A stretch of DNA of 64,000 nucleotides, from positions 672 to 64,671 of the forward strand of contig JAAYLR010000019.1 of assembly GCA_012521815.1 (NCBI GenBank), written 5' to 3'. The notes beneath the pieces were generated by a model, which did not search any database, was not told the origin of the DNA, and saw only the letters and a program-made list of their open reading frames with translations. This DNA is from Acidobacteriota bacterium (lineage in GTDB: Bacteria; Acidobacteriota; Thermoanaerobaculia; Multivoradales; JAGPDF01). Every line of letters begins with the position of its first letter. Position 1 is the first letter of the stretch. Shown in pieces: positions 1 to 64,000 of the stretch. Both the position numbers and the translations under genes were made by a program.

Positions 1-1618
1 CGAGACCCGGGAGGAGTCGGGAGGGCTCGAGGAGCTCGGGCTCAACTACCCGGACCTCGCGCTCGCGCCGGCGGCGCCGGCCGTGCTCGCCGGCTCCGGG
101 ATCCCGTGGGTCCGCCTGATCGCCTGGTGGAAGTGGATGGAGCCGTCGCGGGGCAGCTATGACTTCGCGGCGATGGACGCGAAGGTCGCCGCGGCGCGGG
201 CGAACGGGCAGCCGGTGCTCGTCGCCTTCAACTCGATCCCCTCCTGGGCGAACGGCGCGCCGGCCGACTGCGACTTCTGGGCCGGGGAGTGCGCCGCGCC
301 GCCGGCGAGCGCGAACGACTTCGCCGCCTTCGCGGCCGCGGTCGCCGCCCGGTACCGAGACGACGTCGCCGCCTGGGAGCTCTGGGACGAGCCCGACCGC
401 CCGGCCTTCTGGGGAGGCACGGTGGCGCAGTGGGTCGACCGGATCGCGACGCCGGGGATCGCGGCGATCCGCGCCGCGGCGCCGGGGGCGCTCGTGGTGG
501 GGCCGGCGACCCACTCCGGCCTCGCAGCCTTCCAGCAGCACACGGCGCCGCTCTGCGACCACCTCGACGCGCTCTCGGCCCACTTCTACCCGGCCAACGC
601 CGCGGCCCTGTTCAGTCAGCTCGACACCGCCTACCGGCCGTGGATCGCGGCGCAGTGCGACCGGCCGCTCTGGGTGACCGCGATGGGGATCGACTCCGCG
701 CTCACCGGGGAGGCGGCGCAGGCGGGCGGCTACGTCCAGGCGCTCGCGGGCGCGCTCGCGCGGCCGTATCTCGCGCGGCTCTTCCTCCACCAGTGGGCGG
801 ACGTCGCGAGCGCGTCGGGCCTGGGCGGCGGCTGGGGGCTCGTCGAGTCCGCGGCGCGCCATCACCGGCCGAAGCGCTCGTTCTTCGAGGTGCAGGATTA
901 CATCGCGAGCCTGAAGGGCCTGCCGAACCACCTCGTGATCCGCGACACCTTCGCGAACTCGCCGGCGCGGCCGGTGGCCGGGGCGCTGAGTGGCACCGCC
1001 ACCGAGGTGGGGGGGCGGACGTGGGGCGCGGCGGCCACGGCGGTGCTGGGCACGAGCGAGGTCACCACCGCGACCGGCGGCGCCGGCGCGCACGTGGCCG
1101 GGGTACCGTTCGCCCCGCCCCCCGATCCGGCGCGGCCCCTCCAGGTGGTCGAGGCCGATCTGATCGTCACCGGCGCGGAGTGGGTCGGCCTCGGCTTCTC
1201 GCTCTCGGCCACCGGCGGCTACTGGTCGCACGGGCAGCTCTGGGCCCGTCTCCGCCCGGACGGGACGTACGCGATCCACGCCGACGGGCTCACGCACGAG
1301 CTCCAGAGCGGGGCGATTCCCGGGTTCCGGCCCGCCGGACTGAACCATGTCCAGCTCCGGTACGACCGGACCGCCAACCGGCTCTCGGTGGCGCTCAACG
1401 GCACCGACGTCCTCTCCGGCCGCCGCCTCGGCGACCCGCCGGTCGCGTTCACCCCGTCACTCGCCTTCGCAGGGTTCCAGATCCAGACCGCCCCCGGCAC
1501 CCCCGCCGGCCAGGCCCGGGTCGACAACTTCCGCGTCTTCTCCCGGCCCGATTCCGGCCTCTTCACCGACGGCTTCGAGACCGGCGACCTCTCCCGCTGG
1601 AGCGACCGCCGCCCCTGA
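1..1618 (+). CDS. Secreted glycoside hydrolase with a GH-A clan TIM-barrel catalytic domain (GH5/GH39-like) and a C-terminal concanavalin/LamG-like beta-sandwich. It is 5'-partial: the frame is open back to the window start.
   Basis: ORF 83..1618 has no in-frame stop upstream back to position 2. It carries a WELWDEP motif resembling the acid/base NEP motif of clan GH-A and shows strong GC3 bias. The C-terminal ~200 aa is Gly/Thr-rich beta-sandwich-like. The protein ends in GFETGDLSRWS, a tail shared with the neighbouring secreted proteins. Confidence 0.6.
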   Translation, partial: ETREESGGLEELGLNYPDLALAPAAPAVLAGSGIPWVRLIAWWKWMEPSRGSYDFAAMDAKVAAARANGQPVLVAFNSIPSWANGAPADCDFWAGECAAPPASANDFAAFAAAVAARYRDDVAAWELWDEPDRPAFWGGTVAQWVDRIATPGIAAIRAAAPGALVVGPATHSGLAAFQQHTAPLCDHLDALSAHFYPANAAALFSQLDTAYRPWIAAQCDRPLWVTAMGIDSALTGEAAQAGGYVQALAGALARPYLARLFLHQWADVASASGLGGGWGLVESAARHHRPKRSFFEVQDYIASLKGLPNHLVIRDTFANSPARPVAGALSGTATEVGGRTWGAAATAVLGTSEVTTATGGAGAHVAGVPFAPPPDPARPLQVVEADLIVTGAEWVGLGFSLSATGGYWSHGQLWARLRPDGTYAIHADGLTHELQSGAIPGFRPAGLNHVQLRYDRTANRLSVALNGTDVLSGRRLGDPPVAFTPSLAFAGFQIQTAPGTPAGQARVDNFRVFSRPDSGLFTDGFETGDLSRWSDRRP

Positions 1619-1909
1619 CCGGCGGAGGGCGAGCCGGTTGCCGAGGGAGCGGGACGACTTGGTGAGACATTCCGGGTCCAGCTTCTTCACGTCGTGGCTG
1701 GCGATGGTGCTCACGCCGAGGTCGTGGTCGATCGTCACCTCGGCGAGCCGGGAGCCATGGCGCCGCCCTCTTTCTTCCTCCGCGACCGACAGATCGCCCC
1801 CCACGGGGCCACCGGGGCCGGCCGCGGGGGGCGGGTCGGTCAGGAAAGGGGCAGGAGGCGGGGTCGGGAAGGGTCGGGAGCTACCCGCTGCCGGCGCCTC
1901 TACCGCGGG

Positions 1910-4210
1910 TCAGTTGCAGGGCGTGCCGCTCGCGCCGCGGGCGGCGTCCCAGCGGCAGATGTTCCCCGTCTCGAAGTTATCCGCGAAGAGCGAGGCTGTC
2001 AGATCATCCCTCAGGAGGGAGATGAAGCCGTCCCGATAGCCACCGCCGTAGTTCGTCTGGGCGCCGTTCTGGATCCCGGGCAGATCGTCGAGAGAATCAG
2101 TGTTCCCCCCCACGAAGACCCTGCCTTCGGAGGTTCGAGCCATGGCATGAATCCCATCGGATCCTCCTCCGCCGAGGTAGGTGCTCTGCGCGATGGTCCA
2201 GAAATTTCCGAACCGGCTCAGGTACGAGAGGAAACCGTCGCCGTTGCCACCGCCATAGATCGCCTGGGCGCTGGCGGCGTTGATGCCGGGCAGGTCCGTA
2301 GAAGTGGTACTCCCCGCCACCAGAATGGGGCTCCCAAGCACATTGGGCACTTCGATCAGGGCCTCGATCAGTTCGGCGCCGCTCCCGCCCAGATAGGTGC
2401 TCATGAGGAAGTTCTTCAGATTACCGGACAGTTGGGTGACGAAGCCGTCCCAAATACCGCCGCCGTATTCCGCCTGGGCGCTCCAGGCGGAGATGCCGTG
2501 CAGGTCCGCCGAAGCAGTAAGGCCGCCAACCAGAACGGTGCCTCCGCCCGTCACGATCAGGGCGTTGATACGATCCTCGAAACTCCCGCCCACGTAAGTG
2601 CTCCGAACGACGCTCTTCAGGTCGCCGGCAAGGCGAGAGACGAAGCCGTCCCGGGAGCCTGCGCGAAACTGCTGGGCGCTGTCGAAAACGGCGCCGAGCA
2701 GGCCATCGGATTCGGAGTCGCCCCCCACGATGACGTCGCCATTTCCGGCAAGAGCCAGGGTCGTGATGACGTCATAATCGTTTCCTCCGAGATAGGTGCT
2801 TTGCCAGATCAGGCCCAGGTCCCCCCGGATGCGGGCGACGAAGCCGTCGGCGTTGCCGCTGTAGGTCGGCTGGGCACCGTTCGCCCTCTTGGGCAGGTTC
2901 TCCGACCTGGTAAAGCCGCCCACCACGATGTCACCGTTGTCGGCAATGGCCAAGGCCGTGATCCCATCAGTGCCGCTCCCCCCGAAGTAGGTGCTCCCAT
3001 ACATGAGCGTCAGATCGGATGACAGGCACGAGACGAAGCCGTCCCAGCCACCAGCGTTGGTCTGCTGGGCGCTGCTGGACGTGATGCCGGGAAAGCTCGT
3101 GGAGTCAGTGTAGCCCCCCACCCAGACGACGGGGAACCACCCCGCCTCATTCGGCTCCAGGGCGTTGATTTGATCGGTACCCGCCCCACCCAGGTAGGTG
3201 CTCTGAACGATCGTGCGCAGGTCCCCGGTCAGGCGGGAGACGAAGCCGTCGACGCCGCCGCCATTGGCCGGCTGGGTGCCGCCCATCCTCTTGGGAAAGT
3301 CCGACGAATCCGTGTATCCCGCCACCAGCACGTCACCGTTGGCGGCCAGAGCCAGGGTGTTGACGTAGTCATAGCCGTTCCCCCCCAGGTAGGTGCTCTG
3401 GAGGAGCGGGTCGATCGTCAGCGGTTGCTGCGGGTCGTAGGCGCCGAGAGCAAAGCCCCAGGCCTTCTCCTCGCCGCCGGCCGGAGGTTCGAGGAGCGCG
3501 TAGCGCACCTCGACCGCCCGCCGCTCGCCGCCGATCTCCTGCCACGCCACCGGCGCCGTGTAGGCCAGATCCCCGTTGCCGGTCGTCACCACGAGCCGGC
3601 CGTCGTCCGCAACCGCGAGACGCTCCGCTCCCCGCAGGCCCACCCGGATCCGGGCCGGATCGGCCCCTGGCGCAAGGTGGAAGAGCTTCTCGAAGTTCTG
3701 CCCTCGCGCCGCGAGCTCGACCTCGATCCCCGTCCACGCCTCCCCCAGACGCACCCGCTCCCAGGTGTCCGCCTGGAAGGTCCCCGCCGGGGTGAACCGG
3801 GTCACGTGCGTGACCGCCGCCTCGCTCCCCTGGGGCGAGAGCGGACCGGCGCCGAGCAGGCGCTCCTCGAGCGCCCAGCCCGGACCGCGCTCGGCCCGCT
3901 GCCGCTCCCGCCGGTCCGGATTCGCCGCGGTCGAGCCGCTCGCCGCCACGAGCTCCCGGCCCGGCAGGCTGTAGACGAGCTGCCCCTCGCGCGTGACGAA
4001 GACGGACCCCGCGAACGTCTTCGCCAGGAACGCCACCGCCGGCTCGAACTGCCCCCGGTTCTCCTCGAACGGTACCGTCAGATTGGTCGCCGCCTGCCGC
4101 ACCGTGGCGAGGTCCGGCGCCGGGCTCGTGGCCTCGCTTGCGGCCCCGGCCGCGGCCGCCAGGCCCATCGTCACGATTCCAACGGCCACCGCTCTCCGCG
4201 CTCTGTTCAT
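1910..4210 (-). CDS. Secreted SBBP (seven-bladed beta-propeller, PF06739-type) repeat protein, copy A of a tandem pair
   Basis: ATG at 4210 begins MNRARRAVAVGIVTMGLAAAAGAAS, a signal peptide. There are at least 7 repeats of STYLGG-G-D-I-ALA-NGDV-V-G-T-S-DFP. The C-terminal tail is FADNFETGNICRWDAARGASGTPCN. An RBS GGAGGAAAGGGAGGAG sits upstream. Confidence 0.75.
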   Translation of the reverse strand: MNRARRAVAVGIVTMGLAAAAGAASEATSPAPDLATVRQAATNLTVPFEENRGQFEPAVAFLAKTFAGSVFVTREGQLVYSLPGRELVAASGSTAANPDRRERQRAERGPGWALEERLLGAGPLSPQGSEAAVTHVTRFTPAGTFQADTWERVRLGEAWTGIEVELAARGQNFEKLFHLAPGADPARIRVGLRGAERLAVADDGRLVVTTGNGDLAYTAPVAWQEIGGERRAVEVRYALLEPPAGGEEKAWGFALGAYDPQQPLTIDPLLQSTYLGGNGYDYVNTLALAANGDVLVAGYTDSSDFPKRMGGTQPANGGGVDGFVSRLTGDLRTIVQSTYLGGAGTDQINALEPNEAGWFPVVWVGGYTDSTSFPGITSSSAQQTNAGGWDGFVSCLSSDLTLMYGSTYFGGSGTDGITALAIADNGDIVVGGFTRSENLPKRANGAQPTYSGNADGFVARIRGDLGLIWQSTYLGGNDYDVITTLALAGNGDVIVGGDSESDGLLGAVFDSAQQFRAGSRDGFVSRLAGDLKSVVRSTYVGGSFEDRINALIVTGGGTVLVGGLTASADLHGISAWSAQAEYGGGIWDGFVTQLSGNLKNFLMSTYLGGSGAELIEALIEVPNVLGSPILVAGSTTSTDLPGINAASAQAIYGGGNGDGFLSYLSRFGNFWTIAQSTYLGGGGSDGIHAMARTSEGRVFVGGNTDSLDDLPGIQNGAQTNYGGGYRDGFISLLRDDLTASLFADNFETGNICRWDAARGASGTPCN

Positions 4211-4349
4211 GGCGTTCTCCTCCCTTTCCTCCTCTAACGACAGATCGCCCCCCACGGGGCCAACGGGGCCGGTCGCGGGGGCGGGTCTGTCAGGAAAGGG
4301 GCAGGAGGCGGGGTCGGGAGCTATCCGCAGCCGGTGTCTCTACGGCCGG

Positions 4350-6659
4350 TCAGTGGCAGGGCGTGCCGCTCGCGCCCCGGGCGGCGTCCCAGCGGCAGAT
4401 GTTCCCCGTCTCGAAGCCGTCCGCAAGGAGCGAGGCTGTCAGATCATCCCTCAGGAGGGAGATGAAGCCGTCCCAAGCGCCACCGCCGTAGCTCGCCTGT
4501 GCACCGTTCTGGGTCCCGGGCAGATCGTCGGAAGAATTGGTGTTCCCTCCCACGAAGACCCTGCCGTCGGAGGTCCGAGCCATGGCTTGGATCGGGTCGA
4601 ATTCTCCTCCGCCCAGGTAAGTGCTCTGCGCGATGGTCCAGAAGTTTCCGAACCGGCGCAGGTACGAGAGGAAACCGTCGCTCGCGCCACCACCATAGGT
4701 CGCCTGGGCGCTGGCGGCGTTGATGCCGGGCAGGTCCGTAGAAGAAGTGGTACTCCCCGCCACCAGAATGGGGCTCCCAAGCGCATTTGGCACTTCGACC
4801 AGGGCCCTGATCCAGTCGTCACCGCTCCCGCCCAGATAGGTGCTCATGAGGAAGTTCTTCAGATCACCGGTCAGTTGAGTGACGAAGCCATCCGTATTAC
4901 CGCCGCCGTATTCCGCCTGGGCGCTCCAGGCGGAGATGCCGGGCAGGTCCGCCGAACCGGTGGCGCCTCCGACCCAAACGGTGCCCCCGCTCGTCACGGT
5001 CAGGGCGTTGATATGTTCAACGAAACTCCCGCCCACGTAGGTGCTCCGGACGACGCTCTTCAGGTCCCCGGCAAGGCGAGAGACGAAGCCGTTCTGGAGG
5101 CCTGCGCGAAACTGCTGGGCGCTGCTGGTGCCAGTGCCGAGCAGGCCGTCGGAGGTGGAGTTGCCCCCCACGATGACGTCGCCATTTCCGGCAAGAGCCA
5201 GGGCCCAGATGAAGTCATACTTGTCTCCTCCGATATAGGTGCTCTGCCGGATCAGGCCCAGGTCCCCCCGCAGGCGGGCGACGAAGCCGTCGCTATCGCC
5301 GCCGTAACTCGACTGGGCACCGTTCGCCCTCTTGGGCAGGTTCGCCGACTTGGTATAGCCGCCCACCACGATGTCACCGCCGTCGGCAAGGGCCAGGGTC
5401 TTGATCCCATCATCGCCGCTCCCCCCGTAGTAGGTGCTCCCATACAGGAGCGTCAGATCGGATGACAGGAACGAGACGAAGCCGTCTTTGCCACCAGCGT
5501 TGGTCGGCTGGGCGCGGCTGGACGTAATGCCGGGAAAGTTCGTGGATTCAGTGGAGCCCCCCACCCAGACGACACTGAGCATTCCCCCCTCATTCAGCAC
5601 CAGGGCGGTAATCTCATCGGTACCCGTCCCGCCCAGGTAGGTGCTCTGGATGAGCGTTCGCAGGTCCCCGGTCAGTCGGGCGACGAAGCCGTCGGAGTAG
5701 CCGCCGCCGTAGGCTGGCTGGGCGCCGTTCGTCCTCTTGGGAAAGTTCGGCGAATCCGTTTCACCCGCCACCAGCACGTCACCGTTGGCGGCCAGAGCCA
5801 GAGCGTTGATGTAGTCCCAGCCGCTTCCCCCCAGGTAGGTGCTCTGGAGCAGCGGGTCGATCGTCAGCGGCTGCTGCGGGTCGTAGGCGCCCAGAGCAAA
5901 GCCGTAGGCCTTCTCCTCGCCGCCAGCCGGAGGCTCGAGGAGCGCGTAGCGCACCTCGACCGCCCGCCGCTCGCCGCCGATCTCCTGCCAGGCCACCGGC
6001 GCCGTGTAGGCCAGATCCCCGTTGCCCGTCGTCACCACGAGCCGGCCGTCGTCCGCCACCGCGAGCCGCTCCGCTCCCCGCAGACCCACCCGAATCCGGG
6101 CCGGATCGGCCCCCGGGGCAAGGTGGAACAGTTTCTCGAAGTTCTGCCCCCGCGCCGCGAGCTCGACCACGATCCCCGTCCACGCCTCCCCCAGACGCAC
6201 CCGCTCCCAGGTGTCCGCCTGGAAGGTCCCCGCCGGGGTGAAACGGGTCACATGCGTGACCGCTGCCTCGCTCCCCTGGGGCGAGAGCGGTCCGGTGCCG
6301 AGCAGGCGCTCCTCGAGCGCCCAGCCCGGACCGCGCTCGGCTTGCCGCCGCTCGCGCCGGTCCGGCTTCGCCGCGGGCGAACCGTTCTCCGCCGCCGCGA
6401 GCTCCCGGCCCGGCAGGCTGTAGACGAGCTGCCCCTCACGCGTGACGAAGACCGCACCCGCGAACGTCTTCGCCAGGTAGGCGACCTTCGGCTCGAACTG
6501 CCCCCGGTTCTCCTCGAACGGCACCGCCATCCCGGCCGCCGCCCGCCGCACCGTGGCAAGGTCTGGCGCTGGGCTCGTGGCCTCGCTTGCGGCCCCGGCC
6601 GCGGCCGCCAGGCCCATCGTCACGATTCCAACGGCCACCGCTCTCCGCGCTCTGTTCAT
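4350..6659 (-). CDS. Secreted SBBP beta-propeller repeat protein, copy B, about 90% identical to copy A
   Basis: 769-aa ORF starting MNRARRAVAVG with the same repeat architecture and a ...GFETGNICRWDAARGASGTPCH tail. The upstream and intergenic sequence is also duplicated. Confidence 0.75.
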   Translation of the reverse strand: MNRARRAVAVGIVTMGLAAAAGAASEATSPAPDLATVRRAAAGMAVPFEENRGQFEPKVAYLAKTFAGAVFVTREGQLVYSLPGRELAAAENGSPAAKPDRRERRQAERGPGWALEERLLGTGPLSPQGSEAAVTHVTRFTPAGTFQADTWERVRLGEAWTGIVVELAARGQNFEKLFHLAPGADPARIRVGLRGAERLAVADDGRLVVTTGNGDLAYTAPVAWQEIGGERRAVEVRYALLEPPAGGEEKAYGFALGAYDPQQPLTIDPLLQSTYLGGSGWDYINALALAANGDVLVAGETDSPNFPKRTNGAQPAYGGGYSDGFVARLTGDLRTLIQSTYLGGTGTDEITALVLNEGGMLSVVWVGGSTESTNFPGITSSRAQPTNAGGKDGFVSFLSSDLTLLYGSTYYGGSGDDGIKTLALADGGDIVVGGYTKSANLPKRANGAQSSYGGDSDGFVARLRGDLGLIRQSTYIGGDKYDFIWALALAGNGDVIVGGNSTSDGLLGTGTSSAQQFRAGLQNGFVSRLAGDLKSVVRSTYVGGSFVEHINALTVTSGGTVWVGGATGSADLPGISAWSAQAEYGGGNTDGFVTQLTGDLKNFLMSTYLGGSGDDWIRALVEVPNALGSPILVAGSTTSSTDLPGINAASAQATYGGGASDGFLSYLRRFGNFWTIAQSTYLGGGEFDPIQAMARTSDGRVFVGGNTNSSDDLPGTQNGAQASYGGGAWDGFISLLRDDLTASLLADGFETGNICRWDAARGASGTPCH

Positions 6660-6798
6660 GGCGTTCTCCTCCCTTTCCTCCTCTAACGACAGATCGCCCC
6701 CCGCGGGGCCACCGGGGCCGGTCGCGGCGGCGGGTCTGTCAGGAAAGGGGCAGGAGGCGGGGTCGGGAGCTATCCGCAGCCGGTGTCTCTACGGCCGG

Positions 6799-7255
6799 TC
6801 AGTGGCAGGGCGTGCCGCTCGCGCCCCGGGCGGCGTCCCAGCGGCAGATGTTCCCCGTCTCGAAGCTGTCCGCAAGGAGCGAGGCTGTCAGATCATCCCT
6901 CAGGAGGGAGATGAAGCCGTCCCAGTCGCCACCGCCGTAGTTCGTCTGTGCGCCGTTCTCGCGTCGGGGCGGGTCCGGGGAACTGGTGGTTCCCCCTAAC
7001 ACGACTTCGCCCCCGGGAGTTCGAGCCATGGCAAAGATCCGGTCGTCCAAGCTCCCTCCCGGATGGATGCTCTGCTTGGTAACCGAAAGAGGGCCCAACT
7101 GGCTCAGGTACGAGAGGAAGCTGTCCTCTTTGCCTCCGAGACTCGCCTGGGCGTTGTCGGCGTTGCTGCCGGGCAGGTCCGTGGAAACGGCGCAGCCGGC
7201 GCGCGTCGCCTATCCCCGCGGCCACGCCGCCAACGATGACGACGTGCGGGCTCAT
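6799..7255 (-). pseudogene. Decayed third copy of the SBBP gene. Only the C-terminal ~100 aa is recognisable; upstream repeat sequence is frameshifted and degenerate.
   Basis: ORF 6799..7098 ends ...WDGFISLLRDDLTASLLADSFETGNICRWDAARGASGTPCH, nearly identical to the copy B C-terminus. It lacks the signal peptide and propeller body. Region 7100-7260 retains diverged repeat-like DNA. Confidence 0.5.
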
Positions 7256-7275
7256 ACCCGGACCCGCTCTCGAGG

Positions 7276-8451
7276 CTACGAGCGGACCGCGCGCAGCGAG
7301 GCGATCTCGGCCACGGCGGCGATCGCCGCGTCGATGTGCGCCTGGGTGTTGAACGGCCCGATGCCGAACCGCACCGCGCCGTGGATCTGGTCGGTACCGA
7401 GGTGCTCGTGGACCATCGGTGTGCAGTGCAAGCCGGTGCGGCAGGCGATGTTGTGGTCGACATCGAGCATGGTGCCGGTATCGGCCGCCTCCAGCCCCTC
7501 GACGTTGAACGACAGGACGCTGATCCGCTCTCTTCCCGGTACGTCCTCGGCACAGTAGAGGATCACTCCCGGGACCTCCCGCAGGCCGTCACGCAGGCTG
7601 GTCCACAGACGCATCTCGTGCTCGTGAAGCTTCGCCATGCCTTGCTCGAGCACCCAGTGCACGCCGGCATGCAGCCCGGCGATGCCGGGGAGGTTGGGAG
7701 TGCCGTACTCCATGCGGTACGGGTACTCATCGAGATGGTGGCGCTGGGCGCTCTTGACGCCGGTACCGCCGGCGCGGGTGTGGCGGATCTCCACCCCCTC
7801 GCGTACGTACATCCCGCCGATTCCCATCGGCCCCATCAGGCTCTTGTGGCCGGTGAAGCAGATGACGTCGGCGCCGAGCGTCTCGAGATCGACCGGGACT
7901 ACACCCGCGGTTTGGCTGACGTCGAGGATGAGGTGTACGCCCTGCTCGCGGCAAACCCTGCCGATCGGCGCCACGTCTTGGACGGTGCCGATGACGTTGG
8001 AGCCGTGGTTCATGACCACGGCTCTGGTGCCCGGCGTGATGCGGTCGATCAGCTCCTGCGGGTCGACCCAGCCCTGGGCGTCGAAGTCCACCCAGTCCAC
8101 TTTGACGCCACTCTCGTGCTCGAGCGCCCATAGCGGGCGCAGCGACGAGTTGTGCTCGAGGTGGGTCGTGACCACATGGTCGCCTGGGTTGACGAGGCCG
8201 AAGATCGCCAGGTTGAGCGCGTCGGTGGAGTTGTAGCCGAAGACCAGGCGGTTGGGGTCGGTGCCGCCGAAGAAATCACGCAGCAGCTTGCGCGTTCGGT
8301 CGACCAGCGAGCCGGCCTCGAGGCAGAGGTCGAACCCGCTGCGACCGGGGTTCACCCCGTACTGGCGGTAGAAGGTGTCCATCGCGGTGTACACCACCTC
8401 CGGCTTGGGGAACGAGGTCGCGCCGTTGTCGAGGTAGATCAGGCTGCTCAT
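7276..8451 (-). CDS. Group II cysteine desulfurase (SufS/CsdA-like, aminotransferase class V)
   Basis: Contains the PLP-lysine context HKSLMGPMGIGGMY and an RTGLHCTP catalytic-Cys loop resembling the SufS/CsdA RTGHHCA motif. Its ATG overlaps the upstream gene's stop as ATGA. Confidence 0.8.
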   Translation of the reverse strand: MSSLIYLDNGATSFPKPEVVYTAMDTFYRQYGVNPGRSGFDLCLEAGSLVDRTRKLLRDFFGGTDPNRLVFGYNSTDALNLAIFGLVNPGDHVVTTHLEHNSSLRPLWALEHESGVKVDWVDFDAQGWVDPQELIDRITPGTRAVVMNHGSNVIGTVQDVAPIGRVCREQGVHLILDVSQTAGVVPVDLETLGADVICFTGHKSLMGPMGIGGMYVREGVEIRHTRAGGTGVKSAQRHHLDEYPYRMEYGTPNLPGIAGLHAGVHWVLEQGMAKLHEHEMRLWTSLRDGLREVPGVILYCAEDVPGRERISVLSFNVEGLEAADTGTMLDVDHNIACRTGLHCTPMVHEHLGTDQIHGAVRFGIGPFNTQAHIDAAIAAVAEIASLRAVRS

Positions 8452-9806
8452 GTGGTCGTCTTCCCTTCGCTAGGCGACGGTCCTGCGGTGACCAACGCTT
8501 CGGCCACCATCTCCGCCACGGTCTTGACTTGGATGCCGAGCGTGTACTCTTTGTTGAGCTCCATGAGCTGGTCGATGCAGTTGTGGCACGGCGCCACGAC
8601 GATCTCGGCGCCGGTGGCGCGGATCTGCTGCGCCTTCATGCCTCCGGCGCGGATGCGACGGTCTTTGTAGGCGGCCATCGCGAGCTGCCCGCCGCCGCCT
8701 CCGCAGCAGAAGCTCTGCTCCCGCGACGGGGTCATCTCGACGAAATGCGCCACGCTGCGGCGCAGCACCCGCCGTTGCGGTTCGGAGACGCCGCCATGGC
8801 GCACCAGATTGCATGGGTCGTGGAGCGTCACTGGCTTTGGGTTGCGCGACGGGTCGACCGCGATCCGGCCGCTCGTGAGGTACTCATCCATCAGTTCGAG
8901 CACGCTGCACAGCTCGAACGGATACCGCCGCTGCAGCCACTCAGGCCCCTCCCAGCGGGCGGAGCCAAAGCCGTGGCCGCACTCGCCGATGACGAGCGTC
9001 GTGCACCCCAGCCGCTCCATGGCGTCCACGAGGTTCTGCGTGATCCGACCGGCCTGCTCGTCGTTGCAGTTGAACAGCCCGTAGTTGGTGAGATCCCAGC
9101 CGGGGTCTGAGGCGAGTGTCCAGTCCTCGCCGGCCGCCCAGAACACCTTGGCCGAGGCCTGCAGGCTGAGGGGGAAGAACTTGGGCTCGCGAGGGTTGAC
9201 GGTGAACAGCACCCTGGCGCCCTGCTTGTCGAGCGGTATGCGGGCACCGGGATCGCCGGTCTCCATCTGCAGCTCCTCCTCGAGCCACTGCACGGTGTCG
9301 ACCCAGTCCTCCTTGGTGATCGCCATGTTGTTGCCGTGGACGAGGCTGTTGTCGACCGTGGCCTGCAGGTCGTCGGGCACCAGGCCCATGGCCGCCAGCG
9401 CCGCGCGGGCGGCGCGGAACACGCGCGGCAGACCGATCCCGATGGTGCAGTTGAGCGAGCAGCGCCCACACAGCGTGCAGCGCCCGAACACGGAGTCGAG
9501 CCAGGCCCGCACCATCGCACGGTCGAACGGTCGAGCGCCGACGAGCCGGGGCACGAGACGCCCGGCGGTGGTGAAGTGACGCTTGAAAGCCGCAGCGACG
9601 TGATCGAGCTTGCGTGCCGGGACGTTCTCGAGTGCCGGCTCGGTGCGATAGTAGTGGCAGCTATCGGCGCACAGGCCGCAGTGAACGCAGGCGTTGAGGT
9701 ACGCCGCCTCGGCCGCACGCAGCTTGGATCGAAACACCTCCAAGCCGTGCCGAAGCTGCGCCTCGGTGAGGGCGTCGATCCGCTCCTCGAGGCTCGCCAT
9801 GCTCAA
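8448..9806 (-). CDS. HdrD/DsrK/GlpC-like iron-sulfur oxidoreductase with two [4Fe-4S] ferredoxin motifs and two CCG domains
   Basis: CVHCGLCADSC and CTLCGRCSLNC are Cx2Cx2Cx3C motifs. FCCGGGGG....PCHNC is a CCG-domain signature. Stop-start overlaps occur at both ends. Confidence 0.75.
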   Translation of the reverse strand: MSMASLEERIDALTEAQLRHGLEVFRSKLRAAEAAYLNACVHCGLCADSCHYYRTEPALENVPARKLDHVAAAFKRHFTTAGRLVPRLVGARPFDRAMVRAWLDSVFGRCTLCGRCSLNCTIGIGLPRVFRAARAALAAMGLVPDDLQATVDNSLVHGNNMAITKEDWVDTVQWLEEELQMETGDPGARIPLDKQGARVLFTVNPREPKFFPLSLQASAKVFWAAGEDWTLASDPGWDLTNYGLFNCNDEQAGRITQNLVDAMERLGCTTLVIGECGHGFGSARWEGPEWLQRRYPFELCSVLELMDEYLTSGRIAVDPSRNPKPVTLHDPCNLVRHGGVSEPQRRVLRRSVAHFVEMTPSREQSFCCGGGGGQLAMAAYKDRRIRAGGMKAQQIRATGAEIVVAPCHNCIDQLMELNKEYTLGIQVKTVAEMVAEALVTAGPSPSEGKTTT

Positions 9807-10432
9807 CGCCCCTGCCGCGCCGACGGGAACGTGCCGCGATAGCCGAAGAAGGCCCCCATGTATGCGCGTGAGCTGAAGAAAACGACGCAGTGGCGGATCT
9901 TACCGACCGGCAGGTAGACGAGGAGCACGACGGCGGTGATGAGCCACGCCGACTCGAGCTGCGGATGCAGCAAGGTCACAGCTGCAAGCGCCCCGAACGA
10001 GGTCGTCAACAGGTTGGCAATGAAGTCGTCGGGGGAGGAGAGACCCCGCAGGAACGGCGTCGCGATGCGCTTGACGAGCAGCGCTAGCCCAGCTCCTGCC
10101 CCAGCCAGCATCACGATCGCTCCGGTCGGTGCCAGCGCTGGCGGCAGCTCGAACCCGGCCACCGTTGCAGCCAGCAGGCCGAACGCCACGAAGGTGCCGA
10201 GGTGAAAGACGATCCCGGTCGCGTACGAGGGAAGGTGCATGCGGACGCTCTCCTTGGCCCACGGCAGCATCGCCGCCGTGAACGCGTACCGCACGCCGGC
10301 CGCGGGGTCGCCGGCCGGCGGGGCAAGCAGGACCCGTCGCCCGAAGCCGCGTACCCCCAGCCACACCCAGGCCAGCGTCCCGGCTGCCCAAGCCGCAGCC
10401 GCGATCACCGCGAGGTGGAGCGGCTGATCCAT
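9803..10432 (-). CDS. Integral membrane protein, probable dihaem cytochrome b anchor of the NarI/DsrM/HdrE type
   Basis: Start at MDQPLHLAVIAAAAW. About 210 aa with 5-6 predicted TM helices. A His pair RMHLPSYATGIVFHL sits in one helix and a second His pair (LLHPQ...KIRHC) in a later helix, reminiscent of NarI-like haem ligation. It is translationally coupled to the HdrD-like gene. Confidence 0.5.
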   Translation of the reverse strand: MDQPLHLAVIAAAAWAAGTLAWVWLGVRGFGRRVLLAPPAGDPAAGVRYAFTAAMLPWAKESVRMHLPSYATGIVFHLGTFVAFGLLAATVAGFELPPALAPTGAIVMLAGAGAGLALLVKRIATPFLRGLSSPDDFIANLLTTSFGALAAVTLLHPQLESAWLITAVVLLVYLPVGKIRHCVVFFSSRAYMGAFFGYRGTFPSARQGR

Positions 10433-10440
10433 GTGTGTGC

Positions 10441-10761
10441 TCAGACGCAGCCGTCGGGCTTGGGCAGGCCGGCGAGCTTGCAGGCGCCCTTGGCCGGGCC
10501 GCTCGGGAACAGCTCGTAGATGCGCTTGAGCGGCAAGCCCGTTGTCTTGCAGATGAGACGCACCATCGGGGCCGCCTGGTTCTCGAGGTAGTACTGGCGG
10601 ATGAACCGGATGACCGCCCAGTGCTGCTCGTCGAGCGCCGGCAACCCCTCCTCCTGCCTGGCGAGCGCCAGGGCAAGGTCGTCGTTCCACACGCCCGGAT
10701 CGACGAGGAACCCCTCGGGGTTCAGCTCCACCTGCCTGCCGTCAAGGTTGATCATCGCCAT
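10441..10761 (-). CDS. dsrC: DsrC/TusE-family sulfur-carrier protein with both conserved cysteines (DsrC type)
   Basis: 106 aa ending ...FPSGPAKGACKLAGLPKPDGCV. The penultimate Cys plus a second Cys 10 residues upstream is the DsrC hallmark. An HW..IRFIRQYY core is present. The start is MAMINLDG. Confidence 0.8.
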   Translation of the reverse strand: MAMINLDGRQVELNPEGFLVDPGVWNDDLALALARQEEGLPALDEQHWAVIRFIRQYYLENQAAPMVRLICKTTGLPLKRIYELFPSGPAKGACKLAGLPKPDGCV

Positions 10762-10809
10762 GACGCCTCCGGGAGCGCCGCGTCGTGCGGCCGTCCTCGT
10801 GTGGTAGTT

Positions 10810-10841
10810 TGTATGCATGATCTAGGGAATTGTGTGCATGA
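10810..10841. promoter_or_regulatory. Direct repeat TGTATGCATGA ... TGTGTGCATGA (21 bp centre-to-centre) in the dsrC-mocR divergent intergenic region. Candidate MocR operator.
   Basis: Two 11-bp copies with 1 mismatch, seen directly. The second copy overlaps the GTG/ATG start region of the MocR gene. Confidence 0.3.
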
Positions 10842-12196
10842 CAATCTGGCTCCCCGACATCGCCGAACGGAAGCAGCCCGCCTACCAAGCGATTGTCGAG
10901 GCCATCGCCGACGCCGTCCGGCAGGGATGCCTGCGTCCCGGCGACCGGCTGCCCACGCACCGACTGCTCGCCGACCTGCTGGGGGTGAACGTCAGCACCG
11001 TGACTCGCGCGTACCGTGAGGCAGCGCGGCGCCGCCTGCTCGGCGGGGAGGTGGGGCGCGGCACGTACGTGCTGGGCGTGGCCTCCGAGGCGGCGCTGTT
11101 CGCGCTCGAGCAGCGGCCGGAGGGCGGGGTCATCGACCTCTCGCCCAACACGCCCCCCGCGCTGCTGTGTGACCCCGACCTCGCGGCTGCGCTTGGGGGG
11201 ATCGACGAGCGCGAGGCCGCTCGGCTCCTCCACTACCCGACCACGGCCGACGCGCTGCAGCACGCGCACGCAGCGGCTGGATGGCTCGGCCGGCGCGGTG
11301 TCGGCGCAGAGCCCGACAGCATCGTCGTCTGCGCCGGGGCGCAGCACGCGATGGACTCGGCCCTCGGTGCCTTCCAGGAGAGCGACGAGGTCGGCTGCGA
11401 GCCGCTCGTCTACCCCGGGCTCAAGGCTGCAGCGCGGCGGTGGCGACGGCGTTTGCACCCGATAGCGATGGACGGAGAAGGGGTTGCGCCCGGGGCGTTC
11501 GAGGCTGCGTGTCGGGCTGGAGTGCGCCTTGTCGTACTGTCGCCGACGCTGCACAACCCCACCACCGTGACGATGGGCTTCGATCGCCGGCAGCGGCTCG
11601 CTGAGCTCGCGCGCCGCTATGACGTCGTCATCATCGAGGAGGACGTCTACGGCCTCCTGCCGGACCACACGCCGCCGCCACTTGCAGCGCTCGCGCCCGA
11701 GCGCGTGCTGTACCTCACGGGGCTGTCTAAGACCGTGGCGCCGGGCCTGCGCATCGGTTACCTCGTCGTTCCCTCCCGGTTGAAGGAGAGGATGCGCGAC
11801 GCCTCGCATCACACGGCGTGGTACGTCTCGCCGATCTCGGCCGCGCTGGCCACCCGCTGGCTGGGTGACGGCACCGCCTGGCGCCGCCTGCTCGCGCAGC
11901 GCCGGGAGCTCACTGCCCGCCACCGCCTGTGCGCACGCCACCTCGCGGGGCTTGCCTGGCGGGGCGAGTCGCACTGCCCGCACGTCTGGCTCGATCTCCC
12001 ACCTGGACGCTCACCGGCGTTCGCCAGGCAGGCCCTGGCCGCCGGCGTGGTCGTGGTGCCGTCGGCAGTGTTCGCCGTCGGCCGCGCCACTGCCGACGGG
12101 GTGCGCATCTCGCTCGGCGCGGCTGCCGATCGCGCCAGCCTCGCCGAGGCGCTCGCCCGCCTCGCGGCGTTGCCGGCCGGGCAGCGGGAGAGCTGA
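10832..12196 (+). CDS. MocR-family transcriptional regulator (GntR wHTH fused to an aminotransferase-like PLP domain)
   Basis: The N-terminus YQAIVEAIADAVRQGCLRPGDRLPTHRLLADLLGVNVSTVTRAYREA is a GntR HTH, followed by ~350 aa of aminotransferase-fold. It is divergent from the dsrC operon. The true start may be the ATG at 10838. Confidence 0.8.
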   Translation: MCMTIWLPDIAERKQPAYQAIVEAIADAVRQGCLRPGDRLPTHRLLADLLGVNVSTVTRAYREAARRRLLGGEVGRGTYVLGVASEAALFALEQRPEGGVIDLSPNTPPALLCDPDLAAALGGIDEREAARLLHYPTTADALQHAHAAAGWLGRRGVGAEPDSIVVCAGAQHAMDSALGAFQESDEVGCEPLVYPGLKAAARRWRRRLHPIAMDGEGVAPGAFEAACRAGVRLVVLSPTLHNPTTVTMGFDRRQRLAELARRYDVVIIEEDVYGLLPDHTPPPLAALAPERVLYLTGLSKTVAPGLRIGYLVVPSRLKERMRDASHHTAWYVSPISAALATRWLGDGTAWRRLLAQRRELTARHRLCARHLAGLAWRGESHCPHVWLDLPPGRSPAFARQALAAGVVVVPSAVFAVGRATADGVRISLGAAADRASLAEALARLAALPAGQRES

Positions 12197-12289
12197 CGGT
12201 CAACGCGGGTCGACAGCGCGCGGCCTGCGGCGGATCAGCGCGAAGGCGAGCAGGGCGAACGCGGCGCGCGGCCGGCGCCAGCGGACGGC

Positions 12290-13059
12290 GCTGCCCGGCA
12301 AGCGTGGTCCCAAGACGCGGCATTCCGACGCCGAGCTGCTCGCGCGAATCCGCCAGGTGCTGGCGACTTCCGAATGGGTCGGCGAAGGGCACCGCAAAGC
12401 CTGGGCCCGACTGCGTGCTGAGGGCGTGCGCACCTCCAAGCCGCGCGTGCTGCGTTTGCTGCGCGAGGCGAACCTGCTGACACCGACCCGCACCGGAGCG
12501 CCGCACGGGCCACGGGCCCATGACGGCAAGATCACCACCGAGCGACCCGACGAGATTGGGGCACCGACGGCACGACGACGATGACCGGCGAGGGCCAAGC
12601 GACGATCTTCGTCGTGGTCGACCATTGCCCGAGCGAGTGCCTGGGCCTCCACGCCACGGCTCGCGGCAACCGCTTCGAAGCGCTCGAGCCGGTGCGCCAG
12701 GCCGTCACCGAGGTCTTCGGTGGGGTCGACGAGAAGATCGCGGCGGGCGTCCTGCTGCGCCACGACCACGGCAGCGTCTACACGTCCGAGGTTTTCAGCG
12801 CGAGATCCGCTTCCTCGGCCTCGAGTCGAGCTCGGCCTTCGTGCGCGCGCCCGAGGGCAATGGCTGTGCCGAGCGCTTCATCCGCACGCTCAAGGAGCAG
12901 CTGCTCTGGCTGCGCTTCTTTCCGGCCGTCGCCGAGCTCAACGCTGCGCTCGCCGACTTCCGCGGGCGCTACAACCATCGCTGGCGACTCGAGCGGCATG
13001 ACTACCGGGCCCCAGCCGAGGTCCGTGCCGCCTTCATGGCACTCGAGACCGCAGCTTGA
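12290..13059 (+). mobile_element. Degenerate rve-family (IS481/IS3-like) transposase remnant, 5'-truncated and frameshifted across three frames
   Basis: Frame 0 gives ...KRGPKTRHSDAELLARIRQVLATSEWVGEGHRKAWARLRAEGVRTSKPRVLRLLREANLL. Frame 2 gives IFVVVDHCPSECLGLHATARGNRFEALEPV...LRHDHGSVYTSEVF. Frame 1 gives FLGLESSSAFVRAPEGNGCAERFIRTLKEQLLWLRFF...YNHRWRLERHDYRAPAEV. These are classic integrase-core segments with no N-terminal HTH. Confidence 0.65.
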
Positions 13060-13094
13060 ATACACTCACGAAACTGTCCGGGAAATCGCAGGCG

Positions 13095-13586
13095 CTACGA
13101 CATCGCCTTCACCTGCTGCAGGATCTCGTTCGCGAGCTCTTCCCGGAGCCGTTCATAGGCCGACTCGAGGGATTCCTCGGGGGTGATGCTCTGATTCTCT
13201 TTCTCTTCGGTGGCTACGCTCTCCGAGGCTGAACGGTCGCGCCTGGTCGTGTGAAACTCACGAAACGCCTCGAACTGCATGAGGAAGCGGGTACTGAGGC
13301 GATCCGGATTTTCGGCGAGCACCTGGCGGCCGAGATCCGCGATGGCGTAATGCCCGCGGCGAGTGCTCTTCAACAGGCCGGCCCTGGTGAGGTAGGTACG
13401 TGCCCAGCTGACCCGGTTGTCGAGGATCGGCTGATAACCGCTCGGCAGGAGCTCCTTGCGCTCTGCCTCGGTCAATCGGAAATGGTCGGCGAGAGCGTCG
13501 ATCGATTCCCGCAGTGAGTGCTCCTTGCCGTCTCCCGCGAACTGCAGGAGCGGCAGCATGGTGGACTGGAAATCAGGGATCGCCAC
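13095..13586 (-). pseudogene. mrr: Truncated mrr: Mrr N-terminal winged-helix domain plus linker only. The catalytic restriction-endonuclease domain is missing.
   Basis: The 163-aa product MAIPDFQSTMLPLLQFAGDGKEHSLRESIDALADHFRLTEAERKELLPSGYQPILDNRVSWARTYLTRAGLL matches Mrr_N. It ends ...ELANEILQQVKAMS* exactly where Mrr_cat (P.FFE..V.DLL) should begin. The IS remnant abuts it about 35 bp away. Confidence 0.65.
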
Positions 13587-13781
13587 GCTCTGACCCTCCG
13601 TTCGCGCTGCCCGCCATCATCCCGGTCGAGATCCGTGTCCGGAAAGGCTCACCGAGTCGCTCCGTGACGGCTTCGGGACACGCCTTCGCCGGACATTGCG
13701 CAGTAATCTTGCAGGCGGCAGCCGCCGGGACCGTGAAGCCTCATGGCGGTCCGGACGGGCGGGGTCAGGGGAGGCGCCGGG

Positions 13782-14216
13782 ATGATCGACGGGCAGGGGT
13801 GGTTTTTCTGGGCGTTGTCGTCGGCGGTCTTCGCGGCGCTCACGGCGATCTTCGCGAAGGTCGGGATCCGCGGGGTCGACTCCGACCTCGCGACGCTGGT
13901 GCGCACGGTGATCATCGTCGCGGTGCTCGCGGCGTTCCTCGGGCTCACCGGCAAGTGGAGCAACCCGTTCGTGCTGCCGGGGCGCACCTGGCTCTTCCTC
14001 GGCCTCTCGGCCCTGGCCACCGGCGCCTCCTGGGTCTGCTACTTCCGCGCGCTGCAGCTCGGCGAGGCCTCGAAGGTCGCGCCGGTGGACAAGCTCAGCC
14101 TTGTGCTGGTCGCCATCTTCGCCTTCACCTTCCTGGGGGAGCGGCCGGCGAGCCGGGAGTGGTTCGGCATCGCGCTCGTCGCCACCGGCGTGGTGGTCCT
14201 CGCCCTGAAACGGTAG
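13782..14216 (+). CDS. Small EamA-like (DMT superfamily) membrane transporter
   Basis: About 145 aa with 4 TM segments, start MIDGQGWFFWALSSAVFAALTAIFAKVG, and an EamA-like pattern. Confidence 0.6.
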   Translation: MIDGQGWFFWALSSAVFAALTAIFAKVGIRGVDSDLATLVRTVIIVAVLAAFLGLTGKWSNPFVLPGRTWLFLGLSALATGASWVCYFRALQLGEASKVAPVDKLSLVLVAIFAFTFLGERPASREWFGIALVATGVVVLALKR

Positions 14217-14336
14217 CGGTACCCGCCGCGCGGGCCCGTTGCGCGGTGGCGACGTGCCGCGGCGTCTCGGAGGCTCTGCGGACCAGCGAACCCCCGCCCG
14301 GCGGCGCCCGCGCCGGCAGGCGTCCCCCGCTTTCTG

Positions 14337-14354
14337 CCGCCCGCTGCCGGGCGG
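14337..14354. terminator. GC-rich hairpin (7-bp stem, 4-nt loop) between the convergent EamA and carbonic anhydrase genes. Possible bidirectional terminator, with no U-tract.
   Basis: CCGCCCG-CTGC-CGGGCGG, seen directly. Confidence 0.2.
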
Positions 14355-14357
14355 GCT

Positions 14358-15017
14358 TCAGCGCTCGTCGGCCGGCGGGGTCGCGAGATCGACCCGCTCG
14401 GCGACCGCCGCCACCTCTTCCTCGCTGGTGACGGTGACCTCCAGGTCGTGCAGCAGGCCATCGCGCAGGGCGTAGATCCAGCCGTGTACCGCCAGCTCCC
14501 GGCCCTGCCGCCATGCGTCGCGGACGACGGTGGTGCGGGCGGCGTTGAGCACCTGGGCGACGACGTTGAGCTCGCAGAGGCGGGCGTGGCGCTCGGCTTC
14601 CGTGCTGAGCGCGGCGAGCTGCCCGCGGTACCGGCGGCGCACGGTCTCGACGTGGCAGAGCCAGTTGTCGACGAGCCCCAGCCGCTCGCCGCGCAGCACC
14701 GCGAGCACCCCGCCGCAGCCGTAATGGCCGCAGATGATGAGGTGGTGCACGCCGAGCACCTCGATGCCGTACTGGAGCACCGAGAGACAGTTGAGGTCGG
14801 AGGGCACGACCACGTTGGCGATGTTGCGGTGGACGAACATCTCCCCGGGCATCAGGCCGACGATCTGGTTGGCCGGCACCCGGCTGTCACCGCAGCCGAT
14901 CCAGAGGTAGCGCGGCGCCTGCTGCTCGGCCAGGCGGGTGAAGAAGCCGGGATCGGCGGCGGCGATCTCGGCGGACCAGGCGCGATTCCGGGCGAGCAGC
15001 TCGGAGAGGAGGCGCAT
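14358..15017 (-). CDS. can: Beta-class carbonic anhydrase
   Basis: CGDSRV...HxxCGG zinc-ligand motifs in a 219-aa product. Confidence 0.85.
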   Translation of the reverse strand: MRLLSELLARNRAWSAEIAAADPGFFTRLAEQQAPRYLWIGCGDSRVPANQIVGLMPGEMFVHRNIANVVVPSDLNCLSVLQYGIEVLGVHHLIICGHYGCGGVLAVLRGERLGLVDNWLCHVETVRRRYRGQLAALSTEAERHARLCELNVVAQVLNAARTTVVRDAWRQGRELAVHGWIYALRDGLLHDLEVTVTSEEEVAAVAERVDLATPPADER

Positions 15018-15048
15018 GGCGTGGGCTCGGGATCCCGCCCGGCACCGC

Positions 15049-16983
15049 TCAGGCGGGCAGGGTCTCGTCGCCCGCGGGCAGGGGGCGGGGCAGCGAGAGG
15101 GTGAAGCGGGCCCAGGCGCCGGGCTCGGACTCGGCGCGGACGGTGCCGCCGTGGAGCTCGGCGATCCGCCGGCAGAACCAGAGCCCGAGGCCGCTGCCCC
15201 GCTTGTCGCGGGTGTCGGCGTTGCGGATCCGCGCGAACTTCTCGAACAGCCGCCCCGCCTCCTCCGGGGTGAAGCCCGGCCCTTCGTTCCAGACCGAGAT
15301 CTCGATCGCGGCGCCGGTGATCCGGGCCTCGAGGGTCGCCCGCCCCTTCGCCGTCCCGTACTTGGCGGCGTTGGAGAGGAAGTTGCCGACGAGCGAACGG
15401 AGCAGCTCGGGATCGGCGTCGAGGGCGATCCCTGCCGGCACGTCGACGCCGAGCGCGATCTCGCGCGAGGTGAAGAGGGCGCGGGTCATCGTCACCGACG
15501 GCTCGACGACGTCGTGGAGGAGGTCGATCCGCTCGACGTGCAGCTCGAACTCGCCGCGCTCGGCGCGCGAGAGGTCGAGGTAGTCGCGGATCATGTCCTG
15601 CATCTCCTCGCAGTTGCGCTGGATCCGCACGAGCGGCTGGGAGAGCGCCGGCGGCAGCTTCTCGCCGTGGACCTCGACGAGCCCGTTGATGAGCATCTGG
15701 ACCGCCGCCGTGGGGCTCTTCAGCTCGTGGGTGACGAAGCCGAGCATCTCCATGTAGTTGGTGTTCGTCTCCGCGAGCCGGGCGTTGGTGGTGGCGAGCT
15801 CGGCGTTCTGCTCGCGCAGCCTCCGGTCGCGCTCGGCGAGCCCCCCCTGCATCCGGTGGAAGGCGTCCACGAGGTCGTGGGTCTCGGAGAAGGTGGTGCG
15901 GATCGCCACCGACTCCCCGAGCTCCCCCTGCGCGATCCGGTGCGCGGCCTGGCCGAGCGCGCCGAGCGGCCGGGTGATGCGGCGGACGAGCAGCGCGGCG
16001 AGGCCGAGGGAGAGGAGGATCAGGAAGCTCGCGGTGAGGCCCGAGCGGAAGACGAGCTGCCGCCGCAGGTCGGTGAACGGCGCTTCGAGCAGGCCGGAGA
16101 AGAGGAGCCCCACCGTCTCGCCCTCGGGGTCGCGCAGCGGCAGGTAGCCGGAGAGGTACCAGGAGTCGACCACCCAGGCGCGCCCCGACCAGGGGCGGCC
16201 GCCCTCGAGCACCTGCCGCTCGATCGCCGCCGCGACCGTGGTGCCGACGGCGCGCCGGCGGTCGGGGCCGAGGACGTTGGTCGCCACCCGCACCCCGCGC
16301 AGGAAGATCGTCACGGTGGCGGTCGGCTTGCCTTCGTAGGTGCTGGCGTCGAAGGCGAAGTCGCGCAGCTCGTCGACGAGCGCGTAGTCGTAGTTGAGCG
16401 CCCGGCCGCCGTAGAGGACCGCCACCACCCGGCCACCAGGGTCGCGCACCGGGGTGGCGAGCCACCAGAAGAGCGCGTCGGTGGTCGCGTTCGCCTCGCC
16501 GTTCTGGCCGCTCACCGCGAGCGCCGTCGCCAGCGCCGAACCCCCTTCGAGGGTGAGGCGCGCGGCGTCGAGGCGCACGGTGCCCCAGGCGGTCTCGCCG
16601 CCGAGCGCGCGCCGCAGCACCGGATCGTGCGTCACCGGCACCGCCCCGGCCTCCGGGTCGTGGCTGCCGGAAAGCGGCCTGCCCGCGAGGTCGCAGAGGT
16701 TGAGGAGCGTGAGACCGAGCTCGCGGCGCAGCCGGTCGAGATCGTTGTCGCTCGTCGTGGGGTCGATCCGCGCCGCCCGCGCCGCGGCCGCGAGGAGGTT
16801 GGCGCTCGCGGCGAGGCGCTGCTCGTAGTAGCGCGCGAGCGACCGCAGCCCGTGATCCACCCGCGCCTGCGCCTCGCGCAGCACGCTGCGCTGGATGCTG
16901 TCGACCTCGAGCGCCCCGAGGATCAGGGCGGTGGCGATGACGGCGGCCGCGAGGGCGAGCAGCAGCGCGTTGCGGATCGACAT
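15049..16983 (-). CDS. Sensor histidine kinase with a periplasmic sensor domain, HAMP, a HisKA H-box (HELKSP) and HATPase. No adjacent response regulator.
   Basis: Start MSIRNALLLALAAAVIATALILG at 16983. A second TM helix sits before HAMP. The G-boxes GSGLGL are present. The rest of the 1294-aa ORF upstream is an alternate-frame artefact. Confidence 0.75.
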   Translation of the reverse strand: MSIRNALLLALAAAVIATALILGALEVDSIQRSVLREAQARVDHGLRSLARYYEQRLAASANLLAAAARAARIDPTTSDNDLDRLRRELGLTLLNLCDLAGRPLSGSHDPEAGAVPVTHDPVLRRALGGETAWGTVRLDAARLTLEGGSALATALAVSGQNGEANATTDALFWWLATPVRDPGGRVVAVLYGGRALNYDYALVDELRDFAFDASTYEGKPTATVTIFLRGVRVATNVLGPDRRRAVGTTVAAAIERQVLEGGRPWSGRAWVVDSWYLSGYLPLRDPEGETVGLLFSGLLEAPFTDLRRQLVFRSGLTASFLILLSLGLAALLVRRITRPLGALGQAAHRIAQGELGESVAIRTTFSETHDLVDAFHRMQGGLAERDRRLREQNAELATTNARLAETNTNYMEMLGFVTHELKSPTAAVQMLINGLVEVHGEKLPPALSQPLVRIQRNCEEMQDMIRDYLDLSRAERGEFELHVERIDLLHDVVEPSVTMTRALFTSREIALGVDVPAGIALDADPELLRSLVGNFLSNAAKYGTAKGRATLEARITGAAIEISVWNEGPGFTPEEAGRLFEKFARIRNADTRDKRGSGLGLWFCRRIAELHGGTVRAESEPGAWARFTLSLPRPLPAGDETLPA

Positions 16984-17045
16984 GAAACGCCTTCCTCTCA
17001 TCGGGTCATGCTGCAGGAAATCGGGCGGGCCCGCAACTCGCGCGC

Positions 17046-18851
17046 TCAGCGCGGCTCCCAGGCGAAGCCGGCCGCGAGGGTGGCGAAGGCGGTCCGGAAA
17101 CCGGGCCCTTCGACCGTCAGGAGCCGCAGCGCCCCCGGCTCGGCCCAGAGAGCGCCCGCGGCTCGTTCCCCCTCGCCGGTGAGGGCGAGCGCGCCGCCGA
17201 GCGGGCGCGGCGGCCCGGAGGCCGGCACCCCGGCCGCGGCGAGGCGGGCGGCGGCGCGGCGCCAGAGGTCGTCGGAGCCGCCGCTCTCCTCCTCGTGCAG
17301 CTCGGCGCGCAGCCCGCCGGGGCCGGTGAGCGCGACCACGAGGCTCTCGGGCCAGAGCGCGTCGGCCCGCTCCACCCGCCAGCCCGGCGGGAGGGAGAGC
17401 GTGAGGCCAAGCCCCGGGTTGCGGTAGGTCGTGGCGTCGGCCGACCAGGGCGGGGCGCCGGGCGCGGCGCGCAGCTCGCGGCCGCCGACGGTCGCCTCCT
17501 CGATCTCCACCCGGAGGTGGCCGAGGAGCTGGAGGCCGCCGAGGAGCGCGGGCCCGAGGCCGTGCGCGAGCCCGTCGCGGACGAGGGCGATCCGGGCGGC
17601 GTCGGCCGCCCCGTCGCGGTAGAGGGCGGAGTCGAACGGGATCCAGGCGCCGCCGAGGTGGAACTCCACCCAGGCGTGCCCGGCCCAGAGGCCGCCGGTG
17701 TGCGCGAGGCCGGCGACGAAGCGGGCCGGGATGCCGCTCGCCCGGGCGAGGGCGGCGAGGAGGACCGCGTGGCCGACGCAGGTGCCGCGGCGGTCGCGGA
17801 CGACCTCGGAGGCGGGCGCGAAGACGATCCCCGCATCGAAGGCGAGCGCGCCGTGGACCCAGCGGGCGAGCGCACGGGCACGCTGCCAGGGGTCGGGCTC
17901 GGTGCCCGCGATCTCGCGGGCGAGGCGGACGATCTCCGGGTGCCCGGATTCGATGAACGGCCCCGGCGCGAGGAGCGCCCCGAGCTCGGGGGCGACCGTG
18001 CGCGGGGTGGTGAGCGGTCCGGCGGGCGCCGCGGCCCGCCGGATCTCGAGCCGGCGGGTGGCGCCCGCGGCGTGCAGGAGCCGCTCGGTGTCGGGTGCGA
18101 GCGGCGGCCAGCCGAGCCGGGGCTCGGCGAGCGTGAGGCGGACCACCAGCCGGGTCGTCTCCCGCGCCGGCGAGAGGCGGAGGTTCGCCGGCTGGAGCGC
18201 GGCGGTGAACGCCCCGGCCGGCGCGGCGCCCGCCGCCGCGGCGCGGGCCGCGGCCGCGTCGGCGCGGTCGAGGACGAGCGTCCCGAACGGGCTCGGCTCG
18301 CTCGCGCGCACCAGCCGCCCCGCGGCGTCGAGATGGAGGACGCGGATACCCGCGACCCCGGAAGTCTCCTCGTGCACCTCCCGCAGGGGGCCGCCGGGAG
18401 CGTCGGTGATCGCCACGAGGGTACGCCGGACCGGGAGGACCGCCGGCAGCTCGGCTTCGAGCTGGAGGAGCTCGATCGCGTCGCCGGGGGCACGGAGCGC
18501 GGCCGACGTGCGTTCGCGCGCCGCCTGCGGACCGGGCAGCTCGGCGGGAAGGGCGAGCTCGCTCTCCGGCCCGGCCGGCGTGCCGTCGGCGGCCACGAAC
18601 CGCCAGCGGAGGCGGTTTCCTTCCACGCGGGCCGCGATCACCTGCCGCTGCCGCGACAGCTCCTGCTCGCTCCGGGCGCTCAGGAGGCGGCCGTCGGAGC
18701 CCTCGACGAGCTCGGAGACGAGCCGCATCTCGATCTCGCTGCCGAGGCGGTCGAGCCGGAGGCGCAGCTCGCTGCGGGTCGCGATCCGGCCGCCCGTGAG
18801 CGGGACGACCTCTTCGGAGAGGCTGCCGGCGGACGCCTCGCCGAGGCGCAC
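17046..18851 (-). CDS. Transglutaminase-like superfamily protein (Cys-His-Asp core) with a large N-terminal domain
   Basis: RRGTCVGHAVLLAALARASGIPARFVAGL...HAWVEF is the transglutaminase core. GTG is the first in-frame start. The in-frame upstream translation reads like a signal peptide (see findings). Confidence 0.65.
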   Translation of the reverse strand: MRLGEASAGSLSEEVVPLTGGRIATRSELRLRLDRLGSEIEMRLVSELVEGSDGRLLSARSEQELSRQRQVIAARVEGNRLRWRFVAADGTPAGPESELALPAELPGPQAARERTSAALRAPGDAIELLQLEAELPAVLPVRRTLVAITDAPGGPLREVHEETSGVAGIRVLHLDAAGRLVRASEPSPFGTLVLDRADAAAARAAAAGAAPAGAFTAALQPANLRLSPARETTRLVVRLTLAEPRLGWPPLAPDTERLLHAAGATRRLEIRRAAAPAGPLTTPRTVAPELGALLAPGPFIESGHPEIVRLAREIAGTEPDPWQRARALARWVHGALAFDAGIVFAPASEVVRDRRGTCVGHAVLLAALARASGIPARFVAGLAHTGGLWAGHAWVEFHLGGAWIPFDSALYRDGAADAARIALVRDGLAHGLGPALLGGLQLLGHLRVEIEEATVGGRELRAAPGAPPWSADATTYRNPGLGLTLSLPPGWRVERADALWPESLVVALTGPGGLRAELHEEESGGSDDLWRRAAARLAAAGVPASGPPRPLGGALALTGEGERAAGALWAEPGALRLLTVEGPGFRTAFATLAAGFAWEPR

Positions 18852-18999
18852 CGTCCACCAGGAGCGCTCCGCGGCCGGTGCCGGGGTAGCGAGGAGAAGC
18901 GCGAGGAGGCCGGAGAGCGGCAGGAGCCGCCACGGGCGCGGCGGGCGCTCGCGCGCCGCCGGCCCGCGTCCGTTCGGGGCGAAGAGGCTCAGACCGCGA

Positions 19000-20526
19000 T
19001 CACCCCGCGCTCGGCCCCGGCGCCTTGCCGAAGATCGGCTCGAGCGTCTCGGGCTTCGGCGCCGGCGTGAGCAGGCTCACGACGATCAGCAGCCCGATCG
19101 AGACGAGCGCCGCCGGATAGATGCTCGGGATCCCCCACGGATCCTTGCCGAAGTAGTCGCTGCCACCCGCCGCTCCCTGCATCACGCCCGGGGCGATCCA
19201 GGGAAGGATGAACTCGAAGAAGACGGTCGTCACCGCGCCGCCGATGATCGAGGCGAGCCCGCCCTGCCAGGTCGCCCGCCGCCAGGTGAGCGCGGCGAAG
19301 AGCGCCGGGGTGACGGCGACGCCGTACATCGTGTAGGCGAAGTAGGCGTACTGGAGGATCGAGATCTGCGACTTCAGGACCGTGGGGATGAAGATCATCA
19401 GGAAGGCGCAGAAGCCCATCAGGACGATGAACACCTTCTGGAGCGCCACCATCTTCTCGGGGTCGGCGTTCGGGTTGATCATGCTCTGGTAGATGTCGCG
19501 CATCACGTTCGAGCTCGACGAGAGCAGGTAGTTCATCCCCGTGGAGAGGACGACCGCGCACGCCGCCGCGAGCAGCAGCACCCCGACCGGACCCGGCACC
19601 ATGTAGCGGGCGGCGTTGAGCACGAGCGCCCGGCCGTCCCACCCCTTCATGAACTCGGTGTTGAAGACCGAGGCGTAGACGGCGATCGCGATGACGATCG
19701 TCTCGACGACGATCGTGCCGACGATCCAGATCGCCACCGCCTTCTTCGCCTCCTTCGGCGAGCGGGCCGCGTAGAACTTCTGGTACATCGACTGCACACC
19801 CATCAGCAGCAGGAGCGTCGAGAGGAAGTAGCTGAGCCCCTTGAGCGCCGGGTACTTGCCGAAGTCCTGGGCGAAGAGCTGGAACCGGGCGGGATCGAGC
19901 ACCTCGCGCGCGTGCCCCCAGCCGCCCGCCGCCGAGACGACGAACGGGATCGCGAGCAGCGAGGCGAGGACGATGATGATCCCGTTCGGCAGGTCGGTGT
20001 GGGCGACCGCGATCATCCCGCCGATGGCGACGAAGAGGATCACGAAGCCGGCGGTGATCGCCTGCCCGGTCTCGAGCGAGATGCTCCCGTCGGAGATCAC
20101 GTTGAGGATGTAGCCGCCGGCACGGAACTGGTAGGCGACGATCGTGGTGAAGGCGATGATCAGCGCGATCGCGCCGAAGAGGCGGGCGAAGCGGCCGTAG
20201 CGCACCTCGAGGATGTCGCCGACGGTGTACTGCCCGAAGGTCCGGATGCGGGCGGCGACGAAGTAGATGATCCCGATCCCGAGAAACGCCCCGGCCGGCT
20301 GCCAGAGCGCGCTCCAGCCGGCGTAGGAGGCGTACTCGGCGCCCGCGATGAAGGTGCCCGACCCGATCCAGGTGCAGACCAGCGTGAAGACCATCTTGGT
20401 CAGCGAGAGGCTCCGCCCCGCGACCATGAAGTCGTCCTGCGAGCGGATCTGGCGCGAGCGCCAGATGTTGTAGCCCGTCATCACGAGCAGGTAGGCCAGA
20501 ATCACGTAGAGGTAGATGTGCCCCAT
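19000..20526 (-). CDS. Sodium:solute symporter family (SSF) transporter
   Basis: Start MGHIYLYVILAYLLVM at 20526. About 13 TM helices. The SSF signature region GSGTFIAGAEYASYAGW is present. Confidence 0.8.
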   Translation of the reverse strand: MGHIYLYVILAYLLVMTGYNIWRSRQIRSQDDFMVAGRSLSLTKMVFTLVCTWIGSGTFIAGAEYASYAGWSALWQPAGAFLGIGIIYFVAARIRTFGQYTVGDILEVRYGRFARLFGAIALIIAFTTIVAYQFRAGGYILNVISDGSISLETGQAITAGFVILFVAIGGMIAVAHTDLPNGIIIVLASLLAIPFVVSAAGGWGHAREVLDPARFQLFAQDFGKYPALKGLSYFLSTLLLLMGVQSMYQKFYAARSPKEAKKAVAIWIVGTIVVETIVIAIAVYASVFNTEFMKGWDGRALVLNAARYMVPGPVGVLLLAAACAVVLSTGMNYLLSSSSNVMRDIYQSMINPNADPEKMVALQKVFIVLMGFCAFLMIFIPTVLKSQISILQYAYFAYTMYGVAVTPALFAALTWRRATWQGGLASIIGGAVTTVFFEFILPWIAPGVMQGAAGGSDYFGKDPWGIPSIYPAALVSIGLLIVVSLLTPAPKPETLEPIFGKAPGPSAG

Positions 20527-20588
20527 GGGACCTCCGGAGTGTGGGATACGAAAACGGGGGGCGGCCCGTCCGCCGCCCCCCGGTCGGT

Positions 20589-21770
20589 TCAGATCAGCAC
20601 CAGCTCCCGCTGGATCGCCCCGGCTACCTCCACCTTGCCCGCGGGGGTGATGAAGACGTTGATCTCCGAGCGCACCGCCATCTCCCCTTCGAGATAGATC
20701 CCGGGCTCGATCGAGAAGCAGATCCCCGGCACCAGCTCGCGCTCGTCCCGGGTCTCGAGGTTGTCGATGTTCACGCCGTTGCCGTGCACCTTCTCCCCGA
20801 TCGAGTGGCCGGTGCGGTGGAGGAAGTACGGCCCGTAGCCGGCCTTCTCGACCACGCTCCGGCAGGCGTCGTCCACCTCCCAGCCGCAGAGCTTCTCCCC
20901 CTTCGCGTACCGGTCGCGGATGAAGGCGAGGGCGGCGTCGCGCGCGTCGCGCACGACGTGGAAGATCTCGACGTACTTCGGCGGCGGCGCGCTGCCCACG
21001 AAGCCGCACCAGGTGATGTCGTAGAAGATCGCGCCCGGTTGGTCGAGCTTCGCCCAGAGGTCGATCAGCAGCGTGTCCCCCTGCCGGATCGGGCGGGCGT
21101 TGGCCGGCGTCGGCTCGAAGTGCGGATCGGCGGGCTGCTCGTTGGTCCCGACGATCGGGTACTCGCCCATGCAGGTCATCCCCTCCTCGCCGAAGCGGCG
21201 GACGATGAACTGCTGCAGGTCGTACTGGGTGAGCGTCGCCCCGGCGCGGAGCCGCTCGCCGACGAGCGCGAACGCCTCGTCCTTGATCCGCTGCACCCGC
21301 TCGCCGGCCGCCAGGTGCGAGTGGTACGCCGCCTCGTCGAGGACGGCCTGGAAGGTCTGCACGAGCCCGGCCGAGGAGACGACCTCGTAGCCGAGGGAGC
21401 GGATGAGATCCACGGTGCCGCCGTCGATCGTCGAGACGTAGGGGATGTTGGCGAGCGGCGAGTACTGCATCGCCACCGTCCGGGCCGGCCCGAGCAGCTC
21501 CTTGAGGCCGGCGTGGAGCTCGCGCCAGGAGAGGTAGAGCCGCTTCTCGCCGGGCAGCTTGTCGAGCTTCGTCGGCTCGACCTTGTGGGCGAGCTTCAGC
21601 GGCTCGCCGTCGGCCGGGATCCAGTAGAACCACCGCCGGCTCGTGAACTTCCCGTAGTCCATGCCGAGCACGTGGTAGGCGATCGCGTCGCGGTTGTGGA
21701 AGTCGTAGAGCAGCCAGCCGTCGATCCCGGCGGCTCGCAACTCTTCCTGGATTCTCGCAATCTGCGGCAC
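20589..21770 (-). CDS. M24 family Xaa-Pro aminopeptidase/dipeptidase
   Basis: The HRTGHSIGEKVHG metal-binding region and pita-bread fold motifs are present. Confidence 0.8.
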   Translation of the reverse strand: MPQIARIQEELRAAGIDGWLLYDFHNRDAIAYHVLGMDYGKFTSRRWFYWIPADGEPLKLAHKVEPTKLDKLPGEKRLYLSWRELHAGLKELLGPARTVAMQYSPLANIPYVSTIDGGTVDLIRSLGYEVVSSAGLVQTFQAVLDEAAYHSHLAAGERVQRIKDEAFALVGERLRAGATLTQYDLQQFIVRRFGEEGMTCMGEYPIVGTNEQPADPHFEPTPANARPIRQGDTLLIDLWAKLDQPGAIFYDITWCGFVGSAPPPKYVEIFHVVRDARDAALAFIRDRYAKGEKLCGWEVDDACRSVVEKAGYGPYFLHRTGHSIGEKVHGNGVNIDNLETRDERELVPGICFSIEPGIYLEGEMAVRSEINVFITPAGKVEVAGAIQRELVLI

Positions 21771-22063
21771 TGGAACCTCCTGGGCAGAACGCAGACCGGG
21801 GCGCGGATCACCCCGGTGCGGTGATGGATGAACGGCTCGTGAGCATACGAGAGGGTGGGCAGGGGAGACGTGAGGTCGATCCCATCCGGCGCCTTTCGGG
21901 GCCGGTCCGAGCGAACCGCGCGCCCGTTGCCGCGTGAGCGGTCAATGTAGCACAGCCGGGCGGCCGGAGCGGCCGGGGCGGGGTACCATCGGCAGAGGCG
22001 GCCGTGGCCGTCCGGAGGCGGTCCGGGGCCGGCGCGACGGGGCCGCACGGAGGGGAGGAGACG

Positions 22064-22549
22064 ATGACGGAGAGGGCGTTCCAGGACGACTACCCCGACG
22101 ATCTCGCCTGGTGTTACGGCTGCGGCCGGCTCAACCCGCACGGCCACCAGATCCGGAGCTTCTGGGACGGCGAGGAGACGGTCTGCACCTTCACGCCGAA
22201 GCCGTACCACGTCGCGATCCCGGGCTACGTCTACGGCGGGCTGATCGCCTCGCTCGTCGACTGCCACTCGACCGGCACCGCCGCCGCGGCCGCCTGCCGC
22301 GCCGCCGGCCGGCCGCTCGCCGCCCAGCCGCCGCTGCGCTTCCTCACCGCCGCGCTCCACGTCGACTACCTGCGGCCGACCCCGCTCGGCGTCCCGCTCG
22401 AGCTGCGCGGTCGGGTCAGGGAGATGAAGGGGCGCAAGGTGGTGGTCGAGTGCGAGGTGCGCGCGGGCGAGCTCCTCTGCGCCCGCGGCGAGGTCGTGGC
22501 GGTGCAGGTGCCCGATGAGCTGCGCCCGAGCGAGAGCGCCGGCGGCTGA
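22064..22549 (+). CDS. PaaI/hotdog-fold thioesterase-like protein
   Basis: YVYGGLIASLVDCHS matches the thioesterase superfamily core. The start is MTERAFQDD. Confidence 0.65.
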   Translation: MTERAFQDDYPDDLAWCYGCGRLNPHGHQIRSFWDGEETVCTFTPKPYHVAIPGYVYGGLIASLVDCHSTGTAAAAACRAAGRPLAAQPPLRFLTAALHVDYLRPTPLGVPLELRGRVREMKGRKVVVECEVRAGELLCARGEVVAVQVPDELRPSESAGG

Positions 22550-23141
22550 GACGCCGCCGGCCCGCCGCCGGCGGGCCCTCTCCCACCTCGTGGCGTTCGA
22601 CGACGCCCCGTTCCCGCGCGCCTTCCGGGGCGACGTGCCGGTGGTCGGCGCGGTCTGTGCCCGTGACCGGTTCGAAGGGTTCCTTGCCGGGGCGGTGCGC
22701 CGCGACGGGGCGAACGCCACCGCGGTGCTCGCGACCCTCGTCCGGGAGTCGCGCTTCGCGCCGCAGCTCGGTCTGATCCTCCTCGAGGGGCTCGCGCTCG
22801 CCGGCTTCAACGTGGTCGATCTGCCGCGGCTCGCGGCGGCGAGCGGCTGCGCGGTGCTGGCGGTCGCGCGGCGCCCCTCCGACCAGCGGGCGCTGCGGGC
22901 GGCCCTCCGCGACCGGGTGCCGGGGGGACGGGCGAAGTGGGCCCGCGTCGAGCGCGCCGGGGCGCAGGAGCCGTGCGCCGGCCTCTGGGTGCAGCGGGCC
23001 GGGCTCACCCTCGCCGAGGCGGAGAGGGCGCTCGCACCCCACCTCGGCCCGGGGCGGCTGCCGGCGCCGCTCCGCCTCGCCCACCTTGCCGCGGGTCTGC
23101 TCGCGGTCGGACGGCGCGGGCGGCGGGGCTGGCTATACTGA
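22515..23141 (+). CDS. DUF99/UPF0215 family protein (EndoV-like fold). The start is uncertain: the ATG at 22515 overlaps the thioesterase by 35 bp, and a GTG at 22590 is an alternative.
   Basis: VAFDDAPFPRAF...VPVVGAVCARDRFEGFLAGAVRRDGANATAVLATLVRESRFAPQLGLILLEGLALAGFNVVD matches the DUF99 pattern. Confidence 0.5.
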   Translation: MSCARARAPAAETPPARRRRALSHLVAFDDAPFPRAFRGDVPVVGAVCARDRFEGFLAGAVRRDGANATAVLATLVRESRFAPQLGLILLEGLALAGFNVVDLPRLAAASGCAVLAVARRPSDQRALRAALRDRVPGGRAKWARVERAGAQEPCAGLWVQRAGLTLAEAERALAPHLGPGRLPAPLRLAHLAAGLLAVGRRGRRGWLY

Positions 23142-23174
23142 GCCGAGGACGGCAGCAGAACGGGGAGGCGAACG

Positions 23175-23546
23175 ATGGCGGAGACGACGGGGAAGGCCTC
23201 AGGCGGCGGGCTGCACGAGCTCGCCGAGCGGATCCGCACCGGGATCTCGGTCGGGCAGGTCTTCGGCGAGCCGGTGGAGGCCAACGGGCGCACCCTGATC
23301 CCGGTGGCGCGGGTCGCCTTCGGCTTCGGCGGCGGGCTCGGCGCGAGCCGCGACGCGCAGCGATTCACCGGCGTGGGCGAGGACAAGTCGGCGGGCGCCG
23401 GCGGCGGCGGGCTGGCCGCGCCGGTGGGGATGATCGAGATCGCTCCCGACGAAACCCGCTTCATCCCCACGAGCCCCGGCCGCTGGCTGCTCGCGGGTGC
23501 GGTCCTGGGGCTGCTCGCCGGCTGGCTCGTGCGCCGCTGCCGCTGA
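23175..23546 (+). CDS. GerW/YtfJ-family protein
   Basis: VGQVFGEPVEANGRTLIPVARVAFGFGGGLG matches the GerW core, with a C-terminal TM helix. Confidence 0.55.
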   Translation: MAETTGKASGGGLHELAERIRTGISVGQVFGEPVEANGRTLIPVARVAFGFGGGLGASRDAQRFTGVGEDKSAGAGGGGLAAPVGMIEIAPDETRFIPTSPGRWLLAGAVLGLLAGWLVRRCR

Positions 23547-23583
23547 GCGGACCGGGCGTCCGAGCCGCGATATCCTTCGGCGC

Positions 23584-24042
23584 ATGGACGGGCTCTCCGA
23601 CCTCTATCAGGAGGTCATCCTCGATCATTACCGCCGCCCCCGGAACTTCGGCCTTCCGCCGGAGGCCGAGCGGCAGGCGGACGGCCACAACCCCCTCTGC
23701 GGCGACCGGGTGCGGGTGGCGGTGCACCTCGACGGCGGCCGGATCGCCGCGATCGGCTTCGAAGGGAGCGGCTGCGCGATCTCGACCGCCTCCGCCTCGC
23801 TGATGACCGAGGCGGTCCGCGGGCGCACCCTCGACGAGGTCCACGCCCTCTTCCAGCGCTTCCACGACCTCGTCACCCTGCCGGCGGGCGAGGCCGGCGC
23901 GGAGCCCGACGGCTCCCTCGGCAAGCTCGAGGCGCTCGCCGGCGTGCGCGAGTTCCCGATGCGCGTCAAGTGCGCGACGCTCGCCTGGCACACCCTGGAA
24001 GCCGCCCTCGAGGGGGCGACGAGCGCGGTCTCGACCGAGTAG
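23584..24042 (+). CDS. SufU/IscU-like Fe-S cluster assembly or sulfur-acceptor scaffold
   Basis: NPLCGD, GSGCAIS and RVKCA are the three conserved Cys motifs of the SufU/NifU family. The start is MDGLSDLYQEVILDHY. Confidence 0.7.
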   Translation: MDGLSDLYQEVILDHYRRPRNFGLPPEAERQADGHNPLCGDRVRVAVHLDGGRIAAIGFEGSGCAISTASASLMTEAVRGRTLDEVHALFQRFHDLVTLPAGEAGAEPDGSLGKLEALAGVREFPMRVKCATLAWHTLEAALEGATSAVSTE

Positions 24043-24113
24043 GCGCGGCTTCCATCGCCGGGCCGGCCGGTCCCGGCCATGGACGCTCGCGGGTGGCGGT
24101 TGCGTATGATCCC

Positions 24114-24797
24114 GCGATGCGGCGCGCTCCGGTCGGGCTTCTGCTGTTCCTGCTGCTCCTCCTGCCGGCGCCGCCGGCGCGGCCGGCCACCGTGCCGGCG
24201 GCGGCGGGGGAGGTGCTCCACTACCGGTGGCGACTCCAGGGCCTCCTCGGCGGGGTCGCGGGGCTCTTCCTGCCGCGCCAGGGAGAGGCCACCCTCTGCC
24301 AGCGGCCGCTCGAGAGCGGACACCAGGTCTCCGAGCTCTACCTCGTCGCCGGTCACGGCGAAGATGGCCAGTTCTTCCGCTACGGGGCCGAGATCGACCC
24401 TGCGAGCGGCGTGACCGTGCGCGCCTGGAGCAGCTACCGGTGGCGGGGCGAGGCGAAGGCGCGGGAGGCCGAGGTCGGCCAGGCGGGGGTGGTCGACATC
24501 GCCTCCGGGATCCAGGCGCTGCGCCGCGACCCGCCCACCGGCACGCGGGTGCTCGAGATCTGGAGCGACGGCCGGGTCTACCCGGTGCTCGTCCTGCCGG
24601 GGGCGACCCGCCGCCAGCTCCTGCGCGGCGAGCCGGTCACGGTCCGCGCCTACTCGATCCGCGGCCTCTCCCGGCCGGAGCGCCGGACCTGGAAGGGGCG
24701 GCTCGACCTCTGGCTCGCCGACGATCCGGCCGCGACCCCGATGGAGATCCGGGTCCAGCGCAGCCTCGCCGACCTGGTGCTCACCCTCGCGCCCTGA
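24114..24797 (+). CDS. Secreted hypothetical protein (signal peptide MRRAPVGLLLFLLLLLPAPPARPA)
   Basis: Good GC3 bias and an N-terminal signal peptide. No recognisable catalytic motif. Confidence 0.45.
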   Translation, partial: AMRRAPVGLLLFLLLLLPAPPARPATVPAAAGEVLHYRWRLQGLLGGVAGLFLPRQGEATLCQRPLESGHQVSELYLVAGHGEDGQFFRYGAEIDPASGVTVRAWSSYRWRGEAKAREAEVGQAGVVDIASGIQALRRDPPTGTRVLEIWSDGRVYPVLVLPGATRRQLLRGEPVTVRAYSIRGLSRPERRTWKGRLDLWLADDPAATPMEIRVQRSLADLVLTLAP

Positions 24798-24860
24798 GCG
24801 ACCTCGCCCGCCCCCCCGGTCCGGATCAGAACGGAGGACCGCCGCGCGAGGTGGTGCTTT

Positions 24861-24869
24861 TGCTACAAT
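24861..24869 (+). promoter_or_regulatory. Extended -10 promoter element TGCTACAAT about 10 bp upstream of the ispH ATG. No SD, so the transcript is probably leaderless.
   Basis: TGnTACAAT seen directly in a locally AT-richer patch (gtggtgcttttgctacaatagaccacagtATG). Confidence 0.35.
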
Positions 24870-24879
24870 AGACCACAGT

Positions 24880-25760
24880 ATGAACGTCAAACGGGCGGCG
24901 AAGTACGGCTTCTGTGCCGGGGTGCGCATCGCCGACCGGAAGGTCAAGAAGTTCGCCCGCGAGGGGCATCGGGGCGCGATCCTCGGACAGGTGGTGCACA
25001 ACGAGCGGGTGGTCGAGGAGATGCGCCAGCTCGGGGTCGACACCGTCGACGCGCTCGCCGAGACCCGCGAGGAGACGATCGTCTTCTCCGCCCACGGCGT
25101 GCCCCCCTCGTTCCATGCCCGTGCCCGCGAGCAGGGGCTCCGGGTGCTCGACACCACCTGCCCGTTCGTCTACGACATCCACGACGAGGCGGCGGCGGCG
25201 CTGGCGGCGGGGGCGCACCTCGTCTTCATCGGCGACCCGCGCCACCGCGAGGTGATCGGCTACACGCACGACCTCGATCCGGCGGACTACCACGTGCTGC
25301 TGCGGGTGGAGGAGGCGCGGGAGATCGACTGGTCGCGTTACGAGAAGGTCCGGATCTTCTACCAGACGACGCTCAACGCCGGGGAGTTCGAGGAGCTGGT
25401 GCGGTACATCGAGTCGCAGGTGCCCGCGACCCGGCGGGCCGACACGATCTGCTACGCCACCAAGGAGAACCAGGATGCCGCGCTCGCGCTCGGACGCGAT
25501 CCCGAAGTCGATCTGATCCTCGTGATCGGCGGCCGGGCGAGCGCCAACACCCGGCACCTGTGGGAGATCTGCCGGCAGCACAAGCCGAGCCACCTGATCC
25601 AGGGGGTCGCCGACCTCGACCCGTCCTGGTTCGCCGGCGTGACGACGGTCGGGCTCACCGCGGGAGCCTCCACGCCCGACTACGTCGTCGACGAGGTGGA
25701 ACGGGCGCTGCGCGCGCTCGCGCCGGAAGCGGCCGGAGAGTCCGGGGAGAGGATGGCCCG

Positions 25761-25764
<4 letters not shown>
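24880..25764 (+). CDS. ispH: 4-hydroxy-3-methylbut-2-enyl diphosphate reductase (IspH/LytB)
   Basis: YGFCAGV, TCPFV and NTRHL mark the three conserved Cys regions of IspH. Confidence 0.9.
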
Positions 25765-27056
<1,292 letters not shown>

Positions 27057-27191
27057 CCGTTCCGGTTTGCCACCGCTTCCGGCGCGTGTCAGAATGACCA
27101 GGCACCTCCAGATACCGGCACAACCCGCGATCTCTCCGGACGGGGCAGGTCATCGGAGCGGGCCGGAATCCCGGCGGAAGGGCGCGAAACG

Positions 27192-27929
27192 ATGAGTTGC
27201 TGCGGCGCGGCGCGAGAGGGATGGTCCACGGCGGTGACCGGGACGCTCGTCGGCGTGCGGTTCGGCGAGGAGCCGAACATCACTCCCTGCGAGTCGGCCG
27301 GCGAGCTGCTGCCGGCGGGCGCGGCGGTCGTGGTGGACATCGACGGCGAGCCCCGCCTCGGCCGTGTCGAGCAGTCGCCGTTGCCGAGCCTTCGCCCCTG
27401 TCAGCGCCCGCGTACCCGCCCGGTGCTGCGGCGCGCCGCCGCCGCCGACCTCGAAGCGCACGCCAAGCAGCGTGAGCTCGAGCGTACCGCCAAGCGGTTC
27501 TGCCACGAGCGCGCCCTCGCCCTCGGCCTCCAGATGAACGTCTCCCGCGTCGACTTCACCCTCTCGCGCAAGCGGGCGACGGTCCTCTTCACCGCCGAGA
27601 AACGCGTCGATTTCCGGCAGCTCGTCCGCGAGATCAGCCAGCGCTTCGGCGCCCGGGTGCAGATGGTGCAGGCCGGGGCGCGCGACGAGGCGCGCCAGAC
27701 CGGCGGTCTCGGCGTCTGTGGCCGTCAGCTCTGCTGCGGCAGCTGGCTCGACGAGTTCCGGCCGATCGGCATCGGCATGGCGAAGCGCCAGAACCTCTCG
27801 CTTAACCCGGCCAAGATCTCCGGTCTGTGCGGCCGCCTCCTCTGCTGCCTCGGTTTCGAAGACGAGGCGTACAGGCGCGGCGACACGGCGCGGCCGGCCA
27901 CGCCACTTCCGACGATCCCCGAGACATGA
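27192..27929 (+). CDS. ricT: PSP1-domain protein, RicT/YaaT homologue
   Basis: [53 protein letters not shown] is the PSP1 signature. An alternative GTG start lies at 27234. Confidence 0.7.
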
Positions 27930-28279
27930 GCAACCGCAAGCTGATCCGCCCCGATCTGGGAGAGCTGAAGAAGGAGAGCCAGGTCTCGCGGGCCGTGCGC
28001 CGCAAGCAGAGCCCGCCCGAGCAGACGAACGCCGAGGAGTTCTACTACCTCAAGCAGATGGCGGCGAAGACGCCGATGGTGGTGGTGCTCACCAACGACG
28101 AGGAGCTGCACGGCTGGATCGAGTGGTACGACAAGGGCGCCATCAAGCTCAACCGCCATCGCGGCCCGAACCTGCTGATCCTCAAGCACAACATCCGCTA
28201 CCTGTTCAAGGAAGAGGAGCTGCGGCACCAGCGCCGCCGCCGGAGCGACGGCGACGACGAGCCGGCCGCCGAGGGCTGA
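27926..28279 (+). CDS. hfq: Hfq-like Sm-fold RNA chaperone with a ~40-aa basic N-terminal extension
   Basis: [27 protein letters not shown] aligns to the Hfq Sm1 motif ([27 protein letters not shown]). LILKHNIRY aligns to Sm2 (MVYKHAIST). ATGA overlap with ricT. Confidence 0.6.
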
Positions 28280-28283
28280 GGCC

Positions 28284-29291
28284 GTGACGGGGCCGCCCGT
28301 CCTCGCCCTGACCCAGGGAGATCCGGCCGGCGTCGGCCCGGAGGTCGTCTTCGGGGCGCTCTCCAGCCTCGCACCCGGCGGCGCGCTGCCGCTGCTCGTC
28401 GTCGAAGAGGCGGCGGTCACGGCGATCCGCCACCTCGTCCCCCCTGCGCTCCGGGAGCGTCTCCGGTGGCTCGCCGAGCCGCCGTCGCGCGAAGAGATCG
28501 CCCGCCTCGCCCCGGCGATCCCGGTCGTCGATCCGGTTCGCCGGCCGCGCCGCGTCGTCCCGGGCCGCTCCGGACCCGAAGACGCCCACGGCGCGCTCGC
28601 GGCGCTCGACCTCGGGATCGCGCTCGCGCGCGCCGGCACGGTCGATGCGCTCGTCACCGCGCCGGTGAGCAAGGCGTCGATCGCCGCCCACTGCCGGCCC
28701 GATTTCGTGGGCCATACCGACTACCTCGCCGCCGCCTGCGGGCTCGGCAGCTACGGGCGCGACTACCTGATGGCGTTCCTCGCCCCGGGGCTGCGGGTGG
28801 CCCTCCTCACCGTCCATCAGCCGCTCGCCGAAGCGGTGGCGGCGCTCGACGGCGAGAGCGTCGGCGCGGCGCTCGCCTGTCTCTGGCGTCATGGCGGCGG
28901 CGGCCGGATCGCGGTCGCGGGGCTCAACCCGCACGCCGGCGAAGGGGGGCTGCTCGGGCGCGAGGAGGAGGCGATCCTCGCCCCGGCGGTGGCGGCCGCC
29001 CGCGGCCGCGGGATCGACGTGTACGGCCCCGAGAGCGCCGATTCGCTCTTCGCCCGGGCCCGGCAGGGGGAGTTCGACTGGGTGCTCGCCCTCTACCACG
29101 ACCAGGGGCTGATCGCGGTGAAGACCGCCGCCTTCGGGCGCGCCACGAACTGGACGCTGGGGCTGCCGTTCCTCCGCACCTCGGTCGACCACGGCACCGC
29201 CTTCGCGCTGGCCGGTACCGGGCGGGCGGATGCGGCGCCGATGGCCGCGGTGCTCGCGACCACGCTCGAGCTGCTCGCGACCCGCGCCTGA
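28284..29291 (+). CDS. pdxA: 4-hydroxythreonine-4-phosphate dehydrogenase
   Basis: ALTQGDPAGVGPEV...GLNPHAGEGG...LYHDQGLI are PdxA signatures. Confidence 0.85.
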   Translation: MTGPPVLALTQGDPAGVGPEVVFGALSSLAPGGALPLLVVEEAAVTAIRHLVPPALRERLRWLAEPPSREEIARLAPAIPVVDPVRRPRRVVPGRSGPEDAHGALAALDLGIALARAGTVDALVTAPVSKASIAAHCRPDFVGHTDYLAAACGLGSYGRDYLMAFLAPGLRVALLTVHQPLAEAVAALDGESVGAALACLWRHGGGGRIAVAGLNPHAGEGGLLGREEEAILAPAVAAARGRGIDVYGPESADSLFARARQGEFDWVLALYHDQGLIAVKTAAFGRATNWTLGLPFLRTSVDHGTAFALAGTGRADAAPMAAVLATTLELLATRA

Positions 29292-29332
29292 GGGGCGCCG
29301 GCGGCGGGATCAGCCGGCCGCGCGCGGGTCGG

Positions 29333-30787
29333 TCAGGAGGCGCCCCGGCCGGAGAGCACCGCGGGGATCGTCTTGACCAGGATCTTGAAGTCGAGCCACG
29401 GCGACCAGCTGTCGATGTACTGCAGGTCGAGCTCGATCCAGCGCTGGAAGGGGAGCTCGTTGCGGCCGCTGATCTGCCAGAGGCAGGTGAGCCCGGGCTT
29501 CATCGCGAGCCGCCGGCGCTGCCAGCGCTGGTACTTCGCCACCTCCTCGGGGATCGGCGGGCGCGGGCCGACGAGGCTCATGTCCCCCTTGAGCACGTTC
29601 CAGAGCTGCGGCAGCTCGTCGAGCGAGAAGCGGCGCAGGACCCTCCCGAGGGTGGTCACCCGCGGATCGTCGGTGATCTTGAAGACCGGCCCGTCCATCT
29701 CGTTGTACGGGAGCAGCTCCCGCTGCCGCGCCTCGGCTCCCTCGACCATCGTGCGGAACTTGTAGAGGGTGAAGCGCCGGCCGTTGAGGCCGCAGCGGGT
29801 CTGGCGGAAGAGCACCGAGCCGCTCGAGGTGAGCTTGATGGCGATCGCCACGAGGAGCACCACCGGCAGGCCGAGCACGAGCAGCACGAACGAGAGCACG
29901 ATGTCGAGCAGCCGCTTGAGCGCGAGCGCGAAGGCGTTGTTCGGCGAGGTCGTGAAGGTGAGCAGCGGCACGCCGTCGAGCTCGTCGAGCTCCACGTGGG
30001 CCTGGGTGTGGGGGAAGAAGTTCAGCGCGAGGCGGGTGAGGATCCCCTGCTCCTGCAGGTTCAGGTAGAGATCCTCCAGCCCTTCGAGATCGCGGCGAGT
30101 GACGGCGAAGTAGACCTCGTCGACCACGTTCTGCTCGACGAACCGGGGCAGGTCGTCGAGGCTGCCGAGCACCGGATGGCCGGCGATCTCCTGGCGGTGC
30201 TGCTCCGGGACCGCGGTGAAGAAGCCGAGCAGCCGGTAGCCCCAGTGGCGCTGCTGGTGGAGCGCCCGGGCGAAGGCGCGGGCCTGGGGGCCGCTGCCCA
30301 CGATCACGACCGTGCGGTAGTTGAGGCCGCGGGCGCGCACCCAGCGCGAGACGAGGCGAAGCGCGATCTTCTCGGAGGTCAGCAGCGCCCCGGCGAGGGT
30401 CGGGAAGACGAAGAGCCAGAGGCGGCTGATCTTGTCGCCCGCGAGCAGCCGCTCGTCGAGGCGGAGCGCGTAGACGACGAGGATGAGGATCCCGGCCGCG
30501 GTGACCGCGAGCCGCAGCAGCGCCGCGATCTCGCGCCGCAGCGGCACCGTGCGGTGGGAGCGGTAGCGGCCGGAGAACCAGAGGAGCGGCGCCCAGATCG
30601 CGAGCGCCACGGGCAGGAGCGGCAGATAGCTCGCGAGCGGGTAGAAGCCGCCCTCGAAGCTCGCCGGCCAGAGCCAGGGGGCGAGGTCGTGGCGCAGCCA
30701 GAAGGCGGCGAAGAACGCCACCGTGATCAGCACGCAGTCGAGCGTGAGGATCGTACCGGCGATCAGGCGAGCCCGTTGTTTGAGCAT
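29333..30787 (-). CDS. Polyprenyl-phosphate glycosyl-1-phosphate transferase (WbaP/EpsZ-type bacterial sugar transferase), the priming enzyme
   Basis: N-terminal TM domain plus a C-terminal catalytic region [11 protein letters not shown]...GPRP...PGLTCLWQ. Confidence 0.8.
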
Positions 30788-30801
30788 GGCGAGCGGGAGC
30801 C

Positions 30802-31956
30802 TCAGGCGCCGGCGGGCGCCCCGGCTCCGGCAGGAAGGTTATTGTACCGGCCCCCGCGGACGAGGGTGGCGAACAGCGCGGCGTACCGGTCGGCGACCAG
30901 CTCCCAGCTGAACCGTTCGGCGGCCCGCGCCGCCGCCTGCTCGCCGCGCGCCCGCGCCTCGCCGGGGTGCGTGCGTACCCAGTCGAAAGCCGCCGCCAGC
31001 CCCGCGGCGTCGCCGATCCGGAAGTAGCGCGCGGTCTCGCCCGCCACCTCGCGGTGCTCGGGGGTGTCGTGGGCGAGCACGCAGTTGCCGTAGCCCATCG
31101 CCTCGACGAGCGCCGGGTGCGTGCCGCCGACCTCGGTCGCCTGCACGTAGGCGAGGGCGTGGCTGAGCAGCTCCCGGTAGCCGGGGCCGTAGATCGGGCC
31201 CGGGAAGAGGATCCGCGGATCGGCCCCCTCGGTGAACGAGCGGATGAACCGGCTCGCGTAGGGGGCGCCGCCGACCATCACCAGCGGCAGCTCACCCCCG
31301 GCCCGCCGGTAGGCGGCGGCGACCCGGTGCGGGTTGTTCTCGGGTTCGAAGCGGGAGACGTAGAGGAAGTAGCCCCGGCTCGCGAGCCCCAGCCGCGGCA
31401 GCAGGCGCGTCGGCGGGAGCGGCCGCGGCGTGACCCCGTAGGTGATCACCGTGGAGGGCGCGCCGTACCGGGCGAGGTAATGGTCGTGGATCACCCCGGC
31501 GTCGGTCACCAGCGCGTCGGGCAGGGTGCAGGCGAGCCGCTCGGAGAGGGCGTAGACGGCGCGTCCGAACGCTCCCCACTTGGCCCGCCGCTTCTCGATG
31601 CCGTCCACGTTGAGGGCGACGGGCACGCCGCTGCCGGTGAGCAGCGGCAGGAAGAGGGCGTTGGCCGAGTTGACGACGAGCGCGGCGGCGAAGCCGCGGG
31701 CGCGGGCGTCGAGCAGCGAGAGGAGGGTGTGGCTCGGGGTATCGAGGTACTTGCTCCGCAGGCAGGGGAGGAGGACGATCTCCGCCCCGCGGAAGCGGCG
31801 CACCCGGCGGCGCACGGCGTGGGTCCGGCCGTAGACGGTCACCCGGAAGCCGCGCGCGACGAGCCGGGGCGCGAGCTCCTCGAGCAGGGTCTCGTAGCCG
31901 CCGTAGCGCGCCGGGATGCCGCGGCTCCCGAGCAGCGCGACCGAGGGGTTCGTCAA
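30802..31956 (-). CDS. Glycosyltransferase family 1 (GT4-like), TTG start
   Basis: The C-terminal EX7E-like region GGTHPALVEAMGYGNCVL. The start overlaps the upstream gene's stop. Confidence 0.75.
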   Translation of the reverse strand: MTNPSVALLGSRGIPARYGGYETLLEELAPRLVARGFRVTVYGRTHAVRRRVRRFRGAEIVLLPCLRSKYLDTPSHTLLSLLDARARGFAAALVVNSANALFLPLLTGSGVPVALNVDGIEKRRAKWGAFGRAVYALSERLACTLPDALVTDAGVIHDHYLARYGAPSTVITYGVTPRPLPPTRLLPRLGLASRGYFLYVSRFEPENNPHRVAAAYRRAGGELPLVMVGGAPYASRFIRSFTEGADPRILFPGPIYGPGYRELLSHALAYVQATEVGGTHPALVEAMGYGNCVLAHDTPEHREVAGETARYFRIGDAAGLAAAFDWVRTHPGEARARGEQAAARAAERFSWELVADRYAALFATLVRGGRYNNLPAGAGAPAGA

Positions 31957-32957
31957 CCTTCGTCCGCCTCCCGCCAGAACCAGCGCTCGAGGGCCCGGGC
32001 CGGGACGGTCCGGCGCTCCCGGATCGCCCGCCGGCGCCGCCAGAGCTCGCGGCGATGCCGCCAGAGCCAGGCGTAGGCGCCGAGCGACTGCCGTTCGAAG
32101 CCTAGTACGTAGGCGAGCGCCAACGCGTCACGCCAGAGGGCGGGCAGCAGCGTGGTGAGGAGGTTCCCCGGGGTCTGGTGGTAGAGGCGCAGGAGGTACC
32201 GGTTCTTCAGCGAGTGGTGGTTGATCGCCGCCGCCATCGCCCGCCGGCGCGCGGGCAGGTTGTGGCGGCGGTGGAGCGCCACGGCCCCGGGCTCGTAGAC
32301 GATCTCCCAGCCCCGTTCCCGCAGGCGGAAGCAGAGCTCGGCATCCTCCCGGTAGGAGTGGAAGCGGGGATCGAAGATCTCGCCGTCGAGCGCCACGTCG
32401 TCGAGCGCCGCCCGGCGCCAGAGGGAGGCGGCGCCGGTGGCGCCGAAGACGCGGGCCGGCCGCCGGAGCTGCCCCCGGTCGCGCTCGCCCGAGCCGCGAT
32501 CGAGATGCCGCCAGGTGGGGCGCAGCCGCATCCCGCAGGCGTCGAGACGGGGCGCCTCGCCCTCCGGCGCCGGCCGCACGAGCCGGCCGGTGAGCGCCCC
32601 GACCGGCCGCCATGGCGAGCGTGCCGCGGCCGCGAGGAGACGGCTCACGTACTCCGGGGTGACCTGCGCGTCGGGGTTGAGGCTGAGCACCCAGGCGCCG
32701 CTGGTCACACCGAGGGCGGCGTTCATCCCGCCGGCGAAGCCGCGATTCTCCGGCAGCCGCACGGTCCGGGCGGGGAAGGGGAGCTCCCGGCCGAGCCGTT
32801 CGGCGAGCGCGGCGCTGCCGTCGCCGCTCGCGCAGTCGGCCACCACGAGCTCGAGCGGCCGGTGGTCGAGCGCGGCGAGGGCCGCGCAGCAGGCGGGCAG
32901 ATCGGCGGCCGAATCGTGGGTGACGATCGCCACCGAGACCAGCGGCGGGGCGCTCAT
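31953..32957 (-). CDS. Glycosyltransferase family 2
   Basis: VSVAIVTHDSAADL...NRGFAGGMN...LNPD matches GT2 DxD-type motifs. 334 aa. Confidence 0.75.
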   Translation of the reverse strand: MSAPPLVSVAIVTHDSAADLPACCAALAALDHRPLELVVADCASGDGSAALAERLGRELPFPARTVRLPENRGFAGGMNAALGVTSGAWVLSLNPDAQVTPEYVSRLLAAAARSPWRPVGALTGRLVRPAPEGEAPRLDACGMRLRPTWRHLDRGSGERDRGQLRRPARVFGATGAASLWRRAALDDVALDGEIFDPRFHSYREDAELCFRLRERGWEIVYEPGAVALHRRHNLPARRRAMAAAINHHSLKNRYLLRLYHQTPGNLLTTLLPALWRDALALAYVLGFERQSLGAYAWLWRHRRELWRRRRAIRERRTVPARALERWFWREADEG

Positions 32958-33862
32958 CGCCGCTCCTTCCGGCCGCCCGCGGGGGCGAGGTTCGCGGCGA
33001 GGGCCGCGAGCAGCCCTCGCGCCGCCGCGGCGCGCGACGGCGCCCGCCGCGCCGGCCGCAGCGGCAGCGCGAGGAGCCGGGCAGTGAGCGCTACCGGGAG
33101 CGTGAGCCCCACGAAGAGCGCGCCGCCCCGCCCGTGGTGCCGCCGGGCGTAGCGCCGGAGGTTGCGGGTGTAGGCGACGAGGAAGCGGCCGTAGCCGAGC
33201 TGTTCGAGGCTGCCGCCGAGGCCGTGCGTGAACCGCGCCGCGGGCCAGTAGAGGAAGCGCCGGCCGGCCGCCGCGGCGCGGCGGGCGAAGTCGACGTCCT
33301 CGAACCAGGCGGGGAAGTAGCGTTCGTCGAAGCCGCCGAGCGCCGCGAACGCCGTTCGCCGCAGACAGAGCGCCGCGGCGGCGGGCTGCGCGATCGCGGT
33401 GCCGGCGGCGGGCGGCGTCGCCGGACCGGCCGGGGTGTCGAGGAAGAACGCCTGTCCGAGCAGGTCGCGCAGGCGCGGGAGCGGCCGCAGCTGCCACCGG
33501 CTCTGGCTCTCGCCGCCGGCGCCGGTGAGCTGCGGGACCAGACCCGCCGCCTCCGGGTGGGCGGCGAGGCCGGCGAGCAGGGCGGGGAGCGCTCCCGGCT
33601 CCGGCCGGACATCCGGGTTGAGGAGGAGCAGCGCCGCGCCGGCTGCCGCCTCGACGCCCCGGTTCACGCCGGCGGCGAAACCGAGGTTGCGCCCTGGCGT
33701 CACGAGCCGGATCCGGTCGGGGAGCCAGAGCGGCCGGCTCGCGCCGTTGTCCACCACCACGAGCTCGAAACGGGGGTCGTCCGGCCACGCCTCGACCAGA
33801 GCCGCCAGGTCCTCCTCGGCGTGCCAGTGGACAACGACGCCGCTCAGCTCGGGGCCGGCCAT
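32954..33862 (-). CDS. Glycosyltransferase family 2
   Basis: VVVDNGAS...GRNLGFAAGVN...LNPD. 302 aa. ATGA overlap downstream. Confidence 0.7.
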   Translation of the reverse strand: MAGPELSGVVVHWHAEEDLAALVEAWPDDPRFELVVVDNGASRPLWLPDRIRLVTPGRNLGFAAGVNRGVEAAAGAALLLLNPDVRPEPGALPALLAGLAAHPEAAGLVPQLTGAGGESQSRWQLRPLPRLRDLLGQAFFLDTPAGPATPPAAGTAIAQPAAAALCLRRTAFAALGGFDERYFPAWFEDVDFARRAAAAGRRFLYWPAARFTHGLGGSLEQLGYGRFLVAYTRNLRRYARRHHGRGGALFVGLTLPVALTARLLALPLRPARRAPSRAAAARGLLAALAANLAPAGGRKERR

Positions 33863-34794
33863 CCGGGGGAGCCTACCCGGAAGCGCGCGAGCCCGGCGAG
33901 GGGCAGGAGCGGCGGGCCGCGGTGCGCGAAGCGCGGGAGCAGCGCGGCGGCGCGCAGCCAGCCGGCCGCGACCGCCGCGGCGCCGGCGAGATCGCCACCG
34001 GCGGCGAGGCGGAGCGCGTCGGCGCCGTCGCGGAGGGCGAACCAGGGGAGCCGGAGCCAGAAGCCGCGTCCGAAGAGGCGGGCGAGGACCGCGAGGCGGT
34101 GGGCATGGATCCAGCGGCGGCGGACGCCGCCCAAGCGGCGGCCGGTGAGCGAGCCCGCGTGGCGGGTGCGGGCGGCCGGCGCGAGCCGCGCCCGGAAGCC
34201 CGCGGCGCGCAGCCGGCAGGCGAGATCGACGTCCTCGTAGTAGGCGAAGAGGGCGGGGTCGAACCACTCCCCGGGGCGCCGGCAGGCGGCGTCGAGCGCT
34301 TCGCGCCGGTAGAGCGCCGCGGTGGCCGAGACGCCGAACAGCTCGCACGGCGCGGTGGGCGCGGTCGCGGCCGGTTCGCCGTGGCCGAGCTGCACCGCCT
34401 GCCACCACCGGTTCCAGCCGAGCCCCCAGCCGTCGAGACGGTCCGGCCGGGCGAGATCGAGGTTCACCCCCTGCACGGCGGCGACCTCCGGACCGAGCTC
34501 GGCCCGCGTGGCCGCGAGCCAGCCCGGGGCGAGGAGGGCGTCGTCGTTGACCAGCGCCACGAGCGGAGCGGAGTCGGCGGCGAGCGCGAGATTCACGGCG
34601 GCGGCGAAGCCGAGGTTCCGTCCCGGGGTGAGGAGGCGATCGGCCGCCGCGCAGGCGGCCGGCGGTGGCCCCGCGCCCTGCCAGACCACCGCGATCGTGA
34701 GCCGCTCGCCGGCCTGGGCGCGGAGGGCCGCGAGGGCGTCGGCGAGATGCGGGCTCGCGCCCAGGGTGGGGACGATCGCGAGCAGCTCGCTCAT
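33844..34794 (-). CDS. Glycosyltransferase family 2
   Basis: GRNLGFAAAVN...VNDD...YYEDVDL. 316 aa. Overlaps the previous gene by 19 bp. Confidence 0.7.
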   Translation of the reverse strand: MSELLAIVPTLGASPHLADALAALRAQAGERLTIAVVWQGAGPPPAACAAADRLLTPGRNLGFAAAVNLALAADSAPLVALVNDDALLAPGWLAATRAELGPEVAAVQGVNLDLARPDRLDGWGLGWNRWWQAVQLGHGEPAATAPTAPCELFGVSATAALYRREALDAACRRPGEWFDPALFAYYEDVDLACRLRAAGFRARLAPAARTRHAGSLTGRRLGGVRRRWIHAHRLAVLARLFGRGFWLRLPWFALRDGADALRLAAGGDLAGAAAVAAGWLRAAALLPRFAHRGPPLLPLAGLARFRVGSPGWPAPS

Positions 34795-36953
34795 CGCCAC
34801 GCGAGCCGGGCGCGATCGAGGATCAGGCCGTTGGTCGGCTCTCCGGCCGGACCGCTCACGGCGAAGACGAGCGGCTCGCCCGGCTGCCAGGGGAACGGTC
34901 CGAGCTCGATCCGTTCCCAGTGACGGGGCGTCGTCGGCTCCCAGGTGGCGAGAGGGCGCTCGCCGGCGCGGAGCGTGAGCGTGAGCGGGGAGTCGGTGTT
35001 GCGCACCCACTCGAGCTCGACCGTGACCGTGAGCTCGCGGCCGCCGGCCACGGGATATGCGGTGGCCTCCTCCCCCTCGCGCAGCACCCAGCCGCCCCGG
35101 TAGCGGGTGCGGTCGAACATCCACCGGTCCGGGTGGAGGTGCCCGCCCGACTTGGCGACCCAGGCGTCCTCGAGCTCGATCGTGCGGGTGGGCAGCCGGG
35201 CCGCGAGCAGCGGCAGCGCGGCGAGCGCCGCGAGCGCGAGCGCGGCGCCGCCCGCCACGGCTCCGCTCCGGCGCCGGGGCCAGTGCCAGAGCGCGGGAAC
35301 GCCGGCCAGCAGGAGGAGCGGGACGATCCAGGTCGCGGGGCGCGGGCGGAGCATGCTCGGGGTCAGCCGGGCGATGTCGCTCCCGGTGCGCGCCCCGAGC
35401 TGGTCGAGCAGGAGCGTGCGGCCGTCGGCGAAGTTGTACGTCCAGCCGGGGACGACGGTCCAGAGCAGGAGGAGCGCGACCGTCGCGGCGAACAGGCCGC
35501 CGAGCAGCCAGCGGGCGCCGAGACGCCGCCGCTGCTCGAGGAGGGGCACGAGCATGAGCGTGAGCAGCGGCAGGATCACGAGCGCGTAGCGGAAGGGCGG
35601 CGACCAGCCGCCGTACCACTCGCGCCGGCTCGCCACGATCAGCAGATAGGGGCTCGAGAAGACCAGGAGGTCGAAGAGCAGCGGATGCCGCCGGGCGACC
35701 AGCAGCGCCGTGGCCGGCAGCAGGAGCAGCCAGACGGGGGTCGCGCCGAACAGCCCGAAGGCGGTGTCGAAGAAGAGCCCGGCGCCGCCGAGGAGGTAGG
35801 TCCGGGCCGGCGTCTCGTAGAGCCGGAGCTCTCCGAGCGTGTGGATCTTGAGCGGGTTGCCGTAGGTGAAGGTGTTGTAGCCGAGCATCGCGGCGCTGAG
35901 CAGTCCCAGCGCGATCCCGAGGATGATCAGCGGCTTGCGGGGCCGTCCCGCGTGCCACCAGGCGAGCGCCAGCAGCGGGACCGCGAGCAGCAGGAGGCGG
36001 ATCTTGAGCAGCGGCAGCAGCAGGAGCGGCAGGCCGATGCCGAGCCAGCGCCGGCGGTTCCAGAGGCGGTCGTACTTCAGCTCGAGCAGGTGATCGAGGG
36101 CGATCGCCGAGAGCAGCGCCGCTGGCACCTCGACCCAGACCTGCGGCGCGTAGAGGAGCAGGGGCGAGAGCAGCGCGCCCGCGAGCCAGGCCACGAGCAC
36201 CGGTCCGGGGTGGGCGCGGAAGTAGTGCCGGGCGAGGCGGAGGGTCACCCAGGCGAGCGCCGCGGCGAGCAGCGCCATGACCGTCTGCGCGCCCGCGGCG
36301 CCGGCCAGCCGGTAGGCGGGGGCGAGGAGCAGCGGCAGGAGGAGGTTGTGGCGCGAGTAGAGCTCGCCACCGCTGCCGACCGGATCGCCCGGTTGCGGCT
36401 CGAGCCGGCGATCGAGGAAGGCGAGCGAATCGCCCGCGGCGTAGTTGTTGGCGAGGTCGTCGTCGAGATCGTAGGCGAGGCTGTGGGCCACGAGGAGGTA
36501 GTACGGCTCGTCGCCGTCTGGCAGGCGCGCGGCGGTGACCCACGGCTGGAGCCCGAGGTAGACGGTGAGCGGCAGGAGGAAGAAGACCGCGGGCGGACGG
36601 GCGGGCAGCCGCGCGCCGAGCAGCGGTCGCAGCCCGATCCCCCGCCGCAGGGCGGCGAGGAGCAGCCAGAGCGTGAGCCCACCGACCACGGCCGCGGTGG
36701 CGAACGGCAGCGCGAGCCAGGAGCGCACCGCGGCGAACGCGACGAGCAGGCCGAGCGCGAGCGCTTCGAGTCCCGAGGCGAGCTGACCGCCGACGCGCCG
36801 CACTCCCGGCAGCGCGTCGATCTCCCGGAGGCCGGCGACGATCCAGGGCAGGAAGAGGAGCGTGCCGCGGAGCGGGTCGGCCTTGTCGAGGGCGATTCCG
36901 AAGGCGATCGAAGCGGCCGCCGCCGTGCCCCAGCGGACGAGGCGCGCCCTCAC
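34791..36953 (-). CDS. Polytopic membrane glycosyltransferase of the GT-C fold (PMT/ArnT-like DE motif) with a C-terminal periplasmic domain
   Basis: 720 aa with more than 10 TM helices. DGDEPYYLLVAHSLAYDLDDD forms an acidic periplasmic loop. GTG start in a GTGA overlap. Confidence 0.6.
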   Translation of the reverse strand: MRARLVRWGTAAAASIAFGIALDKADPLRGTLLFLPWIVAGLREIDALPGVRRVGGQLASGLEALALGLLVAFAAVRSWLALPFATAAVVGGLTLWLLLAALRRGIGLRPLLGARLPARPPAVFFLLPLTVYLGLQPWVTAARLPDGDEPYYLLVAHSLAYDLDDDLANNYAAGDSLAFLDRRLEPQPGDPVGSGGELYSRHNLLLPLLLAPAYRLAGAAGAQTVMALLAAALAWVTLRLARHYFRAHPGPVLVAWLAGALLSPLLLYAPQVWVEVPAALLSAIALDHLLELKYDRLWNRRRWLGIGLPLLLLPLLKIRLLLLAVPLLALAWWHAGRPRKPLIILGIALGLLSAAMLGYNTFTYGNPLKIHTLGELRLYETPARTYLLGGAGLFFDTAFGLFGATPVWLLLLPATALLVARRHPLLFDLLVFSSPYLLIVASRREWYGGWSPPFRYALVILPLLTLMLVPLLEQRRRLGARWLLGGLFAATVALLLLWTVVPGWTYNFADGRTLLLDQLGARTGSDIARLTPSMLRPRPATWIVPLLLLAGVPALWHWPRRRSGAVAGGAALALAALAALPLLAARLPTRTIELEDAWVAKSGGHLHPDRWMFDRTRYRGGWVLREGEEATAYPVAGGRELTVTVELEWVRNTDSPLTLTLRAGERPLATWEPTTPRHWERIELGPFPWQPGEPLVFAVSGPAGEPTNGLILDRARLAWR

Positions 36954-38557
36954 CGCCGCACTCCCACGCGATGGATCGCGAGCGTGAGCTCGGGCGGCAG
37001 GTCGGGTTCGAGCTCGATCCGGACCGCCACCGGCGGCGCGCCGCCTTCACACGGTGGCGGTGACCAGAGGAGCCGGTACCGCTGCGCGAAGAAGGTCGGG
37101 TCGGGTCCCAGCCAGGAGATCCAGGCGGTGGCGGGTGGCGGCCCGAGGCGGGCGGCGAGGTCGGGGCGGCGCGCCGCCCAGTCGGCGACCTCGATCCCGG
37201 TCCGCAGCGCCCGCTCCACCGCCGCGCCGTCCTCGCAGTCGAGACGGATCCGGCCGATCGCCGTCCCCGAGGCGAGCTGCGCCGAGCCGGCGAGCGCCAG
37301 CTCGACGACGATCTCGCCGGGAGGCGCGGCGAGCGGCGCGCCCCAGAGCGGCCCGGTGGCGGTGAGCACCACCGGCGCGGTCCCGAGCAGCGGCGTCTCG
37401 GGGCGGAACAGACCGCAGCCGGCGAGCAGGAGCGCCGGGAGGAGCGCGAGGTGCCGGGGCGCCGCGGCCCGGGGCCAGCGGCGGGCGAGGAGCGGGAGGA
37501 GCGCGGCCGCCGCCAGCGCGAGGAGGACGGCGGCGACGAGCTGCCGGGACGGGCTCGTCGCGGTGCCGCCGAGCCAGGCGAGGAGCTGGCCGGCGGGCTG
37601 CGGCGCGAGCCATGGGAAGCCGGCGGCGAGGGCCGCGCCGGCGAGCAGCCAGCCGCTCCAGAGGGTGGCGAGCCGGTCGCGCTCGGGCGTGGGCGCGAGC
37701 GCGAGCGAGAGGAAGAGGAGCGCCGGCGCGAGCGCCGCAACCCCGTGTCCGGTGGTGGCGGCGGCGAGAGCGAGACCCCAGCCGCCGAGCCACCAGGCGC
37801 GGGCGCTCCGCCCGCCGGCCGGCCAGAGCGCGAACGGGGCGAGGAGGACGAGCGCCGCGAGCGCCGCGAAGACCGGCTGCTCGCCGCGAGGCAGCAGGAG
37901 GAGGCCGGCGCTGCCGGCGGCAGCGAAGCCGAGCACGAAACGCGGATCGGGCCGCTCGCCCCGCCAGCCGGCGACGCCGGCGGCGACGAGCAGCAACCCG
38001 GCCGCCACCGGCCCGAAACCGCCGAGCGCCACCGCGACGAGGGCGCCGCCGGCCAGCGCGCTCCGCCCCGCGACCCGGCCGAGCAGCGCGAGCGCGAAAC
38101 CCGCGGCGAGCGCCGGCAGCAGGTCGGTCCAGAGGAGCGCCGGTGCCGGGACGAGCAGTCGGGGTGCGGCGAAGAGGGCCTGGAACGCCACGGCGAGCGG
38201 CACGAGCGGCAGTCGGAGGCCGCCGGCGTCGCGGCGCGCGAGGAGCCGGACGGTACCAGTGACCACGGCGGCGACGAGCAGGGCGCCGAAGGCGGCGCCC
38301 CGCTGCGGACCCGCCGGCAGCACCCAGGCGGCGAGGTTGCTCGCGATCGCCGCGGCGCCGATCTCGTGCCCCGGCCGGGGCACGGCGAGGGCGAGCGGCA
38401 CGAGCACCGCGAGCGCCCAGCGGGCGAAGTAGGCGCTCTCCACCGCCGCGGCGCCCTGCTGGTGCGCGGCGAGCACGGCGAGCGCCGCGCCGGCGGCCAG
38501 CGCGCTGGCGAAGGGCGGGATGCGGCTGGCGAGGGCTCGGAACGATCGCGCGGACAC
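36950..38557 (-). CDS. Polytopic Ala/Leu-rich membrane protein with a C-terminal periplasmic domain (Wzy/O-antigen-ligase-like candidate)
   Basis: 535 aa with many TM segments. The gene is stop-start coupled to the GT-C gene. Confidence 0.45.
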   Translation of the reverse strand: MSARSFRALASRIPPFASALAAGAALAVLAAHQQGAAAVESAYFARWALAVLVPLALAVPRPGHEIGAAAIASNLAAWVLPAGPQRGAAFGALLVAAVVTGTVRLLARRDAGGLRLPLVPLAVAFQALFAAPRLLVPAPALLWTDLLPALAAGFALALLGRVAGRSALAGGALVAVALGGFGPVAAGLLLVAAGVAGWRGERPDPRFVLGFAAAGSAGLLLLPRGEQPVFAALAALVLLAPFALWPAGGRSARAWWLGGWGLALAAATTGHGVAALAPALLFLSLALAPTPERDRLATLWSGWLLAGAALAAGFPWLAPQPAGQLLAWLGGTATSPSRQLVAAVLLALAAAALLPLLARRWPRAAAPRHLALLPALLLAGCGLFRPETPLLGTAPVVLTATGPLWGAPLAAPPGEIVVELALAGSAQLASGTAIGRIRLDCEDGAAVERALRTGIEVADWAARRPDLAARLGPPPATAWISWLGPDPTFFAQRYRLLWSPPPCEGGAPPVAVRIELEPDLPPELTLAIHRVGVRR

Positions 38558-38684
38558 GGGGCGGAGCAGACGCAGGAATCGGATCGTATCGCCCGGCGCC
38601 CGCTGTGGAGAGTCTACGGTTTCTCGCCGCTCGCCGTTGTGACGTTTGACGCTCTCTCCGCGCGGGGGCTAGAGTGCCCGCGTC

Positions 38685-39968
38685 ATGCTCTCCCGCGACC
38701 TGCTCCGCAACGAACCCGACCGGGTGCGCACCGCGCTCGCCAACCGCGGCCAGGACGGCGCGCTCGTGGACCGCTTCCTCGCCCTCGACGGCGAGCGGCG
38801 AGCGCTCCTGGTGGTCCAGGAGGACCGGAAGCGGCAGCGCAACGAGGCGAGCCGCGAGATCGGCCGCCTGAAGGCGAGCGGCGGGGACGCGGCCGCGGCG
38901 ATCGGCGCGGTCGCCTGGCTCAAGGGGGAGATCGAAGCCGCCGAAGCGCGGCTCGCGGCGCTCGACGAAGAGCTCGCCGCGGTCGAGCTCTCGCTGCCGA
39001 ACCTCCCGCACGAGAGCCTGCCGGTGGGGCCGGATGCGAGCGCGAACCGGGTCGAGGCGGTGGTGGGCGAACCGCCCCGCTTCGCCTTCCCGCCGCAGGC
39101 GCACTGGGATCTCGGCCCCGCGCTCGGGATCCTCGACTTCGAGCGCGGCGCGAAGGTCGCGGGCGCGCGCTTCACCACCTACTTCGGCCCGGGCGCGCAG
39201 CTCGAGCGGGCGCTCGTCAACTTCATGCTCGACCTCCACACCCGCGAGCACGGCTACACCGAGGTGCTGCCGCCGTTCGTGGTGAACCGCGACAGCCTCG
39301 TCGGCACCGGCCAGCTGCCGAAGTTCGAGCAGGACCTCTTCCACCTCGACGGCTTCCCGTACTACCTGGTGCCGACCGCGGAGGTGCCGGTCACGAACCT
39401 CCACCGCGACGAGGTGCTCGAAGCCGGGGCGCTGCCGGTGCGCTACTGCGCCTACACCCCCTGCTTCCGCAGCGAGGCCGGCTCGCACGGCCGCGACGTC
39501 CGGGGGCTCATCCGCCAGCACCAGTTCAACAAGGTCGAGCTCGTGCAGCTCGCCACCCCCGAGACCGGCCTCGCGCAGCTCGAGGAGATGACCGGCCACG
39601 CCCGCCGGGTCCTCGACCTGCTCGGCCTGCCGTACCGCGTGGTGACGCTCGCGACCGGCGATCTCGGCTTCGCCGCCACCAAGACCTACGACCTCGAGGT
39701 CTGGCTCCCGGGACAGGAGGCGTACCGGGAGATCTCCTCCTGCTCGCTCTGCAGCGACTTCCAGGCGCGCCGGGCGAACCTCCGCTACCGTCCCGCCGAC
39801 GGCGGCAAGCCGCGGCTGCTCCACAGCCTCAACGGCTCCGGCCTCGCGGTCGGCCGCACGCTGATCGCGATCCTCGAGAACTGCCAGCAGGCGGACGGCT
39901 CGATCGTCATCCCGGAACCGCTGCGCCCCTACCTCGGCGGCCGCGACCGGATCGCCCCGAACGCCTGA
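38685..39968 (+). CDS. serS: Seryl-tRNA synthetase
   Basis: N-terminal coiled coil plus class II motifs ([40 protein letters not shown]). Confidence 0.9.
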
Positions 39969-40013
39969 TCCCGGGCCGGGGCTTCCCGGCGTGGAGCTAG
40001 ACTCTCTCCCGCC

Positions 40014-40101
40014 GGAGGGGTGGCAGAGTGGTCGATTGCGGCGGTCTTGAAAACCGTTGGCCCGCAAGGGCCCAGGGGTTCGAATCCCCTCCCCTCCGCC
40101 A
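40014..40101 (+). tRNA. tRNA-Ser (anticodon UGA), class II with a long variable arm
   Basis: The GGAGGGG/CCCCTCC acceptor stem, the GGTTCGAATCC T-loop, anticodon loop CTTGAAA and a 16-nt variable arm, ending GCCA. Confidence 0.85.
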
Positions 40102-40137
40102 GCGGCCAGTGGCCAGCAGACGAGTCGTCACGGCGCC

Positions 40138-41694
40138 ATGAAGACGCGGGATTTCGGCAGACTCCTTCGTGCTCCCGGGTCCCGGGTGGCGCTGGTGGCG
40201 CTCCTGGTCGCCTTCGGCTTCCTCGGCAGCCGGGCGATCTGGGATCCGGACGAGGGGCGGTACACGAACGTCGCGCTCCAGATGCTGGCGAGCGGCAACT
40301 ACCTGGACCTCGCGCGTCATCACGAGACCGGACACTGGACCAAACCGCCCGCGACCTACTGGGCGATCGCCGCCGGCGTGAGCGCCTTCGGCCCCACCCC
40401 GGCCGCCGCGCGCCTGCCCGCGGCCCTCTCCTTCCTCGCCTGTACCGGCCTGGCGGGGTGGGTGGCGCGCCGCCTGCAACCGGGGACCGGCGCGCTCTCG
40501 GCGCTGGTCTTCGCGACGATGCTCCTGCCGTTCGTCGCCGCGAACGTCATCACCACCGATTTCCCGCTCGCCGCCTGCCAGGGGCTGGCGATGGCGGCCT
40601 GGCTCGAGACGCGTTTCGGGACCGGCCGGGAGCGCGGGCGCTGGCTGCTCCTCATGTGGGCCGGGTTCGCGCTCGCCTTTCTCGTCAAGGGGCCGCCCGC
40701 GCTGCTGCCGCTCCTCGCGGTGCTGGCCGTCGAGTGGCTCGCACCGGCGCCGGGAGCGATCCGCCGCCGCTGCTGGCCGATCGGCCTGCTCCTCTTCGCC
40801 GCCCTCGCCCTGCCCTGGTTCGTGGTCGTGGTGCTGCGTCATCCGGGACTGCTCGCCTACTACCTCGGCACCGAGATCGCCGGGCGCATCGCCGGCGCCG
40901 ACCTCGACCGGCACCCCGAGTGGTACGGCTGGCTGTCCGTCTACGGACCGACGCTCGTGGTGGGCACGCTGCCGTGGACGGCGGATCTCTGGCGCGCGCT
41001 GCGAAGCCTCGCCGCGCACGCGCGCAGGTGGCGGGATCCGGCCGTCCGGCTCGCCGAGGCGCCACTGCTCGCCCTCGGGGCGTGGGTCGCGTTGCCGCTG
41101 TTCGTCTTCTGCGTGGCGCGTTCCCGCCTGCCGTTCTACCTGCTGCCGCTCTTCGTGCCGCTCGCGCTGCTCGTGGCCCGTGAGCGGCAGGCCCGGGACC
41201 GGAGCTTCCCGGGGTGGCGCCTGGTGGGGCTCTGGGTCGCCCTCCTCCTCGCGCTGCGGCTCGCAGCCGCCTACTGGCCGACCCACAAGGATGCGCGCCG
41301 CTGGGCCGAGGAGATCCGCGCGCGCACGCCGGGGATGGCGATCGAGGAGGTCGTCTTCGTCGAGGACATGGCCCGGTACGGGCTGCACCTCCATCTCGGC
41401 GCCACGGTGGAGAAGGTCTCCCTCGATCCGCAGCCGAAGCCGATGTTCGGAGCCGCCTACGACGACGACCTCCTCGGCGAGCTCGGCGAGCCGGAGCGGC
41501 GGGTCTGGATCGCGAAAGCGGCCCGGTGGCCCGAGATCGCGGCGCGGATGACCGCGGCGGGCTACCACCTCGAACGGCTCGGTGAGCCCTACGCGGGCCG
41601 CCTGTTCTTCCTCGTCGAGCCGGCGGACGGCGCGTCGGGCGCGACCGGCCAGCCAGACCCGCCGGAACCCGGACCGGAGTCCGGCGGGAGGTAG
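40138..41694 (+). CDS. ArnT/PMT-type glycosyltransferase (GT39/GT83-like, PMT_2) with a C-terminal soluble domain
   Basis: AIWDPDEGRYTNVALQMLASGNYL is the signature DE-RY motif of ArnT/PMT GT-C enzymes. About 11 TM helices. Confidence 0.75.
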   Translation: MKTRDFGRLLRAPGSRVALVALLVAFGFLGSRAIWDPDEGRYTNVALQMLASGNYLDLARHHETGHWTKPPATYWAIAAGVSAFGPTPAAARLPAALSFLACTGLAGWVARRLQPGTGALSALVFATMLLPFVAANVITTDFPLAACQGLAMAAWLETRFGTGRERGRWLLLMWAGFALAFLVKGPPALLPLLAVLAVEWLAPAPGAIRRRCWPIGLLLFAALALPWFVVVVLRHPGLLAYYLGTEIAGRIAGADLDRHPEWYGWLSVYGPTLVVGTLPWTADLWRALRSLAAHARRWRDPAVRLAEAPLLALGAWVALPLFVFCVARSRLPFYLLPLFVPLALLVARERQARDRSFPGWRLVGLWVALLLALRLAAAYWPTHKDARRWAEEIRARTPGMAIEEVVFVEDMARYGLHLHLGATVEKVSLDPQPKPMFGAAYDDDLLGELGEPERRVWIAKAARWPEIAARMTAAGYHLERLGEPYAGRLFFLVEPADGASGATGQPDPPEPGPESGGR

Positions 41695-41717
41695 ACTCCT
41701 CTCGCCGGAAGGGACCG

Positions 41718-43082
41718 ATGGGAGAGAGGCTGACGAGAGGAATCCGGCTGCTCGCGGCGGGGCTGCTCGCCGGGGCGGTACCGCTCGGGGCGACGACCTA
41801 CTACGTCGCGCCGCCGCCGGCGGGCAGCGATGCGAACCCCGGGACGCTGGCGCTGCCCTGGGCGACGCTGCCGCACGCCGCGGCGGCTGTCGGCCCCGGC
41901 GACACGGTCCTCGTGCGGGCCGGCAGCTACACCGGTTTCCAGCTGACGACCTCCGGCGCGCCCGGGGCGCGGATCACCTTCCGGGCCTACCCCGGCGAGC
42001 AGCCGGCGATCGTCGCCGACAACCCGTCCACCCCCGACGGGATCAACCTCGAAGGGGCGAGCTACGTGACGATCGAGGGGTTCCGGGTCGACGGCCGCGG
42101 CCGCGCGGGGATCCGTGCGGTCCTCTGCCGGGAGGTCGAGATCCGGGGCAACAGCGCCGACGCCAACCAGCGGTGGGGGATCTTCACCGGCTGCTGCGAG
42201 GACCTCACGATCGCCTACAACGTGACCACCGGCTCGCTCCTCGAGCACGGCATTTACGTCTCGAACAGCGGCGACCGCCCGGTGATCCGCGGCAACCTCT
42301 CGGCGGGAAACCGGGCGAGCGGCATCCACATGAACGGCGATCTCTCGGTCTCGTGCGGCGGCTTCGTGCCGACCGACGGGATCATCTCCGACGCCCTCGT
42401 GGAGGGGAACGTCCTGCTCGACAACGGCGCGGGCGGTGGTTCCGGGATCAACTGCGACGGGGTCCAGGGGGCGACGATCCGGAACAACCTGGTCGCCGAC
42501 AGCCGGGCTTCCGGGATCTCCCTCTTCCAGTGGGATGGCGGCGCCCCGTCGCATGGCAACACGGTGGTGGGGAACACGGTGCACGTGGCTGCCGGGGGGC
42601 GGTGGGCGCTCAACGTCCAGGACGGCTCGACGGGCACCGTGGTGCGCAACAACTTCTTCTGGAGCGATCACTCCTACCGCGGTGCGATGAACGTCTGCGC
42701 TGCCTGTCTGGCCGGCTTCTCCTCGGATCGGAACGCGCTCGAGGACCGCTTCACCCTCGATGACGGCGCCACCGTGCTGACCCTCGCCGCCTGGCGCAGT
42801 GCGACGGGGCAGGACCTGACCTCGTTCGTGGCCACGCCCGCCGCGCTCTTCGTCGACGCCGCGAACCTCGACTACCATCTGCGCCCCGGCAGCCCGGCCG
42901 AAGACGCCGGGGTGCCCTTCCCCGGCCTCGTCGAGGATCTCGCCGGCACCCCCCGGCCGCTCGGCGGCGGGGTGGACATCGGGGCGTTCGAAGCGATCTT
43001 CGGCTGCGGTTTCGAGTCCGGCTCGCGGTTCGGCTTCAGCGCCGCCACCCCGCCATCGCGGCCGGCGCCGGCCGGCGACTGA
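41718..43082 (+). CDS. Secreted right-handed parallel beta-helix repeat protein (pectate-lyase/NosD-like fold)
   Basis: Signal peptide MGERLTRGIRLLAAGLLAGAVPLGA. Repeated I/V-G-N coils (IRGNSAD, IRGNLSAGN, VEGNVLLDN, IRNNLVAD, VVGNTVHV). C-terminal tail GCGFESGSRFGFS. Confidence 0.7.
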   Translation: MGERLTRGIRLLAAGLLAGAVPLGATTYYVAPPPAGSDANPGTLALPWATLPHAAAAVGPGDTVLVRAGSYTGFQLTTSGAPGARITFRAYPGEQPAIVADNPSTPDGINLEGASYVTIEGFRVDGRGRAGIRAVLCREVEIRGNSADANQRWGIFTGCCEDLTIAYNVTTGSLLEHGIYVSNSGDRPVIRGNLSAGNRASGIHMNGDLSVSCGGFVPTDGIISDALVEGNVLLDNGAGGGSGINCDGVQGATIRNNLVADSRASGISLFQWDGGAPSHGNTVVGNTVHVAAGGRWALNVQDGSTGTVVRNNFFWSDHSYRGAMNVCAACLAGFSSDRNALEDRFTLDDGATVLTLAAWRSATGQDLTSFVATPAALFVDAANLDYHLRPGSPAEDAGVPFPGLVEDLAGTPRPLGGGVDIGAFEAIFGCGFESGSRFGFSAATPPSRPAPAGD

Positions 43083-43778
43083 TCAGCGGACGGTGGCCGC
43101 GCCGTTGCCGACGAGGATCGGCATCTTGGCGCGGAAGAGGTGGTGGAGCCGCAGCCCGCTCTCCTCGGGGACCACGAGGGCGATCAGCGGCGGGTGGACG
43201 GCCTGCTCGCCGCGCAGCCGCAGCCAGCCGTCGCGGATCGCCTCGAGGAAGCCGTGCCAGAAGCCGGTCTTCGGCGGGGCGTTGACGACGTAGAGCTGCC
43301 ACTCGTTGTCGAGCAGCACCCGGTAGGTCGCGCGGGGCTCGTCGTCCCCGTCCGTGCCCGAGGCCGGGACCGGCGCCGGCGGGGGTTCGTCCTCCTCTTC
43401 GCCGTTCTTCGGGTACGGCCGCAGGCGTACCGGCGCGATCACCTCGCGGTCGGTGTCGCCCGGTCCCTGGAGGATCGTCCAGACGGCCGGGATCGTGAGC
43501 GGCGGCGCCGCCGCTTCGCCGAACAGCGGCCGGTAGGTGAGCAGCGCGAGATCCTGGAGCTCGACCCGCTCGATGACGATCCCGCGCACCCGGATGTCGA
43601 GCGTCTTCGCCTCGGGGTCGAGGACGAGGTAGACGCTCGGCGTGCGCGCGAGGCGGCCCTCGAGGTCGACCAGATGCAGCTCCTCGGGGGTGCGCGCCGG
43701 GCGCCCGTCCGCGGCCCCGGCGGCGCTAGTACAGAAAAACGCGAGCGCCCAGAGGAACCGTCTTGTAGACGAACTCAA
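43083..43778 (-). CDS. Secreted hypothetical protein
   Basis: Signal peptide MSSSTRRFLWALAFFCTSAAGAADG. No recognisable domain. Confidence 0.4.
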   Translation of the reverse strand: MSSSTRRFLWALAFFCTSAAGAADGRPARTPEELHLVDLEGRLARTPSVYLVLDPEAKTLDIRVRGIVIERVELQDLALLTYRPLFGEAAAPPLTIPAVWTILQGPGDTDREVIAPVRLRPYPKNGEEEDEPPPAPVPASGTDGDDEPRATYRVLLDNEWQLYVVNAPPKTGFWHGFLEAIRDGWLRLRGEQAVHPPLIALVVPEESGLRLHHLFRAKMPILVGNGAATVR

Positions 43779-44436
43779 GGTCGTCGTCTCCCAGTCGCAC
43801 GCAGCCGTGCGTCACCCGCTTGCCGAGCAGGGTCTTGAAGAGCGTGCCGTGGATGATGTACCCGTCGGGCATGTAGAGGCCGTAGCCGCCGAGCGAGATG
43901 TCGTCGAAACGGTCCGGCGAGCCGCGCGGCGGCGGCTCGTAGCCGTCCTCGATGAACGCCCAGTCGGGCTTCGCCCAGACCGGGTTGCGCCGCTTGTCGA
44001 TGATCGGGTGCTCGCCGAGCGGGGTGTCGAAGACCCAGGTGCGGCCGGTGCGCGGATCGTGGAGGACGCGGCCGGTGCCGGTCGAGCAGATCGCCTCGCG
44101 CAGCAGCTCCTCGCCGCGGAAGACCCGCAGCTGGTTGCGGTAGGTGTCGACGGTCACGTAGACGCCGCGCGGCCGCTGCGCCGCGAGCCGGGCTTCGATC
44201 CGTTCGGCGGCGGCCGGGCTGATGACCTTCGCCTCCGGGTCGGCGGCGAGGCTGCTCGTCGCCGCGAACGGCCGGGCCGCGTAGCTGCCGCCGTAGCGCG
44301 CGAGCCCCGCGGTGGCCGCGGCGCCGACCAGCACCGCGGCGGCGAGGGCGAGGAGCAGGAGGCGCAGCCAGAGCCGGCGCCGCGGGACGATGACGACCAG
44401 CGGCCGTTCCGGCTGCGGCAACGAGGGGAAGGTCAT
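43726..44436 (-). CDS. L,D-transpeptidase (YkuD domain) with an N-terminal membrane anchor
   Basis: HGTLFKTLLGKRVTHGCVRL is the YkuD catalytic His/Cys motif. Confidence 0.75.
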   Translation of the reverse strand: MTFPSLPQPERPLVVIVPRRRLWLRLLLLALAAAVLVGAAATAGLARYGGSYAARPFAATSSLAADPEAKVISPAAAERIEARLAAQRPRGVYVTVDTYRNQLRVFRGEELLREAICSTGTGRVLHDPRTGRTWVFDTPLGEHPIIDKRRNPVWAKPDWAFIEDGYEPPPRGSPDRFDDISLGGYGLYMPDGYIIHGTLFKTLLGKRVTHGCVRLGDDDLEFVYKTVPLGARVFLY

Positions 44437-44446
44437 GGCGGCGATT

Positions 44447-45571
44447 CTAGAACGTGCCCACGATCGTCACCGGCGTTCCCACCCGGGAACGGGCGAAGAC
44501 GTAGTCCATGTCCTGGTTGGCGAGCGCCACGCAGCCGTCGGTCCAGTCGCGCCCCTGGCCGCCGTCGCCGTGGATCTCGATCAGGTTACCGGGGTGGGAG
44601 CGCGGCGGCGCCTGACCGGTCTTCTTGGCGAAGGCGTGGCGGGCGCGGTCGGCGTCGTTCGGGTAGTTGATGAGCAGCGCCTTGTAGTAGATCGTGCGGC
44701 GCCCCGACTTCAGCTGCACCACCCGGTACCGCCCCTCGGGCGTCGCCTGGTCGCCGGAGTGCATCTTCTGACGCAGCCCCTTGGCGCCGAGCTCGGCGTC
44801 GAGGGTGGCGATCCGGGAGCCCGCGTAGTAGACGTAGAGCTTGCGCTTCAGCTTGTCGACGATGATGGCGTGCTCCTGATCCCGGCGCGACTGCGCCACC
44901 GTCTCCTCCACCCAGGAGCGCCAGAGCGCGAGGTTCCGCGCCTCGCCGAACCGGGCGTGGAGCTCCCGCCACGCCTTGTGGACGATCTCCGAGAAATCCA
45001 TCGCCGTCATCGCGGCGGTGTTGGCGCGGTCGAGCTCGCCGGCGGCCGCGTACCGGCCCGCGAGGAGGGCGTGATAGGTGGCCTTGCGCGCCGCCGCGAT
45101 CTCCCGTGCGCTCACGCCCGACTCGCCGGCCTCGAGCTCGGCCTGCCGCACCTGTCGCAGCATCGCCGGCTCGAGCTCGGCCCAGCGCGCCGCCGCGTTC
45201 TGCCGGCGGCCGCGGACGACGGCGAGGCCGCTGCGCGCCTCGGCGTGCACCCGCTGCCAGGCGGTCGCGGCGCGCCCGGCCGAGCGGCGCCAGGGGGGCG
45301 CGGCGATCTCCTGCGCCGTCGCCACCTCGGCCTGCGCGACGAGCTGTTCGATCAGGCGCGCGCCGGCGGGCAGATCGGGACGCAGCGTGCGCACCGCGTG
45401 CTGTGCCGCGGCGCGGGTGGCCGGCACCGAGAAGCTGGGCGGGGGGGGCAGATCGAGCCGCAGGAGCCCGAGGAGGCCGAAGCCCGCCAGCAGGAGCAGG
45501 AGGAGAAAAGAAAACGGCCGGCGGCGAGGCGTCGCCACCGGCCGGTTCCAGCGCAGCAAGACAGCTAGCAC
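44447..45571 (-). CDS. L,D-transpeptidase family protein with a long N-terminal region
   Basis: IEIHGDGGQGRDWTDGCVAL is the YkuD catalytic motif. Confidence 0.7.
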   Translation of the reverse strand: MLAVLLRWNRPVATPRRRPFSFLLLLLLAGFGLLGLLRLDLPPPPSFSVPATRAAAQHAVRTLRPDLPAGARLIEQLVAQAEVATAQEIAAPPWRRSAGRAATAWQRVHAEARSGLAVVRGRRQNAAARWAELEPAMLRQVRQAELEAGESGVSAREIAAARKATYHALLAGRYAAAGELDRANTAAMTAMDFSEIVHKAWRELHARFGEARNLALWRSWVEETVAQSRRDQEHAIIVDKLKRKLYVYYAGSRIATLDAELGAKGLRQKMHSGDQATPEGRYRVVQLKSGRRTIYYKALLINYPNDADRARHAFAKKTGQAPPRSHPGNLIEIHGDGGQGRDWTDGCVALANQDMDYVFARSRVGTPVTIVGTF

Positions 45572-46173
45572 TTGATCTTTTCTTTGGCGCCCTGCATGTC
45601 GGTGACGAGCATGTCGAGCTGGCCCTTCAGCGACTCGGCCTGAGCCTTGGCGCCGAAGTAATCCTCACCGGCGAACGCGCTGTCGAGCGCGGCGCCCTGG
45701 GCGACGAGACCGTCGAGGTTCCCGCGCATCCCTTCCATGTCCTTTTTGAAGTCCTTCGGCTGGCGGCGGCACTTGCCGAGCTCGGCGAAGAGCTCCTCGG
45801 CGCTGGCGATGGCGGCCTTGGCGTCCTCGATGGCGGCCCCGGCCTCGTTCTTCGCCCGCTCCTTGCCGGCGATGGCGGCTTCGTTCGCGGCGGTAGCGGC
45901 CTGGGCGGCGGCGGCGGCGAGCTCCTGCGCCTTCTTGTACGAGCGGAAGAGCGCGAACTTCTGCGCCTGCGCCTCGACCTCGGCGTTCACCTGGTTGATG
46001 GCCTGGGTGGCGGCTTCCCACTCACCGGGCGCATACCGGGCGGCCTGGGCGCCTTCGGCGACCGAAAGGGCGGCCTTGGCGGCGTCGATCTCGTTCTGGG
46101 GCGGTTTGGCGCAGCCCGTGGTCAGGGCGACCACGGCCAGCACTGCGGCAAAGGCGATCAGCTTCTTGTACAT
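45565..46173 (-). CDS. Ala/Lys-rich coiled-coil lipoprotein
   Basis: Lipobox LTTGC after the signal peptide. A strong RBS AGGAGGGAGAGGAG lies upstream. GC content is lower than neighbouring genes. Confidence 0.55.
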   Translation of the reverse strand: MYKKLIAFAAVLAVVALTTGCAKPPQNEIDAAKAALSVAEGAQAARYAPGEWEAATQAINQVNAEVEAQAQKFALFRSYKKAQELAAAAAQAATAANEAAIAGKERAKNEAGAAIEDAKAAIASAEELFAELGKCRRQPKDFKKDMEGMRGNLDGLVAQGAALDSAFAGEDYFGAKAQAESLKGQLDMLVTDMQGAKEKIKC

Positions 46174-46316
46174 AACTCTCCTCTCCCTCCTTGGGGACTT
46201 GGTACTGCTACTGCTAACCGGTGTGACTTGGGTTGGTTCTGGTCGTCGTCGTCTCGTCTACGGATCCCCTCCTGAGATCGGATACAAGGATCCTGACCGA
46301 TACACGGTGCAGTATA

Positions 46317-48347
46317 TCACACGCCGCCACGGGCCGGCTCCCGGTTGCCGGCGAGGAGGCGGGTGGCGGCCGCGACCACGCCGGCGACGCTCAGGCCGAA
46401 CCGTTCGGCGAGCGCCGGCGCCGGCGCGCTCTCCCCGAACCGGTCGATGCCGTGTACCGCACCCTCGCTGCCCACCCACCGGTGCCAGCCGAAGCTCGTG
46501 CCGGCCTCCACCGCGAGCCGACGCCGGACCGCGGGCGGCAGCACCGCATCCCGGTAGGCCGGCTCCTGACGGGAGAAGAGCTCCCAGGAGGGGAGCGAGA
46601 CGACCCGGCAGGCGATCCCGCGGCCGCCGAGCTCGCTGGCGGCGCCGAGCGCGAGCGCGACCTCCGAGCCGGTGGCGAGCAGCAGCAGCGCCGGCGTCCC
46701 GCCCGGGCCGGTCTCCGCCAGGACGTAGCCGCCCCGCGCGACGCCCTCCGGGGCGCGCTCGGCGCTGCCCGGCAGCACCGGCACCTGCTGGCGGGTCAGG
46801 GCGAGCGCGGTCGGTCCGTCCCGGCGGGCGAGCGCCACCCGCCAGGCCGCGACCGTCTCGTTCGCGTCGGCGGGCCGGAGTACCACGAGCCCCGGAATCG
46901 CCCGCAGCGCGGCGAGCTGTTCGACCGGCTGATGGGTGGGGCCGTCCTCGCCGAGGAGGATCGAGTCGTGGGTGAAGACGTAGACGACCGGCAGCCGCAT
47001 GAGCGCCGCGAGGCGGACGGCCGGACGCAGGTAGTCGGAGAAGACGAGGAAGGTGCCGCCGTACGGGCGCAGCCCGCCGGTGAGGGCGAGGCCGTTGAGG
47101 ATCGCCCCCATCGCGTGCTCCCGGACGCCGAAGCGGAGGTTGCGCCCCCCCGGGGTGGCGGGGAGCGAGTCGGCCTCGCCGCGCAGGAGGGTGTTGTTCG
47201 ACGGCGCGAGATCGGCCGACCCTCCCACGAGCTCCGGCAGCCGCGGGGCGAAGAGGTTGAGAAGCTCGCCGGAGACCACGCGGGTGGCCTCGCCCTTCGG
47301 ATCGGCGGGGAAGACCGGGAGGTCCGCGTCCCAGCCCGCGGGCAGCTCGCCAGAGAGGCGCCGGGCGAGCTCGGCGGCGAGCGCGGGCTCGGCCTCGGCG
47401 AGCGCGGCCGCGCGGGCGAGCCACTCGGCCCGCGCCGCGGCGCCGCGCCGGCGCGCCTCGTCGTAGGCGGCGCGCGCCGCCTCCGGCACGAGGAAGGTGG
47501 CCTCCGGATCCCAGCCGAGCGCGGCCTTGGTGAGCCGGGCCTCCTCCGCGCCGAGCGGCGAGCCGTGCGCCGCGGCGCTCCCCTGCTTGTTCGGGCTGCC
47601 GTAGCCGATCTCGGTGCGGACGACGAGGAGTGTCGGCCGCTCCCGTTCGGCGGCGGCGGCGGCGAAGCCGTGGGCGAGGGCGTCGAGGTCGTTGCCGTCG
47701 GCCACCCGCTCCACCCGCCAGCCGCAGGCGGCGAAGCGCGCGCCGACCTCCTCGGAGAAGGCGAGGCCGGTGCTGCCGTCGATCGTGATCCGGTTGTCGT
47801 CCCAGAGGAGCTTGAGCCGGCCGAGGCGCTGGTGGCCGGCGAACGAGACTGCCTCGGCAGCGACCCCCTCCATGAGGTCGCCATCCCCGGCGAAGGTCCA
47901 GACCGCGTAGTCGAACAGCTCGCGCCCCGGGCGGTCGAAGCGCGCCCCGAGGAGACGGGCGGCGAGCGCCATCCCGACGGCGTTCGCCACCCCCTGCCCG
48001 AGCGGTCCGGTGGTCGTCTCGACGCCGGGGGTGAGGCCGTGCTCCGGGTGCCCCGGGGTCCGCGAGTCGAGCTGGCGGAACCGCCGGAGCTCGGCGAGCG
48101 GCAGGTCGAAGCCGGCGAGGTGGAGCAGGGCGTAGAGGAGCGCCGAGCCGTGACCGCCGGAGAGCACGAACCGGTCCCGGCCCGGCCAGTCGGGGGCGGC
48201 CGGGTCGAAACGCAGGAAGCGGCTCCAGAGGACGTGGGCGGCGGGGGCGAGACCGAGCGGCGCTCCGGGATGGCCGGAGCGGGCACGCTCGATCATGTCG
48301 ACGGCGAGGAAGCGCAGGGTGTTGACGGCCAGGCGATCGCGATCCAT
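46317..48347 (-). CDS. tkt: Transketolase
   Basis: The GHPG/SGHPG thiamine-binding N-terminus ...RSGHPGAPLG... and full-length three-domain architecture. Confidence 0.9.
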   Translation of the reverse strand: MDRDRLAVNTLRFLAVDMIERARSGHPGAPLGLAPAAHVLWSRFLRFDPAAPDWPGRDRFVLSGGHGSALLYALLHLAGFDLPLAELRRFRQLDSRTPGHPEHGLTPGVETTTGPLGQGVANAVGMALAARLLGARFDRPGRELFDYAVWTFAGDGDLMEGVAAEAVSFAGHQRLGRLKLLWDDNRITIDGSTGLAFSEEVGARFAACGWRVERVADGNDLDALAHGFAAAAAERERPTLLVVRTEIGYGSPNKQGSAAAHGSPLGAEEARLTKAALGWDPEATFLVPEAARAAYDEARRRGAAARAEWLARAAALAEAEPALAAELARRLSGELPAGWDADLPVFPADPKGEATRVVSGELLNLFAPRLPELVGGSADLAPSNNTLLRGEADSLPATPGGRNLRFGVREHAMGAILNGLALTGGLRPYGGTFLVFSDYLRPAVRLAALMRLPVVYVFTHDSILLGEDGPTHQPVEQLAALRAIPGLVVLRPADANETVAAWRVALARRDGPTALALTRQQVPVLPGSAERAPEGVARGGYVLAETGPGGTPALLLLATGSEVALALGAASELGGRGIACRVVSLPSWELFSRQEPAYRDAVLPPAVRRRLAVEAGTSFGWHRWVGSEGAVHGIDRFGESAPAPALAERFGLSVAGVVAAATRLLAGNREPARGGV

Positions 48348-48475
48348 GAGCTCGTTCGGGGAAGTGGTCGGTGGCGGTGCGACGGCGTCGCCCGAGTCTA
48401 GCCGAGGCGGTGCCGCCGCCGCGGCTTTGACTTGGGCGCCGGCGACTCCCTAGAATCACAGCCCCAGCGCCTTCC

Positions 48476-48569
48476 GGAGACGTGGCCGAGTGGCTGAAGG
48501 CGGCGGTTTGCTAAACCGTTATACGGGCTACAACCTGTATCGAGGGTTCGAATCCCTCCGTCTCCGCCA
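48476..48569 (+). tRNA. tRNA-Ser (anticodon GCU), class II
   Basis: The GGAGACG/CGTCTCC acceptor stem, anticodon loop TTGCTAA, a long variable arm, the GGTTCGAATCC T-loop and GCCA at the 3' end. Confidence 0.85.
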
Positions 48570-48580
48570 CCCCCTCCCCT

Positions 48581-49345
48581 TCAGGCGAGATCGATCACCA
48601 CCGGCGCGTGATCCGACGGGAGCTTCCCCTTCCGCTCGTCGCGATCGATGAACGCCCCCGTGCAGCGCGCGGCGAGCGGCGCGGCGAGCAGGACGTGGTC
48701 GATCCGCAGACCGTCGTTGCGCGGAAAGCCGAGCTGCCGGTAATCCCACCAGGAGTAGTGACCGCCCTCGTCGTGGTGGAGACGGAAGGCGTCGGTGAGG
48801 CCGGCCGCGAGGAGCGCTTCCCAGGCAGCGCGGGCCGGCGGGGCGCAGAGGACGGAGCCGGCCCAGACCTCCGGGCTGGCGACGTCGCGCGCGTCGGGGG
48901 CGATGTTGAAGTCGCCGCCGAGGACGAGCGGCGGCGCCGGCGGCCGGCGGCGGACCCAGGCGGCGAGGCGGTCGAGCCAGGCGAGCTTGTACGCCCACTT
49001 CTCCGAGCCGACCTCCTTGCCGTTCGGAACGTAGGCGGAGGCGATCGCGAGACCGCCGACGGTGGCGGTGACGAGGCGCGCCTGGCTCTCGTCGCCGCCG
49101 TCGCCGAAGCCGGTCGCGACCTCGGCCGGGGCCTCGCGGGCGAGGATCGCGACCCCGTTGTACGTCTTCTGCCCGTGCACGGCGGCGTGGTAGCCGGCTT
49201 CCGCGAGGGCCGCGGCGGGGAAACCGGCGGCCGCGGTCTTCAGCTCCTGCAGGCAGACCACGTCCGGGCGGTGCCGGGCGAGCAGCGCGAGGAGCCGCTC
49301 CTGCCGGGCGCGGATCGAGTTCACGTTCCAGGTGACGATGCGCAT
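48581..49345 (-). CDS. xthA: Exodeoxyribonuclease III
   Basis: MRIVTWNVNSIRAR...LQELK...GGDFNI...SDHAPV are EEP nuclease motifs. Confidence 0.85.
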   Translation of the reverse strand: MRIVTWNVNSIRARQERLLALLARHRPDVVCLQELKTAAAGFPAAALAEAGYHAAVHGQKTYNGVAILAREAPAEVATGFGDGGDESQARLVTATVGGLAIASAYVPNGKEVGSEKWAYKLAWLDRLAAWVRRRPPAPPLVLGGDFNIAPDARDVASPEVWAGSVLCAPPARAAWEALLAAGLTDAFRLHHDEGGHYSWWDYRQLGFPRNDGLRIDHVLLAAPLAARCTGAFIDRDERKGKLPSDHAPVVIDLA

Positions 49346-49490
49346 GCGTGCCCCTCCCGCGGCCTGCCGGGGTCATTGTAGGCAAGGGAGCGCGGCGGCC
49401 GCCGCCGCGACAGCGCATAGGATACGCAGGTGCGCTCACCACGGCCGGTTCCCGCCGGACGGTCCCCGAGGGCGATGACGGAGCGGGGCG

Positions 49491-51746
49491 ATGTCTGAGA
49501 CCAACGGGCTCGCGAGCCCCGAGAGCGTCGCGCCCGGCGGCCACGGCTTCGGCACGCCGACGGTCTTCCTCGCCTCGATCTGCACGATCCTCGGCGCGAT
49601 CCTCTACCTGCGCTTCGGCTACGCCGTCGGGCACACGGGGCTCGTCGGCACGCTCGCGATCATCGCGCTCGGTCATCTGGTGACGCTGCCGACCGCGCTC
49701 GCCATCTCCGAGATCGCCACCAACCGGCGGGTCGAGGGGGGCGGCATCTACTTCATCGTCTCCCGCTCGTTCGGGCGCACCATCGGCGCGGCGATCGGCA
49801 TCGCCCTCTACTTCTCGCAGGCGCTCTCCGTCGCCTTCTACATGATCGGCTTCGCGGAGGCGTTCCGCCCTTGGTCGGGGCTGCTGGAGAGCTGGTTCCG
49901 GATCCCGTTCGACGTCCGCTGGGTCTCGCTGCCGGCGACCGCCGCGGTGGCGCTGCTCGCGCTGCTGCGCGGAGCCGACGTCGGGGTGCGCTTCCTCTGG
50001 GGGATCGGGGCCGTGCTGGCGCTCTCCCTCGTCCTCTTCTTCACCGGCTCGCCGCTGCCGGGCACGGCCGAGGGGCCGCTCGCGATCTTCGGCGGCATCG
50101 AGGGCGGCGATCCGTTCATGCTCGTCTTCGCGATCGCCTTTCCGGCCTTCACCGGCATGGCGGCCGGAGTCGGGCTCTCGGGCGATCTGCGCAACCCCCG
50201 GCGGTCGCTCCCGCTCGGGGTGATGTCGGCGGTGCTCGCCGGCCTCGTCATCTACGTCGCGGTCGCCGTCAAGCTCGCCTTCTCGGCGCCGGCCGAGGTG
50301 CTGGCGACCAACTACCTCGTGATGGTCGACATCGCGAGCTGGGGGCCGATCATCCCGATCGGGCTCGCCTGCGCCACCCTCTCCTCGGCGGTCGGTTCGA
50401 TCCTCATCGCCCCGCGCACCCTGCAGGCGCTCGGCGCCGACGGGGTGGCGCCGGGCGAGGCCGTCAACCGCTTCCTCGCGGCGGGAAGCGGAGCCACGAA
50501 CGAGCCGCGCAACGCGACGCTCGTCACCGCGGTGCTGGCGCTCGCGATGGTGGCGCTCGGCAGCATCGATTTCGTCGCGCGGATCGTCTCGATGGTCTTC
50601 ATGGTGACCTACGGCTCGCTCTGCACGATCAGCTTCCTCGAGCATTTCGCGGGGCGCCCGAGCTACCGGCCGAGCTTCCGCTCGAAGTGGTACCTCTCGG
50701 CGCTCGGCGCGGTCACCTGCTTCCTGCTGATGTTCCAGATGGACCCCGGCTTCGCGCTGCTCGCGCTCGTGCTGATGACGGGGATCTATCTCGCGCTGCG
50801 CAGCACCCACGGCCGGCAGGACGACCTCGCCGAGATCTTCCGCGGGGTGATGACGCAGACCGCGCGCTACTTCCAGATCCAGCTCCAGCGGGCGGCGGCC
50901 CGGTCGCGCGGGGAGGAGTGGCGCCCGACGCTGATCGTGGTCGGGGAGCGGAGCTTCGAGCGGGCCGCGCCGCTGCAGCTGCTCACCTGGCTCTGCCGGC
51001 GGCAGGGGTTCGGCACCTACCTCCACCTGCTGCGCGGCCGGCTCGACGCCCGGACCTACCGCCAGGGGGAGCGGCTCGCCACCCAGCTCGTGACGCTCCT
51101 CGAGGCCCGGCGCAGCGCGCTCGTGGTCGACACGATCGTCTCGCCGTCGCTCCGCACGGCGCTCGCGCAGGCGTACCAGATGCCGAGCTCGGCCGGGCGC
51201 AAGCACAACGCCACCCTCTTCGACTTCACGCCCGCCGATCCGGAGGCGCAGCTCGCCGAGATCGTCGACGGCTGCACGCTCGCCTGGGACGCCCAGATCA
51301 GCCCGCTCGTCCTCTCGCATGGAGAACGGTTCTTCGGCAGCCGGCGCGACGTCCACCTCTGGCTCACCTGGCACGACCACGAGAACGCGCCGCTGATGAT
51401 CCTGCTCGCCTACATCCTGCTCGGCCACCCCGACTGGACGGGAGCGGAGGTGCGGATCTTCGCCGCCTTCCCGCACGCCGACGTGGAGCGGGAGCGCGCG
51501 AAGCTCGTCGCCCTGATCGAGACCGGCCGGCTGCCGATCAACCTGAAGAACCTGCGGATCATCCCGACCGACGACGCCGTCGACTTCCAGGACCTCGTCG
51601 CCCGCCTCTCGTCGCGGGCCGATCTCGTGATCTTCGGCTTCACCCGGCCGCGCCTCGAGGAGAAGGGCGCGGCGCTCTTCCGGCGCCATCCGGCCCTCGG
51701 CGAGACGCTCTTCGTCTCGGCGACCGAGCGGATCGCGATCGACTAG
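49491..51746 (+). CDS. APC-superfamily transporter of the SLC12 (cation-chloride cotransporter) type with a large C-terminal cytoplasmic domain
   Basis: 12-TM amino-acid-permease core plus a ~300-aa C-terminal domain. 751 aa. Confidence 0.7.
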   Translation: MSETNGLASPESVAPGGHGFGTPTVFLASICTILGAILYLRFGYAVGHTGLVGTLAIIALGHLVTLPTALAISEIATNRRVEGGGIYFIVSRSFGRTIGAAIGIALYFSQALSVAFYMIGFAEAFRPWSGLLESWFRIPFDVRWVSLPATAAVALLALLRGADVGVRFLWGIGAVLALSLVLFFTGSPLPGTAEGPLAIFGGIEGGDPFMLVFAIAFPAFTGMAAGVGLSGDLRNPRRSLPLGVMSAVLAGLVIYVAVAVKLAFSAPAEVLATNYLVMVDIASWGPIIPIGLACATLSSAVGSILIAPRTLQALGADGVAPGEAVNRFLAAGSGATNEPRNATLVTAVLALAMVALGSIDFVARIVSMVFMVTYGSLCTISFLEHFAGRPSYRPSFRSKWYLSALGAVTCFLLMFQMDPGFALLALVLMTGIYLALRSTHGRQDDLAEIFRGVMTQTARYFQIQLQRAAARSRGEEWRPTLIVVGERSFERAAPLQLLTWLCRRQGFGTYLHLLRGRLDARTYRQGERLATQLVTLLEARRSALVVDTIVSPSLRTALAQAYQMPSSAGRKHNATLFDFTPADPEAQLAEIVDGCTLAWDAQISPLVLSHGERFFGSRRDVHLWLTWHDHENAPLMILLAYILLGHPDWTGAEVRIFAAFPHADVERERAKLVALIETGRLPINLKNLRIIPTDDAVDFQDLVARLSSRADLVIFGFTRPRLEEKGAALFRRHPALGETLFVSATERIAID

Positions 51747-51821
51747 CCCGGAGCGCCACCCGTTCCGGGAAACTTTCCACCGCCGCCGGCGTATCTTCGC
51801 CACGCAGGCCGGCAAAGGGGG

Positions 51822-52733
51822 ATGGAATTGCCACCGACACTGGAGCTCGACACCGTTCGCAAAACGTTCGGCGATTTCGTGGCCGTCGACGCGGTCTCCT
51901 TCGCGGTGCCGCAGGGGTCGCTCTTCGGCCTGCTCGGGCCGAACGGGGCGGGCAAGACGACGGTGATCCGGATGATCATGGACATCCTCGCCCCCGACGA
52001 GGGCGAGGTGCGCCTCCGCGGCCGGCCCCGCACCCGCGACGACCTGCGCCGGATCGGCTACCTGCCCGAGGAGCGGGGGCTCTACCGGCGGATGACGGTC
52101 ACCGACCAGCTCGTCTTCCTCGGCGAGCTCCACGGCGTGCCGCGCGGGGAGGCCACGAAGCGCGCCGCGCAGTGGCTCGAGCGGCTCGGGCTCGGCGCCT
52201 GGGCGAAGGCGAAGGTCGAGGCGCTCTCGAAGGGGATGCAGCAGAAGATCCAGATCGCCGGGACGCTCCTCCACGAGCCCGACCTGCTGATCCTCGACGA
52301 GCCGTTCTCCGGCCTCGACCCGATCAACCAGGGGGTCCTCAAGGAGGCCCTCGCCGAGCTGCGGGAGCGGGGGACGACGATCCTCTTCTCGACCCACATC
52401 ATGGAGCACGCCGAGAAGCTCTGCGACCGGATCTGCCTCATCTCGGGCGGCCGGGTGGTGCTCGCGGGCGAGCTCGCGGCGCTGAAGCGCGAGCGCGGCG
52501 GCAACGTCTACCGGGTATGGATCGACGGGCCGGAGGCGACGCTCGAAGGGCTCCCGGGCGTCGCGCAGGTCGTGCCGAAGGGGGACGGCGAGGCCCGGCT
52601 CCTCCTCGCCCCCGAGGCCGATCCGGGGGAGGTCCTCGCGGCGGTCGTCGGCCGGACCCGGGTGCGGGAGTACCGCTCCGAGGAGCCGGATCTCGAAACC
52701 CTCTTCATCCAGGCGGTGCGCGATGCGAACTGA
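51822..52733 (+). CDS. ABC transporter ATP-binding protein (ABC-2 type)
   Basis: Walker A GPNGAGKTT, signature LSKGMQQK and Walker B LLILDEP. Confidence 0.85.
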   Translation: MELPPTLELDTVRKTFGDFVAVDAVSFAVPQGSLFGLLGPNGAGKTTVIRMIMDILAPDEGEVRLRGRPRTRDDLRRIGYLPEERGLYRRMTVTDQLVFLGELHGVPRGEATKRAAQWLERLGLGAWAKAKVEALSKGMQQKIQIAGTLLHEPDLLILDEPFSGLDPINQGVLKEALAELRERGTTILFSTHIMEHAEKLCDRICLISGGRVVLAGELAALKRERGGNVYRVWIDGPEATLEGLPGVAQVVPKGDGEARLLLAPEADPGEVLAAVVGRTRVREYRSEEPDLETLFIQAVRDAN

Positions 52734-54042
52734 GGCCGTGCTCACGATCGCCCGGCGCGAGTACCTCGAGCGGGTGACCAGCAAGGGGTTCTGGATCGCC
52801 ACCGTGCTCATGCCGCTGTTCATGGCGGCGCTGGTCTTCCTGCCGTCGCTCCTGCTGCTGAAGACGCGGACGACGCACCAGATGGCGGTCGTCGACGAGA
52901 CCGGGGTGCTCGGGCCCGCGCTCGTCGCGGCGCTCGCGCCGAAGAGCCCGGAACCGGAACGAGGGGAAGGGCTCGCGCGGCTCGGCCGCGAGCAGGCCGA
53001 GAAGCAGATGGCGCGCTTCGAGGTCGATCTCGTTCCCCCGGGAGAACCGGAGGCGCAGCGCGCCGCCCTCGACGCCCGGGTGCTTGCCGGCGAGATCGCC
53101 TCCTGGGTCCGTCTCGGCCCCGAGGTGCTCACCGGCGGGAGGGCGGAGTACCGGGCGGCGAGCGTCTCGAACATCCTCACCCAGGAGCGGCTCGGCGAGG
53201 CGCTCACCCGTGTCGTCTCCCGGGTGCGGCTCGAGCAGGCCGGCCTCGATGCCGGTCAGGTCGAGGACCTCACCCGCGCGACCCGGCTCGAGACCGTCCG
53301 CGTCTCGGCCACCGGCGGCCGCGCCGAGGGGGGGATGACGGGCTTCTTCCTCGCCTACTTCCTCGTCTTCCTCCTCTACATGGTGGCGCTGCTCTACGGT
53401 CAGCAGGTGCTCAACGGCGTGCTCGAGGAGAAGACCACCCGGGTGGTGGAGGTGCTCCTGGCCACGGTGCGGCCGTTCGAGCTGATGCTCGGCAAGCTGG
53501 CCGGGATCGGCCTCGCCGGCCTGACCCAGCTCGCGATCTGGCTCGCCACCGCGGTCGTGCTCACCGCCCCCGGGGTGGTGGGGGCGCTCGCCTGGCTGCC
53601 GGAAGGGCAGCTCCCGCAGGTCGAGGTCGGGCTGGTGGTCCACTTCCTGCTGCACTTCCTGCTCGGCTACTTCTTCTACGCCACCCTCTACGCGGCGATC
53701 GGCGCGGCGAGCAACAACATGCAGGAGGCGCAGCAGTTCGTGGGGTTCGTGACGGTCTTCCTGGTGGCGCCGCTGCTGCTCATGATGCCGGTGATCAACG
53801 ACCCGGACTCGGTGCTCGCGGTGGGCCTCTCGCTCATCCCGCCGTTCACGCCGCTGCTCATGATGCTGCGCATCGCGGTGAAGATGCCGCCGCTCTGGCA
53901 GGTGGCGCTCGGCTACCTGCTCTGCACCGGCTTCATCCTCCTCCTCGTCGAGCTCTGCGGCCGCATCTACCGGGTGGGGGTCCTGATGCACGGCAAGAAG
54001 CCCACCTTCGCCGAGCTCTGGCGCTGGCTCCGCTACGCCTGA
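52723..54042 (+). CDS. ABC-2 family transporter permease
   Basis: N-terminal TM helix, a large extracytoplasmic loop and 5 C-terminal TM helices. Overlaps the ATPase gene. Confidence 0.75.
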   Translation: MRTEAVLTIARREYLERVTSKGFWIATVLMPLFMAALVFLPSLLLLKTRTTHQMAVVDETGVLGPALVAALAPKSPEPERGEGLARLGREQAEKQMARFEVDLVPPGEPEAQRAALDARVLAGEIASWVRLGPEVLTGGRAEYRAASVSNILTQERLGEALTRVVSRVRLEQAGLDAGQVEDLTRATRLETVRVSATGGRAEGGMTGFFLAYFLVFLLYMVALLYGQQVLNGVLEEKTTRVVEVLLATVRPFELMLGKLAGIGLAGLTQLAIWLATAVVLTAPGVVGALAWLPEGQLPQVEVGLVVHFLLHFLLGYFFYATLYAAIGAASNNMQEAQQFVGFVTVFLVAPLLLMMPVINDPDSVLAVGLSLIPPFTPLLMMLRIAVKMPPLWQVALGYLLCTGFILLLVELCGRIYRVGVLMHGKKPTFAELWRWLRYA

Positions 54043-54124
54043 GGCGGCGCGAGAGGCGAAAAGCGAACGGGCCCGGCGATCTCGCCGGGCCCGCATTTTT
54101 CAGGATCCTCGCGAAGCGCGCGGC

Positions 54125-54631
54125 TCAGCGCCGGCCGAAGCCGCCGGCCGGGCGCCGCGGCGCCCGCGGCCGCTCCCCCTTCAGCTTCCGGGCGGTCTCC
54201 CAGGTGGTGCGCTGTTCGGGGGTGAGGAGCGCGTTGAGCTCGGTGTCGAACCGCTCGCGCTCGGCCCGGAGCTGCTCGCGCAGCCGGTGGTTGGCGATCA
54301 CGAGCGCGCCGACCGCGGCCGGCGCCGGATCGTCCCCGGCGAGCAGCGTGCGCAGCTTCTCGCTGTTGGCCCGCTCCTGATCGTGGAGCGAACGCCCGGT
54401 CTCCCGATGGCTCGTGACGAGCGCTTCGATCTCCGTCCGCTGGGCGGCGCTCAGGTCGAGCAGCTGGTCGAGCCGGGCGAGCAGGCGCTCCCCGGGCTCG
54501 AACGAGCCGTACCCCCACGGTCCCATCCCGGCACCGGCACGGGGGCCGTAGCCGGCACCCGGCGGCTGCGCGAGGGCGGGCAGCGCGGCGAGCAGGAGGA
54601 GGGTGGCGAAGAGAGTGAGGTGGCGCTTCAT
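54125..54631 (-). CDS. Periplasmic Spy/CpxP-family (LTxxQ motif) protein
   Basis: Signal peptide MKRHLTLFATLLLLAALPALA. LDLSAAQRTEIEAL and LLTPEQRTTWE are LTxxQ-type repeats. Confidence 0.6.
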   Translation of the reverse strand: MKRHLTLFATLLLLAALPALAQPPGAGYGPRAGAGMGPWGYGSFEPGERLLARLDQLLDLSAAQRTEIEALVTSHRETGRSLHDQERANSEKLRTLLAGDDPAPAAVGALVIANHRLREQLRAERERFDTELNALLTPEQRTTWETARKLKGERPRAPRRPAGGFGRR

Positions 54632-54735
54632 GAGGGCTTCTCCTTTCCTGGCTTCCGGAAGAGCCCCGGCGCTCTCGACCGCGGCTCCGTTCACGGGGAG
54701 AAACCCGCCGCCCGCCCGGTTCCTGCGCCCGCCGC

Positions 54736-56175
54736 TCAGAACTTCGACCAGAGGTACTGGTTCGTCACCTCGTGGTGGAACTGGATCTCGCCGGTCTTCA
54801 CCCGCGTCCCGAGCGCCTTCGGGCTGCGCTCGGCCTGGGTCATCTTCACCTCGGCGTAGCGGCCCTGGAGCTCTTCGCCGAGCAGCTCGGCGGCCCATTT
54901 GCCGGCCTTGAAGAGGCGGATCGCGTCGTAGATGTTGTCGGGCAGGAAGCGGGTGCGGGGGCGCTTCGGCTCGCTCTCCTCGACCGGCTCGGGCCCTTCG
55001 AGCCCGGTGCGGAGCAGCGCGTAGATGGCGAGGTACGGGTTCGCGTCCGGGCCGATCGAACGCACCTCGACCCGCGCCGAGCGCTCGTTGAAGAGGGGGA
55101 TCCGGATCATCGCGCCGCGGTCGATGGCGGAGGCCCGGATCTGGTTCGGGGCCTCGAAGGCGGGATCGAGCCGCCGGTAGGCGTTGACCGAGGAGTTGAG
55201 GATCAGACAGAGATCGTTGGCGCTCTCGAGGATCCGGGCGGCGAAGCGCCAGCCGCTGGCGGAGAGCTGGTCCTGCCCGGCCGGGTCCCAGAAGAGGTTG
55301 CGGCCCTCCCGTTCGAACGAGATGTTCGTGTGCATGCCGTTGCCGTTGACCCCGGCGACCGGCTTGGGCAGGAACGACGCGGTCATCTCCATCCGCGCCG
55401 CGACCTGCCGCGAGAGGAGCTTGTAGAGCTGCGCCTGGTCGGCGGCCACCGTCGCCTCGCTGTGCGCGTAGTTCATCTCGAACTGCGAGGGGGCGACCTC
55501 GGGGTGGTCCTTCTCGTTGGCGAAACCCATCGCCCGCTGGACCTCGGCGGCGGCGTCGATGAACTGCCGCAGCGCGTCGCCCGGCAGCGAGTGGTAGTAG
55601 CCGCCGGTGGAGATCAGCTCGAGGCTGCGGGTCTCGAGGTAGCGGCGTTCGGCGTCGCGCCCGCGGAAGAGGAACCCCTCGATCTCGTTGGAGATGTGGG
55701 CGACCGTCCGCTCCCGCTCCCAGAGGTCGTCGCAGTACGCCTTGAGCTTGGCGCGCAGATCGGCGCGGTACGGGGTGCCGTCGCGCTCCCGGACCTCGCC
55801 GAAGACGAGCACCTTGCCCGGTCCGAAGATGTCGGCCGGCAGCCAGTAGAAGGCGGGCCAGTCGATGGCGAGGCGGAGATCCCCCTCGGTCTGCTGCGCG
55901 AAGCCGCGGATCGCCGAGCCGTCGAAGGTGAGGTTGTCGGCCGCTCGCAGGAGGTACTTCTTGTCGTAGTCGAGCATGTGGAAGCGCCCTTCGAGGTCGG
56001 TGAAGCAGGCCGTCACCGCCTTGATCCGGCGCTCGTCGGCGAGGTAGCGGAGCCGGCGCTCGGCGATCAGCCCCGGATCGGTCCGGGCGAGCCGCTCGGC
56101 CTTCGCCTCGAGGTTCATCTCTTCGAGCTGGTCGTACGGGATCTCCAGGAAATCGCGCAGGGGGGTGGTGGTCAT
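54736..56175 (-). CDS. glnA: Glutamine synthetase family protein
   Basis: The GS catalytic-domain signature region KPVAGVNGNGMHTNISF. About 480 aa. Start MTTTPLRDF (alternative at 56205). Confidence 0.75.
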   Translation of the reverse strand: MTTTPLRDFLEIPYDQLEEMNLEAKAERLARTDPGLIAERRLRYLADERRIKAVTACFTDLEGRFHMLDYDKKYLLRAADNLTFDGSAIRGFAQQTEGDLRLAIDWPAFYWLPADIFGPGKVLVFGEVRERDGTPYRADLRAKLKAYCDDLWERERTVAHISNEIEGFLFRGRDAERRYLETRSLELISTGGYYHSLPGDALRQFIDAAAEVQRAMGFANEKDHPEVAPSQFEMNYAHSEATVAADQAQLYKLLSRQVAARMEMTASFLPKPVAGVNGNGMHTNISFEREGRNLFWDPAGQDQLSASGWRFAARILESANDLCLILNSSVNAYRRLDPAFEAPNQIRASAIDRGAMIRIPLFNERSARVEVRSIGPDANPYLAIYALLRTGLEGPEPVEESEPKRPRTRFLPDNIYDAIRLFKAGKWAAELLGEELQGRYAEVKMTQAERSPKALGTRVKTGEIQFHHEVTNQYLWSKF

Positions 56176-56351
56176 CGGCTCTCCTTGACGGTACCTATCT
56201 CGCAAGTCGGTCGATTTGTCATGAATCCGCCCTGTTTTATATCAAAACGAGCGCCAATTACAGTAATTCGTGCGTTCCATGGGTGTGCCGTTGTGGATGG
56301 GGTTGCACCCCCTCACGCTGGGTGGGAGGAGGCGTCGCCGCGAGCGCTCCG

Positions 56352-56384
56352 AAAAAAAAAGCGCCGGGCGGGAGGCCCGGCGCC
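56352..56384 (-). terminator. Rho-independent terminator: a 9-bp GC stem GCGCCGGGC-GGGAG-GCCCGGCGC followed by U9 on the minus strand, downstream of the DUF937 gene
   Basis: gaaaaaaaaagcgccgggcgggaggcccggcgcc, seen directly. This is a rare canonical terminator in this GC-rich window. Confidence 0.6.
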
Positions 56385-56409
56385 GGGAAGGGACGGATGG
56401 GCGTGCCGC

Positions 56410-56988
56410 TCAGCGCAGCGCCTTGCCCGCCATCCGGAGGATGTCGTCGAGGGGGTTGCCGTCGCCGTTGAGGTCGAGCATCGAGGCGAGACCGCTCAGG
56501 CCGCCCGCGCTCGCCGCGGGCTGCTGGCCGCCGCCGAGCAGGCCGCCGAGCAGGCTGCCGAGGCCGCCGCCGGCGCTGGCGCCACCCTGGGCCTTGGCCA
56601 TGAAGCCGGTCACCATCATCGCGAGCATCGGCAGCATCTTCTTCAGCAGCGCCGGGTCGAGGCCGGACTTCGCCGAGGCCTGCTGGGCGACCGTGCGGCT
56701 CACGTCCTTCGAGCCGAAGATCTGGGCGAGCACGTCGTTGCCCTGGCTCACGTTCGCCGGCTTCGTGCCGAGCACCGCGTCGAGCAGGCCGCCGCCGCCG
56801 AGCTGGCCGAGCAGGCCGCCGAGCCCCTCGAGGCCGGTCGGCTGAGCCTGCGCCTGCTTCTTGAAGCCGCCGAGGATCGCGGGCAGGAGCGCGGCCGCGC
56901 CGCTTTCGGCCTGTTTCTGGCTGATGCCGAGCTGCCGGGCCATGTCCTGGAGGCCGCCCATCTGGGCGAGGAGGTCGGTGATCTGCAT
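56410..56988 (-). CDS. DUF937-family protein
   Basis: MQITDLLAQMGGLQDMARQLGISQKQAESGAAALLPAILGG is the DUF937 N-terminal pattern. Gly-rich C-terminus. Confidence 0.55.
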   Translation of the reverse strand: MQITDLLAQMGGLQDMARQLGISQKQAESGAAALLPAILGGFKKQAQAQPTGLEGLGGLLGQLGGGGLLDAVLGTKPANVSQGNDVLAQIFGSKDVSRTVAQQASAKSGLDPALLKKMLPMLAMMVTGFMAKAQGGASAGGGLGSLLGGLLGGGQQPAASAGGLSGLASMLDLNGDGNPLDDILRMAGKALR

Positions 56989-57122
56989 GGTGTTGCTCCT
57001 ATTCTTCGTGGGTGGCTGGGTACCGCGAGAACGGGAAGGCGGGGTGGCAGCCGCATCGCACCCGTGCCGGCGTGACCGCATCGTGACGGAAAGAGGCGCC
57101 CGCGGCAAGGGGCGGCTCTTCC

Positions 57123-57881
57123 TCAGCGCCGCCGCCGCGCGCGGCCCGGCTGGCGCGGGCGCAGCCGGACCGGCACCGTCTCCCGGTCGCGCAGGCGGAG
57201 GTTGAGCATCTCGACGCCGACCGAGAAGGCCATCGCGAAGTAGAGGTACCCCTTCGGAATGTGGAAGTGCAGCCCCTCGGCGACGAGCGAGGTGCCGATC
57301 AGGAGCAGGAAGGAGAGGGCGAGGATCTTCACCGTCGGATGCCGCTCGACGAACGCGGCGATGCTCCCCGCCGCCGCCATCATGACCAGCACCGCGGCGA
57401 CGATCGCCGCCACCATGACCGGGATCTGCTGCACCATGCCGACCGCGGTGATCACCGAATCGAGCGAGAAGACGATGTCGAGCAGCGCGATCTGGACGAG
57501 TACCCCCGCGAAGCTGATACCCGCCTGCGCCGCCGCGTGCTCCGCGGTCCCCTCGAGCCGCTCGTGGATCTCCCGGGTGCTCTTGGCGAGCAGGAAGAGG
57601 CCACCTGCGAACAGGATCAGGTCGCGCCCCGAGACGTCGAAGCCGATGACGGTGAAGAGCGGATCGGTCAGCCGCGCCATCCAGGCGAGCGAGAGCAGCA
57701 GCAGGATCCGGGTGATCATCGCCAGCCCCAGCCCCAGGGTGCGGGCCCGCGGCTGCCGGGCGGGAGGCAGCCGGGCGGCGAGGATCGAGATGAAGATGAT
57801 GTTGTCGATGCCGAGGACGATCTCGAGCGCCGTCAGCGTCACGAACGCGATCCAGACCTGCGGGTCGGCGAGCCATGCCAT
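57123..57881 (-). CDS. TerC-family integral membrane protein
   Basis: TALEIVLGIDNIIFISILA and VFSLDSVITAVGM are TerC motifs. 252 aa. Confidence 0.75.
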   Translation of the reverse strand: MAWLADPQVWIAFVTLTALEIVLGIDNIIFISILAARLPPARQPRARTLGLGLAMITRILLLLSLAWMARLTDPLFTVIGFDVSGRDLILFAGGLFLLAKSTREIHERLEGTAEHAAAQAGISFAGVLVQIALLDIVFSLDSVITAVGMVQQIPVMVAAIVAAVLVMMAAAGSIAAFVERHPTVKILALSFLLLIGTSLVAEGLHFHIPKGYLYFAMAFSVGVEMLNLRLRDRETVPVRLRPRQPGRARRRR

Positions 57882-57919
57882 CGCAACCTCCTGCCGGGTG
57901 TCGGCCGCCCGGTACGGCC

Positions 57920-59710
57920 TCAGCGTTTCGTGAAGAGCTCCTCGGCGGCGGGACCGAGGCGGGCGAGCAGGGCGTCGCGGCGGATCTTGAGGGTCGGCGT
58001 CAGGAGCTCGGGGTAGTCGGCCGGCTCCCCCGGCAGCACCGTGAGCCGCTTCGGCTTCTCGTGGTCGGAGAAGGCGTCGAGCGCGGCGTGCAGCGGCCCG
58101 AGCAGCTCCCGCTCGGCGTCGAGGCCGGCGGCGGCGAACCGGTCGAGCGCGGCGCGGTCGACGAAGACCGCGGCGGCCACGAACGGGCGCCCCTCGCCGA
58201 AGAGGACCGCGGCGCGGAACGGCTCGCGGGCGGCGATCGCCTGCTCGATCGGCTCGGGCGAGAGCTTCTTGCCGGTCGAGAGCGCGAGCATGTTCTTCGA
58301 CCGCCCCTCGATCCAGAGCCAGCCGTCGTCGTCCAGCCGCCCGAGGTCGCCGGTGCGGAAGAAGCCGTCCTCCGTCCAGGCGCCCCGCCCGTCCTCCTCC
58401 TCGAGGAAGCCGGAGAGGAGGAGCGGCCCGCGCAGCAGCAGCTCGCCGTCGGGTCCGAAGCGGACCTCGTGGTCGGCGCTCACCCGGCCGGCGCAGCCCG
58501 GCAGGCGCGGCCCGGCGACGTAGTTGCAGGCGATCATCCCGGCGGTCTCGCTCATCCCGTAGATCTCGACCATCGGGATGCCGAGCGCCTCGAAGAAGCG
58601 GAAGAGCGCGGGTGGCACCGCGGCGCCACCGGCGTAGAGGGCGCGGATCCGGCCGCCGAGCTTCGCCCGCACCGCGCGGCCGATCGCGCGGTCGGCGAGG
58701 GCGGTGCCGAGCCGGTCGCGCACGCTCCGCGAGCCGTCGAGGCGGTACCGCTCGGCGGCGGCGAGCGCGCCCCGCAGCGTCGCGCGCAGCGGCGCCGGCA
58801 TCGCCGCGAGCTTCTGCTCCACCCCGGCGCGGACCCGCTCGTAGACCGCGGGCACCGAGAAGATGTAGGTCGGCCGGAGCGCGAAGGCGGGCTCGATCTC
58901 CTCCCGCCGGGTGACCATCAGGAGCTCCTGCCCCTGGCCGATCCCCATGACGAACTGCGCGTGGCCGGCGACGTGGCCGTACGGGAGGAAGTGGAGGCCG
59001 ACGTCCTCCTCGGTGAGGCCCACCGCTCCCTGCGCGGTGTCGATCACCCGGATCGCGGCGCGCTGCGGCACGCGGACCCCCTTCGGCCGCCCGGTCGTGC
59101 CGCTCGTGAAGAGGAGGAGGAAGGGATCCTCCTCGCCGACCGCCGCGGCGAGGGCGGCGAGCTCGGCGAACGGCACCGCCGGCGCCCCGTCGCCGAACGC
59201 CGTCGCGAAGGTCCTGGCGGTGAGGCCGTTCGGGAGGCTCGCGGGGTGGAGGGGCTCGCCCGCCACGAGCGCCGCGAGGCCCGCGGCCGCGAGCTCCCCG
59301 CCGGCCGGCGCGAGCTTGCTCCACCCCTCCGCGTCGCCCACGAGCGCCACCCGGGGGCGCACCCGCCGGGCGATCGTCCGCGCCTGCTCCCCGGCGAGGC
59401 TCGCGAAGAGCGCCGCCGGCTCGGCGCGGAGGCACTGGGCGGCGAGCGCGAGCATCTGCCACTCCGGGGAGTTGGCCGCGAAGAGGAGCACCCGGTCGCC
59501 CGCCTCGACCCCGGCCGCGCGCAGCAGCGCGACGCCGCGCGCCACCCCGGTCGCGAAGCCGCCGAAGGTGACGGTGCGGGGCGGCGGCGGCCCCGCCGGC
59601 CCGACGAGGCGGAGGAAGACCCGCTCCGGCACCCGGCGCGCGGTCGCGATCAGGAGCGCCGGGAGGGTGCGTTCGGGGAGGCGGACGGGCTGGACGCGGG
59701 GAACGGACAT
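57920..59710 (-). CDS. AMP-dependent synthetase/ligase (long-chain acyl-CoA ligase-like)
   Basis: FTSGTTGRPKGV (AMP-binding P-loop) and YGMSETAG. Confidence 0.8.
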   Translation of the reverse strand: MSVPRVQPVRLPERTLPALLIATARRVPERVFLRLVGPAGPPPPRTVTFGGFATGVARGVALLRAAGVEAGDRVLLFAANSPEWQMLALAAQCLRAEPAALFASLAGEQARTIARRVRPRVALVGDAEGWSKLAPAGGELAAAGLAALVAGEPLHPASLPNGLTARTFATAFGDGAPAVPFAELAALAAAVGEEDPFLLLFTSGTTGRPKGVRVPQRAAIRVIDTAQGAVGLTEEDVGLHFLPYGHVAGHAQFVMGIGQGQELLMVTRREEIEPAFALRPTYIFSVPAVYERVRAGVEQKLAAMPAPLRATLRGALAAAERYRLDGSRSVRDRLGTALADRAIGRAVRAKLGGRIRALYAGGAAVPPALFRFFEALGIPMVEIYGMSETAGMIACNYVAGPRLPGCAGRVSADHEVRFGPDGELLLRGPLLLSGFLEEEDGRGAWTEDGFFRTGDLGRLDDDGWLWIEGRSKNMLALSTGKKLSPEPIEQAIAAREPFRAAVLFGEGRPFVAAAVFVDRAALDRFAAAGLDAERELLGPLHAALDAFSDHEKPKRLTVLPGEPADYPELLTPTLKIRRDALLARLGPAAEELFTKR

Positions 59711-59744
59711 ACGCAGGCGGGAGGAGGAGCCTATCCCAACCTCC

Positions 59745-60740
59745 TCACGATCCGCCCCGCGCCGGCCCGTCGAGCCACCGCCGGAAGCGCGATTCGAGCG
59801 CTTCTTCGTCGAGGCCGAGGCCGGCGGTGAGCGGCGGCGGGGTACCGCCGGCGGCGCGGGCCGCGAGCCAGGCGCGGAAGCGGGGAGCGAGCTCCGGGTC
59901 GAGGAGGAGGAAGCGGACGAAGAGCGCGGCCTGGTCGTAATCCCAGCTCACGGGATCCCGGTCGAAACTGCTGCGGGGGAGCGCGACGAGGCGGGCGAGC
60001 GGCCCGGCCCGGCCGGTCGCGTACCCGCCGCGGAGTCGGGTGCGCAGGCCCTCCATTCCGGTGAAGCCGGCAGGGGACGCGAAGCCGTCGGGGCCGGCGG
60101 AGTAGCCGAGCTCGTCGGCGAGCCCTTCGGAGAGCCACGGCTCGAGCGGCGACCCGAAGGTGCGGCGGTGGGCGAGGTGCGCGAGCTCGTGGATCAGGGT
60201 GCCGGCGACCTCGGCGAGCGGCCGCTCCCCGGCGGGCAGCGCCACGAGACCGTCGAGCGCGAGCGAGAAGCCGGCGGCCACCCGGGGCAGGCGCGGATCG
60301 GCAGCGACGTACCGCTGGAAGCGGCGCCGCTCGGCGAAGAGCACGAGGGTGCCTGCGGGCGGCTCGCTCGGCGCGACCCCGAACCGGTGGCGGTACTCGC
60401 TCTCGAAGGCCGTGACCGGCCCCGCGCAGAGCTCCCGGAGGCCACCGAGAAGCGGCCCGGCAGCGTCGGTGAGGAGCTGGTACGGCCCGCACGCTTCGGC
60501 GACGACCGGGGTGCCGAGCGCTGCGCGCGCCGCCGCGACCGCCGCGGGCTCGCCCGCGCTCACCGGTCGGCCGGCGGGAGCAGGTTCGGGTTCACGCGGT
60601 GGCGGCGCGGTGGGGAACGGCCCGCCCGCGCCGCCCTCCGGGGCCTGCCGGCAGCCGGGAAGAGCGAGCGCGGCGAGGAGGAGGAGCGCCCGGAGCGCCC
60701 GGCCTCCTCCCGGTGGCGAGGAGCGGATCGGCAGTCGCAT
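59745..60740 (-). CDS. Putative zinc metalloprotease lipoprotein (HExxH)
   Basis: Signal peptide plus lipobox ALALPGC. HELAHLAH motif. Confidence 0.5.
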   Translation of the reverse strand: MRLPIRSSPPGGGRALRALLLLAALALPGCRQAPEGGAGGPFPTAPPPREPEPAPAGRPVSAGEPAAVAAARAALGTPVVAEACGPYQLLTDAAGPLLGGLRELCAGPVTAFESEYRHRFGVAPSEPPAGTLVLFAERRRFQRYVAADPRLPRVAAGFSLALDGLVALPAGERPLAEVAGTLIHELAHLAHRRTFGSPLEPWLSEGLADELGYSAGPDGFASPAGFTGMEGLRTRLRGGYATGRAGPLARLVALPRSSFDRDPVSWDYDQAALFVRFLLLDPELAPRFRAWLAARAAGGTPPPLTAGLGLDEEALESRFRRWLDGPARGGS

Positions 60741-60780
60741 CGCGCCCGAGCCTATCCCCCGCTCGCGCGGGGCGAGGGAG

Positions 60781-61968
60781 TTACTCCGGCCGGTAGCGCG
60801 CGGCGACCCGGCGGTACGCCTCGCGGAACGGGATCCCCTCGGCGAGCACGAGCCGGTGCGCCTCCTCGGCGGCGCCGAGCTCGGGGGGCAGCGCGATCCG
60901 CTCGGGGAGGAAGCGGATCTCCGGCAGGGTGGCGGCGAAGAGACCGGCGGTCGCCCGCGCGAGGTCACAGGCGCGGAAGAGCGGCGCCTTCAGCCGCTGG
61001 AGGTCGCGGTGGTAGCCGGAGGGGAGCTTGGCGGGGAGCGCGAGCGCCTCGACGAGGGCGCCGAGGGTGACCGCGCCGGCGGCGCGCGCGAGCTCGAAGA
61101 GGTCGGGGTTCCGCTTCTGCGGCATGAGCGAGCTGCCGGTGGTCATCGCCGGCGGCAGCGCGACGAAGCCGAGCTCCTTCGAGGCGTACCAGACGAGGTC
61201 GGCGGCGAGGCGGCCGAGGTCCTGCGTGAGGAGGTGGACCTCGAAGAGGAGCTGCGCCTCGGCCTTGCCCCGGGAGAGCTGCACGGCGGTGACCGGCTCG
61301 TGGACGGCGGCGAAGCCGAGCGCGGCGCGGGTCGCCTCCCGGTCGAGCGCGAGCCCCGGGGTCCCGTAGCCGGCCGCCGAGCCGAGCGGGTTCTTCTCTA
61401 TCCGCCGCGCGCAGGCGGCGAGCCCGGCGGCGTCGTCCTCGAGCTCGGCCGCGAAGCCGCCGGCCCAGAGCGGCACGGAGGAGGGCATCGCCGGCTGGAG
61501 GTGGGTGTAGCCGGGCAGCGCCACCCCGTCGTGAAGGCGCGCGACCTCCCCGAGCGCCGCCGCCACCTCGCGGGCGAGGCCGGCGAGCGCGGCGGCCTCG
61601 GCGCGCATCCAGAGGCGGAGCGCGGCGAGCACCTGATCGTTGCGCGAGCGGCCGAGGTGGAGGCGGCCGCCCGCGGCGCCGATCCGCGCGGTCAGCCGCC
61701 GCTCGAGCGCGGTGTGGCCATCCTCGTCGGCGAGCTCGACCCGCCAGAGGCCGCGCGCGTGCTCGTCGCCGAGCGCCGCGAGGCCGTCCCGGATCGCCGC
61801 GAAATCGCCGTCCGCGAGCAGCCCCCGCCCGTGGAGCATCGCCGCGTGGGCGAGCGAGGCGGTGACGTCGTGGGCGATCAGGCGGTCGTCGAGGGCGTGG
61901 TCCTCCCCCGCGGTGTAGGCGAGCACCCGGGCGTCGAGCGCCCCGCCGAGGTCCCAGAGACGGCTCAT
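60781..61968 (-). CDS. argH: Argininosuccinate lyase (short form)
   Basis: Fumarate-lyase signature GSSLMPQKRNPD. ATGA overlap with the M20 gene. Confidence 0.8.
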   Translation of the reverse strand: MSRLWDLGGALDARVLAYTAGEDHALDDRLIAHDVTASLAHAAMLHGRGLLADGDFAAIRDGLAALGDEHARGLWRVELADEDGHTALERRLTARIGAAGGRLHLGRSRNDQVLAALRLWMRAEAAALAGLAREVAAALGEVARLHDGVALPGYTHLQPAMPSSVPLWAGGFAAELEDDAAGLAACARRIEKNPLGSAAGYGTPGLALDREATRAALGFAAVHEPVTAVQLSRGKAEAQLLFEVHLLTQDLGRLAADLVWYASKELGFVALPPAMTTGSSLMPQKRNPDLFELARAAGAVTLGALVEALALPAKLPSGYHRDLQRLKAPLFRACDLARATAGLFAATLPEIRFLPERIALPPELGAAEEAHRLVLAEGIPFREAYRRVAARYRPE

Positions 61969-63068
61969 CCTTCCTCCTTTCCGGCCGGGCCCGGCGCGGC
62001 CGCGAAGGCGCGCACGAGGGCGGCGTAGAAGTCGGCTCCGGCCACGAGCTCCTCGTCGCGGACGTACTCGTCGGCGGTGTGGGAGCGCTCCGAGCGCCCG
62101 GGGCCGGCCTTGATCCCGGGCACGCCCGGGGGGAGCAGCGCCCAGTCGGAGAGCGTCGCCGAGCCGTAGGTGCGGGCGGCGGGCCGGGCCTGGCGCGCGG
62201 CGGCGAGGAGCGCCGAGCCGGACGGCGTCTGGCGCGGAGCGAACCGGTCGGAGACGACCCGCACCTGCCCGCCGACGGCGCCGCGCACCCGGGCGACGAG
62301 CTCGCCGGTGGCGAGGCCGGGCACGACGCGCAGGTCGAGGAGCGCGCTCGCCTCGGCGGGCACCGCGTTGCGCGCCTCGCCGGCGCGCAGGAGCGTCGGC
62401 TCGAGGGTGGTGCTCCCGAGCTCGGGGTGCGGCGGGCCGAGATCGAGCCCGTCGAGAGCGACGAGGTCGTGGGCGAGGCGGCGGGCGGCGTTCTCGGCGC
62501 CGAGCGCCCGGGCGTGGGCGGCGTGCGCGGCCGTGCCGTGCGCGGTGAGCTCGAGCAGGAGGAGCCCCTTCTGCGCCACCGCGAGGTCGAGCCCGGTCGG
62601 CTCGCCGAAGACGGCGCCGGCGAGCGCGAGACCCCGCGCGGCGAGCCGCTCGAGGATCGCCTGCGTGCCCCGGTTCGTCGTCTCCTCCTCGGCGACGAGC
62701 GCGAGGCCGAGGGTGATCCCGCCGGTCGCGCCGGCGGTCTCGAGGAAGGCCGCGACGAGCGCCGCGACCGCCGCCTTGGCGTCGTTCGCTCCGAGCCCGT
62801 AGAGCCGGTCGCCCTCGCGGGTCGCCGCGAACGGCGGCCGCTGCCAGCCGGGCGCCGGCGGCACGGTGTCGAGGTGGCTGTCGAGCAGGAGGAGCGGCCC
62901 CTCGCCCGCGAGCGCGAGGAGCGAGTCGCCGTGCCGCTCGCAGGCGACCCCCCGCGCCGCGAGGAACGCCGCGAGGAACGCGCAGATCGCCGCCTCGTCG
63001 CCCGAGACCGAAGGGATGGCGACGAGCGCCGCGTGGAGCGCGAGCAGCTCCTCGCGCGCGAGCTTCAC
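61965..63068 (-). CDS. M20 family metallopeptidase, acetylornithine deacetylase/succinyl-DAP desuccinylase-like (ArgE-like by context)
   Basis: LLLDSHLDTVP...GANDAKAA...ALVAEEETT are M20 metal-ligand regions. Located between argB and argH. Confidence 0.7.
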   Translation of the reverse strand: MKLAREELLALHAALVAIPSVSGDEAAICAFLAAFLAARGVACERHGDSLLALAGEGPLLLLDSHLDTVPPAPGWQRPPFAATREGDRLYGLGANDAKAAVAALVAAFLETAGATGGITLGLALVAEEETTNRGTQAILERLAARGLALAGAVFGEPTGLDLAVAQKGLLLLELTAHGTAAHAAHARALGAENAARRLAHDLVALDGLDLGPPHPELGSTTLEPTLLRAGEARNAVPAEASALLDLRVVPGLATGELVARVRGAVGGQVRVVSDRFAPRQTPSGSALLAAARQARPAARTYGSATLSDWALLPPGVPGIKAGPGRSERSHTADEYVRDEELVAGADFYAALVRAFAAAPGPAGKEEG

Positions 63069-63973
63069 GGCGCCGCGCCCGTGCCGTTGGCGACCACCAT
63101 CGTGCCGACGCCTTCGTTCGTGAAGACCTCGGCCAGGAGCGCGTCGGGCGCTCCGGCCGGGATGACGTGGACCCGCGGCACCCCGCCCGCGAGCGCCTGC
63201 CGGATCGCCGCCGCCTTCGGCAGCATCCCGCCGGAGAGCGCCCCGGCGGCCGCGAGCGCCTCGAGGCCGGGCAGATCGACGAGAGAGATCACCGAGTGCG
63301 GATCGTCGGCCCGTTCGAGGATGCCGGGGACGGCGACCGCGAGGATCAGCTTCGCGGCGCCGAGCGCCACCGCGAGCGCCGCGGCCACGGTGTCGGCGTT
63401 GACGTTGAGCGGGGCGCCGTCGGCGGCCGCCGCGAGCGAGGCGATCACCGGCACGAAGCCGGCCTCGGCCAGGCGGGCGAGGAGCCGGATGTCGACCGCT
63501 TCGAGATCGCCGACGTGGCCGTAGTCGACCAGCTCGCCGTTCGCGGCGGGGACCGGCGGCCGCTGGCTCGCGGTGAGGAGGTTGCCGTCGATGCCGGTCA
63601 GGCCGACCGCCGCGAGCCCGGCGCGGCGGGCCGCGGAGAGGACCCGGGTGTTCGCCTGCCCGGCGAGGGCGAGCACGCTCGCCTCGAGCGTCGCGGCGTC
63701 GGTGACCCGGCGCCCGTCGACGATCCGCGTCGGCAGGCCGAGCCGGGTGGCGAGCGCGGTCGTCTGCGGCCCGCCTCCGTGGACCAGCACCACGTGGATG
63801 CCGAGCTGGCCGAGCACCTCGACCTGTTCGAGCAGCGGCAGCAGGAGGTGGTCCTCGGCGAGCGTCTCGCCGCCGAGCTTGATCACGAAGGTCCGGCCCC
63901 GGAAGAGCCGTACGTAGGGGATCGCGTGCCGGAGCCCGGCGATCTCGGTGGTCCGCTGGCCGATGTCCTTCAT
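63065..63973 (-). CDS. argB: Acetylglutamate kinase
   Basis: FVIKLGGETL...VLVHGGGPQ and the AAK fold. Stop-start coupled with the M20 gene. Confidence 0.85.
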   Translation of the reverse strand: MKDIGQRTTEIAGLRHAIPYVRLFRGRTFVIKLGGETLAEDHLLLPLLEQVEVLGQLGIHVVLVHGGGPQTTALATRLGLPTRIVDGRRVTDAATLEASVLALAGQANTRVLSAARRAGLAAVGLTGIDGNLLTASQRPPVPAANGELVDYGHVGDLEAVDIRLLARLAEAGFVPVIASLAAAADGAPLNVNADTVAAALAVALGAAKLILAVAVPGILERADDPHSVISLVDLPGLEALAAAGALSGGMLPKAAAIRQALAGGVPRVHVIPAGAPDALLAEVFTNEGVGTMVVANGTGAAP

Positions 63974-64000
63974 CCCTCTCCCTTTCCGGCGAGCAGGCGG

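What the first reader, a model, noticed from the sequence alone, without database searches (positions are those of the whole stretch)
7276..12196. Compact DsrC/TusE + dihaem-b anchor + HdrD/DsrK-like CCG protein + cysteine desulfurase operon under a divergent MocR regulator
Four minus-strand genes are chained by 4-bp ATGA overlaps or an 8-bp gap, transcribed dsrC-like, then membrane anchor, then HdrD/DsrK-like, then group-II cysteine desulfurase. The DsrC-like protein has both the penultimate Cys and the Cys 10 residues upstream (GACKLAGLPKPDGCV), the hallmark of true DsrC rather than single-Cys TusE. The Fe-S protein has the 2x[4Fe-4S] plus 2xCCG architecture of DsrK/HdrD, the enzymes that reduce the DsrC trisulfide or a heterodisulfide. 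Physical linkage of a DsrMK-like pair, its DsrC substrate and a SufS/CsdA-type persulfide generator in one translationally coupled unit is not a described arrangement. It suggests a membrane-linked route in which cysteine-derived persulfide is loaded onto the DsrC arm and processed by the CCG enzyme using the quinone pool. A PLP-binding MocR regulator and a direct-repeat operator candidate lie divergently upstream.
Basis: partly seen in the sequence, partly recalled or inferred. Interest (0 to 1): 0.7.

Follow-up and report, generated by a model that had tools for sequence, protein, structure and literature searches.

The report
DsrC, membrane reductase, cysteine desulfurase operon
A four-gene operon joins a cysteine-desulfurating enzyme, a genuine DsrC sulfur-carrier protein and a DsrMK-like membrane redox complex; it is conserved in about 45 anaerobe species and I found no paper describing it, and it probably turns cysteine sulfur into sulfide with electrons from the quinone pool.

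Summary

**The genes** (minus strand, Thermoanaerobaculaceae MAG):
- Two-cysteine DsrC, 106 aa.
- NarI-fold membrane protein, 209 aa.
- DsrK/HmcF/TmcB-type Fe-S protein, 450 aa.
- TIGR01977 cysteine desulfurase, 391 aa.
- A divergent MocR regulator, with two conserved direct repeats over the promoter.

**Corrections:**
- Only one junction is an ATGA overlap.
- The Fe-S protein has one CCG motif plus a GECGH cysteine (DsrK type), not two (HdrD type).
- The anchor conserves three histidines, not four, so two haems are unproven.

**Conservation across 56 species-representative genomes:**
- DsrC lies next to the membrane gene in 45 of 52 informative loci.
- The desulfurase follows in 42 of 44.
- Carriers include Thermoanaerobaculia, Holophagae (including cultured Geothrix limicola), Aminicenantes and Eisenbacteria.
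- Related membrane/Fe-S pairs sit beside DsrE/TusA carriers instead.
- One protein is a natural fusion of both subunits.

**Best explanation (inferred, 0.45):** desulfurase persulfide passes to DsrC Cys105. The DsrK-like site reduces it to sulfide with quinol electrons. Net: cysteine + 2[H] gives alanine + H2S.

No paper describing the module was found. Absence of DsrAB from these genomes could not be tested. Verdict: new variant of a known kind, interest 0.64.

The parts
10441..10761 (-). dsrC-like gene: 106-aa sulfur-carrier protein with CysB (C94) and penultimate CysA (C105). GGAGG ribosome-binding site 4 nt upstream of the ATG.
   Evidence: PF04358 1.4e-34. TIGR03342 106 bits against a 53.5 cut-off; TusE equivalog 77 against 191, not met. 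Best solved relatives are DsrC subunits of DsrAB complexes (2xsj_C 2e-30, about 49% identity), while the TusE-like 7syb scores only 37 bits. Both Cys are kept in 46 of 47 orthologues and all end in PKPDGCV. Start and RBS read.
9803..10432 (-). Membrane anchor: 209 aa, five predicted transmembrane helices, NarI fold. Conserved H66, H77 and H181. Starts 8 bp after the dsrC stop.
8448..9800 (-). Cytoplasmic Fe-S subunit of DsrK/HmcF/TmcB type, 450 aa. Two [4Fe-4S] motifs (C38/41/44/48 and C108/111/114/118), GECGH (C274, H276), and one CCG motif for a non-cubane cluster (C330, C365, C366, C405, C408).
   Evidence: PF02754 CCG, one stretch, 1.6e-11; Fer4_8. HmcF 307, TmcB 301 and DsrK 222 bits, all below the equivalog cut-offs. 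All motif cysteines sit in columns that are at least 70% conserved, most at least 95%, in 52 orthologues. Motif meaning from PMC10861901 and bioRxiv 10.64898/2026.08.25.746951. The ATG start at 9800 follows the membrane gene's TGA by 2 nt.
7276..8451 (-). Type II (SufS/CsdA-like) cysteine desulfurase family protein, 391 aa. PLP lysine K203 (GHKS) and catalytic cysteine C343 (GLHCTP). ATGA overlap with the CCG gene.
   Evidence: PF00266 1e-84. TIGR01977 390 bits against a 377 cut-off; SufS 239 against 475; SclA 288 against 525. Best solved relative is the Thermococcus onnurineus cysteine desulfurase 5b7s, 2e-58. K203 lies in a column at least 95% conserved and C343 in one at least 70% conserved, among 45 orthologues. 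Overlap read.
10762..10837 (.). 76-bp divergent control region with two direct repeats CATGCAYACAA in a 21-bp register (10830-10840 and 10809-10819, minus strand). They overlap a sigma-70-like promoter for the dsrC operon: -35 TTGTCA at 10844-10839 and -10 GATCAT at 10822-10817. The first repeat abuts the MocR start codon.
   Evidence: The pattern occurs twice in 64 kb with 0 expected. GCACACAAT and GCAYACAAAAT boxes keep the same register in 28 related intergenic regions. The promoter-like site is the only one found in 5.5 kb; it is a consensus match only.
10838..12196 (+). MocR-type regulator, 452 aa: GntR winged helix plus a PLP-aminotransferase-fold effector domain containing an SKT motif (S297-K298-T299). 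Divergent from the operon.
   Evidence: PF00392 and PF00155. Closest to the EhuR model, 417 bits, below the 480 cut-off. Divergent orthologue present in 26 of 46 informative loci. The SKT motif and flanking residues are conserved in 29 sequences; that K298 is the PLP-binding lysine is inferred from the motif, not tested.

Best explanation
The operon encodes a self-contained route that takes the sulfur atom of L-cysteine and reduces it to sulfide at the membrane.

**Proposed steps**
1. The PLP enzyme converts L-cysteine to L-alanine and keeps the sulfur as a persulfide on its Cys343.
2. The persulfide passes to CysA (Cys105) on the flexible C-terminal arm of the DsrC protein. DsrC would act here as the dedicated acceptor that type II desulfurases need, the role SufE, SufU or CsdE play elsewhere.
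3. The arm inserts into the DsrK-like subunit. [quoted passage not shown] Alternatively, CysB (Cys94) first expels HS- and the resulting DsrC disulfide is reduced.
4. The two electrons come from (mena)quinol through the NarI-fold haem-b anchor and the two cubane clusters. DsrC returns as the dithiol.

Net reaction: cysteine + QH2 gives alanine + H2S + Q. This is a reductive cysteine desulfuration that can serve as an electron sink.

My own calculation from remembered Thauer (1977) formation energies gives Cys + H2 -> Ala + H2S at about -60 kJ/mol, so E0' is about -105 mV. That is close to menaquinone (-74 mV).

In Thermoanaerobaculia and Holophagae a MocR regulator, bound to two direct repeats over the promoter, is inferred to switch the operon in response to an amino compound of the pathway.

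**Shown:** the gene identities, motifs, fold, operon structure, conservation and linkage.
**Inferred:** every transfer step, the direction of electron flow, the substrate, the quinone and the effector.
For: - All four proteins carry the residues needed for the proposed chemistry, and these are conserved in 45-52 orthologues. They are the desulfurase K203 and C343, DsrC C94 and C105, and the CCG protein's two cubane motifs, GECGH and one full CCG motif.
- DsrC is of the true DsrC type, not TusE. It carries the AGLPKPxGC arm that DiSCo uses to separate DsrC from TusE/RspA (PMC8477390).
- The module is inherited as a unit. DsrC is adjacent in 45 of 52 loci and the desulfurase in 42 of 44. Identities to the window co-vary with r = 0.72-0.97.
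- Tight spacing (8-bp gap, 2-nt gap, ATGA overlap) and a single upstream promoter-like site fit one transcript.
- The membrane and Fe-S subunits occur as one fused polypeptide in P0253. The anchor folds like NarI and the EtfD b-domain.
- Relatives of the same pair sit behind other sulfane-sulfur carriers: ArsR + DrsE_2 in L054 and L059, and ArsR + DrsE_2 + TusA in L065. The pair therefore recurrently partners protein persulfide carriers.
- In authentic DsrK the GECGH cysteine is seen persulfidated and is proposed as a relay from DsrC CysA to the cluster. A CysA-bound S-S-OH species is also a competent substrate (bioRxiv 10.64898/2026.08.25.746951). A CysA persulfide is therefore a chemically close substrate.
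- DsrMK without JOP is proposed to oxidise quinol at DsrM.
- A CysK/CysM-like gene is linked to the module in about 10 loci, and in the divergent L066, in three different positions. This ties the module to cysteine metabolism.
Against: - No biochemical or expression data exist for any member.
- Direct transfer from a desulfurase to DsrC has no precedent. Known DsrC/TusE proteins are loaded by DsrEFH or TusBCD.
- The anchor conserves three, not four, candidate haem histidines. H66 is Asn in 8% of members. Haem content and the position of any quinol site are therefore unknown.
- With menaquinol the reaction is roughly isoenergetic (my estimate is +6 kJ/mol under standard conditions), so little or no energy could be conserved at this step.
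- The desulfurase is convergent, and so separately transcribed, in 10 of 42 loci. No CSD match was found in the 767 bp that follow the CCG gene in the held KSB1 locus L063.
- A linked cysteine synthase-like gene is odd for a pathway that destroys cysteine.
- Whether these genomes also carry DsrAB, which would give DsrC its ordinary job, could not be tested. None is present among the 20 large ORFs scanned in the 64-kb window.
Confidence: 0.45

Rival explanations
1. Same parts, different amino-acid substrate. The class-V PLP enzyme would act on selenocysteine, cysteine sulfinate, S-sulfocysteine or cystine/thiocysteine rather than free cysteine. DsrC and the membrane reductase would then process the released selenium, sulfite/thiosulfate-level sulfur or persulfide.
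For: - The enzyme also scores 288 bits on the selenocysteine lyase SclA model and matches CsdA, which is also a cysteine sulfinate desulfinase.
- TIGR01977 is a 'hypothetical equivalog' with no assigned substrate.
- The linked CysK/CysM-like gene could make S-sulfocysteine or a persulfide amino acid.
- The MocR regulator resembles EhuR, which senses non-proteinogenic amino compounds.
Against: - The catalytic cysteine sits in a column at least 70% conserved. Sulfinate desulfination and cystine lyase chemistry do not need it.
- SclA and CsdA scores lie far below their cut-offs, whereas TIGR01977 is passed.
- There are no selenium-handling genes (selD, yedE/yedF) among the conserved neighbours.
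Confidence: 0.17
2. Biosynthetic sulfur relay. The desulfurase and the DsrC/TusE-family protein would supply sulfur for a thio-cofactor, tRNA thiolation or Fe-S assembly. The membrane CCG complex would only re-reduce oxidised DsrC or provide the two electrons that turn S0 into S2-.
For: - The only demonstrated desulfurase-initiated route to this protein family, in which sulfur reaches TusE through TusA and TusBCD, is the biosynthetic IscS-TusA-TusBCD-TusE relay (established knowledge; PMC3397948 found).
- The module occurs once per locus and is small.
Against: - The protein fails the TusE equivalog (77 against 191 bits). It carries both DsrC cysteines and the DsrC arm motif.
- No thiouridylase, MoaD/ThiS-type or Fe-S scaffold gene is conserved nearby.
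- A quinone-linked membrane reductase and a MocR-type regulator are typical of energy or catabolic pathways.
Confidence: 0.13
3. The module runs oxidatively. DsrC persulfide made from cysteine would be oxidised by the DsrMK-like complex, with electrons going to quinone, for example to a DsrC trisulfide. This would feed a sulfur-oxidising or DsrAB-dependent pathway encoded elsewhere.
For: - Oxidation of persulfidated DsrC by DsrMKJOP is the step proposed for reverse-Dsr sulfur oxidisers (discussion in PMC6018796).
- Some Thermoanaerobaculia carry dsrAB (PMC8528874).
- Holophaga foetida is reported to have a dissimilatory sulfite reductase (PMC8841776).
Against: - No dsrAB, dsrEFH, dsrL, apr or sat lies in the window or among the conserved neighbours.
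- Of the 21 acidobacterial genomes surveyed in PMC8841776, a set that includes Geothrix fermentans and Thermoanaerobaculum aquaticum, only Holophaga foetida was scored as having a dissimilatory sulfite reductase.
- The family with dsrAB (FEB-10) is not the window's family.
Confidence: 0.1
4. Sulfide-catalysed reduction of serine. A CysK-like enzyme would make cysteine from serine or O-acetylserine plus H2S. The module would reduce that cysteine to alanine and regenerate H2S, so the net reaction is serine + 2[H] -> alanine + H2O, a strongly exergonic electron sink.
For: - A CysK/CysM-like PALP gene is linked in about 10 loci and in L066, in several positions.
- My own estimate from remembered formation energies is Ser + H2 -> Ala + H2O at about -98 kJ/mol.
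Against: - The PALP gene is absent from most loci, including the window.
- The idea rests purely on linkage and thermodynamics.
- CysK is a common housekeeping gene.
Confidence: 0.07

Closest known systems
DsrC with DsrMK / DsrMKJOP (terminal step of dissimilatory sulfite reduction)
   Same: - Two-cysteine DsrC with the AGLPKPxGCV arm.
- A cytoplasmic subunit with two cubane clusters, one CCG non-cubane site and the GECGH cysteine and histidine.
- A NarI-fold membrane partner.
- The minimal two-subunit form resembles the 'DsrMK only' complexes proposed to oxidise quinol at DsrM.
   Different: - No DsrAB, DsrJOP, DsrD or DsrN in the locus. The sulfur donor encoded alongside is a cysteine desulfurase.
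- The DsrK equivalog score is 222 against a 400 cut-off.
- The last CCG ligand is Cys (C408), not the Asp of the DsrK of DsrMKJOP.
- The anchor conserves only three histidines and misses the Pfam NarI/DsrM model.
- The arm reads PKPDGCV, not PKPTGCV.
HmcEF and TmcCB modules of Desulfovibrio transmembrane complexes
   Same: - These are the best-scoring models for both subunits: HmcF 307 and TmcB 301 bits; HmcE 1e-9 and TmcC 3e-8.
- One CCG motif plus the T/GECGH cysteine.
- Their cytoplasmic substrate has long been suspected to be DsrC.
   Different: - No cytochrome c or periplasmic subunits (HmcA-D, TmcA, TmcD).
- Scores lie far below the equivalog cut-offs of 750, 735, 275 and 240.
- Found in organisms not known as sulfate reducers.
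HdrED heterodisulfide reductase of Methanosarcina
   Same: A two-subunit membrane complex: a b-type cytochrome plus a CCG Fe-S subunit that reduces a disulfide with a membrane quinone-like carrier.
   Different: HdrD has two CCG motifs and two non-cubane clusters, and acts on the small molecule CoM-S-S-CoB. Here there is one CCG motif and a protein substrate is implied.
Type II desulfurase-acceptor pairs (SufS-SufE/SufU, CsdA-CsdE) and the IscS-TusA-TusBCD-TusE relay
   Same: A SufS/CsdA-like PLP enzyme with a catalytic cysteine is encoded next to a small cysteine-bearing carrier. TusE belongs to the same protein family as DsrC.
   Different: - The carrier is DsrC-type with two cysteines.
- No SufE, SufU, CsdE, TusA or TusBCD intermediary is present.
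- The module is coupled to a membrane redox complex rather than to a biosynthetic sulfur acceptor.
Mycobacterial EtfD (9ojn) and the ArsR-DrsE_2-(TusA)-anchor-CCG clusters found here
   Different: EtfD takes electrons from ETF to quinone and has no sulfur carrier. The DrsE_2/TusA clusters lack both DsrC and the desulfurase.

Membership tests
DsrC (DsrC/TusE/RspA family, PF04358 / TIGR03342) | Passes the family models | tested here: met
   PF04358 119 bits against 24.9. TIGR03342 106 bits against 53.5.
DsrC (DsrC/TusE/RspA family, PF04358 / TIGR03342) | Penultimate CysA plus CysB 11 positions upstream, within the AGLPKPxGC arm motif absent from TusE/RspA | tested here: met
   C94 and C105 in GACKLAGLPKPDGCV. 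Both Cys are present in 46 of 47 orthologues.
DsrC (DsrC/TusE/RspA family, PF04358 / TIGR03342) | Works with DsrAB encoded in the same genome | not testable with these tools
   No dsrAB among 20 large ORFs of the window or among conserved neighbours of 56 loci. Whole genomes could not be searched.
TusE (NF008562 equivalog) | Reaches the equivalog cut-off | tested here: not met
   77.5 bits against a 191 cut-off. The TusE-like structure 7syb scores only 37 bits, against 85-109 bits for DsrC structures.
DsrK / HmcF / TmcB (single-CCG disulfide/trisulfide reductase subunits) | Two CxxCxxCxxxC motifs, one CXnCCGXnCxxC motif, and a conserved cysteine in T/GECGH | tested here: met
   C38/41/44/48, C108/111/114/118, C274 in GECGH, C330/C365/C366/C405/C408. 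All lie in conserved columns in 52 orthologues. Criteria from PMC10861901.
DsrK / HmcF / TmcB (single-CCG disulfide/trisulfide reductase subunits) | Reaches an NCBIfam equivalog cut-off | tested here: not met
   HmcF 307 against 750, TmcB 301 against 735, DsrK 222 against 400. It is a separate branch of the family.
HdrD | Two complete CCG motifs (two non-cubane clusters) | tested here: not met
   One Pfam CCG stretch, residues 326-413. The N-terminal site retains only C274.
NarI / DsrM / HmcE-type dihaem cytochrome b anchor | NarI fold with five transmembrane helices | tested here: met
NarI / DsrM / HmcE-type dihaem cytochrome b anchor | Four conserved histidines ligating two haems b | tested here: not met
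   Only H66 (90%), H77 (100%) and H181 (98%) are conserved in 232 members. No fourth His column exceeds 25%. One bis-His haem is plausible; a second haem would need a non-His or missing sixth ligand.
NarI / DsrM / HmcE-type dihaem cytochrome b anchor | Sequence match to PF02665 or to the HmcE/TmcC equivalogs | tested here: not met
   No Pfam hit. HmcE 38 bits against 275, TmcC 34 bits against 240. A profile search of PDB sequences found nothing.
Cysteine desulfurase, type II (TIGR01977 branch) | Passes the family model, with the PLP lysine and catalytic cysteine present | tested here: met
   TIGR01977 390 bits against 377. K203 in GHKS and C343 in GLHCTP align with cysteine desulfurase 5b7s.
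Cysteine desulfurase, type II (TIGR01977 branch) | Desulfurase activity on L-cysteine with persulfide formation | not testable with these tools
   Needs an enzyme assay. The SufS (239 against 475), CsdA and SclA models are not reached.
MocR subfamily of GntR regulators | N-terminal GntR wHTH, C-terminal fold-type-I aminotransferase domain with a PLP lysine, and repeat operator | tested here: met
   PF00392 and PF00155. An SKT motif, taken to hold the PLP lysine K298, is conserved. Two direct repeats in a 21-bp register are conserved in 28 loci. The EhuR exception model is not reached (417 against 480), so the effector is unknown.

The most novel reading that the evidence does not exclude
Free L-cysteine would be a respiratory electron acceptor in widespread anaerobic Acidobacteriota (Holophagae/Geothrix, Thermoanaerobaculia, Aminicenantes) and some other phyla. 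A dedicated desulfurase would load its sulfur on a DsrAB-independent DsrC. A minimal DsrMK-type complex would reduce that sulfur with quinol, giving alanine + H2S. This would be the first physiological role for a true DsrC outside sulfite reduction or sulfur oxidation. It would also be the first defined substrate for the HmcEF/TmcCB-like branch of CCG reductases. Together with the linked CysK-like enzyme, it might even work as a sulfide-catalysed serine-to-alanine reductase.
Probability: 0.25. Interest if true: 0.85.

Novelty: new variant of a known kind. Interest (0 to 1): 0.64.

Why it matters
- **A DsrC outside sulfite metabolism.** DsrC and DsrMK are treated as markers of DsrAB-dependent sulfite reduction or sulfur oxidation. 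Tools such as DiSCo use them that way. Here the same carrier and reductase are wired to a cysteine desulfurase, in about 45 species mostly not known as sulfate or sulfite reducers. Such genes may therefore be mis-read in metagenomes.
- **A new source of biogenic sulfide.** The module points to a membrane-linked, possibly energy-relevant route from organic sulfur to sulfide. These organisms (Geothrix, Holophaga, Thermoanaerobaculia, Aminicenantes) are abundant in sediments, peat, groundwater and digesters, and such sulfide would also affect iron reduction.
- **A simple test system.** It offers a four-protein system for the persulfide and trisulfide chemistry of DsrK-type enzymes. It could also address the long-open question of what HmcF/TmcB-like subunits reduce.
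- **A tractable carrier.** A cultured carrier exists: Geothrix limicola Red804, locus L047.

Tried and rejected
- **Start codon.** The exact-protein look-up with the TTG start (452 aa) found nothing, whereas public gene calls on contigs carrying the same operon use the 450-aa ATG product. This favours the ATG at 9800.
- **Locus search.** The 11-sequence A2 worked.
- **Anchor against PDB sequences.** A profile search with the membrane family gave only noise with E above 0.2. The relationship to NarI shows up only by fold.
- **Distant anchor relatives.** The representative-library search listed only close family members in its top 150. The haem assignment therefore rests on conservation, predicted helices and analogy to NarI.
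- **RNA elements.** Rfam found nothing at E <= 0.1 in 6500-13500, so no riboswitch or leader RNA is evident.
- **Other conserved neighbours.** All-against-all clustering of ORFs from 56 loci found none beyond the four genes, MocR and a CysK-like gene. D-aminoacylase, cupin, prenyltransferase-like and folK genes are lineage-specific.
- **Chance juxtaposition.** Rejected on the conservation data.
- **TusE identity and HdrD identity.** Both rejected on the model scores and motifs.
- **DsrAB in carrier genomes.** This could not be tested.

Full report
**1. What is in the sequence**

ORF listing and direct reading of the junctions show four genes on the minus strand:
- dsrC-like, 10761..10441, 106 aa. 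A GGAGG sits 4 nt before the ATG.
- A membrane protein, 10432..9803, 209 aa.
- A CCG iron-sulfur protein, 9800..8448, 450 aa.
- A class-V aminotransferase-fold protein, 8451..7276, 391 aa.

A regulator is read divergently from 10838 to 12196 (452 aa).

Public gene calls on five contigs that carry identical proteins give the same five products. They place the window in a Thermoanaerobaculaceae metagenome-assembled genome, GCA_029553565.1.

The spacing between genes is:
- dsrC to membrane gene: an 8-bp gap.
- Membrane gene to CCG gene: TGAgcATG, a 2-nt gap. The 452-aa TTG version was not found by exact look-up.
- CCG gene to desulfurase: an ATGA overlap.

**2. Identity of each part**

*DsrC-like protein*
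- It passes PF04358 and TIGR03342 and fails the TusE equivalog.
- Its best solved relatives are the DsrC subunits crystallised with DsrAB (2xsj_C at 2e-30, 52 of 106 identical). A TusE-like sulfurtransferase scores only 37 bits.
- Cys94 and Cys105 lie in GACKLAGLPKPDGCV.

*Fe-S protein*
- It has two CxxCxxCxxxC motifs, a GECGH motif (C274) and one complete CCG motif (C330, C365/C366, C405/C408).
- According to PMC10861901 and the 2026 cryo-EM preprint, one CCG motif plus the GECGH cysteine is the signature of DsrK, HmcF and TmcB. HdrD has two CCG motifs.
- NCBIfam ranks HmcF (307 bits), TmcB (301) and DsrK (222) first, all below their equivalog cut-offs. The protein is a separate branch of that family.

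*Membrane protein*
- It has no Pfam hit and only weak HmcE/TmcC similarity.
- In 232 family members only H66 (90%), H77 (100%) and H181 (98%) are conserved.
- By position in the predicted helices and by analogy with NarI (my inference), H66 and H181 lie at the cytoplasmic boundary of helices 2 and 5. H77 lies about ten residues deeper. The partner expected on helix 5 for a second bis-His haem is missing.

*PLP enzyme*
- It passes TIGR01977 ('cysteine desulfurase family protein') and resembles SufS/CsdA-type desulfurases.
- It has the PLP lysine (K203) and the catalytic cysteine (C343).

*Regulator*
- It is a MocR-type GntR/aminotransferase fusion, closest to EhuR but below that model's cut-off.

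**3. Is the linkage more than chance?**

I scanned one genome per species (GTDB representatives) with conserved peptides of the membrane protein. This returned 56 loci. tblastn with the five window proteins gave the following:

| Feature | Loci with it / informative loci |
|---|---|
| DsrC immediately upstream | 45 / 52 |
| Desulfurase immediately downstream of the CCG gene | 42 / 44 (32 co-directional, 10 convergent) |
| Divergent MocR | 26 / 46 |

- By record title, carriers are Thermoanaerobaculia, Holophagae (including the isolate Geothrix limicola Red804 and two Candidatus Geothrix species), Aminicenantes, Candidatus Eisenbacteria, and MAGs labelled Eubacteriales, Solibacteraceae and Deltaproteobacteria.
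- Identities to the window co-vary between the four proteins, r = 0.72-0.97 over 39 loci.
- All-against-all clustering of the flanking ORFs found no other widely conserved neighbour except a CysK/CysM-like PALP gene in about 10 loci.
- That PALP gene turns up again in a more divergent metagenomic locus, L066.
- Catalytic and ligand residues of all four proteins are conserved across orthologues.
- One database protein, P0253 (670 aa), is a natural fusion of the membrane subunit to the CCG subunit. The two therefore form one enzyme, with the Fe-S part on the cytoplasmic side.

**4. Independent clue to the role of the membrane/CCG pair**

- In more distant members (Chloroflexota loci L054 and L059, and metagenomic L065) the same pair is not preceded by DsrC.
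- Instead it follows an ArsR-family regulator and a DrsE_2 (DsrE-like) protein, and in L065 also a TusA.
- DsrE and TusA are, like DsrC, carriers of protein-bound sulfane sulfur (established knowledge; PMC3397948).
- A KSB1 locus has DsrC-anchor-CCG, and tblastn found no desulfurase match in the 767 bp that follow the CCG gene in the held locus.
- The common denominator is therefore a quinone-linked CCG enzyme that partners a sulfur-carrier protein.

**5. Regulation**

- The 76-bp divergent region holds two direct repeats, CATGCACACAA and CATGCATACAA, 21 bp apart. These are the only two matches in the window, with none expected.
- The same two boxes keep this register in 28 related intergenic regions, while the rest of the spacer is free to vary.
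- They overlap the only sigma-70-like promoter match for the operon, and the first abuts the regulator's start codon.
- This fits a MocR operator that gives effector-dependent control and autoregulation. The effector is unknown.

**6. Mechanism**

The best-supported reading has three steps:
- The desulfurase makes a persulfide from L-cysteine and releases alanine.
- DsrC Cys105 accepts the persulfide.
- The DsrK-like site reduces it to sulfide, using two electrons from quinol through the anchor and the cubane clusters.

The recent DsrMKJOP structures make the last step plausible:
- The DsrC arm extends into DsrK.
- A CysA-bound S-S-OH species is a competent substrate.
- The GECGH cysteine is seen persulfidated and is proposed as a relay.
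- JOP-less DsrMK complexes are predicted to oxidise quinol at DsrM.

My own estimate from remembered Thauer formation energies is Cys + H2 -> Ala + H2S at about -60 kJ/mol, giving E0' of about -105 mV. The reaction is far easier than S0 reduction and roughly isoenergetic with menaquinol. It could therefore serve as an electron sink, but with little energy conserved at this step.

None of these steps has been shown. What is shown is identity, conservation and linkage.

**7. Rivals**

- A different amino-acid substrate: selenocysteine, cysteine sulfinate, S-sulfocysteine or cystine.
- A biosynthetic TusE-like relay.
- Operation in the oxidative direction, feeding a DsrAB encoded elsewhere.
- A sulfide-catalysed serine-to-alanine reduction using the linked CysK-like enzyme.

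The main gap is that I could not search whole carrier genomes for dsrAB:
- None is present among 20 large ORFs of the window or among conserved neighbours.
- A comparative study of 21 acidobacterial genomes, a set that includes Geothrix fermentans and Thermoanaerobaculum aquaticum, scored only Holophaga foetida as having a dissimilatory sulfite reductase (PMC8841776).
- Some Thermoanaerobaculia of another family do carry dsrAB (PMC8528874).

**8. Comparison with what is known, and novelty**

- The parts belong to known families: DsrC; the DsrK/HmcF/TmcB branch of CCG proteins; the NarI-fold anchor; type II desulfurases; MocR.
- The combination is what is new. A true DsrC and a minimal DsrMK-like complex are coupled to a cysteine desulfurase.
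- Nine completed full-text searches found no paper describing it. Term searches inside four Dsr papers also found nothing: the DsrMKJOP paper, the DsrMKJOP structure preprint, the Dsr evolution survey and DiSCo.
- I rate it a new variant of a known kind, with interest 0.64.
- It is conserved, clean and testable in a cultured organism. It touches two open questions: DsrC function outside Dsr, and the substrate of HmcF/TmcB-like enzymes. Its function remains inferred.

Noticed in passing
L054 6591-9870; L059 511-3674; L065 141-3230: Distant relatives of the anchor/CCG pair are preceded by an ArsR-family HTH gene and a DrsE_2 (DsrE-like) gene, plus TusA in L065, instead of DsrC and a desulfurase. 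This looks like a second, apparently undescribed module built on the same reductase, perhaps a persulfide-responsive one.
   Followed up: partly
L030 7206-8276, L013, L023, L027, L028, L032, L033, L036, L052, L057; L066 4435-5538: A CysK/CysM-like PALP gene is linked to the module in about 10 species and in a divergent metagenomic locus. It scores TIGR01136 307 bits and cysK 292 bits, both below their cut-offs. It lies after the desulfurase, after the CCG gene or before dsrC. Its role next to a cysteine-consuming enzyme is unexplained.
   Followed up: partly
P0253 (670 aa; no window coordinates): A natural single-polypeptide fusion of the membrane anchor (residues 7-209) with the CCG subunit (41% identical to the window protein). 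It has SPCGHG in place of GECGHG.
   Followed up: partly
window 10441-10761 and 47 orthologues: All module DsrC proteins end in PKPDGCV rather than the canonical PKPTGCV, which could serve as a signature of this subfamily. One orthologue has Ala in place of CysB (KGAAKLAGLPKPDGCV). A third cysteine, C71, sits in a column at least 95% conserved.
   Followed up: no
window 1910-4255, 4350-6659, 6799-7255: Two tandem paralogous genes for DUF7948 beta-propeller proteins (781 and 769 aa) lie here. The 300-nt direct repeats at their ends are 93-96% identical with a period of about 2.45 kb. A truncated third copy, with the same C-terminal ...GNICRWDAARGASGTPCH tail, sits directly downstream of the desulfurase.
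   Followed up: partly
window 12200-13586: A broken insertion-sequence remnant (rve_3 integrase core, split over overlapping frames) and a truncated Mrr_N-domain ORF lie just beyond the MocR gene. Related contigs (L001, L003) carry PAP2 and EptA-like genes at this position, so this is strain-level rearrangement beside the operon. L004 and L006 have a Transposase_mut gene nearby.
   Followed up: partly
window 9803-10432, residues K60-E61-S62, R122, R129, S132, D135-D136, K178, R180, R189, R199: The most conserved residues of the anchor, other than the histidines, cluster in the predicted cytoplasmic loops and the C-terminal amphipathic helix. This is probably the docking surface for the CCG subunit. 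It was not modelled.
   Followed up: no
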